Assembly (NCBI RefSeq): GCF_000143415.4 | Contig: NW_003314335.1 | Location: 179,982-243,981, forward strand | Source of the DNA: Selaginella moellendorffii | Lineage: Eukaryota > Plantae > Lycopodiophyta | Direction of reading: 5' to 3' | Length of the DNA stretch: 64,000 bases | Shown here: piece after piece, positions 1 through 64,000 of the stretch | Numbering within the stretch: the stretch's first letter is position 1 | How the letters are laid out: the number at the start of each line of letters is the position of its first letter | Notes under the pieces: generated by a model | What the model saw: the letters and a program-made list of their open reading frames with translations, nothing else | The model's database searches: none | What the model was told of the DNA's origin: nothing | Made by a program: the position numbers and the translations under genes

Positions 1-468
1 ATTTGAGCTCCTCGACATAGCCGATGGCGTCGGCCATGATGGACGCCTTGTCCATCTGTCAGAAATCCCCAAAGATCGTTACTCCATCCATCAATCAATC
101 GAGAGAGAGAAAGAGAGGATAGAAATGTGAGAGATTTCCCTCACCTTCGTGATCTTTGGGACGAGAGCGCGAAGCGAGTAGAGCTTCTCGTTGAGCTTCT
201 GCCGGCGCTTGCGCTCCGAGAGGAGATTCTTGGAGAACTTCCTCTTGTTCCTCGAGGAACCGCGGCTGTCGTGCGTCGTCTCGTCATCGCTCAGGCTCTG
301 CTCGAACAACTCCGGCGATCCCGCATTAGCCTCGCCGCTGCGATCGCCCTTCTCCACCTCCGCCCCCGGATTGCTCATCTGATCCTCAAACATTTGCTCC
401 AGCAGCTGATCCGAGGAACCCGACTCCACATCGAACAGATCGAGGTCATAAGATTCCAGCGAGCTCAT
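1..468 (-). CDS. bHLH transcription factor (subgroup III, FIT/ICE-like), 5' part; runs off the window edge
   Basis: SKNLLSERKRRQKLNEKLYSLRALVPKITK, GT-AG intron 144-56, then MDKASIMADAIGYVEELK. ATG at 468. Confidence 0.9.
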
Positions 469-790
469 TAGCCACAAGAAAAGAAGAAATCCACTGGAAG
501 GATCTCCTACCTTGCAGAGCAGCACCCAAGAACCCTAGAGCCAAGGAAAGAAAAACCCTGCATTACGGCATATCCTCGCGGAATTTCTCCCATTCTTTTT
601 TCCATTTTCTTAACTGCAAAGTTGACTATGTGGCCAATAGCCTTTAATGTCGAGAACACAACTGTACAATTTACATGCGCCATCCCCATGCACCACACGG
701 CCTTTAAAAAAAAAGGTGGTACAAGCTAGGCGACAAAAAAGTATGAATCACGTTCTTTCAACTTTCCTTAATAATATAATTTAGTCAACG

Positions 791-1276
791 ATGTTAGTCA
801 AAGTGTGCCACGCTGGCCTTTTACAAAGAGGGAGTGGCGATGAACCACCACCACTGTCACCACATCACCACCAAAAGAAGGCGTCCAAAATCATTCACAC
901 CCTAGTAAATTGGTTGCATGGTGATGGTTCTTCCCCCTCTTATGAAACCATGGACGATCACCAAGAACACCACGGCACTGCTTGTCACCGCGAGAAGATC
1001 AAGGGCGGCAGCGTCCCCGTCTACGTTGGCCATGGCAACCCGGAGCGCTTCCTCGTCAAGCTCAAGCTCATCAATCACCCCCTGTTTCGAAAGCTCCTGG
1101 AGCTGACCGAGGAAGAGCTGGGCTTTTGCGACAACTGCCGCCTCGTCGTTCCCTGCGACGCTCACGTCTTCCAGAGGGTTATCGCTCGCATCGATGCCGA
1201 GGAGAGCGGGAGAAAGCTGCGCCCCGCCGAGGAGGAACTCCTCGGCCTCTTTGATTCCATCCCCGGTTCCTCGTAA
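791..1276 (+). CDS. SAUR (small auxin-up RNA) family protein
   Basis: Intronless ORF with GSVPVYVG..ERFLVKLKLINHPLFRKLLELTEEELGF..RLVVPCD. True start may be a later Met. Confidence 0.85.
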   Translation: MLVKVCHAGLLQRGSGDEPPPLSPHHHQKKASKIIHTLVNWLHGDGSSPSYETMDDHQEHHGTACHREKIKGGSVPVYVGHGNPERFLVKLKLINHPLFRKLLELTEEELGFCDNCRLVVPCDAHVFQRVIARIDAEESGRKLRPAEEELLGLFDSIPGSS

Positions 1277-1400
1277 TTAGCTCGTTGGAGTAACGCTTCC
1301 GGAACTTGAAAGGCTCGTTCTCCTGTGTTGTAACTGATGGGAGAACGATGAAAAGAAAGTAGAATGCAAATAGACTTACTTGTCTTGTATAAACATAAGA

Positions 1401-4051
1401 TTAGTCTTGTGTGTGCCGTGTTGTATTTTTGTTATACTTCTTAAAAGCCAGAGCTTGAGTGGCAGCAGGGTTCAAAGGGCTCCCTGCGTTGGAGCTTGAT
1501 CGGCTGCTGTGTTGAGTTCTGCTGAAACTCTTTAGTACGCTTGAAGCACTGCTGCTCCTACTGCTGCTACTGTCTTGGGAGAGATCTCCTATCAATAGAA
1601 TACTAACTGGAGAACCATTGAGAAGTCCACTGCTGCTAGAGCTTAAGCTTGTGTCTGAGAGCGAGTCTCCTTCCAAAAGACGAAGCACCTGGTGAAAAAG
1701 ACACGTTAAGCTGTGAAGCACACAGCATGTAAAGATCTGACCTGAGACATTCGAGGACGAATCAAAGGATCGGGGTCAATGCAAAGAGTGGCCGCAAGGA
1801 GCATGTTTTCCACCTCGTTTACACAAAATCTTCCCCGAAGCCGCTGATCAATCAGTTTCTCATACTTCTGCTCTCGAAGAAATGGTCGTGCCTGCATTCA
1901 ACAAGATTAGATGCAGCAAACTTCATTACTTATGGACTTACCCATTCCGACAAGCACATCTCTCCTTTGTTGCGAGATAAATCCACAGCCTTCCGACCAC
2001 TTACAAGCTCCAGGAGCACGATGCCAAAAGAGTAAACATCGGCTTTCTCTGTGATTTGTCCTGTTTGAGTATACTCAGGTGCCAAGTACCTACAGCTCCA
2101 GTGTCACCAAAGAATGAAGGCAAGGAAAAAAAACACAGCAAGAGTTACCCGAAAGCGCCAATGACTCTTGTCTCTACTCCGAGTTCTCCATTGGGTTGCC
2201 ATCTTGCAAGTCCAAAATCTCCCACCTGATGCTCAGACAAGTGAGTCGGACTATCCTATCGAATAGAAACTGAGACAAGAACTTACCATTGGCTCGAAGT
2301 CGTGGGTTAACAGAATGTTGTTTGGTCGCACGTCACGATGAACAATACATCCCACTCGGCACTCTTCATGTAAGTACCTCAAAGCTCGCGCGGCACCTAG
2401 CGCGATTTTCTGGCGAGCCGGCCATTCCAGAGTCACTGTTTTAGACCGCCTGCCATACAGGTGCGAATCCAGCGAGCCATTGCAAACGAACTCGTAAACG
2501 AGCAGCCTCTTCTTGTCTTCAGCGCAGTAGCCGATCAGCATCACCAAGTTTCGCTGCTGAGCACAGCTGAGAACTTCGACTTCCGCGCAGAATTCTTTGT
2601 CGCCCTGCGTGCTAGCCAGCTTATGCTGTTTGACAGCAACGGCTTGGCCATCAGGGAGCCTGCCCCTGTAAACTGAACCGTATCCACCTTCTGCGAGAAA
2701 GTTCACGTCCGAAAAGCCACCGGTTGCAAGTTGCAGCTCTGCGAAAGTGAATTTCCTGGGCGGCTTGCCGAAGACAGGCGTTTTGTGCTGGCAAATGGAG
2801 CATAAAGGAGGAGGCTGCGGAGACGACTGCTTTCTCAGATGGATCTGCTTTCGGACGCTGGACACTCGATCTACTGGCCTCGATACGTTTCTTTGCGTAT
2901 CCGTTTCCTCGGTATACTCCCGGCTTTCCTTCATTCGCAAGAAGTCATTAAGAACTTGTGGTTTATGGCTAGCTGGTGATGGAGTTGTGCTGTTCAGCAC
3001 TTCTGATGGCGGACCTGCAAAGCAATGGTTAAAACGGAATAAGAGCGAGCGAGCGTCCTACCTTTTCTACGGGTTTCATTTTTCAGCAACTCTTCTAAAA
3101 CTGAAAGCTCGAATTTCGGTGCCGTCACAAGTCGTGAATCCGGGCTACTGGCCTCTGAGCTGGATGTCGAGCTCTCCCAGTACAGCTGATCGAAGCCCTT
3201 GGGCATCACAGACAGGCTCAGTCCATTCAGAAGAACGGATGACGAGTCGATGGATTCTTCTTCATCGTACGGCAAATCACGTCTTTTGAGATTCAGCCTC
3301 AGGATTTTTGGATTGCTGCGATGCACAACGACGATATTGCTGTTAAGCTCTTGCAGGCAAAGCTTACCCTCGCTCTTTAGATTCCTGGCGTGAAAAGGAC
3401 TGTCACAGTAAACACCATCATACTTCCAACTTAGAAGACGTACCTATCAAGCACCACCCAAGTTGCCCGGAATCTCTTGGCCTCCGATGGAATGACTCCT
3501 CTACGAGCAAACTGGAGGATTTCTAGTGTCGTATGCACCTATGCTCACGAGATAGAATCTATAACTTAGCTCGACCATACCGAAATATAAAAAAACAAGC
3601 TCACCTTTTTAAGATCGTGGATTTTTCGGAGCTTCTCCATCACCATGGAGCATTTGTTCCGAATTTCTTCGAGCTCTTCCTTCCTAGTGGCTTTGAGCGA
3701 CGCAGCCGCTGCTGCTGCGCATTCTCCACCAAGCGCAGGAAATCCCCAGCTCTTCCAAACTGGAAAGCATCGAATGAGACTTTAAATCTAAGCGTATGGT
3801 CGACTGTTACCAGAATCTGAGGAATTGCTAGTGCTGCTGGCGGGCGCAATCGCCTGGAACACGATCCTATCGCCTGGATGAACCACGAGATTTGCTAGAG
3901 CCCAGTTTAGAGCATAGTCGGTCATCTTCTTGCTCGCGTCAACCGCGACGAGCACGATTTCTCGCTGAGACTCTTCGTCTGAGCTTTCCTGTGAACTGCT
4001 CACATCCATGACCTTGACTCGATTTAGCGGAAGGAGCTGAAATCTCTCCAT
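1401..4051 (-). CDS. USP-like domain + protein kinase (SELMODRAFT_444075-like RLCK)
   Basis: N-terminal [17 protein letters not shown]; [31 protein letters not shown]; [18 protein letters not shown] and YLAPEY motifs across multiple GT-AG exons; stop at 1401. Confidence 0.92.
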
Positions 4052-4769
4052 TGCTCCAGCCGTGACAAGAAGAAGAAGGGGAAAGGAGGATGCAAAGACT
4101 GGATCTTCACTGGAGCCCGGAATGCATGCGAGAGATCACAAAGCCCTAAGGGATCGATGCAAGGCATCTCTCATCCAGCTGCCGATCGACCGCTGCGAAA
4201 TCGAAATGCCGCCCTTCGATCCCGAAATATTTCGCGCACAATCCCCTAGAACCAGGAGCCGATCGATGTGCGATCGATCGGGCGGGCCAAGAACCGATAG
4301 CAATGCGATGGATCGATCGAGGAAGATGCCGGCGCCTCCTTTCTCCCCAATGCTTGCCCTCGCCACAACAAAGGAAGAGCGCAAAAGAAAAACCAAAAAG
4401 CTTGTCGTTTGAGCTATAGCTCTGCCGGCCCGCGCGATTGGGCACACGCGGTCAAGCGCACGGTTTGAGTGAAAGAGAAAACCTCGCGGTGCCAAACACG
4501 CGCTAAATCATGCGTCGCCATCGCCGGCCGTGCCGCGCGGCACGACCCAATGGCACTGCCGGCACCGAGCGCCACCGCGCGGTATACCACCCGCTAAGCG
4601 TAGCGTCAAAGCACAGCAAACTGTTAGGTGATCAATCACTCTCTGCCGATGACGAAAGTAACAACAAATTTCCTTGACAAATTCACACTGCTTTGTCCGA
4701 TTTCCATGAACAGTTCTTCCGAAATCTCCGGGAGAACTTTCCATCGAGAAACTTCTCTCATCACACGAC

Positions 4770-5127
4770 TCAAGAGTTTATTCCCTGGAACGCGATGATC
4801 CATCACCCACAAGATCTAATGGATTGTGCCCACTCTCACTTTCCACTCCTCGGCACTCCTCTCTTGCTCTTCCCGCAAGATGGGATTAGTCCTCAATTGC
4901 TCCTCTCTCATTCGTTTCTTCTCTTGCCGGAGCTGCCTCGCCTTCTCGATCTGTTCTTCCTGGAGAAGACCCACAAGAAAAATTTCTCTTGGGAGATCCA
5001 AATTTAACTCGCTTACCCTCGTGTACTTCAATTCCCTGACCCAATCTTTGTGGGCGATGTAGTAAGTGAGCGCAAAGTATGTGCCAATCGTGAGCCCAGC
5101 ATACTGGTACAGCCTGATCATCACCAT
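4770..5127 (-). CDS. Small (~81 aa) single-pass membrane protein of unknown function
   Basis: Three-exon model: MVMIRLYQYAGLTIGTYFALTYYIAHKDWVRELKYTR | EEQIEKARQLRQEKKRMREEQLRTNPILREEQERSAEEWK | GINS*. Canonical short GT-AG introns. Confidence 0.55.
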
Positions 5128-5199
5128 CTTGCCCAAGCGCGAGAGAAATCGAAGAACCCTAAAATTTCCTGCCCCACAAAACTTAGGGTTCCTGGGCGA

Positions 5200-6025
5200 C
5201 TATTTGGACAAGTCGAGCTTGCTTCTCTTTCCCTTGCTCGATTCGCCGCCTTCGGATTGTGATCGTTTCTTGGACAAAGACTTGCTGCGCTTGCTAGATT
5301 CTCTGGTGATCCCGCTCTTTTCCTGATCGGATACAGCACCCACAGACGCGATCTCTGCTCGAAAGTTTTTGTGAGATCTTCGTTCTGGGAGAAAAATTCT
5401 CGTACCTTCCGCGTGATTTGGAGCAGCATCCACGTTCTCGGCAGCAACAGGATGAGCAATTGTCGGCTCGACGCTCCTCACAATGCTCACTTCCACCGGC
5501 ACTGGCCTCACTAAAATCCATAGCAAAAGCTTTAGAAACTCAAAAGAAACTCTGCGAGATCTATCTCACCTTCGATCTTGTCTTGAGTTGGAACATAGGC
5601 GTACTTACTGCTCCCTTGAATGTCGTGTCTTTGAAAGCTATACTTCACTCCTGCCGATGATCCGCGAGAGCTTCTCATCAAGAACAACGAAAAACTATGA
5701 ATTTCTATCTACCATTGCATACCAAATGCCCCATATTGCCATCGGCGGCCTCGAGCTTCAATCTCCAGCTCGTATTCGACAGCTCCTCGAGATCTAGCTG
5801 CCACGAAACAATCAGACCTCACTCACGCATTCGCGATTTCGACTCACATCGGGGAGCCGAAGCAGCCACAGCTCCTTGTTAGGATCCAAGGCCTCGTCCA
5901 GCAGCGGCTGCATTGCCTCCACGCGCTGGAACGACCGCGGCGCCTCGTAGCTGCAAGACAAGTGGCCGAATCAATCGCGAGTGAGAGCCAAAGATCAACA
6001 CTCACGGCGCCGGCGCAGCGTCCAT
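5200..6025 (-). CDS. Mediator-associated protein 2-like / RNA Pol I RPA34-like protein
   Basis: MDAAPAP|YEAPRSFQRVEAMQPLLDEALDPNKELWLLRLPD resembles the YxxPxxF..ELWLIxLP N-terminus of this family. Lys/Ser-rich tail ends at 5200. Middle exons are uncertain. Confidence 0.6.
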
Positions 6026-6105
6026 AGCTCTTTCCATCATTCAAGAGCCCTAAAACTTTCAAAACCCAAGAACCCTAAAACACTTTCCCAAAGGCTTTCA
6101 ACTAT

Positions 6106-7323
6106 TTACATCTCGGCGGATAACTTTTCTTTCTCGCGCGCCGCTTGCTGCTGGATCCCATAGAGCCGGAAGAGATGATACGCCGAAATGCCCACCACCA
6201 CGAAAGAAACGAGCGCAGCGATGAAGCAAATTACAACCGAGATCGCGTAAACCGTGCAGAAGTAGCCGAAAGCGTTGCAAACTTTTCTCCACAGCACCGC
6301 CGGAGCTCCTTCCTCGGCCAGGTATCCAATCTCGGTTGCCACTGCGGCGCCGCTGAGCAGGAGATAACCCATCATCTGGAAGAAGAAAAACAGAGTGAGA
6401 GATTGTCTCAAACACGATCAAAGTAAGAGTGGATCAAACACGATCCTGGAGGAACTTTAAGAAACATGGATCAATGAAAAGGAATTCTTCTAGCAGCAGC
6501 GATTAAAGAACGAGGAATTGTCCGAGTAGCAGCGATTTGACAGGCAGAGGAGAAAAAAGATGTCTGTTCGATCACAGCCGAGGATGATAATCAAATCAAA
6601 GGAAAGAAATCCTTTTGATCATTTGCAGCTCGGCAGAGAAGCATGGACACACGACAAAAGCACTCACGAGGATCGTACATTAACATTTCACGCGATTCAC
6701 GGGCCTATCAAACTTCAATCACGGGGCTCGGGAAGGACTACGGAGATAGCGAGCAACTTGGGACGATCGAGAAGTAGCAAACTTGAAGAACACTGGAAGG
6801 AGAACGTACACAAGAACTTTCGAAAGCAAAAGCGAGCATTAAATTCTAGAAACTGACCGAGTCTGCGATGAAAGAGATCCAGGCAACGCTTTTGCAATCC
6901 ACCACTGTTCCCTTGGTCGCAACGAGGCCGATGTTGAAAAGAAGATGGAGCACTGTGTAGCCGATCACTACTCCCAGCGCATCCACATAGAACCTGGGAG
7001 AGAATCAAAATCGAGGGAACAGAGCTCTCGCGGCAGAGAAAGAGGGAAAAGAGGAGAACTTACTTGAGACCAGTGACGAGCTCATACTTCGCGGTTTTAG
7101 TGACGAAGACGGGCCTTGGGAGGCCGAAGAACGGAAGAGGGACTGAGCCGGTCTCTCGATCGGTGACCATGAGAGCCTCCGAGATGATCACCAGAACCAG
7201 CAAGAAGCTCCTCAGTAGGATGATGCTAATCCGGAACTCGTGCTCGTGATCGCCCATTTTCCTGTCGTCGCCCACTGGACTGCCGCCGGCACTGCCATTC
7301 ATCGCCTTGCTCGAAGAATCCAT
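6106..7323 (-). CDS. CASP-like (CASPL2-type, MARVEL/DUF588) protein
   Basis: Three exons: [31 protein letters not shown]; [45 protein letters not shown]. Confidence 0.9.
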
Positions 7324-7962
7324 CGCGGCGAGTAAAACAAAAGCTTCTCTTCTCGCGATCAGCAGCCACTGGTAAATGCCGAGACTGGAGCCGTGCTGCT
7401 AGAGGGTCATGTCGATCGATTGATATGATAGATATTTTCCTCCCAGAAATTCCACGCGACAAGCGGACGGTAACCTCAAGAGTGATGAGCAAAGAGGATG
7501 AGGAACACCGATCGCTCGCCTACGGCTCGATCGTGCGGCGGAGGATTGGGAACGAGAGAATCCATGTGGAGCAATGAATTCGCGCGCTCGTCCAGCTCGT
7601 CCTGCCATTCAATGCTGTCGCCCATCTGTCGCGAGCACAAAACAAAAAGAAGACGAAGACCTAAAAAGAGGAAAAGATTCGATAGCACATTCTTTTTGGC
7701 GCGAGCCGCCAGGTAATATACCGGCAGTCAAATCACGGCCGTTAGCTGCCGGGATATTCGCTAGGCTTTTCTCTCCTCCTCGATAAGGGGCGCTTGCGTG
7801 TCGAAGATCCGAGGCGCCAGCCCTAGGGCGTCACTGCGCGCTCCTCCATCGATCCGCGCCATGGTAAGACGCTTCCAGGGGAGTGGGATCGTCCCGGGGT
7901 TAGGGTTCTTGTAGGATGGACAGCGCGATCTAGAGAGATTTCCGGGGCAGCGGCAGTGAGAA

Positions 7963-9236
7963 ATGGGAGCTGTGACGTCCACTGTGGCTGCCAAGTTCGC
8001 GTTTTTTCCCCCGAATCCGCCATCGTATAGGGTAGTCAAGGACGAGGTGACTGGGAATTTGATGCTCTCGGATGTGCCGCGCAGCGATTCCGTGGATGTG
8101 AGAATTTTGAGAACCAAGAGGGGGCAGGATATCGTGTCCCTCTATATCAAAAACCAGGAGGCTCGTCTCACGCTTTTATACTCCCATGGCAACGCTGCGG
8201 ACTTGGGCCAAATGTATGAGCTCTTCCTTGAGCTAAGCCGTCACCTACGAGTAAATCTCATGGGGTAAGCTTCTTCTCTTCTCTTGCGTTGTTTTTCTTT
8301 TTCCTTTCTGTTCTTCATGGTTTTGAGCTCATAGTTTACTTCTGGAAGTGTTTGCGTTTTTTTTTTCGTTTTTGTGCCATGGTTAAAGCTCTGGCTTTTT
8401 CTTTGCTCTTTATTGGATTGAGTGGACTGTGTCTGTGGCAGCTATGATTATACAGGGTATGGAGCGTCCACTGGAAAGGTAAATCTCCCAGCCAGGTTTT
8501 GTCCGAAGAACTTTGTCTTTTGACAGTTTCTCTTTTGTGAGCTCGCAGCCGACGGAGTTTAACACGTATGCTGACATTGAGGCGGTCTACGAGTGCCTGG
8601 AGCGCGACTATGGTGTCAAACAGGAGGACCTTGTCCTGTATGGACAGTCCGTTGGGAGTGGACCGACACTCGACTTGGCAGCGCGACTGCCAAGGCTCCG
8701 GGCTGTAGTTCTTCACAGCCCGATTCTATCTGGACTGCGAGTAATGTATCCCGTGAAGCGCACGTACTGGTTTGACATCTACAAGGTACTTTGTTGTTTT
8801 CTCTTTTCACTCTTCCCAGCACGCAAGCTCCGCTCACTGCTTTTTTTTGTTTTCGCGCAGAATATCGACAAGATAGGCCAAGTTAACTGTCCAGTTCTCG
8901 TGATTCATGTAGGTGATGGGATGGAAGGGATTAGTTCCATTCCATTCCCTCTGAGAGTTTTCTTTGTCCTCTTTTGATTCTCTTTGCGTGTTTCGGCAGG
9001 GGACCTCGGATGACGTTGTGGATTGCTCGCATGGAAAGCAGCTCTGGGACCTCTGCAAAGAGAAGTACGAGCCGCTGTGGCTCAAGGGCGGTGGCCACTG
9101 CAATCTGGAGCTGTATCCGGAGTACATCCGGCACCTCAGGAAATTCATCTCCACGCAGGAGAAAGCGGCGTTGGGAAGGAACCGATCGAGCAGGAAGAGC
9201 ACAGATCAACAAAGTGAGCGAACACTGACTTGCTAA
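7963..9236 (+). CDS. ABHD17-type alpha/beta hydrolase (de-S-acylase)
   Basis: [37 protein letters not shown] nucleophile elbow, [16 protein letters not shown]. Confidence 0.95.
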
Positions 9237-9605
9237 AAGAGCCAGACGATCGAAACCAAACGAAAAGCAAAAGAGAATACCATGCTAACTTTTTAAGTGC
9301 GGGTGTGTTCATTCGTTCATTTGTTTGTGTAAATACATAGCTTGTGATACACTTATTATTCCAGAGCTATATTCTTTGTGTCTTTTGGGAAAGCTGACGA
9401 GATGGAAAAAGAGAGGAATCTACGGCCCAAAACTTTAGTCCTTGTCTCTATGGGACAAAAAATTCTCCCCGTGCTTCACAGTATCACAGAGGAGAGAGAG
9501 AGAGAGAGGGAAACTCACACACACACTTGTGGATGAAGACCACTCGACGTTAGCTCAACATCGCAGCAAGAAGAGGTTGAAAAGTCGTGAGACGATTTGG
9601 AAACC

Positions 9606-10349
9606 ATGCTCGAGTTGTATGAGAAGCGCAGGGCGCTGCTGCTGCTGAGGCTTGCAGCTATGTTCTTGAGCCTCGCTGCCTTGCTCATCACGGTTCTCAA
9701 TCGAGAGGATGGTTTCTTTTCTATCAATGTCTTTGGATCGCCACAGCCAATTCTCACCAAAGCTACCGCCGATTTCACGCTCGTCAAGGGACTCAAGTCA
9801 GTGGGGAATCATTGGAAATCTTTGAAAGCCTGTTGATCTGATGCTTCTTTGTAAAGGTTTTTCGCGGGAGCAATGGGCATTGTGGCTGGCTACTCTTTCC
9901 TGCAGCTAGCAATCGCAATGGCATCAATGTTTTCAGGAGCTCCAAGCATCTTGGGAGGGAAACGTATGGCATGGCTATGCTTCGTGGGAGACATGGTATG
10001 TGTGTTAGAACAACTCTTTTTCTTTCTAAAAGAAAAAGAAAATACCAAGGAATTTTTCTGAATTCTGCAGACAGCGTCGCACCTGTGTGCGGCTGCAGCT
10101 GCGGTTTCTGCACAGCTGGCGTACTTGGGCAAGCGAGGCGCACCAATGTGGAGTGCGGTGTGCACGTATTTCAGTCACTACTGCCTTGTGTTTGGTTTGG
10201 CCGTGATTTTCGCCTTCTTGGCCACTCTGGCAGCACTTCTGGTGGCTTCAATCTCTTCGTACCACCTGTTCCGGCTGCATGGCATTCTGCAGCAGCAGCA
10301 GCAGCAGCGGCGGCAACTGCAGCAAGAGCATGTTCAAGACAAGCCATAA
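9606..10349 (+). CDS. CASP-like (CASPL2-type) protein, paralog of 6106-7323
   Basis: LLLRLAAMFLSLAALLITVLN..ADFTLVKGLK; WLCFVGD; WSAVCTYFSHYC..ISSYHLFRLHG followed by a polyQ tail. Confidence 0.9.
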
Positions 10350-10839
10350 CACAAACAATGGCTTCTAGTCTTAAGATTGAACATTAAATCAACTAATGTA
10401 TAATTTAAGTAAATATATAATTCTCTTATTTCTTTTTATTTCATTTTCTTATTACTTTTTACTAATACTTGGGATCCCTTTAGGGCAGATGTATTTTGTG
10501 CCCTATACGCAATGTGCAAGGAGCTCGTGGTGGATGAAGTTTGCAGCCGATCGATGAAGAAGACGATCCCTCGTATTATCAAGAGTGGCCACCAACAGCG
10601 CCACCATCACAGGAAGCCTCCGCTCGCGCCCCACTGCCATGGGGCGGCGAGTTGCAAGCTTTGCATCCTCCAGCAGCAGCAATGGGCGGATCTCGAGCTC
10701 CATCTCTCTCGAGCGATCACTCTCTCCGCCCCTGGCGCTGTGGAGATGAAGATCCCACCACCACCATCAGTTCCAAGTGTGGTGGAGATGGAGATGGAGA
10801 TTCCATCAGTTTCAAGAGTGTTGGAGATGGAGACTCCTT

Positions 10840-11165
10840 GCAAGTGATCATTGACATTCTTATGCCACAACTGTTGTATAAAAGTGTTGTAAGAAATGTT
10901 CTATGGACAAGGTTAAGCTTTCACAAGAAGTCAAACAATCCTTTTACCACGATATTTTGAAAAATTAGGGCTCCGTGCAATTGATCATTGACATTCTTAT
11001 GCTCTTCTTTCACAACTGTTGTACCTCCACGAGAACATAATCATAGGAAAATTCCATGGAACGACAATTCCAATTGATGTATGGATTAAAGTGATGTAAG
11101 AAATAAGCTTTTCAAACAATCCTTTTACGACAAATCTAAAAGATATTTTAAAAAATTAGGGCTCT
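10840..11165. repeat. Degenerate direct duplication (units of ~135 and ~190 bp)
   Basis: TGATCATTGACATTCTTATG, CACAACTGTTGTA, CAAACAATCCTTTTAC and AAAAATTAGGGCTC each occur twice in the same order. Confidence 0.7.
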
Positions 11166-11200
11166 TCCATTTCGCCTTTTTTGCTTCCTCGTTCTTGGGG

Positions 11201-12594
11201 ATGACCTCTCTCCTCCAATTCCTCGAAGTGGAATGGCCCTTCTTGCTCTGCATCCTCGAGGTCGGCCTCTGCGTCGCCGCTGCCATCGCCGTCGTCGTCA
11301 AATTCGAAGCTCGGCCCTCCACGAAGCGGATCGATAGTAGCGGGAATGGCGGCGACGCGGCGGCGCTCGCATCGATCCAGCTCTTCCGCTGCTCCTCCGG
11401 CGTCCTCCACCCGGCCTGGCTCGCCGGGATCCGGGCAATCTCTTTCATCTACTTGCTTAGCATTTGGATTATCAGCTTCGTCGCCAGCGGCCCATTGTCG
11501 CTCGTCTTTTACACTCAGTGAGTTACTATTAGCGCGAATTTCTCGTTGATCTTCTTCCTTGCTTCTCCAGATGGACTTTCACATTGCTCGTGATCTACTT
11601 CGGGGTAAGAAAGTTCCACCTCTCGATTCTTCTCATCGTGTTTGTTCTTTGTTTTTCAGCTAGCCAGTTATATAAGCATCACCAAGCTCGTTTCCGGCGC
11701 CGCCAAGGAAAAGAAGATAGTTCTGGTCGACGAGAGCTTGGGCGACGAGGAAACTGGGAACTTCATCGAGCAGGAAAGCATTGCTGACACTACCGAGGAC
11801 GAAACGGATGCTTCGGCTGGATTCATCGGCTACGCAACGCTTGTTATCTTCCAGGTACTTGAAAAAACTTCTCGGCTTGAAAACTCTAATGGTGGTTTCT
11901 CAAAGACGGCTACCGCGGCATCGGTTTTGACTGACACTGTCTACTGGTTCATCCTCGTCCCGTATGTTCTAGCCAGTCCTTTCTTCGACTTAAACTTCGT
12001 AAGCAAGAACAAGAGAAAAAAGATCTCTTCGTTCGCTCACAATTCTCTCAAGTTCTTCACCCGCAGGTAAATCTCAACATGCATGGCGTCAACGCGATCT
12101 TTTTGCTCGCGGAGCTCTTCCTCAATGACTTGGTACGCATCAAGCTTTTGTTTCTCATCCCGCGGGTTCTATAGTTTTTATTCCACAGCCTTTTCCATGG
12201 TTCCGGGGCGCTTATTTCGTGTTTTGGACCGCTGCATACGTTGTTTTTCAATGGTTCATCCACGGGACAAGGCTCCTAACATGGTAACGAACGATCCTTC
12301 CAAGATTTCCATCGGTTTTTAATAATCTCTCGTTCTTCTCTCAGGTGGCCATATCCTTTTCTCGAGGTCTCAACGCATTATGCTCCGGCGTGGTAAGTCT
12401 AGACGAGAAAGAAGAAACTGGAGGGAGTTAATATTTCTTTTTCCTCTGTTTTCATTCTTCTGGATTCGTTTCTTTACAGGTACTTTGGCCTCGCCTTCGC
12501 CCATTTGATTTGCTTCCTCATTTGTTTAGCACTGGCAAGAACCAAACAGCCAGTGATCAGCTATTTTGTCAGCAGGAGTGCTCGTCAGAAGTAA
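11201..12594 (+). CDS. Multi-pass membrane protein, rolling-stone / FAR-17a-AIG1-like family
   Basis: HPAWL..R, FYTQWTF, LTDTVYW, MHGVNA, FPWFR..YF..WT, WWPYPFL..APAWY motifs. Stop at 12592-12594. Confidence 0.85.
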
Positions 12595-13625
12595 CAGCCG
12601 CGGCTGCCTCGTCGTAAGGGACAAACCCCTGGAGCTCCGGACCATTGAGACGGGGATTGTTATCAAAGCTGCGCAAGGAAGAGACAAACAAAATTCTATG
12701 AGCTACTTTCAAAGAAAAACAAAACTCTTCTTGTACCTCTTTGGTGAGAACTGAGCGAATGATCCGGAGGTCGGGATTGTGCCACACAAATCGTTGTCAG
12801 AGAGATCCCTGTAGAGATTAAGAAAGAGAGGTTGCTCCAAAACTGCAAACATCGGAGCTTTTCCGACCGACTTACACTATTTTCAGGCTCGAGATTGACG
12901 ACAGTTCCCTTGGGATTTGTCCCGAAAGTCGATTCTTGTTGAGACGCCTGTAAGCATCAGGCATTAGTTTAAAGAAACACAAAGGAGAAAGTCAGGCTGC
13001 GTACAGGAAAGCAAGAGACTTGAGTTTTCCAAGTGACCGAGGAATCGGGCCAGTCAAGTTGTTCATGTACAAGTCCAAGCTCACGAGCTTCTTCAAGTTG
13101 CCGAGCTCCTGGGGGATGTGCCCAGCAATATTGTTCTTGTAGAGCTCCCTGGAAATCAAAGAATTCATGCTCAAAAGCACTGAAGCTACAAGAAACTTAC
13201 AGATGACGAAGGTTTTCCAGCTTTCCCAGCTCTGGGATCAGCACTCCGGAAAGCTTAGCGTTCCCAAGATCCCTGGAAACAAAGGGGCATGATCAGTGAG
13301 CACTCGTATTCTCAGGGGAAAGGAAAAAAAAAAAAACACAAACAAAACGAACGGATCATTCTAGTTCTTACACTCTTATCACTCGATTCTGGTTGTCACA
13401 AGTGATATGAAACCAAGTACACGGATCCACCAGCGTTGGATCCCAGCTCTGGAGCACATTCTCTGGATCGACCAAGCTCCTCCTCAGGGAATGGAGAATA
13501 TCGCCTAGAAAAAGAAAACATGACAAGCTCAAAAAAGCTGTGCTCCTACCTTCGACATTTCCAGCCGCGATCCACAGCTCCAGCGCCAGGATCACTGCCG
13601 CGAGCGCTCCTACCGCCGACGCCAT
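12569..13625 (-). CDS. Secreted LRR-only protein (SERK-ectodomain-like LRR1/LRP type)
   Basis: Signal peptide, [23 protein letters not shown] exons, [31 protein letters not shown]. No TM or kinase domain. Confidence 0.92.
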
Positions 13626-14071
13626 AGCAGTGCGTGCCCTAGGCAAGAGATCCCTGGGCGCGCATGGGAGAGATTAGACCTATCAAGCCAAAAAAGATTT
13701 GGGGGCGCTCTTGTCCGTGTGAGGGGAGCGTTTTCCAAGCACGATGATCCCTCCTGGTACGCCTGGGGGTCAGGCCAATGATGTAATGACACGTGTCTAG
13801 TCGCCTGTCAGAGCTGACGTCACAGCACTTACTTAAACGGACGGTGATGATTGTTTTTAGGTTATTCAACATTAATCAAGATTCTGTTGACTTTCATTGA
13901 CTAAAGGTTTCTAACATTTGCTCATACTTAACACACTGGAGCCACGGGCGTTTGTTTTCCTGGTGTTTGTGTTCTTCGTCACTGCCGCTAATCACCTTTC
14001 GCCTGAGCTAATTCCAGCATTGATCACCGTCTTCAACGCACCCTAACACCTTTTGATCGATTAAAGTATGA

Positions 14072-15020
14072 TCATCCTGCACCTTTCTTCGAGGAAATCT
14101 TTGTTGCGTCGCTCAGAAGTGCTAGAGAACACTTCACCAAAGGTTTCACCATTTTCTCATCACCCATCGCATTCATGTGGCAAACCTGGAGTGTACATGA
14201 CAAGAGCTCTGAGAAGACCTGTGTCAAGCCGAGCAGCCCAGCTGCTTTCTTCATGCTCGGCGCCGTTTTCTCAAAATTCTGGAAGCCCTTCACTTTCTGC
14301 TCAGGGAGCTTCTCATCCAGAGCGCAAGAGCTATCAATTTCCCAGTGAAAGATCTCCTCGAGGCTAGCATCTTTGATATCCCAGTGAAAGATCTCCTCGA
14401 GGCTAGCATCTTTGATAAAGCTCTTCCTTGCGAAGGTGATTGTAGCACCGCAAACTCTGCCAGAAACATCGGAGCTTTGCCATCATTTCCTTTGTTTCAC
14501 TGGGTGATGTTTTAAAGTTGTAAGTCAACCCATATCGTCCATACTGCGGCTGCTCACGCGCTTCTGTTTGTTTTGTTCATGAATCCTCGTACATTCTCAG
14601 CTTCTTCTCCCAAAACTCTTCGATGCGAGGAAGCTGTTCTGTCCCCAACTTCTCACCAAGTTGCTGGCGGAAAACCCAGAAACCTCGGATGCCATGCTCA
14701 CAGTCTTCCATGTCTCCTCCTCACGACTACTCTCGACAAAAAAAGCCCAGCAAATGTATTAAGAACTTGTGGCTCTAGCAAACTTGATCCTCGCCCAGCA
14801 GCTTCTCTGCGAAAATCACAGCCCTCTTAGATGCTCGGCAAAGCTTAGAACATCAGGCTTCTTATCTTTCTCTCCCAACAGCCCCGGCTCAATAGCATTC
14901 GTCCCATCCATACTTCTTTACCGTAATCTGTGCTGTTTCCACGAGATCCAGTTCCGCGTCTTGAAAGTCGTGCTCGAGACAAAACTCGTCAAAAGATTCT
15001 GTCTAATTGCGTGGTGGTGG
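14072..15020 (-). pseudogene. Possible degraded coding sequence of unknown family
   Basis: Coding-like composition. One minus frame is open for ~137 codons (14483-14072) through an in-frame duplication. No coherent start or family motif. Confidence 0.3.
14340..14417. repeat. Perfect 39 bp tandem duplication
   Basis: TCCCAGTGAAAGATCTCCTCGAGGCTAGCATCTTTGATA occurs twice in tandem. Confidence 0.95.
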
Positions 15021-15171
15021 TTTCAAGGTGGTTTGCTTTGATGGACGCAGCTCATGCTTGAAGCTTATAAACCTTAACAAATGTGAAAAATTAACCACTT
15101 ACGCAAATAAAAAACATTGAAAAAAAATTGCCGCGATTTACAGAGAATCTGAAACAAGAAATTTGTTTCCC

Positions 15172-16235
15172 TTAGTACTGTGGCCGCCGGCGCAACCTCA
15201 AAGGTGGAACTTGTGGCAATGCATGGTTTCTAATGGGGGGAACTTGTTCTTCCCAGCCCTTCTTAGAGCCTTGGCTTCCTCTTCCTGCAGGGAAGAGAAT
15301 TCACTTTAAGTTTTGGAGAAAAACTGAAAAGCTTTGGTACTTACCGAAGTACTTGTACTGATCATACTTTATCGGATGGGGTTTTCCTCGGGAGCTCCTC
15401 AAGTAATCTAGATGACGAACTGGAGCAGTCTTCGGACGAGACAAACGATCAAATGCGTCTTGCCTACACAAAGATTTTCGATAAAAGAAGTGCGAGTAAT
15501 GAATAACAAGCTTACTTGAGCAATAGATTTCTTGATGGCCCTTTGTGCTTGGCAGACTTGATAGTTACTCTGTTCTTGGAATCCTTGTTGGTGGCTTCCG
15601 TGGCGTTGACCTGTTGCTGCTGTGTCGATGTTTCATTTAGTAGATCCGACAGCCTCGGAGATGGAGTGGAGGCAGCTTTTCTAGAATTTTGCTGGTGCTC
15701 TTGTTCTTCGCAAGACACGTCCGATCGATGCGAAGGAGGCCCATCATCTGTCCAGGGAAGAAAACAGTAACAGATAATGGTCTATCATCAATGAAAAGAA
15801 AAATTTTCGTTAACCATGATTTGGTTCGCTTGTGATGATGAATGATAGAAATCAAAGTGCCAAACCAGTAGCTGAGTTGTGAGCTCGAAGCTGATCCAAC
15901 TGCGCCTTGCACTCCATGAGCTCTTTCAAGAGCATATCATATTTCTTCTCGCATTCTGCGTGTACTGTCGAAGGCCGCTTGACGAAATCCTTGGAGAAAA
16001 AAACCAAACCACCGCTGATTTCCAAGCTAGAAAATTCTCGTTTCACTTACCGGCTTGTAGAAGCTATAGAATTTCCCATAATCCATGTTCGTCGTCGCCC
16101 ATGGCTCGAAATTGGCCTCTCCAGGCTCAGCATCGTAGCCCACTAGACGAAATCCACGCCAAGGATAAGCGCTGGCGAAGATAGGAAGATTTTAGCTGCT
16201 TACTCTCTCGGATCGGAGCGCCAAGCTCACGCCAT
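15172..16235 (-). CDS. Orphan six-exon protein (~235 aa) with a short coiled coil and basic C-terminus
   Basis: Six exons join in phase through GT-AG introns: MA|AYPWRGFRLVGYD..WATTNMDYGKFYSFYKP|DFVK..ELMECKAQLDQL..|..|QDAFDRLSRPKTAP..|..LRLRRRPQY*. Confidence 0.7.
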
Positions 16236-16363
16236 CTCAGCCCCGATGAACCCTAGCCCTGGGCTCCTAGCCCTAGAGCCGTTAAGATGCTTTTCAAAAT
16301 TGTCGATCTGAGCCGTCGGATCGGAAAGTGAATCGGACGGCTTTAAATTTATATGAGAAGAAC

Positions 16364-18430
16364 TCTATTTATCAATTTTTTTAATTACTAGTTCTTAGAG
16401 GTACACCACAAAAGAAGTTCACCAATTCCAAAGTATTAATCAAGGAAGTATTTTCATTGTTTGTCCCAGCAATCTCTTTCATAATGCCACTAACTATTAG
16501 CTAGCCCAAAGTCTATCTCAAGTAATTTGATAATTTAGCTCTTATAAAAGGTGTGAAAAATTTACCATAAACATTATATGAAAAACATCCATGCAACCAA
16601 AATCTATAACTTGGAATAAAGAATGGTTAAGAATCTTTTAAACCATCAAAAAAACACTTGAAGCCCATTCACAATAAACAAAAGTGTTATGTTTATCTAC
16701 CATGACCATTTCATAGATGCCCAAGCTCTTTTCCATAAGCAAATTAAGTTTCTTCAATTTATATTAGGGACATTTAGAGTATATTATTTTCAATCCAAGT
16801 GTTACACACAATTTTTTGAGTTTTAAAGTGGTAATTTCTGTCTTTGAACTTTTGCCACAGGATGTAGAAAAACCACCACAATAGACATTTGCGCTATATC
16901 CACCTTCTACCAATAAATCAATTATTGTCTTTTTTTCATTGGTCCAAATAAAGTTTTTTAGCCTTATTGCCATCTCCATTCTTTAAGTACTAATGCAATA
17001 ACAATCATTTCTTCCCTGAATATGGAGCATTGGCTAGCTAACCATAATGTTAACTTCCTTGTTGACCATTTTCCTGACCATCATTGATCTAGTTAACTTA
17101 TAGTTTTGGCAAAAACATTTAAATCTTAATGATAACATTAATTAATGTTGTTAGAAAATCCTTCTTAACTTTTGTTCCATATCCATTGAGCTCAAACTTT
17201 TGATAAAATATTACACCTTTAGTAGCTCATTATAAATGCTTATGAAACTAAGGCAAAAATCACAAAACTTATAAGCATATGCAAATCCCTATATAATCTC
17301 TAGTAACTAGTTCACAATATCAACCTCTTCAAATTTTTTGCAAATGAACATTCATGAAATCACTCCAAAAAGTTAGTTTTGATATCATTATTTTAATTTT
17401 CTCATTTCGATTTCTCTAGATAAGGATCATATTTATGCAGACCTGTGCATCCTTGCTCATGTGAATTTTGTGGCAAAACAGAAGCAACAGAAGGAGTTTG
17501 TTCTAGAGTTTATGGACATGGAAATCAAGACAAAGAGATTTTGATCCCAGCCTTTTTCCAAGCCTAGATTTTTTAGGTGCTGTTGCTGGATTGCAAATTC
17601 CCATTTTTAGAAGACCATAAAATTAATAATAATTTTAGAGTATGGATAAAAGAACTATTTGGCCCTGAATAGAAGCTTACATATGCTATTAACACATATT
17701 CAATCACACACTTGCTATTTAAAAGGAAATTCTAGGTTATAGAGGAAACAAAAAATCACACTCAATACATTTGATCATTTAGGTCCCACTTGGGTCTATC
17801 ATCAGATACCATAGACTCACTAGGAGACTTTACTCCACCTTTAACTGGACAAATTTTCCTTGGGCAAAGAGCATATGGTGGTGCTACACCTTTAGAATTA
17901 AACGATATGTTGATGATGGGCAGCAGACCATTGACAGAACATATCTCTTCAATAGATGGTTTAGACTCCAAATTCATTTATGCACCAGGCTGATAAAGTG
18001 CACAATCCATGGCATGATTTGGTGAATTTGGGCACCAAAACAAGTATTTCTCACCTACCTTAGAAGGATCTAGTTCCACATTGTGGTACTTCTCACCAGC
18101 CATTAGAAGTATTATCCATTTGTCAAGAGAGTTTTGATGTTCCTAATCTTTGGAAGAAGTAAATCCCTTAGGATTAGAAGGAGAAAAAGGAGGAGGCCAA
18201 CCTGATTTATACACTACTAGATAAGGCATACATAAAGTCTAAATTAAATAAAATTTTCAAATCCATGGATCCATAAAAATAAGACAAGTAGGCTATAATT
18301 AGCTTGGACCTAATTATTATTAAATATTATTATTATTTCTGGATGATGTTTGGCTAAATTCTAAAAACACATAGTAGAGGTTTATAAAAAGACCTAATCA
18401 AACTAAAACGAATATACTCTAAATATCTAC
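16364..18430. mobile_element. AT-rich, CG-depleted island; decayed transposon remnant (possibly MULE/SWIM-type on the minus strand)
   Basis: Sharp composition shift, near absence of CG, stop-riddled frames. The family assignment is weak (YEMVMVD..VYCEWA is SWIM-like). Confidence 0.5.
17441..17610. pseudogene. Inverted, deleted relic of peptide A plus ankyrin exon 2
   Basis: 17505-17610 (+) reads RVYGHGNQD..RDFDPSLFPSLDFL..GAVAGLQIPIF. 17441-17500 is the reverse complement of ~22224-22281. Confidence 0.8.
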
Positions 18431-20272
18431 TGATGTGGCTGCCAGATTCCCTCAACTGAATGAAAAAACCCTTACATTGCACTATCACCATATTCTATTG
18501 GAACAAATAGATCAAATAGCATTAAATAGATTTGACAAGACAAAAACATTTAGTTTGGTTCAATCAGTTTTTGTGTTTGCTCAATGGCTTTTATGCATAG
18601 GCACAATAAACAGACACAAACCAGTAGGGCTCTTTTTAAATGGAGCAAACAAATGCACATTGCTCATGTTGGCAAGAGAAGGCTCTTATCTGTTCAGAGC
18701 TTTGTGCTTATGTCCTGTGGGCATGAGCAACTGCTTTATCCCATCAACTGCTAGTTGGCAGTCAGCACAATTTCTTCTGGACAGCATTGGCTGCGAACTC
18801 ATGAAAGGGATGGAGCAAATGGAAGCTACATATAGGTGGAAACTACTCACTAGAGCTGGAGCAAGCCATGCCCTAGAGCCCTAAGGCTGCAATTCTGGAG
18901 AAACCTGTTCTTACATACTTATGCTTGGAGAGGTTACAGTGAAGCTGTTCACCACTTTTGTGCCCACCATTGTTTTCATGGCAATTCAGTTCGGTTTTTG
19001 TTCAGGGAATCATAGCAAAGAAGTTTGTGATGCACAAATGGCGAGTATTCACACAGAAGGGTGAGATTACCCAGACAATGCAGAGGACGAGCTCTAAATT
19101 AAAAGAACAACACCGTGGTGACGTTTGCAACAACATAAAATGGCTGGTAAGGTTTTCTTTTTGTTTTCTTTTTTATGTATATCACTGGGTTTTAAGAGAA
19201 AGGTGCTTGCAAATCTGATACTAGACAGTGTTCGTGCACAAACCTTTGGGTTCAATGGCGACCCTTGGCAACAATGACTATGTCAGCAAATCTTAGAAAT
19301 GTTGGACTGGGCGATGGTCACCGCTCCACTAGACTTCGCGTGAAGCTGCACTAGCTCTTTGCCGCCGCTCCCCTCTCCTGGAGCAGACACGACAACGAAG
19401 CTCATGAGGTTGGCTTGTGGTTTCTCCTCTTCATCCAGGTGAGCGTCGTCTACAATAGTGAACACCGGAGCCAGCACACTATCTCCTCTACGAATGGGCT
19501 CATCTTGTGAGCACTTATGTGACCACGAAAGATCACTCATCGCTTTCCACCTCTTATGATAGTTGTCCGTGGAGACCCAAAACTGACTGTCCGCAATGCC
19601 TCTCCTTATCACGATCTAACATATACCAAAATCACCTCAGAGTGCTCAGAAACCTTGCACCCCTGCTCTCTCCTCGGCCGCTGCCGCTTCATCTCATAAC
19701 CAAATTAGGACTCTTAAGGTAGTAGCTGGCATAGAATATCTCTTCAGCAAAGGTCTAAACATTTTCATACTTCATTGTGAGATGTCCTTTGTGTTCTTGT
19801 TCTTGACAATTCTACTCCAACGCTTTTTGCAGCTTGTATGATCAATAGAAAAGAATTAGTGGGATAAAAAATAGGAGATCTCTATATCAAACCTACATCT
19901 CTTCATTGGTAGTGATTGCAAGGAATCTTCATCTGAACGGCAAATGCAGCCTGAGAACTGTAACCCAAGGTCACGGCTTGATCCGCCCCAGTCATCATCA
20001 GGGTCCCCTTATATTGTGATTACAACCTCTACCTAAAACATGTCTACCTCCACTACAAATTGTCTCCGCTCGTGCATATTGCGTGCGCTCTGGTTTTTCC
20101 AAGTCCTTGCGCTCTTGTCTACGACCACCAAGGCAAGGAGCTATTTGCGCTCGAGTCACCAATATCGATCGTCGTGGGAGCGTTCGTTCCTCGCCTACCA
20201 GGCTTCAGGCTCGTCTTGTCGCAGCTGTGCGGTCGAGGATGGGAGATCGGGGTTTTGACCCTCGGCAAGAGA

Positions 20273-21087
20273 ATGGCACGACTCGTGCAAGCCATTACGG
20301 AGTCAGACTTGGAAACTGCGTACGCAGCCATAGATCTCGTAGACAGCTTGAACATGCTGGTCCCAGGCGAGAACAGAGAGGCCCCGCTACTTGCAGCAGT
20401 GAAGCGGCACCATCGACTGGGTGCCTCTGCTGCTGGTGATGGATTTGTCCAGTATCTTTTGGAAAACGGGGCAGACCCAGACTTTCCATTGCCGGATGAG
20501 ATTTTGCACTGGTCAGGTAACATGTCTTTCTTGTCACAACCTTTACATTGTCACTCGTATGGTTGGTTCTCTTTCCAGGCGTACCCACCTTGCCGTCCCT
20601 GTATGCCAGCGGCCATCAAATGGATGACTTGGTCACGCTCTTCAAGCCCATAGCGCAGCCTGTCGAGGCTCTCACCAGCAAGCACTTGTGCAACGCTCGC
20701 GATCCCGAGCATCTGGAGCTCTTGCTCTTGCTCCCGCATATGGATCCCAACCGGACCTCGCCGGAGGGCTGGCTCCCTCTCATCGCTCCGCTGAATCGAA
20801 TAGAATTGGAGAATGTCAAACTGCTGATAGCCGCTGGGGCCGATCCAACGCTGCCGACTTATGATGGCTTTTGCCCGCTCGCCAGAGCGGCATTCTCGAA
20901 TGAGGACGAAGAGATCTTGCGAATTATGGCTAAGGTGGCCAGCAATATCAACGTGAAACCAGGGGAGTATACGGTTCTCCGCAGTGCTGCAGAGGCTGGA
21001 GTGTGTCGAGTTTTACTTGAGTGCGGGGCGTCGATGGACGATGACGATGGATTACCCGACTTGAGGTCTGCTTGCAATCCATGGTAA
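20273..21087 (+). CDS. Divergent ankyrin-repeat protein
   Basis: APLLAAV, VQYLLENGADPD, VKLLIAAGADPT, VCRVLLECGAS. One phase-1 intron at ~20517-20578. Confidence 0.75.
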
Positions 21088-21144
21088 TCTAAGTTCTTGC
21101 TTATTCAATTTTGTTCTATGCACTTGAAGTGTAAGCAGAACAAG

Positions 21145-21450
21145 TTAAAGAAGAACAACTGCTAGAACGGTAGCTACTGCCCCAAAAATGGGCACTTGCA
21201 ATCCAACAGCTGCGCCCTCTTGCAAGAAATCTGGGCTTGGAAACGGGCTGGGATCAAAATCCCTCCTCGCTCTTCTTCCGGGAACTACGGCTTGATCATC
21301 CTCGTCTTCATTTCCACGCCCACGAACTCTGCCTCGTAACGAGCTCTCCAGCATCAATGCCGGATCGAATGTATCCTCTCCTTGGATTGAGACCGCCAGC
21401 AGCAAAACCAGGAGGAAGATCGACGCCACCAAATTCGCACAAATCGCCAT
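21145..21450 (-). CDS. Peptide A1: small secreted, putatively GPI-anchored precursor (AG-peptide-like), 101 aa
   Basis: Signal peptide (LVASIFLLVLLLAVSIQG), acidic/basic prodomain, RRARR, DFDPSPFPSPDFLQE, then GAA spacer and hydrophobic C-tail. TATA box ~60 bp upstream. ORF is intact in a second copy. Confidence 0.8.
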   Translation of the reverse strand: MAICANLVASIFLLVLLLAVSIQGEDTFDPALMLESSLRGRVRGRGNEDEDDQAVVPGRRARRDFDPSPFPSPDFLQEGAAVGLQVPIFGAVATVLAVVLL

Positions 21451-21770
21451 TCCTTTCCTTCTTTTTGCGATCGAAGCAATGCTATTGCTATCTAATTGAT
21501 CCAACGCTTTTTATATATCGCGAGGGGAGATTTTGACCCTGTCAAGAAAGGAAAGTTCCTTGGGAGCGCATTTGACCGTGTGTACGCGAAATCTAATCTC
21601 ACACACCACCTCACTTTCTTGACTAGATGAGTCCACGCGACGATATTCTTTTCGTGTCTCCCGGCAGAGTTTTCTACTCATTCTTCGAAAGTGGCCTTGG
21701 ATTTGGACGCGACAAAGGATCGCTATATAGGTCGAAAGAAGGGTATTTTCATCCCAAAAGATCACTGGCA
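21451..21770. promoter_or_regulatory. Bidirectional promoter with two outward TATA boxes and a W-box cluster
   Basis: TATA-like elements at ~21508-21518 (-) and 21724-21729 (+). TTGACC at 21533 and 21572, TTGACT at 21619, inverted TTGAC core at 21541. Confidence 0.6.
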
Positions 21771-22001
21771 ATGAAGCCTTCGATCCTTGTTTTGGCATTG
21801 GTTTTGATCTTGGTAGCTCTCGAGGCATGGACAATTCGAGCGGAGCAACAAGCCCACACTCCAGAATCCAATCCAGTCCAATTGCAGCGCCGATCTAGAC
21901 CACGAGCTAGAGGCGCGGGCACTAGCGGCAGCGCTGGATTGGAGGTGTCGGCGCTTGGGATAATTGGAATTGTCACTGCCGCCATAGCCGCGATTGCGTA
22001 A
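21771..22001 (+). CDS. Peptide B: small secreted, putatively GPI-anchored basic peptide, 76 aa
   Basis: MKPSILVLALVLILVALEAWTIRA signal, QRRSRPRARG, SGSAG omega-like region and hydrophobic tail LEVSALGIIGIVTAAIAAIA. Confidence 0.75.
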   Translation: MKPSILVLALVLILVALEAWTIRAEQQAHTPESNPVQLQRRSRPRARGAGTSGSAGLEVSALGIIGIVTAAIAAIA

Positions 22002-22063
22002 AGATTCTTTGTATATTCTTTGGCAATGTAAAGCACTCTTTTCTCTTTTCCTTGGAAGCCCTG

Positions 22064-22842
22064 ATGGGTCGTGTGTTACCAGCGAGTGAAGAGCCGCCGC
22101 CAGCACAGGAGTGTGAGTTTGATGTAGATGATCTTCTCCAGGTAAAAGTCTCCGGGGTTCTTGGAATGGGTGTCTCCAGATTTTCAATCTCTAGGCTGCA
22201 AGGTATGGAGAACTCGAGGAAGTCAAGCTCGTTGCTCCTCTTTTGCCGCAGAATTCACATAACGAGCAGGGATGCACAGGTAGAAGATTTCTCGCTTTGA
22301 TTTTTTCTCGCGTATGATCTTACTACTCTAAAGCATTGCATATGGCTTCTGCCAATGGTCACTTGAGCATTGTCAAGTATCTCGTCGAACGAGGAGAAGT
22401 AAGTCGCGTAGCGAAGGAGATCTTAGAAAATGTTTTTGATCGCTCGTGTTCACAGAATGTTAATGCTTGCAATGCCGAGAACAATACCCCTCTTCATTGG
22501 GCTGCTCTAAATGGCCAAGTTCAGGCATGTTTTTCTTCTTGCTATTCTTTCGTGATTCGCAAAGTGTTCTTCATTTGGATTTCTTGTTTTTTTTTCCCAG
22601 GTTGTGGAGGAGCTTATTGCTTCGGGAGCTAGCGCCTCAGCTTTGAACCGGTCTGATCATGAACTTTAGGCTCGAAAGTGTATCGGGTTTCAATTGCTCT
22701 TGCTTTTCCATTTTCCAGTTACGATCGGACGCCGGTAGACGAGGCCCTGTCTCGGGGAAAACAAGAAGTCGTGAACGCCATAGCAATTCTCACAGCCGCG
22801 GCATCCCTGGACGACACAAGTATACAAGAAGAGATTAACTAG
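22064..22842 (+). CDS. Small ankyrin-repeat protein (YAR1-like)
   Basis: VDDLLQAARYGELEEV, TALHMASANGHLSIVKYL, NTPLHWAALNGQVQVVEELI, RTPVDEA. Six exons, with one GC donor at 22525. Confidence 0.88.
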
Positions 22843-22949
22843 TAATTTAGTTGAAGAAGCTGGTTAGCCTCCTCACAGCCTGGGGCTTGAGGCCATGGTG
22901 GATATTAGATAAGCTCGCGTCTATTTCCTAACAATCGATCGCGCCATAG

Positions 22950-25900
22950 TAGATCAAGCTTTCCCAGACCATTCAAATTAAATTATGCTTTCTACTTTAC
23001 TTTCATAGGTTCCTTAAGAATAGAATGTTTTTTTTATGTAAAGTGATATTTATATTATAATTTTACCTATTCATTTAACTTATATTCTTTTCAAACAGAA
23101 AACCCAAACATTTGAAATAGATGATTGAATCATATATTTTTAACACTTCTAAAAAGAATTATATTTTCTTCTTAGATAGAGATTATAATTTTTTAATAAG
23201 TTAAATGAATTATAATAATAAAGAAAAAGCTATTATATGTTTAAGAGCTTATAATAGATGGAAAACACTAAAATTACAAAAAAATGCATACAGTTATTTA
23301 AAGATTTAGTATTATAAAACTTATTTATAAAATAGAATAATAAGAAGGTTAATTATTTAAAACTTTCATTTATAGGTTATAAATTTTATTAGAAAGAATA
23401 ATTTATAATTATTCTAACATTACAAAATAATATTGTTGAATTATTATAAATAAAATATATTATAAATTAGCACTATATTCTTTAAAAAAGTAAGTTATAG
23501 ATTTATGAAAATAGTTTTAAATATTTTTTCTTATATTGTGTAAGGAAAAATATTTATCATGCTTTATTATAATGTTTGCTTAGTAGTCCATTGTAAAAAT
23601 AAAAATGATGATTGTAAAGATATAAATGATAATTATAAGTGTTATAATTGAGACACAACTCTAAATAAATAAGTTTAAGTTATAGCAAACATTTATATTC
23701 TATACTACTTTAAATAATTTATAAGGTTTATTTAAAAGATTTATCTCAACCAACTTGAATGTTTATTATTTTTATATAAATTAATTTAACTTTTAAAAAA
23801 CTATTATGGCGTTTTACTTAGATAATTAAATAATATTTGATAGAAAATAAATACTTTAAACAAATAATGCTAAAGAAAATATTTAATTTTTATTTCCTTT
23901 GGATATTAACTTATATGAGTGCATGGAATACAAAAATATGCATATCAATTAGCCTAGAAACCTTAGTTTATATACAAAAGGTCTAAATTGAAACCAATCC
24001 AACAATTTATATCCCACTGTGCTAATATTAATATATAGCATTGTATCTATACACTTGGACCTTATATCATTCCTTCCTCTCAAAACAATATAAGATAGTT
24101 AGAGTTCTATTGTGGATGGGCCAGGAACATTATGAGGAAGCATTAATGGATTTATAATTGGTGTTAGTTGTTCTTGATCCCTTTGTACAAAGCATTTCAA
24201 TTAATATATTGTAAACGACTAAATTTTCCATTTTACTTTAATCATTTAACCACATTTTTGACCATTTAGAATTTCTCTCACAACCTTTATAACTCATATT
24301 CCCAACTTATAGACATATTAACCTTATGGCCATGTTTATTTACCTTTATCTCATTGGTAATCCAAAACCACTCATACCATAGTCTTATCTCCCAAAGATT
24401 AAACCCTTCATCAATGAGTAGTTATCTCAAGACCACACTTTAACATCCTTAGGATGCACAAAGAAATGGGAAACACCCTTCATCAATATCCCTTCTTTAG
24501 TCTTTAATAAATCCCTTTCTATCCACAGCTGTACTCACTAACATTGCCACTAGTTTAAGGTTTAAAGGTTTAACCATTAAATCTCATTAACATTTAGGAC
24601 TTCCTTGCCGTGTAAGTGTATCTTTAGTCACTACACAAGAGGATTGTTCTTCTTCTTTTCCACAGTTTAAGATTTGGGGATAATATTTCAAAACATCGTA
24701 ACCCAATGTGAGTCTTATGGGTACTTTTTTTACCTTCTGCCTTTGGGTGCCCTAACTATGTGGCTAGAGCGAGGTTTTAATGAGCTATGCCAAGTATCCA
24801 AGTATGTGGTGCCACTTATATTTAAATTAGGAGCATTGACCATTTGATTTCCTAGAGGAGCTAAAGTTGGTTCTTGAACACTTTAGTAAGTTACCTCACT
24901 TGTCCATCTATATTCATTTAACCTTAGACTCTTTAATGGTTATATCATCACCTACTACATAGATATACCTTTGTTTAATTATATTAACTTTTGCTACCAA
25001 ATTAGTTTTATTGGAATCTTTCCCTTACTATCCTTTTGGAGTTCACCAAACCCCCCAGGGTTTGGGAGATGATTGCTTTGGACTTTCACCTTTGGACTTA
25101 GACTCAAACTTAAACTTAGTTCTGATTTTGGTCTTGGTTTTAGTCTTGGTCTTAGTCCCTATTTCGAACTCCATCTCAGACTCTTTATTAGACTCTATTT
25201 TGAATTCTTTCTCAAATTCCATTTTAGACTCCTTCTCAAACTCCTTGAATTCCTTATCGGAATCGACACTTTTATGTATCATAATATTTGCCATATGACA
25301 GTCCTTCTTGTGCCCTTTTTAGAGACTTATTCATTAATTGCTTCATGCTCATTTGTTAAACACTTTGTTCGGAGTTTCACTTTTGTTCTCAACTTTCCAT
25401 GTCAAAGCTTTTAATCTAAACGTGTTACATTTGTTAAACTTTCATTTTAACCACTATTATGTGCAACACTTTCAACTCCACTTTAGGGCTTAGGGATTTA
25501 TGTTTACCATCTTGGAGTTTAGATCTAAATTCATGTGTATTACAACAAACAAACTTAAGAGATAACTTATATAAGGAATATAAAATGTAAAATATTTTAT
25601 ATAAAAGGAATATAAATTTAAATATAAAAGGAAAAGGCCCATGGATAAGAATACCCCCTTTTAAAGTCTTGGGATACTTAGGGTTAACTATCTTTAAATT
25701 TAACTAGTATGCATTAGCTTAATTTAGATTTCTTGGGAGATACATGTTTTTTCACACATTTTTTCATGTTTTTTTTCACTCTCACATTCCCAAAGTATAT
25801 ACCTTTTTATCTCTCTTATGCCACATTTGACACTTGTCTTTGGGAAAATTGATACATTAACTAATACATGCTTTTTATAGATTTTGTGCACTCTTACATT

Positions 25901-26050
25901 TCTAAGGTATATGCCTTTGTGTCTCCTTTGCTCACATGATTGGCTTGAGAAATGAATTTTGCATTTAAACAGTAGGTACTATTGCATTGCTAACAACATA
26001 AAATATTGTGTTTTAGTTACCTATTGTCCTTTCCACAATATCCTCAATGT
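22950..26050. mobile_element. AT-rich decayed repeat/transposon island
   Basis: Very AT-rich and CG-depleted. First ~950 bp is duplicated at 27740-28710. Low-complexity E/K/S/T-coding relic at 25043-25294 (-). Confidence 0.55.
23915..24065. repeat. Dispersed repeat, second copy at ~53164-53320
   Basis: TGAGTGCAT..TGGAATACAAAAAT.TG.ATATCAATTAGCC.A.AAACCT.AG.TTATATACAA is shared by both sites. Confidence 0.75.
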
Positions 26051-26314
26051 GGCTGTTTGAATAATTTCTTGAATATTCAAGCACTTCATCCTCACTACAA
26101 GTAACAATCACTTTCCAGCCTTAGCAATTGTCTTCTTAGCTTTGTCATATATAAAAAAACTCTTCCTGCTACGCTCCTTGCCAGGTCCATTCCACTAGAT
26201 CCCATGCTAACTCATGAATCATTTGCTATCTAACCACAAAAGCTTTAACCTTTTATGACTAGCAAGTCCATCCTGGCCATTTTCTTTTCCGCCATTGTTC
26301 TCATAGTGTTTCAC

Positions 26315-26570
26315 GGCATCAGCCATTCTTTTTAAGAAAGCACAAGAAGGAAACAATTAAGTAAACCAACTGTTCAAGAAGTTTATGCATTGAATGAAAT
26401 TTAAGACGACCCTTTCTTACTCCTCACATATCTGAAGGAAACGTAGAGGATTGCAAACAAGGCTGGATGGACAGTTACATTGTACATACTGCCAATGTTT
26501 AAAATTGATCTGCATACTTCTTGAATGAATCTTCCCGGTCGGATGGCGTAGGTTTTCAGCAACACCCTAC
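26315..26570 (-). pseudogene. Heavily deleted relic of the QPT gene
   Basis: Collinear blocks match ~31635-32240 (GCATCAGCCATT..TAAGAAAGCACAAGA.GGAAACAATTA, ATGAAATTTAA.ACGACCCTTTC, CAAACAAGGCTGG, TTGATCTGCATACTT, GGTCGGATG), including intron sequence. Confidence 0.85.
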
Positions 26571-26627
26571 AGCCGATCTGAACCGTCGGATTGAAAAGAG
26601 TATCGTACGGCTAGAAACTGTTTAAAT

Positions 26628-26936
26628 TCATATGAGAAGAACACCTGCTAGAACGGTAGCTACTGCCCCAAAAATGGGCACTTGCAATCTAATAGCAGCG
26701 CCCTCTTGCAAGAAATCTGGTCTTGGAAATGGGCTGGGATCAAAATCCCTCCTCGCTCTTCTTCCTGGAACTACGGCTTGATCATCCTCGTCTTGATTTC
26801 CACGCCCGTGAACTCTGCCTCTTAACGAGCTCTCCAGCACCAATGCCGGATCGAATCTATCCTCTCCTTGGATTGTGACCGCCAGTAGCAAAACTAGGAG
26901 GAAGATCGACGCCACCAAATTCGCACGAATCGCCAT
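26628..26936 (-). CDS. Peptide A2: intact duplicate of peptide A1, 102 aa
   Basis: About 90% aa identity to A1, ORF uninterrupted, TATA box retained. Confidence 0.78.
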   Translation of the reverse strand: MAIRANLVASIFLLVLLLAVTIQGEDRFDPALVLESSLRGRVHGRGNQDEDDQAVVPGRRARRDFDPSPFPRPDFLQEGAAIRLQVPIFGAVATVLAGVLLI

Positions 26937-27115
26937 TCCTTCCCTTCTTTTTGCGATCGAAGCAATGCTATCAAATTGATCCAAGTTACAACCCTTTTTA
27001 TATATCGCGAGGGGAGATCTAGACCCTGTCAAGAAGGAAAGGTCCTTGGGAGCGCATTTGACCGTGTGTACGCGAAATCTAATTTCACACACCACTGCAC
27101 TTTCTTGACTAGATC

Positions 27116-27640
27116 CAGGTTTTGATGTTGGTAGCTCTCGAGGCATGGACAATTCGAGCGGAGCAACAAGCCCACGCTCCAGAATCCAATCCAGTCCAAT
27201 TGCAGCGCGCTCGATCTAAACCACGAGCTAGAGGCGCGGGCACTAGCGGCAGCGATGCACAGGTAGAAGATTTCTCGCTTTGATTTTTTCTCGCCTGTGA
27301 TCTTACTACTCTAAAGCATTGCATATGGCTTCTGCCAATGGTCACTTGAGCATTGTCAAGTATCTCATCGAACGAGGAGAAGTAAGTCGCGTAGCGAAGG
27401 AGATCTTAGAAAATGTTTTTGATCGCTCGTGTTCACAGAATGTTAATGCTTGCAATGCCGAGAACAATACCCCTCTTCATTGGGCTCCTCTAAATGGCCA
27501 GTTCAGGCATGTTTTTCTTCTTGCTACAAAGTGTTCTTCATTTCAATTTCTTTTCTTTTTCCCAGGTTGTGGAGGAGTTTATTGCTTTAGGAACTAGTGC
27601 CTCAGCTTTGAACTGGTCTGATCATGAACTTGAAGTTGAA
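27116..27640 (+). pseudogene. Fused pseudogene of peptide B and the YAR1-like ankyrin gene
   Basis: Peptide B TATA and start are deleted. A second deletion joins the equivalents of ~21933 and ~22271. Frameshift near GGCCAGTTCAG; last exon lost. Confidence 0.85.
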
Positions 27641-28710
27641 GAAGCTGGTTAGCGTAGTGCTTGAGGCCATGGTGGATATTAGATAAGCTCGTGTCTATTT
27701 CCTAGCAATCAATCGCTCCATAGTAAATCAAGCTTTCCCAGATGTTATACTTTCATAGTTTCCTTAAGAATAGAATTTTTTTATAATGTATATTCAAATT
27801 ATAATTTTACATATTATATTCTCTTCAAACAGAAAACCTAAACATTTGAAATAGATGATTGAATCATGTATTTTTAACATTTTTAAAAAGAATTATATTT
27901 TCTTCTTAGTAGAAATTATAAAATTTTGTTTTTTTAATAAGTTAATTGAATTATAATAATAGGGATAATACTACTATATGTTTAAGAACTTATAATAGAT
28001 GAAAAATACTAGTAAAATTCTAAAAGATGTATATGGCTATTTAAGGATTTAGCATTATAAACATTGTTTATAAAATAGAATAATTAGAAGTATAATTATT
28101 CAAAAAATTTAATGTATAGGTTTTAAATATTAATAAAAAATATGATTTAAAATTATTCTAATTTTACAAAAATAATATTGGTGCTAATTTATAATATATT
28201 TTTATTTATAATAAATGTTTTCTATTTAATTATTTATAAAATTTATCTCAACAATATTATAAAAAAATGTAAATTATATATTTATAAAAATAGTTTCAAA
28301 TATTGTTATTTATATTGTGTTGGGCAAAATATTTAGCATGTTTTGTTATGATGTTTGCTTAGCAATCTGTTATAATAATAAAATGATGATTGTAATGATA
28401 AAAACAATAATTATGTCAAAGTATTTTGGGCAATAATGTTATAATTGAGACACAACCCTAAATAAATAAATTGAAGTTATGGCACACATTTATATTCTAT
28501 ACTACTTTTAATAATTTATAAGGTTTATTTAAAACATTTATCTCAACCAACTTGAATATTTATTTTATATATATAAATTACTATATAAAATAAGTAAAAT
28601 CTGATAGCTTATCTAGTTAAGTAATTAAATAATATTTGATATAAAGCAAATAATTTTAACAAATAATGCTAAATTAAATATTTTATAAAACATAATATTT
28701 TATTTCCCGT
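27640..28710. repeat. Duplicate of the AT-rich tail 22850-23900
   Basis: Long collinear matches, e.g. AAACATTTGAAATAGATGATTGAATCAT and TGTTATAATTGAGACACAAC. Confidence 0.85.
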
Positions 28711-29000
28711 ATATAATTCCTATAAAATATTATCAGAAAATATTTTACTGAATTACAATCATTTTGAATTGTAAAGATGGTTGACATACTATAAAAATGT
28801 TTATTAATACAATAGTTTTTAAATTATAATTCTATTATCATGATATAAAGTTATATTAATATTATTTATTTTTAATAATAAATATATATGTAGTAATATA
28901 CCTAAGCACATTTAGCTATATAAAAAAATGGATACAGTCTCAGTCATTTTATCTATATGTTATACTGCTATAATCACATATTTACCTTATAGTAATATTC

Positions 29001-29004
<4 letters not shown>

Positions 29005-29058
<54 letters not shown>
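29005..29058. repeat. (AG)27 microsatellite
   Basis: Direct reading of the sequence. Confidence 0.97.
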
Positions 29059-29062
<4 letters not shown>

Positions 29063-29849
29063 GTATTATGATGCAAGTTATAATGCCATTGTTATCCCAT
29101 TTTGTACATGTCTCATGTGTTCAACAAACTCCAACTCTAATTAATGTTAGAATACTCATTAAATATTGATTTGAAAACTTTGCATTTGGCAATCTCAAAG
29201 GTAAACTTAACTTCTGTTAAGAATATTAAATCATGACCCTAAAAGAATTTATGAGGTGAAACACCAATAAAACTTTTAACATTTTAACATTTTCTATGCT
29301 TCTAGTTGGGCACCAAAGGATTTAAATCATGTAATGATAGTATGAGAGGGAAAAATAAAAAACAAAATCACTTTAATTTAGTACCCCTAAGGCTGTGAAT
29401 TGAAAACATGCAAAATACAAAGTTGACTAAAAGCATTATTAAAAAAACCTTAAATTTAAATGTAAGTAATATATAAATTCTCATGAGATCGCTCTATAAT
29501 GGATAGCATTAGCAATAACCTTCAGTGCATGGTCATAACCTTCTCCAATCAAGAGCTTGAGCAGTTGGTTCTTAAGATGGAGATTGAGCTCTTATTTTCT
29601 TGGACTTCCTGACAATACAAGCTACAACCTGTTAGATAGTGAAGTTGTAATTTTGAGAGTTCTGGGTTCCTCTTTTTTGAAAATGGGCAGAAACGCATTG
29701 AGTTGTCAATATAAAATGACATATTGCGGCAAGACTTCCAATGCTGTTCGTAGTATGGTCTCTAGAGGCGGGCAGGACCTGTTCTTTATGCTCCTACGGT
29801 ATAAATTCTCAAGATTGTCTCTCACCAAGCACCTTGGCGGTGACACCTA

Positions 29850-30664
29850 GCTGGGGTGGGAGCTGAGAGCTACTGCAAGAATTCAGCTATGCAAGCTCAA
29901 TGTTTTGTGCATGGCCACTCATCAAAGCCATGATGTGTTTGCTAATGCAAAACACATTAGTATTGCAGATCTGGGCTGTTCTTCGGGGCCGAACACAATT
30001 CACGCTGTTGACCTTGTGCAATCGCCAAATGTTGAGATCCATGCATCTAGTCACTAATGACTACAACACCTTGTTCAAGCCCCTGGCAGAGCATAGATGC
30101 CAAGGGAAGCCTTATTTCTACGCTTCAGTCCCAGGTTCGTTTTATGGAAGGTTGCTCCCAAATACTACTCTTTTAACATCTCACTACATTGTACATGCTG
30201 CCTTTTTTCACTCTGAAGTTAAAATACAAAAAACGTTATGTTTCAGTTACCACAAGATATCACCGGGAAGGACTGTCATGGATAAGCATTCAAGCAAGAA
30301 ATGTAAACAAGGGGTCTTATCCTTGCTCTTGGCAGGAAGATCTTCTGAGGACCCCATTTTATGGAAGCTTCACTTCCAAGCTGCATGGGAGCGTTTTAAA
30401 GAGGTGAGGACTATGATTAACATCAACCTTCCACTGTACTTTCGAAATGTTTCAAAGGCTGTGGAAACCACTCAGTGTTTCAAGGTGCTGCATAAGTTGT
30501 GCAAGAAGGACCCGCGGTACCATGAAACATTCGATTTTGGAGCAAGTGACTATGCCAAGAAAATAGTGAGCTACACAAAAGCCATAAGCCAAGCAAACGT
30601 GGAGCTACTATGTAAGAAAATGGAGTTCACAACCTCCTTTATTATACTGACCAGGCATGTGTGA
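29850..30664 (+). pseudogene. SABATH SAM-dependent carboxyl methyltransferase pseudogene
   Basis: GVGAESYCKNSAMQ, IADLGCSSGPNT and NDYNTLF..VPGSFYGRLLP are not in one continuous frame. Frameshifts and internal deletions. Confidence 0.85.
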
Positions 30665-30855
30665 CTGTTATCCTCAAGCGCTTATGAAATTGTTTCTGTG
30701 TGACACTTCAATATACATGGATCTATAAACTTGCTGCATAGTTTAGCAACAGATCTATAAGTACCAGCTGGGAGACTGAAGTTCCTGAATCCGGAACTTT
30801 GCTCAGGTTTGCCATAAGTTGAAGCTCGAAACTTAAGTCCCACTTCCATTGTTTA

Positions 30856-32448
30856 TCAGGCACGGTTTGTTCGTTTGCCGACTGCAAGGGCCAGATCAAT
30901 GTCAACTTTGCAAGAGATGTCCAATGCTGAGACCGAGTGTGTCAAAGCGCCACTATTTTGTTTCACATCAATCAGAAAAGAAGAAGAAGAAAACTTGATG
31001 ATACCTCGAAATGTAAGTCACACCAGTGCTCCCAATCTTTCCGACTGTGCTTAAAGTAACGTTTCCAGAAGCCTGTTTGATCTTGCAGTAAGATAAGAGT
31101 CAAGAAAATCTTGCGAGGCATAATACATACCTCCGTTTGTACTCGGCCGCCCACGATTTCAACAGCTTCTCGTAGTAAACCCACATCAATATCTCCATTT
31201 GCTTGTGTACTCACCATATTGTCCAACATTATCCGTGTGACTTTGCCTTTGTCTAAAATGGCAAGAACGCGCCTCACTTCATCTAGCGTTCTCGTCTCCA
31301 CCTGTTAGATTTTCAAATGAATCAGAGACCAGGCAAACAACTCAAGGACTTGCGAGTCACCTCGACGCCAATATCAAGTCCTTTCTCTTCCAAATACTTC
31401 GTCACTGCAAAGATGGCATTCTCTATACCGCCAGCGACTGCTATGTGATTGTCCTTCACCATAACCATATCGTAAAGTCCCATTCGATGGTTCTCTCCTC
31501 CTCCAATCAAAACCTGAATTGAACACCCCATTACCGTGGAAAAAATCCATTTTGAATCACTTACGGCCCACTTATCAATCAGACGAAGGCCAGGTGCAGT
31601 CTTTCTCGTCTCCAGTATTCTCGCTGGTTTCGCAGCATCAGCCATTTTCTAAGAAAGCACAAGATGGAAACAATTAGGAAAAGCGACTGTTCAAGAAGCT
31701 TATTCTTGCCTTTGTTGCAGTGGCGATGCCACTCATGCGTTGCATGAAATTTAAAACGACCCTTTCAGCTGTCAAGATACTCCTCGCATTGCCTGAAGGA
31801 CCAAAAAGAAAAACGTAAAGGATTACAAACAAGGCTGGCTGGATCAACAGTTTGGACTTACATTGTGATACATACCACATACTTTCCCAAAAACTTGGCC
31901 TTTCTCCACGGTGCTCCCATCCTCCACTGCCCAATCAGTCTAGAAAAAAATACTTAAAATAAAAGAGCTTTGATCTGCATACTTTCAGCGAAGGATCGAG
32001 TTCTTGAAAAACCATATCCGCCAGAGCAATGCCAGCGATCACACCATTTTCTTTGGCAAGAAATCTAGCCTCCGCTGTCATCTCCGCTGGAATAGTCGCC
32101 AAACAGGAGACATCCCCTGACAAAAGAAGCAAAATTTGTGACAAACGCCTTTCCCAGCAATCGTAATTCCACTGACCTCGATCTCCTGCGTCTTCTGAGA
32201 GCGCGAGCTGAATCACTTCCCTCAAATTGTAGGTCGGATGCACCGGCGGCGGCACTGCTCCAGCTCCATTGACACTCTTGCTCACTCCCGCCATCGCCTG
32301 GCGCCTAAAGAGAGATTTTCAGATGCGCGCCACGGCAGTGATCTCACCTCCACCCGACGCTAGAGCTCACACCGCTGGAATTCGACCTCCCGGGAGAGAA
32401 ACCCTTCGCAATACGGGGCAAGGCGGGGACTCCATAGCCGCGCAACAT
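30856..32448 (-). CDS. QPT: Quinolinate phosphoribosyltransferase (nicotinate-nucleotide pyrophosphorylase)
   Basis: [78 protein letters not shown]. Start is 32448 or 32435. One GC donor near 31710. Confidence 0.96.
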
Positions 32449-33367
32449 AGCAATTATTTAGGGCTAGGGCTTGGGCTAGGGCTTATTGAAGATATCCCAC
32501 ATGCCCTAGCGTGGATTCGCGCCATGGTCATGGTATAAAGCAAATGTATCGTAGATGATCTAATTTAAAAAGGGTCGGTTGGCTAAATATGCCACATGCG
32601 CCATTTTGCGTGCGTGCCGTATGGATATCAAGACATATGGCCGACATAATTTTTGGACCACCGTAGAGGGTTTGGCAGCGCTTTGCCAGACCCTACAAAT
32701 TTAAACCCCAACAAGGCATAAATTTTCAAACTAAGCAAAACCGTTAGTGGGTATATGCCCCGAATCTTGTCAGAATTGCCGCCAAAATATAGGCTTTTAA
32801 AAACTCACGGTGGAAAGAGATAGAGGCATTTGATGCTGGGGGGCGTGGGATTCGTAAGCTAGGGCTTTGTGGGGGGAGGTGGAAGAGCCCTACACTGGCG
32901 CTGCGAGCTCGGCTATGGCGCCCGATCGATGGAGCGGCCAGTCGCGGTCATTTCAGGTAGTGGCTGCCATGACGACGACTGGAGCGCGCCAGTGCGCAAA
33001 GCTGCTCCATCGGTAGTGCTCCTCGCTTTTTTCCCCGCTTTCCTCTCTCGCCACTGTTCTTGGGGAGACCGGCCGATCTGTCGCACACTGTGGCATCATA
33101 TCTGCGCTGGCGGGCCGACCACTGGATCCAATCGAGGTACTTCGCTTTGGATCTAAGAAATTTCCGCCATGGATTAGGGTTTCTGTGTAGTCGCAGGTTC
33201 CCTGTTCGTCGTGAAAGCTCCGTGTTTTTGACCCAGCTCTCCTCTCGCGACTGCAAACCCTAGGCTGGGCCGGGCTGGGCTAGGCTGGAAAAGCGCGTCT
33301 GGGCAGTTTTTGGATGAGATTTTTGGGGGGTTTCTGGGCAGATCCGATTGTTTAGGGAGGCAGGAGG

Positions 33368-34973
33368 ATGTCGCAGCTTTCGGCAGAGGAGGCTCATGTC
33401 TACTCGCAGAGCCCAGCGCATTACGCAGTCGCCAGATGCGACTATGGCCTCCTCCGATCGGTGCTCTCCCGGCTGCCGCGATTGCCAACCGCGGGAGAGG
33501 TTAGCTCCGAGGTGGACTCGCTTCTAGCGGAGCAAAAGGCCGATATAGTTTCGTCGGTGATCGACAACAGGGAAGTTCCTGGGAGGGAGACTCCATTGCA
33601 TTTGGCGGTGAGGCTCGGGAATGCGAGGGCGGTGGAGATGCTAGCGGCAGCAGGGGCGGACTGTAGTTTGCAGAATGGTCGGGGATGGAGTGCGCTCCAG
33701 GAGGCCGTGTGTGCTCGCAAGGAAGCTATTGCGATGGTCATCACCAAGTACTATCAGCCCATGGCGTGGTCGAAGTGGTGTCGGCGGCTGCCACGGATTG
33801 TAGCGGAGCTCAACAGGATGAAGGATTTCTACATGGAGCTCACGTTTCATTTCGAGAGCTCGGTCATCCCGTTTATCGGGAGGATTGCTCCGTCGGACAC
33901 TTACAAGATATGGAAGCGTGGTTCCAACCTGAGAGCGGACATGACACTGGCTGGCTTCGACTCGTTCAAGATCCAGAGGTCGGATCGGAGCTACTTGTTC
34001 TTGGGAAAAGAGAATATGGGATCTGGAGAGCTCTTGGTGCTGATGCACAAGAAGAAGGAGGTTGTGAATGCGTTTGAAGATGCCGCGGTACAGCCATCGG
34101 ACGCTGAGGTGGCTCACGAGGTGGCTGTGATGTCTCGGGCGAATGTCTATCGGCCAGGTTTGGATGTAACTCAAGCGCAGCTGGTTCCGCAGTTGACGTG
34201 GAGGAAACACGAGAAGGCCGAGACAGTGGGGAACTGGAAGTGCAAGGTGTATGACATGCAAAACGTGTCCGTTAGTATCAGATCTAGAAAGGTGCTGGGG
34301 GCAGTGGAGGAAGACGAAGAAGAGGAAACTTTAGATTATGCCAACTTGCTAACGGAGGAGGAGAAACATCAGCTGGAGATGGTTTTGAGTGGCGATTGCG
34401 AGAACTTAGAAGAACAGAAAGAGAACTCGGCTTGTGTCAATGGTCGAGGTGGGAGGCCGAAAGCCGAAAAGTCCAGGCCTATAAGCGGTAAGGAAGAGGA
34501 CGATTCCAAAAAGTCTAGCGCAAAGGAAGAGGAGAGCGAGTTCAAGAAGGGACTTAGACCCACCCTTTGGGTGACAGATAATTTTCCTCTCAAGATCGAG
34601 GAGCTTCTTCCACTGCTTGACATTTTGTCCAGCAAAGTCAAGGCCGTCCGGAGGCTTAGAGAGTTGCTGACTACGAAACTGCCAGCGGGAACTTTTCCTG
34701 TCAAGGTTCGATTCTTTTTCTTTTTCTTTTTCCAGTGTAAGCCTCATTGCGTGTCAACAGATGTCCATTCCGGTGGTGCCGACGATTAGAGTCATCGTCA
34801 CGTTTTCCAAGTTCCAAGAGCGGCACGCGATGCAGAACAACCTGAAACCCGAGCATACTGGATCCTGGTTTTCTTGGATGAAAAGTTCGAATCCTAGTTC
34901 CGAGCACGCGGACCCGTTCCTGGTTCCAGGCGATTATACGTGGAAGAAAGGGAAGCAAGTGATCGTCCCATAG
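33368..34973 (+). CDS. ANKRD13-like protein (ankyrin + GPCR-chaperone-1 domain)
   Basis: ETPLHLAVRLG, GWSALQEAVC, DFYMELTFHFESSVIPFIGRIAPSDTYKIWKRG, LPAGTFPVK|MSIPVVPTIRV. Confidence 0.93.
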
Positions 34974-37212
34974 AAGAATGGTACGTGTAATGCATATGGT
35001 TTGGCTGAAACACTCCTGCGACTGTTTTATAGGTCGTTTTCAGGCACACTACTAATACATATATAAGAAATTGTAAATCAGGTGAGAGATGTTTCGATTC
35101 CTTAAGTGAATACACAATTTTTTGGTAGACAAAATGAAAAACTGGCACCATCGACATAAGACTCTTGCCTGGAAGAGCCTAAGTCACCGCAATGCTTTCG
35201 TGGATTGCAGAGTTGACGTTACGCTCATCTCAGTTTAATGGCTTCAGTTCGAAAACTAGACCACTAACAGGTATCCTTACTTCATTTTTACTGTTCTCAT
35301 ATCTTTGCTGGTTTGAATGATATACAGGATGATGATGGCGAAGAAAGTGTTGCCGTTCCCTGGAAGTTTTGCTGTACTCGAGTAACGTAAGTAATTAGAG
35401 CATCGAGACTATAGATGTAGGTTCCTTTTAAGTAGACCTTTATATATTATCTTTCAGATCTCCGCAGTACTTCCTCGCCAAACTTTTCTGGTTGCGGTTG
35501 GAAACACCGAGAAGCAAATGACGGAGCTTCACCCTTTTTCCTCTTCGCCTCGTAAGTGCATTGTCTTTAAGTGAAACTCTTATAACTGCTGGAAATTTTG
35601 TCCTCCTAGATCTCTTCCGGAAATTCTCTGCTCTAGCTGACAGGCCAATAAAAAAAGCATGGAACAGAAAAAGAAAGCAAATCCAAGCAACAAGCAGCTC
35701 GCTCTCAGATGCCCAGCAACAGACAGAATTTGTCCATTTAAACAGGCACGCACCAAACATCCTGCCCCACGGATTTCGCTCTCATCTTCTCATAATGCGT
35801 GTCTCTCTTTTTTTTTCTTCCTTTTCCACTGTAGCCGGACGAACAAAAGGCCCGACTTACATGAGAGTCTTCATGTTCATCGTAAGCGATGCATCACCTG
35901 CGCACCCAAGGTATGTATGATCCCCTTTGTTTAATCGTATCTATCCGTTATCTAATCCAGAAAAGCAAATAATTCGACTCGATCTCCTTGGCAGGGGCTT
36001 TCTCTATCTGTAAACATCGAGATCGTCTCGAAAGGCTGGCCGGCTGGCCCTTGGTTCATTAAAATTCCAACCTGAAACGCACCAACATCATGATTGCGCG
36101 CCTCGGAGCTTATTTTTTTTGTCTAGCCAGCCACCGCCACAGCGAGCCGACGAAATGATCCGATCCATCGCGGTTTGTGCTCTCTCATCTTTTCCCACTG
36201 TAAGTGTCACTCACAAACTCAAGAACTTCGATGCTTTCTCTAACACTTCTTTTTCTTGTTTTTGGTATATAGTGAACTTGACAATGTGAATGCCATGGAA
36301 TCAAATGGTGGTGCCACCATTTTGCTCGGCCATCCATGGTTAATATCCAAGACTCTGATTGACAAAAGATTCTTGGATTGGAATCTCGTGCTCGGGAACA
36401 GGGCTTGTACACTCGTCCAACACATTGACCACAGAAAAGCATTGTGTGGGTGTTAAGAAACCGCAACGTTAGAGTCAAGTTCCTCATTTATCAGGAGTGA
36501 GTGCTGGAGGAGAAAATTCTAAACAAACCAACGCCAACTCGATCAATCAATATTTTGAGAGGGTGGTAAGAAGCAACCATACTTCTCTAAGGTACTTGGG
36601 ATCTCATCAAATCTCCTTGTACTTTGTATGGTATGATTTTTTATATATATATATTTTTTTCCTTTTACATCTTTAACTTGGGTTGGAGCTTTGCGTTTGG
36701 GTCCCTTGTTTCTGACACGACTCAGCACGGAAACAACTCAAGAACACACTCATGAAAAGCAAGAGAGCATTCGTATACACAAGAAGAGAGACCAGATCTT
36801 GCATTGTCCAGCCTGCCTTCTCGACTTAAAAAGAGGGAAGTAAAAATGGAAACTTTGATCCCTGATCGAGTTCAAACACTCTGGAAAAGAAAAGTTGCGA
36901 GCTCGCGAAGAACGTGTCCCGGAGCCCTTTTCTCTCCATTGAGCCGGAGCCTTCGCGTTGAGTTGTAATCTGCATGGGAAATAGCGAAATCCTACACATC
37001 AAGCTCGGAATCAAAAGTTCCTCCTATAGCTACACAATAAGTAAAGATGAAACAAGCAGGAGAAGAAAAAAAAAAAGAATGGAAGAAAAAAAGGAACCGA
37101 GGAGAGGACCTCCGCAAAAAGTTGTAGAGCCTCGAGAAGAAGTCACTGCAACTTTCCTTCTCTCCACCTCGTGTCCATTTACAGCACCACCCCATCGCCA
37201 GGAAACTCTGGA

Positions 37213-38512
37213 TCAAATCGGATCACACGTCTGCGACGAGCACAAAGATCCCAACCGCAGCGACAAATCCAACTGAAACAGCCCCCCGCCGCCGACACCA
37301 ACTCCGTCACCTCCGTCACCGTCACTCCGTTCTCCATCCCTCGCCAAATCTTCCAAGTTCGTAGCCGTGGTACTCTGCTTGTGAGCCGTGGTGGTGGCGG
37401 TGGTGGTGGCATTGTCCTCGGCCACTGCCACATGAACGTTCTNNNNNNNNNNNNNNNNNNNNNNNNNNNNNNNNNNNNNNNNNNNNNNNNNNNNNNNNNN
37501 NNNNNNNNNNNNNNNNNNNNNNNNNNNNNNNNNNNNNNNNNNACTTGCCGCCCGGAAGATCCTCGTCGAGGAAGCTTGCTCCAAATCCCCTGCCCCCTCC
37601 AACCAGATCCTCAAACCGAGCACCGCTCCTCATCCCTCCTCCTCCTCCTCCGCCCAGATACTTCCCCACCGCCGGCTGCAATGAGATCGAGGCTGGTCGC
37701 AGCCATCCGTGGTGCCCGGTCGGGAGAGCCGGCGCTGGGCTTCCCCCGCCGCCACCATTGGCCGATCGCACAGCGTTCTCGATCAGCGTGGTGGCGGTGA
37801 GATGCGCGGCCGAGTGGGCTTTCACCCCGAGATTCCTGTCGAGGGAGCTGGCCCCGGAGCCCAGGATGGGCGAGTGGATGTGGCGGTAGGCCTGCGCGAG
37901 GCTGTGAGATCGCTGCGCTTGCCTCGCCGCGGTGCGCTCCCTCTTGTGGGCGTTTTGGTGGCCGCCCAGCGCTTGCGAGCTCGTGAACTTGCGCTGGCAA
38001 TACGGGCAAGGGAAGACCCGCGGCTCGGACGCCTGGCCGCCGAAAGCCGTCGGCGAGGAATCGAGAGATGGAGGAGGAACTGAGATCATCCCTCCTCCTA
38101 CCAAGCCTTGGTGGTGATGATCGTGAGGAGGAGCCGGCCTCTTGGCACTGTCGAAGAGAGGAGGGCTCGACATCCAATCCCGGCTGCTGCATTCCACGTC
38201 CCCGGAGGCGCTGGGCTTGGATTGATTGGTGCCGCTGCAAGAATCCAAATCTTTGGGCGATTCCTGGAATTTGGGATGATCCCGGGTCCAGCAGCTCTCG
38301 TCGGGCTTGACCTCCAAAAGAACGGCCTGGCCCGGCGAGAGGATGTGGTGAGAACCGAAGCGAGCGAGAGGAAGATCGTCCCCTTCCTCCTGGTGGAGTC
38401 TTTTCGTCTGGAAATCACCAATGCTCAAGCTCAGATCCAAAGCTGACCTCTTGAATCGCCGCGATGCATCGTCTTGGCCGCCCCAGGCGTGGCTCAGCTC
38501 CGTTGTTGACAT
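37213..38512 (-). CDS. Single-finger C2H2 (QALGGH) transcriptional repressor with EAR motifs; spans an assembly gap
   Basis: [29 protein letters not shown]; LDLSLSI near the N-terminus; LDLSLRL downstream of the N-gap. Confidence 0.88.
37443..37542. other. Assembly gap (100 N)
   Basis: N run. Confidence 1.
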
Positions 38513-40142
38513 CGAGCTCTCGCCGCGCGAGCGAAGCTATTGCCGCCGACAAAGACCCTTCCCCCTCTCTTGCGAAATCTCTTTCTTCTTCTTCTTCTTC
38601 TTCTTCGTCTTCTTCTTCGTCACAGCCTTGGAATCCAAGCCAAGCGATGCGATCTTTCTTCCTTCCAGCCCCGAAATATCGCAACTATCTAGCGCCACGG
38701 ATCGATTAGCGTCGCGGCCGCGGCAAAGAAAGGAATCGATCTATCTAATCCGAGGCTCCTCGCGACGAATCTTGATCTGGCCAGAATTTGCCGCCGCGGA
38801 CGAGGAGTGGAATGGATTGGAAGGGAGGAGAGATTATAGCGAAGATCGAGAGAGAAAGCAAAGAAATGGAAGCGCTACACACTACCACTCCGCCAAGGGT
38901 TCAAGAAGATGGGTTTTCTCTAGCCGTACAAATTTGGGGCTAGACTGGCCCAAACGCCAGTTCTGGACCGCTAGAAGTGAGAATGCGCACGGACAGTTCA
39001 GCGCGGCGCGGCATCGTTAGATCGCTGGGCATCGACGGCAGGGAAGCGCGAAGCGTGGCGCGACCGCAGGGGGTCTTAATAGAATGGGCCGTGGGTTCTA
39101 TTTTACTGGACAAGACCACCACAAATACAAATGATACACACAAAACCAAAGGGATGGAAATTTTCACATTCATTGATTAAAATCGCGCATAGAATAATGA
39201 TAGAGTTGCTAATAACGGCTGAATGGCCGTTTTTGTCACTGTTGTCTTCTCCTTTGAAAGACTTTTTGAAAGATCGGGGGATTGCCGATTGCCAGCCAGT
39301 TTAATTTAAAACTGTGCAAGAATAAGAAAAACCAAACCCACTAAACGTGTCAGTTAAGTTAATTTTCAAACAACTAGAAACCAAACCCGGTGTACATTTC
39401 GATATTCTTTCCCAGGTGCGTGTATGTAAGTCTTTAGGGCAACCCCACCCACCCCACCACCTTTTCCAGGAGAGAACTTCCAAGTAACTTGTGTAGCTAT
39501 AGCTAGGGCAATTTGTACTACGGCGAAGTTGCCCCTTGGAGACAATGATGTGAAGTGTTGTCTCATGCAAATCAAAGCACAACAATTTGAGGAAGAGAAG
39601 AAGAAGATTCCCCCCACATTTTGCACCCTTAGATTAGACCCCACTTTAGGGCTTAAAAGGTGGGTGATTAAAGGTAAAGCACGAGGGAATGATTAAGCTA
39701 ATCAAGGCCCTTGTTGTATCTAGTGAGTGCGCATGGAAGACTTTGGAGGAGAGAAAGAGAACTTTTGCTCGCTTAAGACAGGACCGTATGGAATTAAATT
39801 CATTTCTTTGGAGGCTTTGCTCGCTGTAGCGGGCAAGGGCCCCCCTTTGAAGGGTCGTATACCTGTCCAGTGTTCCTCTTGTGTGTTTCTGTGTGATCTC
39901 TTTTGAATGACGAGATGGCACAACATGGATACCTCTGTCTCGTTTAGCCAGTTGCAATGTCCCAGCAGAGCCAAGTTGATCGATCTGTAGAAAAAAGGGC
40001 CGCCATTGAAACCAAAAAGGAGGAAACTGTGTTAAGCTACTGCTCCTACGTAATCTCAAGTACCTCTGTCGTCTATACGACTGTAATTGTGATTAGAATC
40101 AGTAAATAAGTGTTGAGACTGGTGGATGAAAAGTGCACTGTT

Positions 40143-40244
40143 NNNNNNNNNNNNNNNNNNNNNNNNNNNNNNNNNNNNNNNNNNNNNNNNNNNNNNNNNN
40201 NNNNNNNNNNNNNNNNNNNNNNNNNNNNNNNNNNNNNNNNNNNN
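40143..40244. other. Assembly gap (102 N)
   Basis: N run. Confidence 1.
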
Positions 40245-42935
40245 GGGAAGATCAACAGGAGATTCTTATGACTTCCACTATGCAACACGAGGGGTTTGGA
40301 ATTAGATGACCTTCCACCCCACTAGAAATATAGTTTTCTTTTGGATACATGATCTTTCGTTTGCATTTTACAATTGGTGATGAGGGAGTGTAATGTCTAG
40401 AAACACTGAGCCAATATTATAGACATTTCGCCAAGGGACAATGACAAGCACTTACAGGGAAAGGGAGATTGAAGTCTTGTCACGCTGCAAATCCTTTTTG
40501 CTCCAATCTTCTGTTGTTGACATGCCTTTGCTACCAGATCAAAATGCCCAATATGGGTACGTGTTCGTGAGTGTAGAAGGCTTTGGGTCCCAGATAAAAG
40601 GATCGAACTTTGCATCAAGTAAACAGGGCCGAAATATCGAGTATTTTATACGAGAAATAGTATATAAAAGTGTGGCAATTCGCAACAGATAAGATTCTTG
40701 CAACACTTGTGAGCCCAGTCCCGACGGAACTGGAACAGCTCTTTCGGGCTTTGCAGCCTGGAATGTGGATCGTTCACCCGAGCTTTTCTTCGCTTTTCGT
40801 ATTAAATATACTTTTGAGTTGTTCATACTTGTCGTCTCGCCTGTCTTTGTGAACTGGTTAAACAATTAGAAGATGTGCTATCGTAAAACATGCAAACAAT
40901 TGTGGGAGGTGTTCCTTTTTTGTTTACTTTGCTTTTTTTCGTGGAGTGTGTGGGGGTGGGGTCGTCTTGCTCTTGTGTCCAAGTACACGAAGTTGCATTG
41001 ATGGGAAAGTATAAGATATTTAATCTTTGCTTGGGGCTTTTAACATTTAGAAGTTGGCGAATCGCTTTGTGCAAGATTCGACTTCTCTCGCCCTCTCGAT
41101 CGCATGACAAGGAGGTTTTAAGTTTAAATCCAGGACACCCACGGGTCGCCACCGCCTCCACCACGTTTGGGAAAACAAATCAAGCTCTCTATTCAAAGGA
41201 AGATTCTTCCTCTAGAGCTTGATTTGAAGTAAAACAATGGCCCCCAACCCCACAATCCCCACCATGCTGATTGAATCATTCCTCTTGTCTTGCACTGCAG
41301 CATGTACCACTAGCAACAACAGCACAAAAACAACTGATATGGAAACTGGAATCAAAATGACAACTGACATTATGGTCTTGGTCATGCATGTTCAACAGAA
41401 GCTTAGTGATTTTGTTCCGAGTGATTAGCTTTCATTAGATTGAGAAATGAGCTACATTATGAAGGGTGGTTTTCAACACCCTCTTGGGTATGGTATGGTA
41501 CACACCATCAGTGTGTGGAAGCTATTACCTAGTACTAGGTAGGCCTACCTTGATGTTCATGCAAAGGTATAGGAAAATAAAAAATAATTGAATAAAGAAA
41601 ATTAAGCCGGCTAGAAGCATTAAGAAACAACAGCTGCTCTTCCCCACAAAACAGTCACAGTCAGTCAGGAAAGATAGTTTGAGTGTTGTTAGGACTTGGT
41701 GTCTGATCCTACTTTATTAAGCACTGATTTTAATTTCCTGGGTTCTTAAGAAGCTCGCTAGTACATATAGGTAAGGGTGGCAGAACTGCCTGGCACATTT
41801 GCCTGCCACACTACTGACCACTGTGCTCCATGACTGTACTGTACTGAAGGCACTGCACTGCCTGCTGTCCAATTTTAACATGGATTTGATTGAGACAACC
41901 CAATTTCTCCTCCATCCACTTCACTTCTTTTTCTTTGTCCACCTCTGTTGAAAAGTTTTAGGTCATTCTCGCTGGCTTTGCTTGGTTGCTGCACTCTGCT
42001 GCACTCTGCAACTGGAACTGCAACTGCATTGCCTTCCCTTAGATCTCCATCCATCATAGCATACACATGCAAGCCTCTCACATATACATGCATTATAAAA
42101 TACAGTTGAGTACTTCCAGCAAGTTCAGGGGAAAGGCAGTGTATTCTTTTGAATTCTACTTGATTATTTCTTAAAGATGGCAAACGAGTACAACGAAATT
42201 CACTATTGTATTGCTGTCATAAAAATTAAGCTATGCCATGAAAACCAAGAAAACCATGTGGGCCGACTTAATGATCGTAGCCGTATACGAGTAGCCATCT
42301 AGGTGTATATGGACTGCTCGTATGTGCCACAATAGATCGTATTGAAGTGCGGTCAAAGCAAGTAAATCTAAGGGAAAACCCCTCCCCGCACTCGTAGCGT
42401 TTACCATATTTACTTTCCTGTCTATGTATAGCTACAGTATACAAAAGTATGATCGGGGACTCGGCACGAGCGGTGATTACGTCACATTTGCTAAAATCGA
42501 ACACCTCTTAATCCCGGGCATTATGTTTGACAAAGATCTTATGTCACGCAATTCCTCACAATCTTCACAAAGTTGACGCCGTCTCGATTACATTTTTTCG
42601 CTTCTTTTCGTAAAGCTCTTGAGTTCCCAAGGGCCATAGCCTCTAATGATGGTGTAGTTCTATGACTATCTATCTGTCTATCTTGTTGATCTCATTGGTC
42701 ATAGCTCGCTCTTCTTTTGAGACGTTTTTATTTTGCGCTCTCGTCCGTCCCGTGCTTGTTTGTTTGTGTGGGTATGTGTGTTGAGGGGAAGAACAACAAA
42801 AGTTTCACGGAAACCCGAGTCAGGTTTCCCACAGCATCATTTTGCTTCAGCTGCCTGCTGATACCATGCTGATGCAATCCATCAATCACTCCAGAGAGGA
42901 GACGCCTTCAATTCTCTCAGACTTGAGTTCAGACT

Positions 42936-42961
42936 CACACACACACACACACACACACACA
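42936..42961. repeat. (CA)n microsatellite
   Basis: Direct reading of the sequence. Confidence 0.9.
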
Positions 42962-44042
42962 ACTCACCCACACAGATGCAAGAAATTATATGCCAACCAA
43001 AGAGAGACCAAACCTCAAACAAGCAGCAAATCAACAAGAAAGATCTCTCCCTCTGAAGGCACAGACAAGACACTGGAACTGGGTACCAAAAAGGAGTACC
43101 CATCTCCCCATGCCCTTCTATTTGATATTTTTTTTATTCTGCCATTGCACCAGGCCGTCTGCCTGGTGAGGTGATTCTTCTGCAGAAGTTGGAACTGAAC
43201 CAATTTGATGATGGCTTTTCTTTTTGGGCTTGCTAAGTTGCAGCCAACTTTGGCTGCATTCATGCACATATATGTGTGCTCCCCTGTTCTTGGGCCATAC
43301 TGCCAGGTGCCAGCCCAAGTGGAACAGATCTTGACATAGTGAGGTTGTAAAAGTACAGCGCTGTACTCAGGAGTGTTGCCTTTCGTTCCTGTTTTTGACC
43401 CGCACAAAACCTGCTGGTTTTCATCTCACAACATGCTTTGGCTGGTGTTACGTTGATTGATTGAAGCATTTTACCGGAAACGGCGTGTCGCGTACCTTTT
43501 CAAAGCAAGTTCTTTGGATTGGAACTGTTGATGGAATTTTTTACAGCCCCTCCCCACTAGATATAAGGCGAGACGTGAGCATGACCGCAACCTATCTCTC
43601 TGCAATCCACAGCATGACAACGCAAACTCATTAACAAAGTAAACGATTTCCAGAGAATCAAGCAGCTGCAGGAGAGCGCACGATCCTTATATCCACAATC
43701 AGAGTTCAACATGTGATTCAATGCTTTTTCTCGGCAAGGGACGAATGAGCTAGAAAACAAGCAGGCATGCCGGGGGAGACGAACGAAAAATAGAAACGGG
43801 GTGCTATGGTAGCAATCCCGCTCCATGATCCGGTATCTCAGTCTTAAAGCAAATAAAACAAAACCAGTGCAAGAAGAAAAAACGGAGAGGATTGTCTACC
43901 TTACCAATCAAACCTGATAAATGAAGCCCGAAGTGGTAGAAGTAACTAGAGGCAACGAACATGTTTGGCACTTCCTAACGTTGTGGACGATTTACTGATG
44001 AGCAAGCTGATGTTGTTATGATTCTGTCGATTCTGTCGATTT

Positions 44043-45069
44043 TTAACTCCTTTTATGATGGTACATGGATGCGCGCAGAGCTTGAATATCCTTAGCTGTT
44101 CCTGCGAGGACGTTGTCCACGTACAGGCATATGGCTGCGAGGCTGTCAGTTAACAAGTCGGTTGACGCGTAAGTCCAAAGCCAGATTAAAAGCGATCTTA
44201 AAAAAATGAATACCTCGGTGTGCCGAAAGGAAGCCACAGCATCTGGAACTGGAAGTGGAGCTTTTGCGATCTGGGAATCAACAACCATCAAAGAAAGGAA
44301 GGCACGAATATATGAAAGCGAGCTGCAAGAGAGTGGCACTTCACCTTAGAAGATTGGAAATCCAAAACAATGACAGGAAAAGACCGGCCATCATCGATGC
44401 CACGAGCAAATGCCGATGCCACTTTGCTGACGATAAGACACCCACCACAATGGCAATACAGGTCATTGCTTCAGCCAAGTCTGCCAGCAGCAAGGAGGAA
44501 AAGCTTGCCAAAAATGAATAAACAAAAAGCGAGCAATCGATTTGAGCTTACCCCCACAAACGATCTGACGTGAGTTTAATGTCCCAGAGAACACAGCGTG
44601 GTACTTCTGGAGAGAGTCATGGGGTCATGGACGTCAAAACAAGAACAGAAAAAAAAACACAGAAGAAGAAAAAAAAACGAGTAAGTTTTCACTTACAGTG
44701 CTCCATGGATCTACGGCCTGTTGGTGGGCCGAGTAAAAGAAGAATAAAGCACACGTAGCTGCAAAGGCTGCAAAAATCCCCTGGAACAAAAAGTTTATTA
44801 AGTGTCATAGCATTCGACGAGCCAAAGAGAGAAGGAAAAAAGGAGGACAAGCGTACCCGCCACAGCGCGTTTTGATATTTGTCTCGCTTCTCAAAAGAGT
44901 CCACTAGAGCTTCTTGTTCTAGAACAATCTCACACTGGAAAAAGCCTCACTTTTACGAGCTACACGTACCCTGTGTGTCGAGGATTTGAGAATCTGGAGC
45001 GTCCTGGCGAGCCGTGGGTAGCGCATCGCCAGCGCCATCGTTGCTCCATCGCCATCGCCTCCACGACAT
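44043..45069 (-). CDS. Conserved plant 4-TM protein of unknown function
   Basis: Seven exons in phase: LDTQEQEALVDSFEK..QNALWRGIFAA..QQAVDPWSTKYHAVF..WLPFGTPSLAAICLYVDNVL..IQALRASMYHHK. Largely missed by the ORF track. Confidence 0.85.
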
Positions 45070-45305
45070 TTTCAAACCCTAGAACGAAGAATAATAAAGG
45101 AATAAGAGATCTCGGAAGGACGAAAATCTCCTGGAAGCGACGCGCTCTAGATCGAGCAAGGATCTGATTCTAGAACAAGGAGATTTACGTGGATGGCCAT
45201 CGCTCATCGGCTAGAAGACGTTCTAGAACCCTACCCCAGAACAGGGGCAAGAAGAGCGGGAATTTTAAATTTTGGGGTTTTTTCGGGAGTTTTTTCTTGG
45301 TGGCT

Positions 45306-46762
45306 ATGGCGCTGGCGAGCTCCGAGGCCTGGAAGACGCGCGCTCGCTTGGATTTTGAGGATATCCCTGATTGCTCATCGCATTCGAAGCCGCGCGTCTC
45401 TAGCGAGGCGAGGGAAATGTTCGAGGTCGATCAGCACCAAGAAGTTGAGGTAAGAAATCGTCCATACGCTTGATTTTGACAATGCCGCTTTAGAAATCGT
45501 TGGCACGGAGGTTTCTTACTGATTTGGCGAAAGGAGGGTTCGACTCTGGTGCTTCTTTCGGTATGGATCTTTTCTCTCTTTTCTTATGGAGCCTCCGATC
45601 GAATAAATTTTTATTAGAAAGCTTACAATCGGAGGTGATGGGCATGAACAACGGGAATGGCTCGACTATCAGTGAGATCAAGAATTTGATACAAACGATC
45701 ACCAGAGGTTTTTTCTTTGCATTCCTCTTTTTTTTATGGTTTTTTTCATAGACCAACTCTTACACACATGTGTAGATGCGAAGGCCATGGAGACACTTCT
45801 GAGCTCTACAGAAAACTCCCTCGATAGTTGCGAACTCAATGTAAGAAAAAAATACTCTACTTGTCTCGAATTCATGCGTGTTTTCCAGATGAAAGACTAC
45901 AAAAATAATCGGCTGCTCGGGGTAAAGAAATTTCAATCTTATGGCTGAACTTTTCAATCGAGTCTTCCAGGACGCAGTCACGTACAGCTCTAAGTATGAA
46001 CTGGAGAAGATGATGCTCAAGGATAGCATTGAAGATTGCCGTTCTGAGGTGAAGCAGGCGCTAGTTTTATTTTTTCTTCTTTGCTCAATCGTGGTTTCTT
46101 TCTTTCTTCTTTATTTTTCTAAGGGTCTTCGGCTGGCAGAACAAATCGAGATGAAGCGGAGAGAACTCAAGCACCTTGAAAACGTAGCTAAGCTCAAGGA
46201 CAGGTCCGTTTATACATTTTCCTACATGTGTTTTCTTCTTTTTATGTTTCTATCATTTGTGATCACAGCTATCTGCAGGACAACAAAATTCTCGAGGCTT
46301 TGAAAGGCGTATTAGTGCTTGGCATCTCTAGCGGGCACATAAGTCTCCAGCTTCGGACGTACCTGCCAGATTCAAGCAACGAGTCCTTCAAACTGAGAGA
46401 CGACGCTAAGAAAATACCCGACTGCGCGATCCACGAACTCAATATCGTCTTCAACGCAGCAACGCTCTCCATTGCGGAAGCCGAGGTAAAACCCGAGCTT
46501 TTCAACTTCTCTGACATGCTTTTTCTTGCTTTTGCAGCTCAAACCCAAGGATGTGGAGATCAGTGAAATCGTCTCGGCTGTGCAAGAAGATGGGTACGTA
46601 GTAGTAGTAGTAGTAGCAAGCTTCTTAGAATTCATGAAAATGGATCACTCTTTTGACAGGGATTTCTTCGAGAAGGTGGCTTTCATCGTGAAAGAAGTCC
46701 AGAATCGTATTCGCTGGAGAAAGAGTGCGTCGTCGCGATATCACAGTCGTAACAGAAGGTAG
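45306..46762 (+). CDS. Coiled-coil + RWD-like protein resembling the plant ZWINT1-like kinetochore family (At3g23910-like)
   Basis: LAEQIEMKRRELKHLE..ILEALKGVLVLGISSGHISLQLRTYLP..IHELNI..LKPKDVEISEIV..FIVKEVQNRI, recognised from memory of the family. 3' end uncertain. Confidence 0.65.
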
Positions 46763-46899
46763 CCTAGATTTCTAGGATGAGAACCATAGTAACTACATAC
46801 TAGCTATCAAAATTTTCATTTCTTCCAAAGGTTTGTCCACTCGAGAGAAAATGCTGTACAAGTGTCTCGTGACCTAGCTTAGTCTAGGGATGTGGCTCC

Positions 46900-48101
46900 A
46901 TGGCCATGGCGCATCGACTGGCGCGCTTGACGATTCGAGGTAAGATCGTCTCCACTCTCCCGGATTATGGAAGTAGTGGCTCCTGGTTTTCCAGAATTCG
47001 TCGCGAATCCTCGCCGCAATGCGGGTTTTTCTCCAGGAAATATTTCTTCCAGGAGCTGCCGCTGGATTCACTCGACTCGCTTCGTGAGATCCAGCGTTGT
47101 GTCATCGATTGGCGCTCGTGATCCAGAGGCAAGCTATGAGACGATCACTGCCGAGGTCGTGGAGAGCAAGAGCGTGGGTCTCTTGATGCTCAACAGGCCC
47201 CAGGTTCTCAATGCTCTCTCCGAGGTTTGCATGAGAGAGGTTGTCGCGGCCTTGAAAGGATTCGATGCCCTGCCAGAGGTAAGAAAGAATTTTTGCAAGA
47301 ACTGAGTGGAAAAAATTTCTTCGCAGGTTGGAGCGATTGTCATCTCCGGTAAAGGCAAAGCGTTCGCTGCCGGCGTGGACATCAAAGAGCTCAAGAACAA
47401 GACTATGGTGGATTTATTTGTGAATCCTGTTCTTGATCAGTGGAACCAAGTTTCCAGGATTCGAAAGCCACTCATCGCTGCAGTGAACGGGTAAGCGATC
47501 ATACCTTTGTGCTCGCCAAAAGTAGAATTATTTTCGTATGCTCTACCTTCCAGATATGCTCTTGGTGGTGGCTGCGAGCTTGCAATGATGTGCGATATCA
47601 TCCTGGTCGGCGAGAAGGCCGTGTTTGGGCAGCCAGAGATTAAAATCGGGACGATCCCAGGCATGGGCGGAACCCAGCGCTTGATCCGAGAGGTCGGCAA
47701 GTCGCGAGCAATGGAGATGATACTCACGGGAGAGCGCTTCATGGATGCCAAAGAAGCGTGCCAACGAGGTCTAGCCAGCCGACTGGTTAGTGAAGTTCTT
47801 CCTTCTTCTGGAGTTTTAGATCGAAGGATCTCTAAATTCTGGTTCTGTGGAGTCGCAGATCGAAGGAACAAACGAGGAGCTCGTCGCCGAGGCAGTGGCG
47901 ATGGCCAAGAACATCTCGGGCATGTCACGCCCAGCGGTGATCATGGCCAAAGCGGCTGTGAATGCCGCGTATGAGAGCCATCTCGAGGAAGGCGTCAAGA
48001 GAGAGCAGGCGTTTTTTGGAGCAACGTTTGGCTTGGAAGATCGCAGCGAAGGAATGGCTGCTTTCATCGAGAAAAGGAAGCCAAACTTCCAAAACAAATA
48101 G
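46900..48101 (+). CDS. Short-chain enoyl-CoA hydratase, ECHS1-like, probably mitochondrial
   Basis: [78 protein letters not shown]. Arg-rich N-terminus and no PTS1. Confidence 0.93.
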
Positions 48102-48151
48102 CTTAGTTGATCATAGAATATACCTTATTTGAAAAATAATATTCGAAAAGC

Positions 48152-48171
48152 TTAGGTTTAGGGCTAGGGTT
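48152..48171. promoter_or_regulatory. Telo-box-like (TAGGGTTT/AAACCCTA) cluster; similar motifs at ~5155-5190, 6047-6078, 49845-49885 and 54953-54966
   Basis: Motifs lie immediately upstream of start codons, including two ribosomal-protein genes. Confidence 0.6.
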
Positions 48172-48180
48172 TATCACGCC

Positions 48181-48561
48181 ATGTCTCTCGCGAAGATCAC
48201 GCGTCTCCTCCTTCCCAGGTTTTCGGATCCAGCGGCGACGGTGGCAGCAGCGGTAGCGTCCTTCGATCGGCGGCATTCTTTGTTGGCATCGATCGTTTCG
48301 GTTTCACGGATGCAGCAGGTACCGGCCCCAAATTTCGAGCAGCGGCTGCCAGGGGTAGTCCGCGATCTCGTTCCTCTCGACGAGGAGGGAGGAGGGATTC
48401 TCGAGTGTGGGCGCGGGGACAGGAGGACCAAACGGGGCAAGATTTCCAGAGGATCGTTTGGGAAATGCCGGCGCAATACCAAGAACGCGCTGCGGCGGCT
48501 TAGAGAGAAATGGGAGCTTCCCAAAGGAGCTCCTCTCCCAGCCCCGCACGAAATAGCTTAG
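48181..48561 (+). CDS. Organellar small ribosomal protein bTHX (S31/PSRP4 family), probably mitochondrial
   Basis: CGRGDRRTKRGKISRGSFGK signature after a presequence-like N-terminus. Confidence 0.88.
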   Translation: MSLAKITRLLLPRFSDPAATVAAAVASFDRRHSLLASIVSVSRMQQVPAPNFEQRLPGVVRDLVPLDEEGGGILECGRGDRRTKRGKISRGSFGKCRRNTKNALRRLREKWELPKGAPLPAPHEIA

Positions 48562-48787
48562 CTTTCTAGTGGAAAGTTTCTCTGGTGGCTAGAATAAGAA
48601 GACCAAGGATTCCAACTTCCAAGTGTTCTATACTTCCAACAAGTGTCCTATACTCTCATTAAAACACACTACATGCTTTTCCGCAAATGGGCAACACCTC
48701 GATCATTGAAACAATTGCCCAGTTTGCATCTCTCACAACTAGTTATTAATACTTGCGAAACTTAGCTTGGCTTGAAATGCACGACTC

Positions 48788-49817
48788 CTACGCGGTAGAG
48801 GCTGGAACATCGCAAAATCAAGGCACTCGAAAACCAAAAGAACACAAGAAACGTACCAGAAGTCTTTGGAGCATTGCACTTGAAGCACTCGGTACGACTG
48901 GCAAAGTTGTGCTCGCTGCAGCTACACACAAACAGAAGCATGACGACGTAAGAACTTGGCTTGCAAGAAACTTAAGAGCACAAGAACGAAACCAAGAAGA
49001 GTAGAAAAGTTAGAGCTCGGGAACACTTCAATCAAAGCTTCTAACAAGTTAGAACGGTGAGAACATTTAGCAAGAAGAGCAATACAACTAAGAACTTGAA
49101 TCGAGTAGAATAACACAGAACAAACTAAGAACTTGCAAAGAAACTCAGGAGCGCAAGAACAAAACCAGGAAGAGTACCAGGAAGAACTTAAACCAAAGCT
49201 TCTCACAAGTTAGAACAGTGAGATCATTCAGAAGAACAAAACCAGGAAGAGTAGCTTAGAAACCAGGAAGAAATTAAACCAAAGCTTCTAACAGCAGCAA
49301 GAAGAGTAATAGAGAAGCTAGAACTAAGAACATAGAATCGAGTAGAACCAAACCTCTAGACAAGAACCAAGAAAATCTCAACTTACCCAGTGCAAGTCCA
49401 GTCACCCATCCTCCATCCGGGCCTCCCATCCATGGACGCATTGTTCTCCACTTTCTCATTGCCACACTTGAAGCAAGTGCCACGGCTAGCAAAGTTGTGG
49501 GTATTGCAGGACGGGCAAAACCAGTCGCCGGGCTTGACATCCGCGCCGCCCCAGCCCCGATCAGCGCCCATGCTCATCGATCCACCGCCGCCGCCGCCGC
49601 CTCCCACCGGGCGAGGGTTCCCACAGCGCTGGCACGAATCGCGCCTGCTGAAGTTGAGATGGAAGCACGTCGCGCAGTCCCAATCCCCGGGCTTCTTCCC
49701 CAAATCAAAATCGGAGGAGTACCATGCCTTGCCCCCACCTGTGAGCGCCGCGCGAAGCCGCGTGAAGATCGTGCCCGCCGCCGGGGCAAGGAGACGATTC
49801 CTGGCAGCGCCCAGCAT
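48788..49817 (-). CDS. RanBP2-type triple zinc-finger protein with an N-terminal presequence-like extension
   Basis: KPGDWDCATCFHLNFSRRDSCQRC, KPGDWFCPSCNTHNFASRGTCFKC, MGDWTCTG|CSEHNFASRTECFKC. Three exons; stop at 48788. Confidence 0.92.
48922..49386. repeat. Intron 1 of the RanBP2 gene, built from degenerate short repeats
   Basis: Recurrent AGAACAAAACCAGGAAGAGTA, AAAGCTTCTAACAAGTTAGAAC, AACTAAGAAC and GAATCGAGTAGAA units. Confidence 0.85.
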
Positions 49818-49906
49818 TTTCCTCTCTTCTCTCTCGAGCCCAAAAACCCTAGGGCCGCCGGTTTAGGGTGTAGGGTTTTGGGTTTAAGCTTTAACGGCTC
49901 CACAAG

Positions 49907-51814
49907 ATGCTGCCACGTGGCATAGGATTTAGGGTTCTTGCGCTAACTTTAATGACTTGGGATAGAACGCAATGCATCGACCTCATCAAGTCTTGTAACT
50001 CGCTCTCTAGCGCCAAATCTCTCCACTCGCGCCTCCAGCTCTCGTTCGAATCGGATGTCTACGTGCTCAACCGGGTCGTGCAGATGTATGGGAAATGCGG
50101 GGGCGTGGAGCAAGCCTGGATTGTGTTTGATGGCATCCAGAACAAGAACGATTTCTCGTGGTTTGCGATGCTAGGCGTTTACATCCAGAATGGGAGAATT
50201 GCGCAGGCCGAGTCGTTCTTCGATTCGATGCCGCGGTGGGATCTGTTTGTGTTGACGTCGCTTCTTGTTGCATTTGCCCGATCTGGGAATTTGCCAAAAG
50301 CCAAGGCCTTGTTTTACCAGATGCCTGAATGGGATGTTCTCTCCTGGAACTCACTTCTTTCCATGTATGCGAAAAATGGAAACCTTGTTAAGGCAAAGGA
50401 TGTCTTTGATAATATGGAAGAAAGAAATCTCTCCTCTTGGAACTCGTTACTATCTGCTTATGACCAAAACGGGCATCTTGAAGAAGCTAGATCAGTGTTT
50501 AATACCATGCCTGAGCGAAGCATGGTATCTTTCTCTGCCATGCTAGCGGCATATTCCAGCCAAGGGCACATTGAAGAGGCGAGAGCGCTGTTTGATTCTC
50601 TCCCGGAGAGGGATATGGTGACGTATACAACGATGCTTTCGGCATATACGCATCACGGGCATCTTCACGAGGCAGCATCTCTCTTTGGCAGAATGGACGT
50701 CCACGATCTCGTGTCATCCACGGTCATGCTGGGAGCGTTTGCTCAAAGAGGAAATGTTACAGCCGCCAGGAGAATATTCGACACAATGGAGCAACGGGAC
50801 TTGGGATCCTTCAATGCAATGATCTCTGCTTACGTGCAAAACGGGCATCTCGACAATGCGAGGTATTTGTTCGACCGTATGGAAGTGTGGAATATGGTGA
50901 CGTGCTGTACCATGACAACAGCATATGCCCAAACTGGGCATCTTGAAGAAGCAAAACACGTATTTGAGAATATGCCCGATCAGAATGTAGTGACGTGTAA
51001 TTCCATGCTGTCAACTTATGCCGCAAACGGCCACGTGGAGGAAGCTAAGCAGGTGTTTGATTCGATGCCTGAGACTGACGTGATCTCATACACTGCCATG
51101 CTTTCAGCATATTCCCAGAACGGGCATCTCGATGAGGCGAGGAGATTCTTTGATTGGATGGGAGAACGCAATGTGGTGTCCTGGAATGCAATGGTATCGG
51201 CGTATTCGCAAGCTAGGAATCTAGAGAAAGCCAGGGAAGTCTTTGATAGGATGGACGTGAGGGACTCGGTGACGTGGACTGCTATGCTGGCAGCATATTC
51301 CCAGAGAGGTCAAATGCACCATGCCCAGAAGCTCTTTGACCAGATGCCTGAAAGATCAATGGAGGCGTGGACGTGTCTCATCGGTGGGTATGCACAGAAT
51401 GGGCATCCCAACAATGCTTTGGAATTATTCCCAGAGATGAATGCACTTAACACCACACCCGACGAGATCTCTTTCATTTGTGTGCTTCTCGCCTGTAGCC
51501 ATGCTGGAAAAGTATACAATGGTCGAAGCTGGTTCTTGTCAATCACATTGGATTTCCAAAGAAGTCCTGGGAAGCTACATTATAGCTGCATGATCGATCT
51601 TCTTGGCCGTGCTGGATACCTCGACCACGCAAGAGATCTGATCAAGGGCATGCCTTTTGCTCCGGATGCACTGGATTGGATATGCTTGCTTGGGTCTTGT
51701 AGAGCTCACAAAAACGCCCAAATTGGATCCCATGCCATGGAGGAGGTGATTGCACTGAATCCAAAGAATGCAGCAGCATATACCTTACTTGCCAACACAA
51801 ATTTTGATTCCTAA
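49907..51814 (+). CDS. PLS-class PPR protein (short-motif-rich) with E domain and no DYW domain
   Basis: About 15 tandem 31-aa motifs (VSWNAMVSAYSQ.G.LEEAR..FD.MPER), then HYSCMIDLLGRAG..MPFAPD..W..LLGSCR..H; ends AYTLLAN. Confidence 0.95.
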   Translation: MLPRGIGFRVLALTLMTWDRTQCIDLIKSCNSLSSAKSLHSRLQLSFESDVYVLNRVVQMYGKCGGVEQAWIVFDGIQNKNDFSWFAMLGVYIQNGRIAQAESFFDSMPRWDLFVLTSLLVAFARSGNLPKAKALFYQMPEWDVLSWNSLLSMYAKNGNLVKAKDVFDNMEERNLSSWNSLLSAYDQNGHLEEARSVFNTMPERSMVSFSAMLAAYSSQGHIEEARALFDSLPERDMVTYTTMLSAYTHHGHLHEAASLFGRMDVHDLVSSTVMLGAFAQRGNVTAARRIFDTMEQRDLGSFNAMISAYVQNGHLDNARYLFDRMEVWNMVTCCTMTTAYAQTGHLEEAKHVFENMPDQNVVTCNSMLSTYAANGHVEEAKQVFDSMPETDVISYTAMLSAYSQNGHLDEARRFFDWMGERNVVSWNAMVSAYSQARNLEKAREVFDRMDVRDSVTWTAMLAAYSQRGQMHHAQKLFDQMPERSMEAWTCLIGGYAQNGHPNNALELFPEMNALNTTPDEISFICVLLACSHAGKVYNGRSWFLSITLDFQRSPGKLHYSCMIDLLGRAGYLDHARDLIKGMPFAPDALDWICLLGSCRAHKNAQIGSHAMEEVIALNPKNAAAYTLLANTNFDS

Positions 51815-52199
51815 AACTAAATTCTAGGGTTACCCAAGGCACACAGCACTGGACAACCGCCAGCCTGCGATCGCCCCAATGGCCATGGCGGCCGCCAGCC
51901 TTTGAAAATCCTTGAGTGATGCCGCGGCCAAAGCTGTCTAAGCTCAAAGGGAACAGCGCCGGAGCTGGAGGACGAGGAGGAACAGCAAGAGAAGAAGAGG
52001 ATCGAGCAGCGGTGATCTGGGCCCAGCTCTGCGGTGGACGATCTCAGCTCCCTGATCTAGGAGTTCTTCCAAGAAGCAAGCGTGGGGGAGCCAGCAATCC
52101 AGATCGCACTCACAGCAGCAAGTAGGAGCCACATCTCGGCTTCGCAACCTCGAGAACCGAGCATTGTAAACAAATGGTGGTGTAAAAGCATATAGGGTT

Positions 52200-54900
52200 C
52201 AATTCCTGCTCAGTCCATGATGCTTTTTTGGTTTGCTTAAGCGATGGTAGTGAATATATCTAGAATATGCTTGGATATTCTAGGATATTCTACCACTTAA
52301 TGGTTGGTATTCATTTAGATTAATTTGGTATTTATAATTTAAAAACTTTCCTAAACCCTTTTTAGTATATTCTTTTTTATTCTATCATTTAATGGTTGAT
52401 ATACAATAAGATTAATCTTGTGTTTATAAATTACAAACATGCTTATAATTATAAACTTTATTTGATCAATTAGATTAATAAGTAATAATAAAACTACCAT
52501 TAAGAAAACCAAGCATTGCTACATGCAATGCGTAGCAATTTATTATCCTTTACTCTAAAAAGTTTAATTATTATCTAAAATATATAGCTTTTAATATACA
52601 ACATAGTTGTAAAAAGATCTCTATAAACATTTATCTAAGATATAAAATATATTAAGGTTGTATATCAAACTATATTTATAAACTATGCTAAATTTACTAT
52701 TACAAAAGATACTTCAGTTAGTAATATATTTAACTATATTGGTAAACTTTGCAAATGAGATAAGAGATAATAGTATAACATAGATTCATTTCCCTTTTGA
52801 ATTGCTTATTTAAACTTATATATAAAATTTTGGAGTGCCAGGCTACAACTTACATTTCATTAGACTCTATAAAAATAGTGAGCACTTTGTTCGAACAGAA
52901 CTTCATCTAACCTTTGGTATAATATAACTTTGTGTTCACATTATTTTAGACTTGGATAAAATGCTTTCTTGAAATTATTGCTTCTTGGCTTCATTGGGTT
53001 GGGTTTAGAGCTAATATAATCTGAATATGTGAATGTTAGTTTTAATGATGTGGGCTAAAGGTTTATGAAGGCGTTATTATAATTTAATTGTTTAATTATT
53101 TTTCAAGCTTGATAATTATATAAATTCAAAGCAAACTAAGCATGCTAAACACAACAAACTATTGTGAGTGCATAGGATATAGACGTGGAATACAAAAATG
53201 TGAATATCAATTAGCCCAAAAACCTAAGCTTATATACAAGAGCGAGTGGTCTGGATTGAGATCAATTTGATCATTTTTAAAATTATATTAGTATATAACA
53301 TCATAACTGTACACTTAAATCCAATGGAAGAATTTATAGCTCAACTTACAATGCCATTCTCCACTCAAACTTAGCAGCAACCACAAGTAAAAGAGAAGCA
53401 AAAATTCATCTCTATTCCCTATGGAATTTCACTCACTAATTTAAAATACATTACTCCAAGGAAAAAGCAAAGAAAAACAAGGTAGAAGAATATGCAAGAA
53501 GAAAAACTGAATGGGAAGCTATAACAATTGAGAAAGCTTATGCAAAAGAAATAAAAAAAATTGATTGATAAGAAGAGTTATAAGAGAAGGCAATATTAAG
53601 GCAACTTAAGGCAAAACAAACAATAGTAGTGAACAAAGCACAAAAATTGGAGAGGGAGAAAATGAAAATGAACAAATAAGTTGGACTTGTTGCAAAGAAA
53701 GTTTTAAAGAGCCTTTATAAATAGGGATTAAAAGTAGCAAGAATATAGAACAAACAACATCTTTCAAGTCTCTTCAACAAGACCTTAAGCCAAATATTAA
53801 GCCCAGGGAGGAAATTCTAGCACTATGAGCTTGGAGAGCTTCTTTACAAGTAACTACCTCTACTCATTAATTCTTAATTGATTTTGCATATCTTAATCCA
53901 TCCTAATTACCCTAAAACTCAAGTGTGGTTTTTGAATGGTTGAACCTTATTTTTCTGTACTGTTTTTCTCTCTTGATTAAAGTGGATATGTATGGATTTC
54001 CACTTTAAATTTTTTTTTGAGATACCCCATAGTAAGCATATACTATGAGAAAAAAACAAGTTTGGATTGAAAAACTCATGTAATACACTTTAAAAAATTC
54101 TGATTGGCTGGATTGTATAAGCACCCTCTCTACTTTTGGCACTTCAACAAACTCTAGATCACCAAGTAGCTTTAGTTTGTCCAGGCCATCTACTCATCCT
54201 CATCCAAGCTCTCCTTCTTGTCCTTAAGTTTTTGATCACCAAGTAGCTTTAGGTTGTCCAGGCCATCTACTCATCCTCATCCAAGCTCTCCTCCTTGTCC
54301 TTAAGTTTTTGATCACCAAGTAGCTCTAGATTGTCCAAGCTGTCCCTCACTCCCTACTCATCCCATCAAAGCTTCCTGCTCATCCTCATTAAAACTATCT
54401 GTCCTCATCAAAGCTCCCTCCTCCTCCTTGTCCAAACTGTCCCTCCTCGTCAAAGCTCCCTCGATCAAAGCTCCTTCCTCATCCAAGTCCTCCACTAGAT
54501 CACAACCATTCTTATTGTCCAAGTCATCATTTCTAGATGGAGCTTCTAAGAAATTTTTCGAAACTGACCTGGTTCTCATCCTCCTGCAGCGTGCACAATA
54601 GCAAATTTTCATCAGATTGAGCTTAGATCGAGATAACCCTAGCTAAGTGCTAATTACGCTTGGAAATCTTATAGGTGTTAATTTTCAGTTCCCAGCTAAG
54701 AAATTATAGTGTAATCTCTTTACACTGCTAATATACATTTCCTACCTAATATTCATGCTTAGTAAATGTAAACATGAAAAACCATTTTGCATGTGTTTTT
54801 TGTCTGTGGTTTTTTGGTTTTCTTTCCATAAAACGGGATAAACGGGTGAGAAAAATTATGAGTTACTATTTTCTTAAGGATTAAGTAGGCCTTTAGATTT
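52200..54900. mobile_element. AT-rich decayed transposon island
   Basis: CG-depleted, stop-riddled K/E-rich relic frames, internal tandem repeat, and a repeat shared with 23915-24065. Confidence 0.55.
54157..54342. repeat. 77 bp tandem repeat (~2.4 copies), with related degenerate units to ~54500
   Basis: GATCACCAAGTAGCT starts at 54157, 54234 and 54311. Confidence 0.92.
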
Positions 54901-54980
54901 CTTTGATCGAGCTCTTTAATTGGACCGGAGAGAAAACTAAGGTGGAGGTTCCAGGGTTAGGGTTTTAGCATGCCAGGGCA

Positions 54981-56190
54981 ATGCTGAGCTTGAAGAAATG
55001 CAGGGAGCGTTTGCTCGTACCGTGCAATGCGAGGCTCCTGGCGACTGGCACGGGAGGCGGCGGAGGCGATTCCAAGGGCGGGGGCCGCAAGGGCGGGATA
55101 GATTTCGATGCGCTCTTCAAATCGGTGAGTAGGCCACAGGAGAAGAAGGAAGGGGCGGGCGAGCCGATCGATTTCAAGAAGCTGTTTGGGAATACTGTGG
55201 CGGACAAGAGCCAGTTCAAGCTGGATCTCACGCCCCCCAAGCGGGAGGGAGGGACGATCGACAGTGAAAAGCTCAAGATTGATCTCAGCAAGCTGTTCGC
55301 TGATAGTCCTGGCACTAGAACAACGCCTGGCGATGGGGGTCTCAAGGGATTCAAGCTCGATTTGTCCAAGATCAAGAGCAAGGCTCCTCAATTGCCACCG
55401 AAAGAAGGAACTACCAGCGCCGCTCAAGATGTTGCGTGTACCATTTTCTTCTCCTTGCCTTCAAAAATTTTGACTTTGCTCTTCGTTATTTGCAGTGAAG
55501 AAGATGGGCATTTTGAACAAGTTTGCTGATGTCACCGGCCCGAGTCTCAAGCCTGTTCCTCCAAAAGATCATCTTTTGGAGAAGGTTTTGTTTTCCTTTT
55601 TGTCTCGTTTTTATCTTGCTCCTTTTTCCTGCCTCTTGCAGTATCTTGCTCCGGAGAATATGTCCGCGGCCGAGTTTCAAAAGATCGAGCTACAGAAAGT
55701 GAGAAGCGAGTTTAAGCTGCATGATGCCGACTGTGGTTCCTCTGGAGTCCAGAGTGAGTGTTTTCTATTCTCCTTTTCTGGTTTCTTCACTTATTCATCG
55801 TGCCTTTGTTTTACTCCGAAGTTGCAGCGCTGACGAAGAAAATGAGCTTCCTTTCCAAGCATCTTATGACACACAAAAAGGCAAGCTTGTTTGATTTATT
55901 ATCTCGAAGGACGCAAGCTAAGAAATCTGGAAATGCAGGACGTCCCTTCGCGTCGAAGCATGAACACAATGGTCCAGAGGCGGAGAAAGCTCATGATTTA
56001 TCTCCGGCGCACCGACTGGCCGATGTACTGCTACGTGATCAGCCGATTGTTACTCAAAGATAGGATCCAAGTCTCCAACCGAGCGATGCAAGCGGGCACC
56101 AAGAAGAAAACCATGAAGGACAAGCGGCGAAGGAAGAAGAGGAAGGTGAAGAAAAGCGAGAAATACAGGAAGAAAGCTAACGACGTTTGA
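54981..56190 (+). CDS. RPS15: Mitochondrial-type ribosomal protein uS15 with long N-terminal extension
   Basis: YLAPENMSAAEFQKIELQKVRSEFKLHDADCGSSGVQ..AALT..HKKD..SRR..MVQRRRKLMIYLRRTDW. GC donor at 55881. Confidence 0.9.
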
Positions 56191-57139
56191 TTGAGGTACG
56201 AGACTTACATTATTTATTCTTTCGAATGTTCCAAGCTTTAGAAAATGTCTTTCAGGCTTGAAGCGACTTGGAAAGGAAATTCCTTGTACAATCTGTGGCA
56301 GACTAGCGCTCCCAGCTTTCACTTATTTCCTTGAGCTCATCCCAGAAAGGTACCTACAAAGTTCGAGTTTTGTGGGATAACTTTGAAGTCTCTGTTTTGA
56401 TTGAGCTGAAGGACTAGAACTCGAACTTTATAGGTGTTTTCATTCTCTCGTCATGATCCCTGGCGATATCTCTCCCGCTCGAGCAGTGGTTTGGCAACCA
56501 AAACCTCGCTCTCACTGATCGAGCTCGAGTCTGGAGCAAAGCTCGGGAGCACGAGGTTACACTCCTCTCCATAAACTTTCCCCGTGAATTCTTCACTTGA
56601 TATCACCACACTGGGTTCCTGGCACCGTTGAGTCTCGTCTAAATCCTCCCTGTCAAAGCTTGGGTCTGGAAGAGCACGCCTAGTCGGAAATCAGAATAAT
56701 AAAGCTTTACAAAGCTAGATTTTTTGTTTCCTGGCCTGATCCCGTTATGCTCTAGTCGCCAAAAGTTGATGGCTCATTAGATGCATAGATGGAAAAAATA
56801 TGTCAACTATCCAATGACTTTTAAAATGTATTTTATAATGGGTTAAGGCTTGATTGATTGTGGAAAAGGGTAAAAGAGGGTTAGTAGTGTAGGGTTTGAT
56901 TGTGTAAGGCTGTGTGAGGAGCAATTGCAGAGGCTGCAGTTTTGGCAGGGTTGCCAATTGAGGTTGCAAGGCATCTTTTTGGCAGCAGTGAGTGCTGGGA
57001 TAGGGCAACCAGTGTGGAGTAGCCATTGTTTTGGTGCATGCAATCAAGAATATCAATAGCAAACCAGTTCACAGGTATAGTTAAAGTGGTTTGTGTGCAT
57101 AACTATCTTACAACCTCTACCACTTTTTTGTTGGTAGCA

Positions 57140-57772
57140 ATGATATCAGAAGAGTATCATTGCAAAGGGCATAAACATTTAGCTGAGCAATTTGCACAGT
57201 TTCTTGGTGATGATGCATTGATAGTGAAGGTTACAAAGACACACTTTCGTCAAAGCCCCCTTCTAGTAAGCTATTTTCAAGTTTATATTCTTTTATTTCT
57301 TGTTTTTTATTGTAGAGTGTGAAGCCAAGTTGGGGGCTTGCAATGTTTGGACATACTAAGCACATTGTGGAAGTGACTTGTGGTGATAATGGTATGTAAT
57401 TCCATATAAATTTTGACTATGTCATTAATAGGTTCTTCTTTTTCTTTAGGAAAAACATTTACACTCCGATGGGGTGGGAGGAGGGAATTCCTAGGAGGCA
57501 AGGATTGGCTGTACTATTGTGATGATCGTGGGCTAAAGGTTGATGATTATATCGTGCTTTACTCCCCAAATCCAGATAACATGCATATTTGGGCTTTTCC
57601 TTCTGCAATTGCATCTCAAGTGGTAGAGAGGCCTTTACCACTCAATCTGTTCCACCTTACTGCACCATCTATTTCTATGGAGACTGGTGTGGTAGTGAAG
57701 GAGATGCAAACACCACCTATGCCTATGATAGAACAAGCTCCAAGTGTTGAGTGCACAAACTTTTCGAAGTAG
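57140..57772 (+). pseudogene. Decayed or divergent B3-domain gene
   Basis: Spliced reading IVKVTKTHFRQSPLL..GKTFTLRWGGRREFLGGKDWLYYCDDRGLKVDDYIVLY resembles the B3 core. CG-depleted, with disrupted flanking exons. Confidence 0.5.
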
Positions 57773-60749
57773 GTATTTTTTTTTCATGGTTTAAACAATT
57801 TGAATTTTCTTTGTAGGAGCATAATGGCTAATGATAGTATGCAAGTTAAGGGTGTTATGCAACCAAGGGCTGAATTTCCTAAGTTATCTTGCTTACGATT
57901 TCTTGCATGGTGAGACATTTTAAAATAATGATAACCTTGTTGTGTGGTATGCAATACAACCATAAATTTAGTGGTAAACCACTAATAAGCTAGAACATGT
58001 ATACATTTTTAAGATAGGTACCACACACAATAATACAATAAAACGTTGTATAGTATAACTATTATTGTGTATGATTGTCTTTTTCTATAATGGGCCATGG
58101 TGGGTAATGTTATTTAGTGGCATATGATTCTCTAGTAGCACTTGGTGCTAGAATGTTGTGTTTTAGTATTGCTTTACTTCTTTCCTTTATCCTATCTTTC
58201 TCTCAAGTCTAAAAGTTGGGCAAAATTACTTTTAATATATGTGGTTTTGACTTTATACCTTATAGTGAAATACCATAGAATAATCATGGATTGAAATCTA
58301 ACCCTTAGACACATGTGTTAGGGTAATGAGTGGGACTTGAGTTTCAAAGCCTTGGGCCATTAAATGAAGGGATGAAGCTAAATTCCCAAGTGTTACATAG
58401 GATGTATAAGATGTATTATATTGATGTCCTTGCAATGCATATTCTAGCCTAGACCATTACTAATAAAAAAACTCCAAAAAAATTCACAATGTTCATATTC
58501 TATAAGAAATGCACCAACTTAAATGAGTTATAAAATTATATCTTTGTTTACACAAAATGTGCTAATACTCAGATATTGCGTTTGTGATGTGGATCTGGCA
58601 ATGGAGTTCCATACATGTTATATAGTCAACGAGATGTGATAATCTAACCTTAACCAATAAAGAAGTGACTAATGGAGTCAACTACCTTTGTTGTTTTGGA
58701 TGTCACTCAAGTTACAAAAATTGATATGCCTTTATTTATAGGTGATATAGAGAAAGAAGCCACCCCTTATCAAACAAGCCAAAATAATTAGTAAAGTTTA
58801 AATAGACTATTATAGATAAGTAGTTAGAATTGTTTACACAATCACACTCTTTTCACAAATAAAAATATCAAGAGAGAAGCAAGTGATGTGATTAGCTTCC
58901 CTATAATTAGAGTTTTCACTAAGCATATAAAGTGTCACAATGTAGCACATATAGTTTTCACCCTTTACCCTATGATAATTACCACAGGATAACCATGAAG
59001 CAAAACATAAACCCTTGGCCATGTGTCCATGGGCAGCAGAGTGGAACTTGAGTTTTAGGGTGTTTAAGCCACTAAAGGAAGGGACTAAGCCAAACTCTCA
59101 AATATATAATTGAGTGAAGGAACCATAGTATAAAATAACTCTCAAGTAGTGAGCCTAAGGAATGGAGGGATAAAAGCACAAAGTGACATTAGAATAGTCT
59201 TAAAACACTTAGCATCCTATCATCAAGACCAACATGCAAAATAGAGTCAAACATGGTTTAACAATATTTTAGTATACTAGTAGTCTAACACAAGAATATA
59301 AATACTCCACTAACTAGCATCTAGGTTATACCTCAAAGCTCAAGTTTTAATTGTAGTTTAATACAAATATTATAAACTTTAAAATATTAAGGTTATGGCA
59401 AACTTAATAATTTCATAACTCTTTACACATTATATTGATAAAAGTGTTCTGAAGGACACTTCTTGTTCTAACAATTTAAATATTTACTACATTCTATAAT
59501 ACGATGTATGTTAGAATATAAACTAAGATGTTTGCAGAAAAAATATCCTCATCACTTCCTTGATTTTGTACTATGTGCTTTCTAACTAGTAAATATTAGG
59601 TGTATCAGAATTTTAAAATTATTAAATTTGAAATAAGATTCTATATAAGGCCATATAACCGTATAAAAGGAAAAAAAACAACTGTTAATGTAAGCTTGTT
59701 GTATATAAAAGAGAGACTTAGTTTTTTCTAAAATACATTTTTGAGGGATTTATCATAACATACTATCTAGAATTTATGGATTTTCACTTACACTCTCATT
59801 CAAAGAGAGGGAAATACACATAAATGTCTGTGGATTCTAGTGTTGGTAATTTTAACTTTTGCAATTTCTTTTTCTAAGGTTTAAGGGCTAAGAGATACAA
59901 TAGCTATCCCATTGTACAGCATAATTAAACCACACAAGAGAAAAAAAGAAAGGATAATGAAAATAGTGATTATATATTGAAGATAAATGTAATAACAAAG
60001 GGTGTAATAAATTGGGTGAAAAGAATGCCTCCTATTTATTTTAGAAAATTGTAATTTTGTGACTTTTAAGAAATGTTTCATATATTTTCTGACTTCTGGT
60101 GGAAATAATGGCGAAGATCAATATTGGTATATATGTTCTCATGACACATTACAATATTATGCACCTAAAAGACTCATAAAATATTTTTTGAGATGGTAAA
60201 GATAGAAATGGAGATATATGATAACTATGGGAAGTATTATGAAAAGAACACATGTAAATATATAAATAAAAAGTAAAATGAAAAAATATTTATTTATTAA
60301 TTATATAAAGTATAATAAGTTTATAGCAGTGATAGAGAATAAACATTAATAGTCTTGGCAAATCTAGTTAACTTCAAAAGTCTTTTACGATTCAACACTA
60401 GTAAAGCTTGTTTGGTGAATATGAATGTCCACTTTAGGATTCTAGTGTAAAATGTTGATAAAAATGTAGTATATATGCTTGTAAAGAGTATATGCCTTCC
60501 CATGTTCCTCAGTACAAAAAGAAAAGTTTTAAATGGCAATTGTGTGCTCTCTACTTTTTATTTTGATTATATACTCCTTTACAAGCACAGTGATATATTT
60601 TATGGAGAGAATCTTACACTTAAACATTTGAGTCAAGCCTATTTTATTTTGCTTCTACTTAGAGATTGTACTTACCTTTTCTTATTAGTCTCTTATGCAT
60701 CTTTATGGGAATAATCCTGGTTCTATCATTTATATCTCCAACTCTCCTC

Positions 60750-63100
60750 TCAAGATTGAAACTAAATTTCTCAAGGTTTTCAATTTCATTCAAGGTGAGT
60801 GCAACCCCATTAGCAACTAGCTATTCTTTAGGTACTTTATGAAGTTTAGTTACTGTCTTTAAGCCACTTTGTATGGTTGATATCGGTGTTGCAATAATAC
60901 AACCAACACCATCTTGAAAATCTTGTTTGCTTTTGTGCCCCATAAAAACATAGGGTTGGAACAAAAGCAAAATATGGATCCAAGCCTAACATTTGCCCTT
61001 CGGTAGCATCCCCACACACCTTATATTGGATTTTGCTAACACTTGGTGGATTACCCATTATCTTAACTCCACGCTAGAATAAACAATTTCAACCTATTGT
61101 AATGCACTTTTTTCATCAGCCATTTGAGGTGGCTCAGTCCAAGGGTGGTGCCTTAGAGCAAAATGGTATTTAACATTAGGTTTGTGAAAACGTTTTGCTC
61201 TAAGGTCCGTGCTAACATCTTCACCAATAAAGGAAAAGCGACACTTTGAGCAAAACAATCTTCATATCACTAATAAAAGCCTAGGGAGTGTGCTCTATAG
61301 ATGTGCCATGAACCACTTCCTCAACTGTAATTGCCATTATTCGGGTAAGTGGAATTAATTTTCTCTTCATCCTAACATATAACATCTTAATAAAAGATCT
61401 TGTTACCATATATCTTCCTTCCTTGAATGTTAATGCTTTTAAAGACTACTTTATAACGTATATCAAATTTGATAGATAAGTTTTGTATAGATTCATTTTC
61501 CCTTTCCCTACCTCAGAGGAACACCAACTCCAGTACTTTTGGAGAGATTCATAATTGGGGTGTATAAGAAGTTCTTAAATGGTTGATCATAATGGAAAAG
61601 ACAATATTAAGAAGCAATAAAATGAGAAGAAAAATAGAAACTAACCTGAAGAGAGTGATGTCCCCACTAGAACATCCTAACTTCCCACCACCCTAACCAA
61701 GACTCAAGTTGTGGTAAATAACTTATATCTATATGACTACCTTCACGCCACCATATTCAAATTTCATTTATTTTTGCCTTATGCTCTTCTTCAGAAGGTG
61801 CAACTTGCTATTATTTGCATAACTCCTTAAATATTGATTGAAACTCTAGCTTGATAAGGTGGTAATATTGGTTTAGGCTTTGAGCTCAATGGAACACATA
61901 AGTCCTCTCATAACCTTCCAATAGCTGACCATTTTTAAAAACTACTCAGACACCATTCTAGTTTGCACCATCTGCCATAAAACTGCAAAAGTTTATAGGC
62001 TTACCAATTTGCTTTAGTACAATATCAAAAAAGGATTTCTAAAATATTTCCTAGGCTATTTGGTCTTGTACTTTAAACATTGCTGTCGCAATTATCAAGT
62101 TATATGTATCTTATTAAAACACAAATATTACAACCCTTTCAATATAATAAGAATAAAAATTACTTTGGATCAGACTTATTGTAGATATCTTGAAGATGAA
62201 GGAGCACTCTTGTTCATTCACAATTTAGTTTAGAAATAAACTTTTATAGATGAACTCATATGAATAAGTCTATTTTAGTTCAAGGATGGAGTCAATTTTT
62301 TATTGCAACTTCTCCTCTCAAGACTCATACATCTAAGATTTTATCCTAAACAATATAATGTAAAAAAAAAAATTATTGTAACATATAAAATACAATGGAC
62401 TTACCTCCTTAGGCTAGTAGCAGGTTGCAAACACCTTACTCAATCCAAGCTGCTAAAAAACTCAACTAAACAAAACTAGCTTGTGGGATTTACTATAAGG
62501 AGTTTGCAATAAAATCCTTGAGAATGGTCTTCTAAATATGTTTTGGAGTTGTAAATGAGTTTTCACAGTCTCTTCTTGCACAACATCTTTGAAACAATTG
62601 AAAGAACTCCTTTATATCCCTTCTTACATTGGATGCATATGTATGCCAACATACACTGTAGCTCTTCTAGCCACTCCATCTTATAGAAGAAAGTAATACA
62701 TTTTGGCCTTGCAGATAGCACAACATAGAGGAACATTTTTGTAGAATCAACACTTGAATTCAATAGCAATAGTATCATAGGCAGGAGGATTGATTACAAA
62801 CCCTTCGAAAAATATAAAATTTTTATAGCGATCTTGACTGCATGTTTCATCTACGTAATCTAAATGCCCACCATAATAAACTATAAACACTGTGCATTCA
62901 AAATGTTAGAAATGTGTGGTCTTGATCTTGCACCAATTATGAATATCCTATTTGGTTTCCATCCCCTTCTGTTTGGAATCTGTGTTGTTGATAAAAGATG
63001 GTATCTTGAAGAAAATGTTGCCATTGTAAGAGGATGGAAGCTCACTCACAAGCCTATGCAAAAACAAGCACACATTGATTGAGAGATGCAAAAATTTGAA
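60750..63100 (-). mobile_element. Decayed transposase gene with GCM-like Zn-binding N-terminus and MULE-like core, inside an AT-rich island spanning ~57900-64000
   Basis: Ordered relic blocks: LPSSYNGNIFF..GME..D.HNWC; P.CCAICKAKMYY..RATVYVGIHMHP; IDSILELK..FIFK; WW..LESWLGWWEVRM..WG; VP...LVANGVALTLNEIENLEKF. Many stops and frameshifts. Confidence 0.6.
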
Positions 63101-64000
63101 AGCTTTGCTAATGGCTTTAAATACTGTTGAAAATGAAGTTGGTGAATTTGGTGCTGGCACTAATATAACTTCTCCACTTAAACTAAAAAAAGACAAGAGG
63201 ATAATGGTTAACTCTTGTCTCACATTCACTTTGGTTGGAGAATATCTTGGCATTTTGATTAGAGATCCAAAAACTCAAATCTCTTTTGACTTAGAATTTT
63301 ATAAATCCCATTGCTGTTTGCCCTCACCCACACTAAAAAGAAGAAATTATGAGTATGCAATTATACTAGTGTTGTTGCAAATCATAGCCTCTAAAGAAAT
63401 AAAGCTAAGATGAAGATCAAAACATTAATATAAAAACTTTCATAAACAATACTCTGAGAGAATGAAAAAGTTTGGTGATCTTGAAAATGTAGAAGACACT
63501 TCTCCATCCTTCTTAATAAGTTTTGGAGTTCTCTCTCTTTATGCTACTTGTAAAAATCCACAGTGAGATATAATTGAAATTTAAGGAGAGCAATGTCAAC
63601 AATGTATAAAATGAATTTAAATTTTATAGCAAATTTAACATGTGTAAGTGTGATAGTATTAATATTATTGTAATCTATTATGATGTCTAATGCATGTATG
63701 TACATAGATCCAAGGAAGGATTTTCAACATTTGAAGTTTGATAGTTAATAATGATATCAGTAATGATATTTTGCTATAGCGTGTCAATCTAAGAGATCTA
63801 GTCTAACAGTCAGTATGTGTGATATGTCAAGTTGTCAAATTTTAAGTGCTAGATAATGATAAATCTCGTCATATTGTACTATATTAATTTATAAATGTAT
63901 GAATCCTCATCCAGAAATTTATTTGTGCTGTATTAGATCATGTACAATAGACATGTGCTTTAAATGTTATTGAGCAATGTTCACAATTATGGATAAAACT

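What the first reader, a model, noticed from the sequence alone, without database searches (positions are those of the whole stretch)
21145..22001. Head-to-head pair of small secreted, GPI-signal-bearing polybasic peptides: candidate undescribed cell-surface peptide module
Seen: both intronless ORFs have a signal peptide, an Arg cluster (RRARR; RRSRPRAR) and alignable C-terminal tails (GAAVGLQVPIFGAVATVLA vs GSAGLEVSALGIIGIVTA), suggesting an ancient inverted duplication. In A, cleavage after RRARR and at the omega site would leave a ~16-residue acidic Pro-rich peptide, DFDPSPFPSPDFLQE(G). B would leave a basic one. Known: classical AG-peptides have signal + short Pro-rich core + GPI signal but no long prodomain with a multibasic site, which is a peptide-hormone feature. 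Inference: a co-regulated acidic/basic pair of processed, membrane-tethered or releasable peptides.
Basis: partly seen in the sequence, partly recalled or inferred. Interest (0 to 1): 0.75.

Follow-up and report, generated by a model that had tools for sequence, protein, structure and literature searches.

The report
Two unannotated spikemoss surface-peptide ORFs
Two small back-to-back open reading frames in a Selaginella intergenic gap look like genes for tiny secreted, lipid-anchored proteins with no known relatives, but expression could not be checked, and only one of the two survives in a nearby duplicate.

Summary
The two ORFs exist exactly as described: A at 21145-21450 (-), 101 aa, and B at 21771-22001 (+), 76 aa. 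They lie in Selaginella moellendorffii between an annotated ankyrin gene and a small Yar1-like ankyrin gene.

For real genes:
- Each has a signal-peptide-like start, an Arg cluster and a hydrophobic C-terminus with GPI-signal geometry. This combination is beyond chance: only A, its duplicate A' and B show it among 351 ATG-ORFs, and simulated windows average 0.02.
- Each has a TATA box 47-67 nt upstream, and the ORF start is the first ATG after it.

Against, or weak:
- Neither ORF is annotated. Neither has any relative by word search, and A none in a scan of 1.84 billion proteins.
- A duplicate 5.5 kb away keeps A' intact (90% aa identity), but constraint is not significant (dN/dS 0.40, p=0.09). 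There B has lost its start and its tail.
- A's codon usage is coding-like; B's is uninformative.
- A and B are not demonstrably homologous.

Verdict: A is probably a real, lineage-restricted small secreted or GPI-type gene, and B possibly. The "co-regulated, processed acidic/basic module" is unsupported. Small non-AGP GPI-anchored peptides are already a described class in Arabidopsis. Transcription could not be tested.

The parts
21145..21450 (-). ORF A, 101 aa: signal-like residues 1-21/24, acidic Cys-free core (pI 4.5) with RRARR and a D-F-D-P-S-P-F-P-S-P-D-F motif, then G-A-A, spacer and a 14-residue hydrophobic tail to the C-terminus
   Evidence: Codon-usage score 0.103, best of its six frames and equal to the mean of true coding chunks. 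No Pfam, PDB or protein relatives.
21508..21517 (-). TATATAAAAA box 67 nt upstream of the A start codon, with no other ATG in between; identical in the duplicate copy
   Evidence: direct reading
21724..21729 (+). TATATA box 47 nt upstream of the B start codon, with no other ATG in between; deleted in the duplicate copy
   Evidence: direct reading
21771..22001 (+). ORF B, 76 aa: signal-like residues 1-20/23, basic 30-aa core with RRSRPRAR, then S-A-G, spacer and a 13-residue hydrophobic tail to the C-terminus
   Evidence: Codon-usage score -0.019, not better than other frames. No relatives by word search.
26628..26936 (-). A', intact duplicate of A (102 aa, 90% aa identity, 18 nt substitutions, no indel) with its conserved TATA box and upstream region
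27118..27257 (+). B', a broken remnant of B. It matches B codons 11-54 only. The TATA box, ATG and signal peptide (equivalent of 21629-21799) and the C-tail (equivalent of 21937-22265) are deleted.
17441..17608 (+). Third, decayed copy in AT-rich DNA: a piece of the Yar1-like exon 2 region next to a piece of A (residues about 43-89) with 37-nt and 6-nt deletions
20273..21087 (+). Upstream neighbour: annotated ankyrin-repeat gene SELMODRAFT_425419 (250 aa, 2 exons). Its stop codon lies 58 nt from the A stop codon, and the two genes converge.
22064..22842 (+). Downstream neighbour: small ankyrin-repeat gene (Yar1-like by my reading; about 6 short exons). Its ATG lies 63 nt after the B stop codon.

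Best explanation
A is most likely a real but unannotated gene restricted to Selaginella, and B less certainly so. Both would encode a small secretory-pathway protein.

Inferred mechanism:
- The N-terminal hydrophobic segment targets the nascent chain to the ER and is cleaved.
- The last 22 residues act as a GPI-attachment signal: a small-residue triplet (G79-A-A in A, S54-A-G in B), a 6-7-residue spacer, and a 13-14-residue hydrophobic tail ending at the C-terminus.
- This would leave a disordered, Cys-free, charged peptide on the outer face of the plasma membrane, about 55 aa and acidic for A and about 30 aa and basic for B.
- Each ORF has its own TATA-type core promoter. The two promoters diverge and lie about 200 nt apart.

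Shown: the ORFs, their non-random architecture, the TATA positions, an intact paralogue of A, and coding-like codon usage for A.
Inferred only: transcription, translation, signal-peptide cleavage, GPI addition, and any cleavage at the Arg clusters.

The locus lies in a duplication-prone stretch, and the copies decay (B', copy 3). These look like young or fast-evolving genes under weak constraint, not parts of a conserved system.
For: - Architecture beyond chance: 3 of 351 ORFs, all of them A, A' and B; simulated windows give a mean of 0.02 and never two or more.
- A TATA box lies 67 nt (A) and 47 nt (B) upstream. The ORF start is the first ATG after each box, with a purine at -3.
- G+C of the two ORFs is 0.5-0.6, like the exons here, against about 0.3 in the surrounding non-genic DNA.
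- A's codon-usage score is 0.103 and A' scores 0.074. Each is the best of its six frames and within the range of true coding chunks (0.097 +/- 0.078).
- A' keeps the full ORF, the start codon, the TATA box and both hydrophobic ends after 5.9% divergence. It has no indel, where 3.07 were expected from neighbouring duplicated DNA (P=0.046). dN/dS is 0.40.
- The AlphaFold model shows only terminal helices and a disordered core, as expected for this class.
- The protein atlas places both A and B nearest to the same unnamed plant 'transmembrane protein' clusters of 105-121 aa. It also lists the GPI-anchored CD24 family for both and an AG-peptide cluster for A. Scores are 0.75-0.89, so these are leads only.
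- No alternative gene on the opposite strand and no Rfam family.
Against: - No gene model exists. Exact look-ups and the word search find nothing for A or B. phmmer of A against 1.84 billion representatives gives 0 hits at E<=0.001, not even a self hit. So neither the JGI nor the RefSeq annotation calls A; B was not put through that scan.
- No relatives in metagenome contigs.
- dN/dS does not differ significantly from 1 (Fisher p=0.09). 62% of random 18-substitution sets keep the ORF open. A's coding sequence diverged as much as its flanks, 5.9% against 3.9%.
- B is destroyed in copy 2, and a third copy of A has decayed.
- B's codon usage is uninformative.
- Spacing is very tight: 58 nt between the A and ankyrin-gene stop codons, and 63 nt from the B stop to the next gene's ATG.
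- The signal-peptide and GPI calls are my own rule-of-thumb readings, not SignalP or NetGPI output.
Confidence: 0.5

Rival explanations
1. The ORFs are not functional genes. They are untranslated or only incidentally translated open frames in a G+C-rich intergenic or promoter region. B is an upstream ORF in the 5' leader of the Yar1-like ankyrin gene, whose promoter is the TATA box at 21724. A is promoter-associated antisense sequence or a dying proto-gene.
For: - Unannotated and without any relative.
- Near-neutral divergence between A and A'.
- B' is broken and copy 3 has decayed.
- B's frame has no codon-usage advantage.
- B stops 63 nt before the ATG of the next gene.
- Comparable or longer ORFs occur on the opposite strand of the same DNA.
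Against: - The signal-like plus tail-like combination is very unlikely in random or background ORFs, yet it occurs twice side by side.
- Each ORF starts at the first ATG after its own TATA box.
- A's frame has coding-like codon usage and no indel in the duplicate.
Confidence: 0.33
2. The ORFs are real small membrane proteins but are not GPI-anchored. Either the N-terminal segment is an uncleaved signal anchor and the C-terminal segment a second transmembrane helix (a hairpin microprotein), or the protein is a type I single-pass protein with no cytosolic tail.
For: - The AlphaFold model shows long helices at residues 2-27 and 73-100.
- A has no positive charge before its hydrophobic stretch.
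- The nearest atlas clusters are named 'transmembrane protein'.
Against: - Both tails end exactly at the C-terminus and follow a small-residue triplet at a distance of 22 residues, the textbook GPI-signal layout (layout from my own knowledge of the Eisenhaber rules cited in PMC6726743).
- The fully hydrophobic part is only 13-14 residues, short for a plasma-membrane helix.
Confidence: 0.1
3. One reading: a co-regulated acidic/basic pair of GPI-tethered propeptides. Each is cut at its multibasic site to give short, tethered or releasable signalling peptides. The pair arose by an ancient inverted duplication.
For: - Divergent TATA promoters about 200 nt apart.
- Arg clusters in both ORFs, and RRARR is unchanged in A'.
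- Opposite net charge of the cores.
- Weak tail similarity, p about 0.03.
Against: - The pair is not kept together in the duplicate.
- A/B homology is not significant.
- Cutting B after its Arg cluster would leave a neutral 6-7-residue stub, not a basic peptide.
- The Arg clusters do not match the RxxL/RxLx site used for plant RALF-type precursors (my own knowledge).
- No conservation outside this locus.
Confidence: 0.05
4. The ORFs are ordinary members of the arabinogalactan-peptide family.
For: - Signal plus Pro-containing core plus GPI-type tail.
- Two Ser-Pro dipeptides in A.
- B is 76 aa with 36.8% PAST.
- An AGP23-type cluster appears at score 0.75 in the atlas.
Against: - A is 101 aa with 26.7% PAST, and only two clustered glycomodules.
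- B has one glycomodule.
- The cores are 54-58 and 30 aa, against 10-15 aa in AG peptides (criteria in PMC5266747; counts).
- No Pfam AGP hit.
Confidence: 0.02

Closest known systems
Arabidopsis 'GPI-anchored peptides' (GAPEP class; eight genes listed in PMC6726743, Table of predicted GPI-APs)
   Same: Very small precursors made of an N-terminal signal, a short non-AGP core and a C-terminal GPI signal. Function unknown. The class is defined by architecture.
   Different: No sequence similarity and no Pfam family hit for A or B at E<=1. The A core is longer (about 55 aa) and highly charged, with an Arg cluster.
Arabinogalactan peptides (AG peptides, e.g. the AtAGP12 type; criteria in PMC5266747)
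   Same: Signal peptide plus short core plus GPI signal. A has two Ser-Pro dipeptides that could be hydroxylated and glycosylated.
   Different: They fail the length, PAST, glycomodule-number and mature-length criteria. The cores are dominated by Asp/Glu/Arg, not Pro/Ala/Ser/Thr.
Plant secreted peptide precursors with basic processing sites (RALF, PSK, CEP, CLE types)
   Same: A signal peptide, a variable charged prodomain, a basic cluster and a Pro-containing segment C-terminal to it.
   Different: Those precursors end with the mature peptide, not with a hydrophobic GPI-type tail. No Pfam match. The RxxL/RxLx subtilase motif is absent (my reading).
CD24-type small GPI-anchored surface peptides of animals
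   Same: Listed among the nearest language-model neighbours of both A and B (scores 0.82 and 0.80). A tiny disordered core lies between a signal peptide and a GPI signal.
   Different: A different kingdom and no homology. The match reflects architecture only and is below the tool's reliability threshold.

Membership tests
GPI-anchored proteins (general) | Cleavable N-terminal ER signal peptide | tested here: inconclusive
   The hydropathy rule is met by A, A' and B, and plausible small residues at -3/-1 can be read (A-V-S in A). SignalP was not available.
GPI-anchored proteins (general) | C-terminal signal: small omega, omega+1 and omega+2 residues, a 5-10-residue spacer, and a hydrophobic tail to the C-terminus | tested here: inconclusive
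   The layout is present by direct reading (G-A-A in A and S-A-G in B, each 22 residues from the end, with 13-14-residue tails). No NetGPI, PredGPI or big-PI run was possible.
GPI-anchored proteins (general) | Experimental lipid anchoring (PI-PLC release, anchor mass) | not testable with these tools
   Needs bench work.
AG peptides | Total length below 90 aa with at least 35% Pro+Ala+Ser+Thr (PMC5266747) | tested here: not met
   A: 101 aa, 26.7%. A': 102 aa, 24.5%. B alone passes marginally (76 aa, 36.8%).
AG peptides | [quoted passage not shown] | tested here: not met
   A has SP at residues 68 and 72, plus a distant PA at 30. B has a single TP.
AG peptides | Mature backbone of 10-15 residues | tested here: not met
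   The cores are 54-58 aa (A) and about 30 aa (B), unless an unproven extra cleavage occurs.
Arabidopsis GAPEP gene families | Sequence membership (Pfam family hit) | tested here: not met
   No Pfam family at E<=1 for A. B has only a sub-threshold chance hit to PF21415. The Arabidopsis sequences themselves were not compared.
Known plant peptide-hormone precursor families (RALF, PSK, CLE, CEP, IDA and others) | Family motif or profile match | tested here: not met
   No Pfam hit. For A, no phmmer hit in 1.84 billion proteins.
Expressed protein-coding gene | Transcript and translation evidence | not testable with these tools
No plant transcript or genome collection is reachable.
Expressed protein-coding gene | Purifying selection between copies | tested here: inconclusive
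   A against A': dN/dS 0.40, Fisher p=0.09. No indels in the coding sequence, P=0.046.

The most novel reading that the evidence does not exclude
A (with A') founds a Selaginella-specific family of GPI-tethered propeptides. Cleavage at the invariant RRARR site would leave a 16-residue acidic, Pro-rich peptide on the lipid anchor. This would be a membrane-tethered peptide signal. B, transcribed divergently, would be a basic counterpart.
Probability: 0.05. Interest if true: 0.6.

Novelty: new member of a known kind. Interest (0 to 1): 0.27.

Why it matters
If A is expressed, it is an example of the small secreted or GPI-type genes that standard annotation of early-diverging land plants misses. 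It would add a lycophyte-specific entry to the poorly understood class of tiny GPI-anchored peptides. The three local copies (one intact pair, one with only A intact, one decayed) also show how such small genes turn over. If it is not expressed, the finding is an unusually gene-like pair of ORFs of no consequence. Either way it does not bear on a long-standing open question.

Tried and rejected
- Pfam on A, B, their longer TTG-started versions and all overlapping opposite-strand ORFs: nothing.
- Exact look-up in the 15-billion-protein collection: absent.
- Word-based homologue search for A and for B: none.
- phmmer of A against 1.84 billion representatives: none. B was not run because the cap is one job.
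- PDB sequence search for A: none.
- Rfam over 20900-22300: none.
- Metagenome contig scan with the A/A' alignment: none.
- Earlier notes of this scan, by words and by sequence: nothing on this locus.
- AlphaFold on the A/A' alignment: low confidence (pLDDT 60.6, pTM 0.29), so I ran no fold search.
- Idea that the A/B gap is an intron of one long ankyrin gene: rejected. The annotated 250-aa protein ends at the stop codon at 21087. The paralogue's different C-terminus is the same DNA read in another frame.
- AG-peptide membership: rejected on composition.
- Inverted-duplication origin of A and B: not significant.
- The Yar1-like gene was read exon by exon only.

Full report
**Organism and setting**

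I confirmed this. The ORF just upstream of the finding is 100% identical to the annotated S. moellendorffii protein SELMODRAFT_425419 (250 aa, ankyrin repeats). Its two exons map to 20273-20518 and 20579-21087.

Downstream, from an ATG at 22064 to a stop at 22842, lies a small multi-exon ankyrin-repeat gene. By my reading it resembles Yar1-type proteins. I read its exons one at a time and neither built nor searched a joined model.

The finding occupies the 976-nt gap between these two plus-strand genes.

**The observation**

- ORF A runs 21450->21145 on the minus strand (101 aa). ORF B runs 21771-22001 on the plus strand (76 aa).
- Both start with a hydrophobic, uncharged stretch.
- Both contain an Arg cluster (RRARR; RRSRPRAR).
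- Both end in a hydrophobic tail that runs to the last residue. Twenty-two residues from the end sits a triplet of small residues (G-A-A in A, S-A-G in B), followed by a 6-7-residue spacer and a 13-14-residue hydrophobic run. This is the textbook layout of a GPI-attachment signal (layout from my own knowledge).
- The cores contain no Cys and no N-glycosylation sequon. A's core is acidic (pI 4.5, net -5). B's core is basic (pI 11.8).

**Is it more than chance?**

ORF length alone is not evidence. Equally long ORFs lie on the opposite strand of the same DNA. The architecture is another matter.

- With fixed hydropathy rules, 20 of 351 ATG-ORFs of 50-250 aa in the window are signal-like and 7 are tail-like. 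Only three are both: A, B and a duplicate of A.
- In 300 simulated windows with the same local composition, the mean was 0.02 such ORFs, and never two. I set the rules after seeing the sequences, so the exact figures are generous, but the excess is large.
- Each ORF has a TATA box upstream: TATATAAAAA 67 nt before A's ATG, and TATATA 47 nt before B's.
- In both cases the ORF start is the first ATG after the box, with a purine at -3.
- G+C over both ORFs is 0.5-0.6, as in the exons here. Non-genic stretches of the window are near 0.3.

**A second and a third copy**

tBLASTn and BLASTN of the window against itself found a duplicate 5.5 kb downstream.

| Copy 1 | Copy 2 | Identity |
|---|---|---|
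| 21149-21628 | 26635-27114 | 91.8% |
| 21800-21936 | 27118-27257 | 95% |
| 22266-22666 | 27249-27631 | 92% |
| 22849-23887 | 27634-28686 | 77% |

Copy 2 lacks three blocks present in copy 1:
- 21629-21799, which holds B's TATA box, ATG and signal peptide.
- 21937-22265, which holds B's tail and the first two exons of the Yar1-like gene.
- 22667-22848, which holds the last exon of the Yar1-like gene.

So in copy 2 both B and the ankyrin gene are wrecks. A' (26628-26936, minus strand) keeps its TATA box, start codon, both hydrophobic ends, RRARR and the Pro-rich motif, at 90% amino-acid identity. A third copy at 17441-17608, in AT-rich DNA, has decayed, with 37-nt and 6-nt deletions inside the A part.

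**How much constraint does the A/A' pair show?**

Little that is significant.
- There are 18 substitutions: 8 synonymous and 10 non-synonymous. dN/dS is 0.40, with Fisher p=0.09.
- 62% of random sets of 18 substitutions would leave the ORF open.
- A's coding sequence diverged 5.9%, against 3.9% for the other duplicated stretches.
- The one nominally significant sign is the absence of indels. From the 7 indels in 691 nt elsewhere, 3.07 were expected (P=0.046). The value is weaker if the three large deletions are counted in a wider denominator.

**Codon usage**

A log-odds table built from six verified coding regions of the window gives these scores.

| Sequence | Score | Rank among its six frames |
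|---|---|---|
| A | 0.103 | best |
| A' | 0.074 | best |
| True coding 90-codon chunks | 0.097 +/- 0.078 | true frame best in 12 of 18 |
| B | -0.019 | tied with two other frames |

The test has modest power, since the true frame won in only 12 of 18 control chunks. A looks coding. B is undecided.

**Relatives**

None were found.
- Pfam gives nothing for A, and only a chance sub-threshold hit for B.
- The exact sequences are absent from the 15-billion-protein collection.
- The word search finds nothing for either ORF.
- phmmer of A against 1.84 billion representatives gives no hit at E<=0.001, not even A itself. A is therefore in no annotation held there.
- There are no PDB relatives, no metagenome relatives and no Rfam family in the gap.
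- The language-model atlas puts both A and B nearest the same unnamed plant 'transmembrane protein' clusters of 105-121 aa. It also lists CD24 for both and an AG-peptide cluster for A. The scores of 0.75-0.89 are below the level the tool calls reliable.
- AlphaFold gives only two terminal helices and a disordered middle at low confidence. I ran no fold search.

**A against B**

- BLASTP finds no alignment.
- Smith-Waterman scores against shuffles give p about 0.03 for the tails. For the whole proteins p is about 0.08 when the composition of each segment is preserved.
- The DNA shows only a 13-nt inverted match, over the G-L-Q/E-V codons.

An inverted-duplication origin is therefore possible but not shown.

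**What it most likely is**

- About even odds: A is a real, unannotated, lineage-restricted small gene whose product enters the ER and is probably GPI-anchored, or otherwise held in the membrane by its C-terminus.
- B is possibly the same kind of gene. It has weaker support, because its codon usage is uninformative, it is lost in copy 2, and it stops only 63 nt before the next gene's ATG. It may instead be an upstream ORF of that gene.
- The main rival, at about one in three, is that neither ORF is functional.
It proposes a co-regulated acidic/basic pair cut at multibasic sites. The pair is not kept together in the duplicate, and no processing evidence exists. Cutting B after its Arg cluster would also leave a neutral 6-7-residue stub, not a basic peptide.

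**Comparison with known families**

- AG peptides share the three-part layout, but A and B fail the published criteria (PMC5266747).
  - Those criteria are: length below 90 aa with at least 35% PAST, at least three glycomodules within 10 residues, and a mature backbone of 10-15 aa.
  - Only B meets any of them, and only the length/PAST rule, at 76 aa and 36.8%.
- A class of small non-AGP 'GPI-anchored peptides' is already listed for Arabidopsis (PMC6726743). The kind of molecule is therefore known, although A and B share no sequence with any Pfam family.
- I therefore file the finding as a possible new member of a known kind, conditional on expression.

**What could not be done**

I could not see the annotated gene table of the locus, the second haplotype, or the paralogous loci of P0002 and P0003.
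- No Selaginella transcript or genome collection is reachable with the other tools, so transcription remains untested.
- SignalP and NetGPI are not available here. The signal and anchor calls are rule-of-thumb readings.

Noticed in passing
window 26635-28686 compared with 21149-23887: A local segmental duplication of the A-B-Yar1-like unit, offset about 5.5 kb. The copy of the Yar1-like ankyrin gene (exons 3-5 at about 27318-27631) lacks exons 1, 2 and 6 and has a 1-nt deletion at an exon end, so it is a pseudogene.
   Followed up: partly
window 17441-17608: A third, inverted, decayed fragment joins a piece of Yar1-like exon 2 directly to a piece of A inside AT-rich DNA. It could be an old duplicate with deletions, or gene fragments captured by a transposon.
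   Followed up: partly
window 20273-21087; proteins P0002, P0003: The ankyrin gene SELMODRAFT_425419 has a 95% identical relative (LOC9660114, 162 aa) and a 78% identical relative (SELMODRAFT_430531, 284 aa) on other scaffolds. The C-terminus of LOC9660114 reads the same end of the gene in another frame. Their neighbourhoods might hold further A/B copies, but I could not fetch them.
   Followed up: partly
window 33368-34789 (+): An intronless 473-aa ORF with ankyrin repeats and an ANKRD13 C-terminal domain (E 1e-86). This is a third ankyrin-repeat gene within 14 kb.
   Followed up: no
window 791-1276 (+), 2251-3000 (-), 29900-30664 (+): ORFs matching a SAUR-type auxin-responsive protein, a protein-kinase domain, and a partial SABATH-type carboxyl methyltransferase (only profile positions 62-115 of 335 matched; possibly a fragment).
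   Followed up: no
window 37443-37542 and 40143-40244: Two assembly gaps (runs of N). The first lies inside the 396-aa C2H2 zinc-finger ORF at 37322-38512 (-).
   Followed up: no
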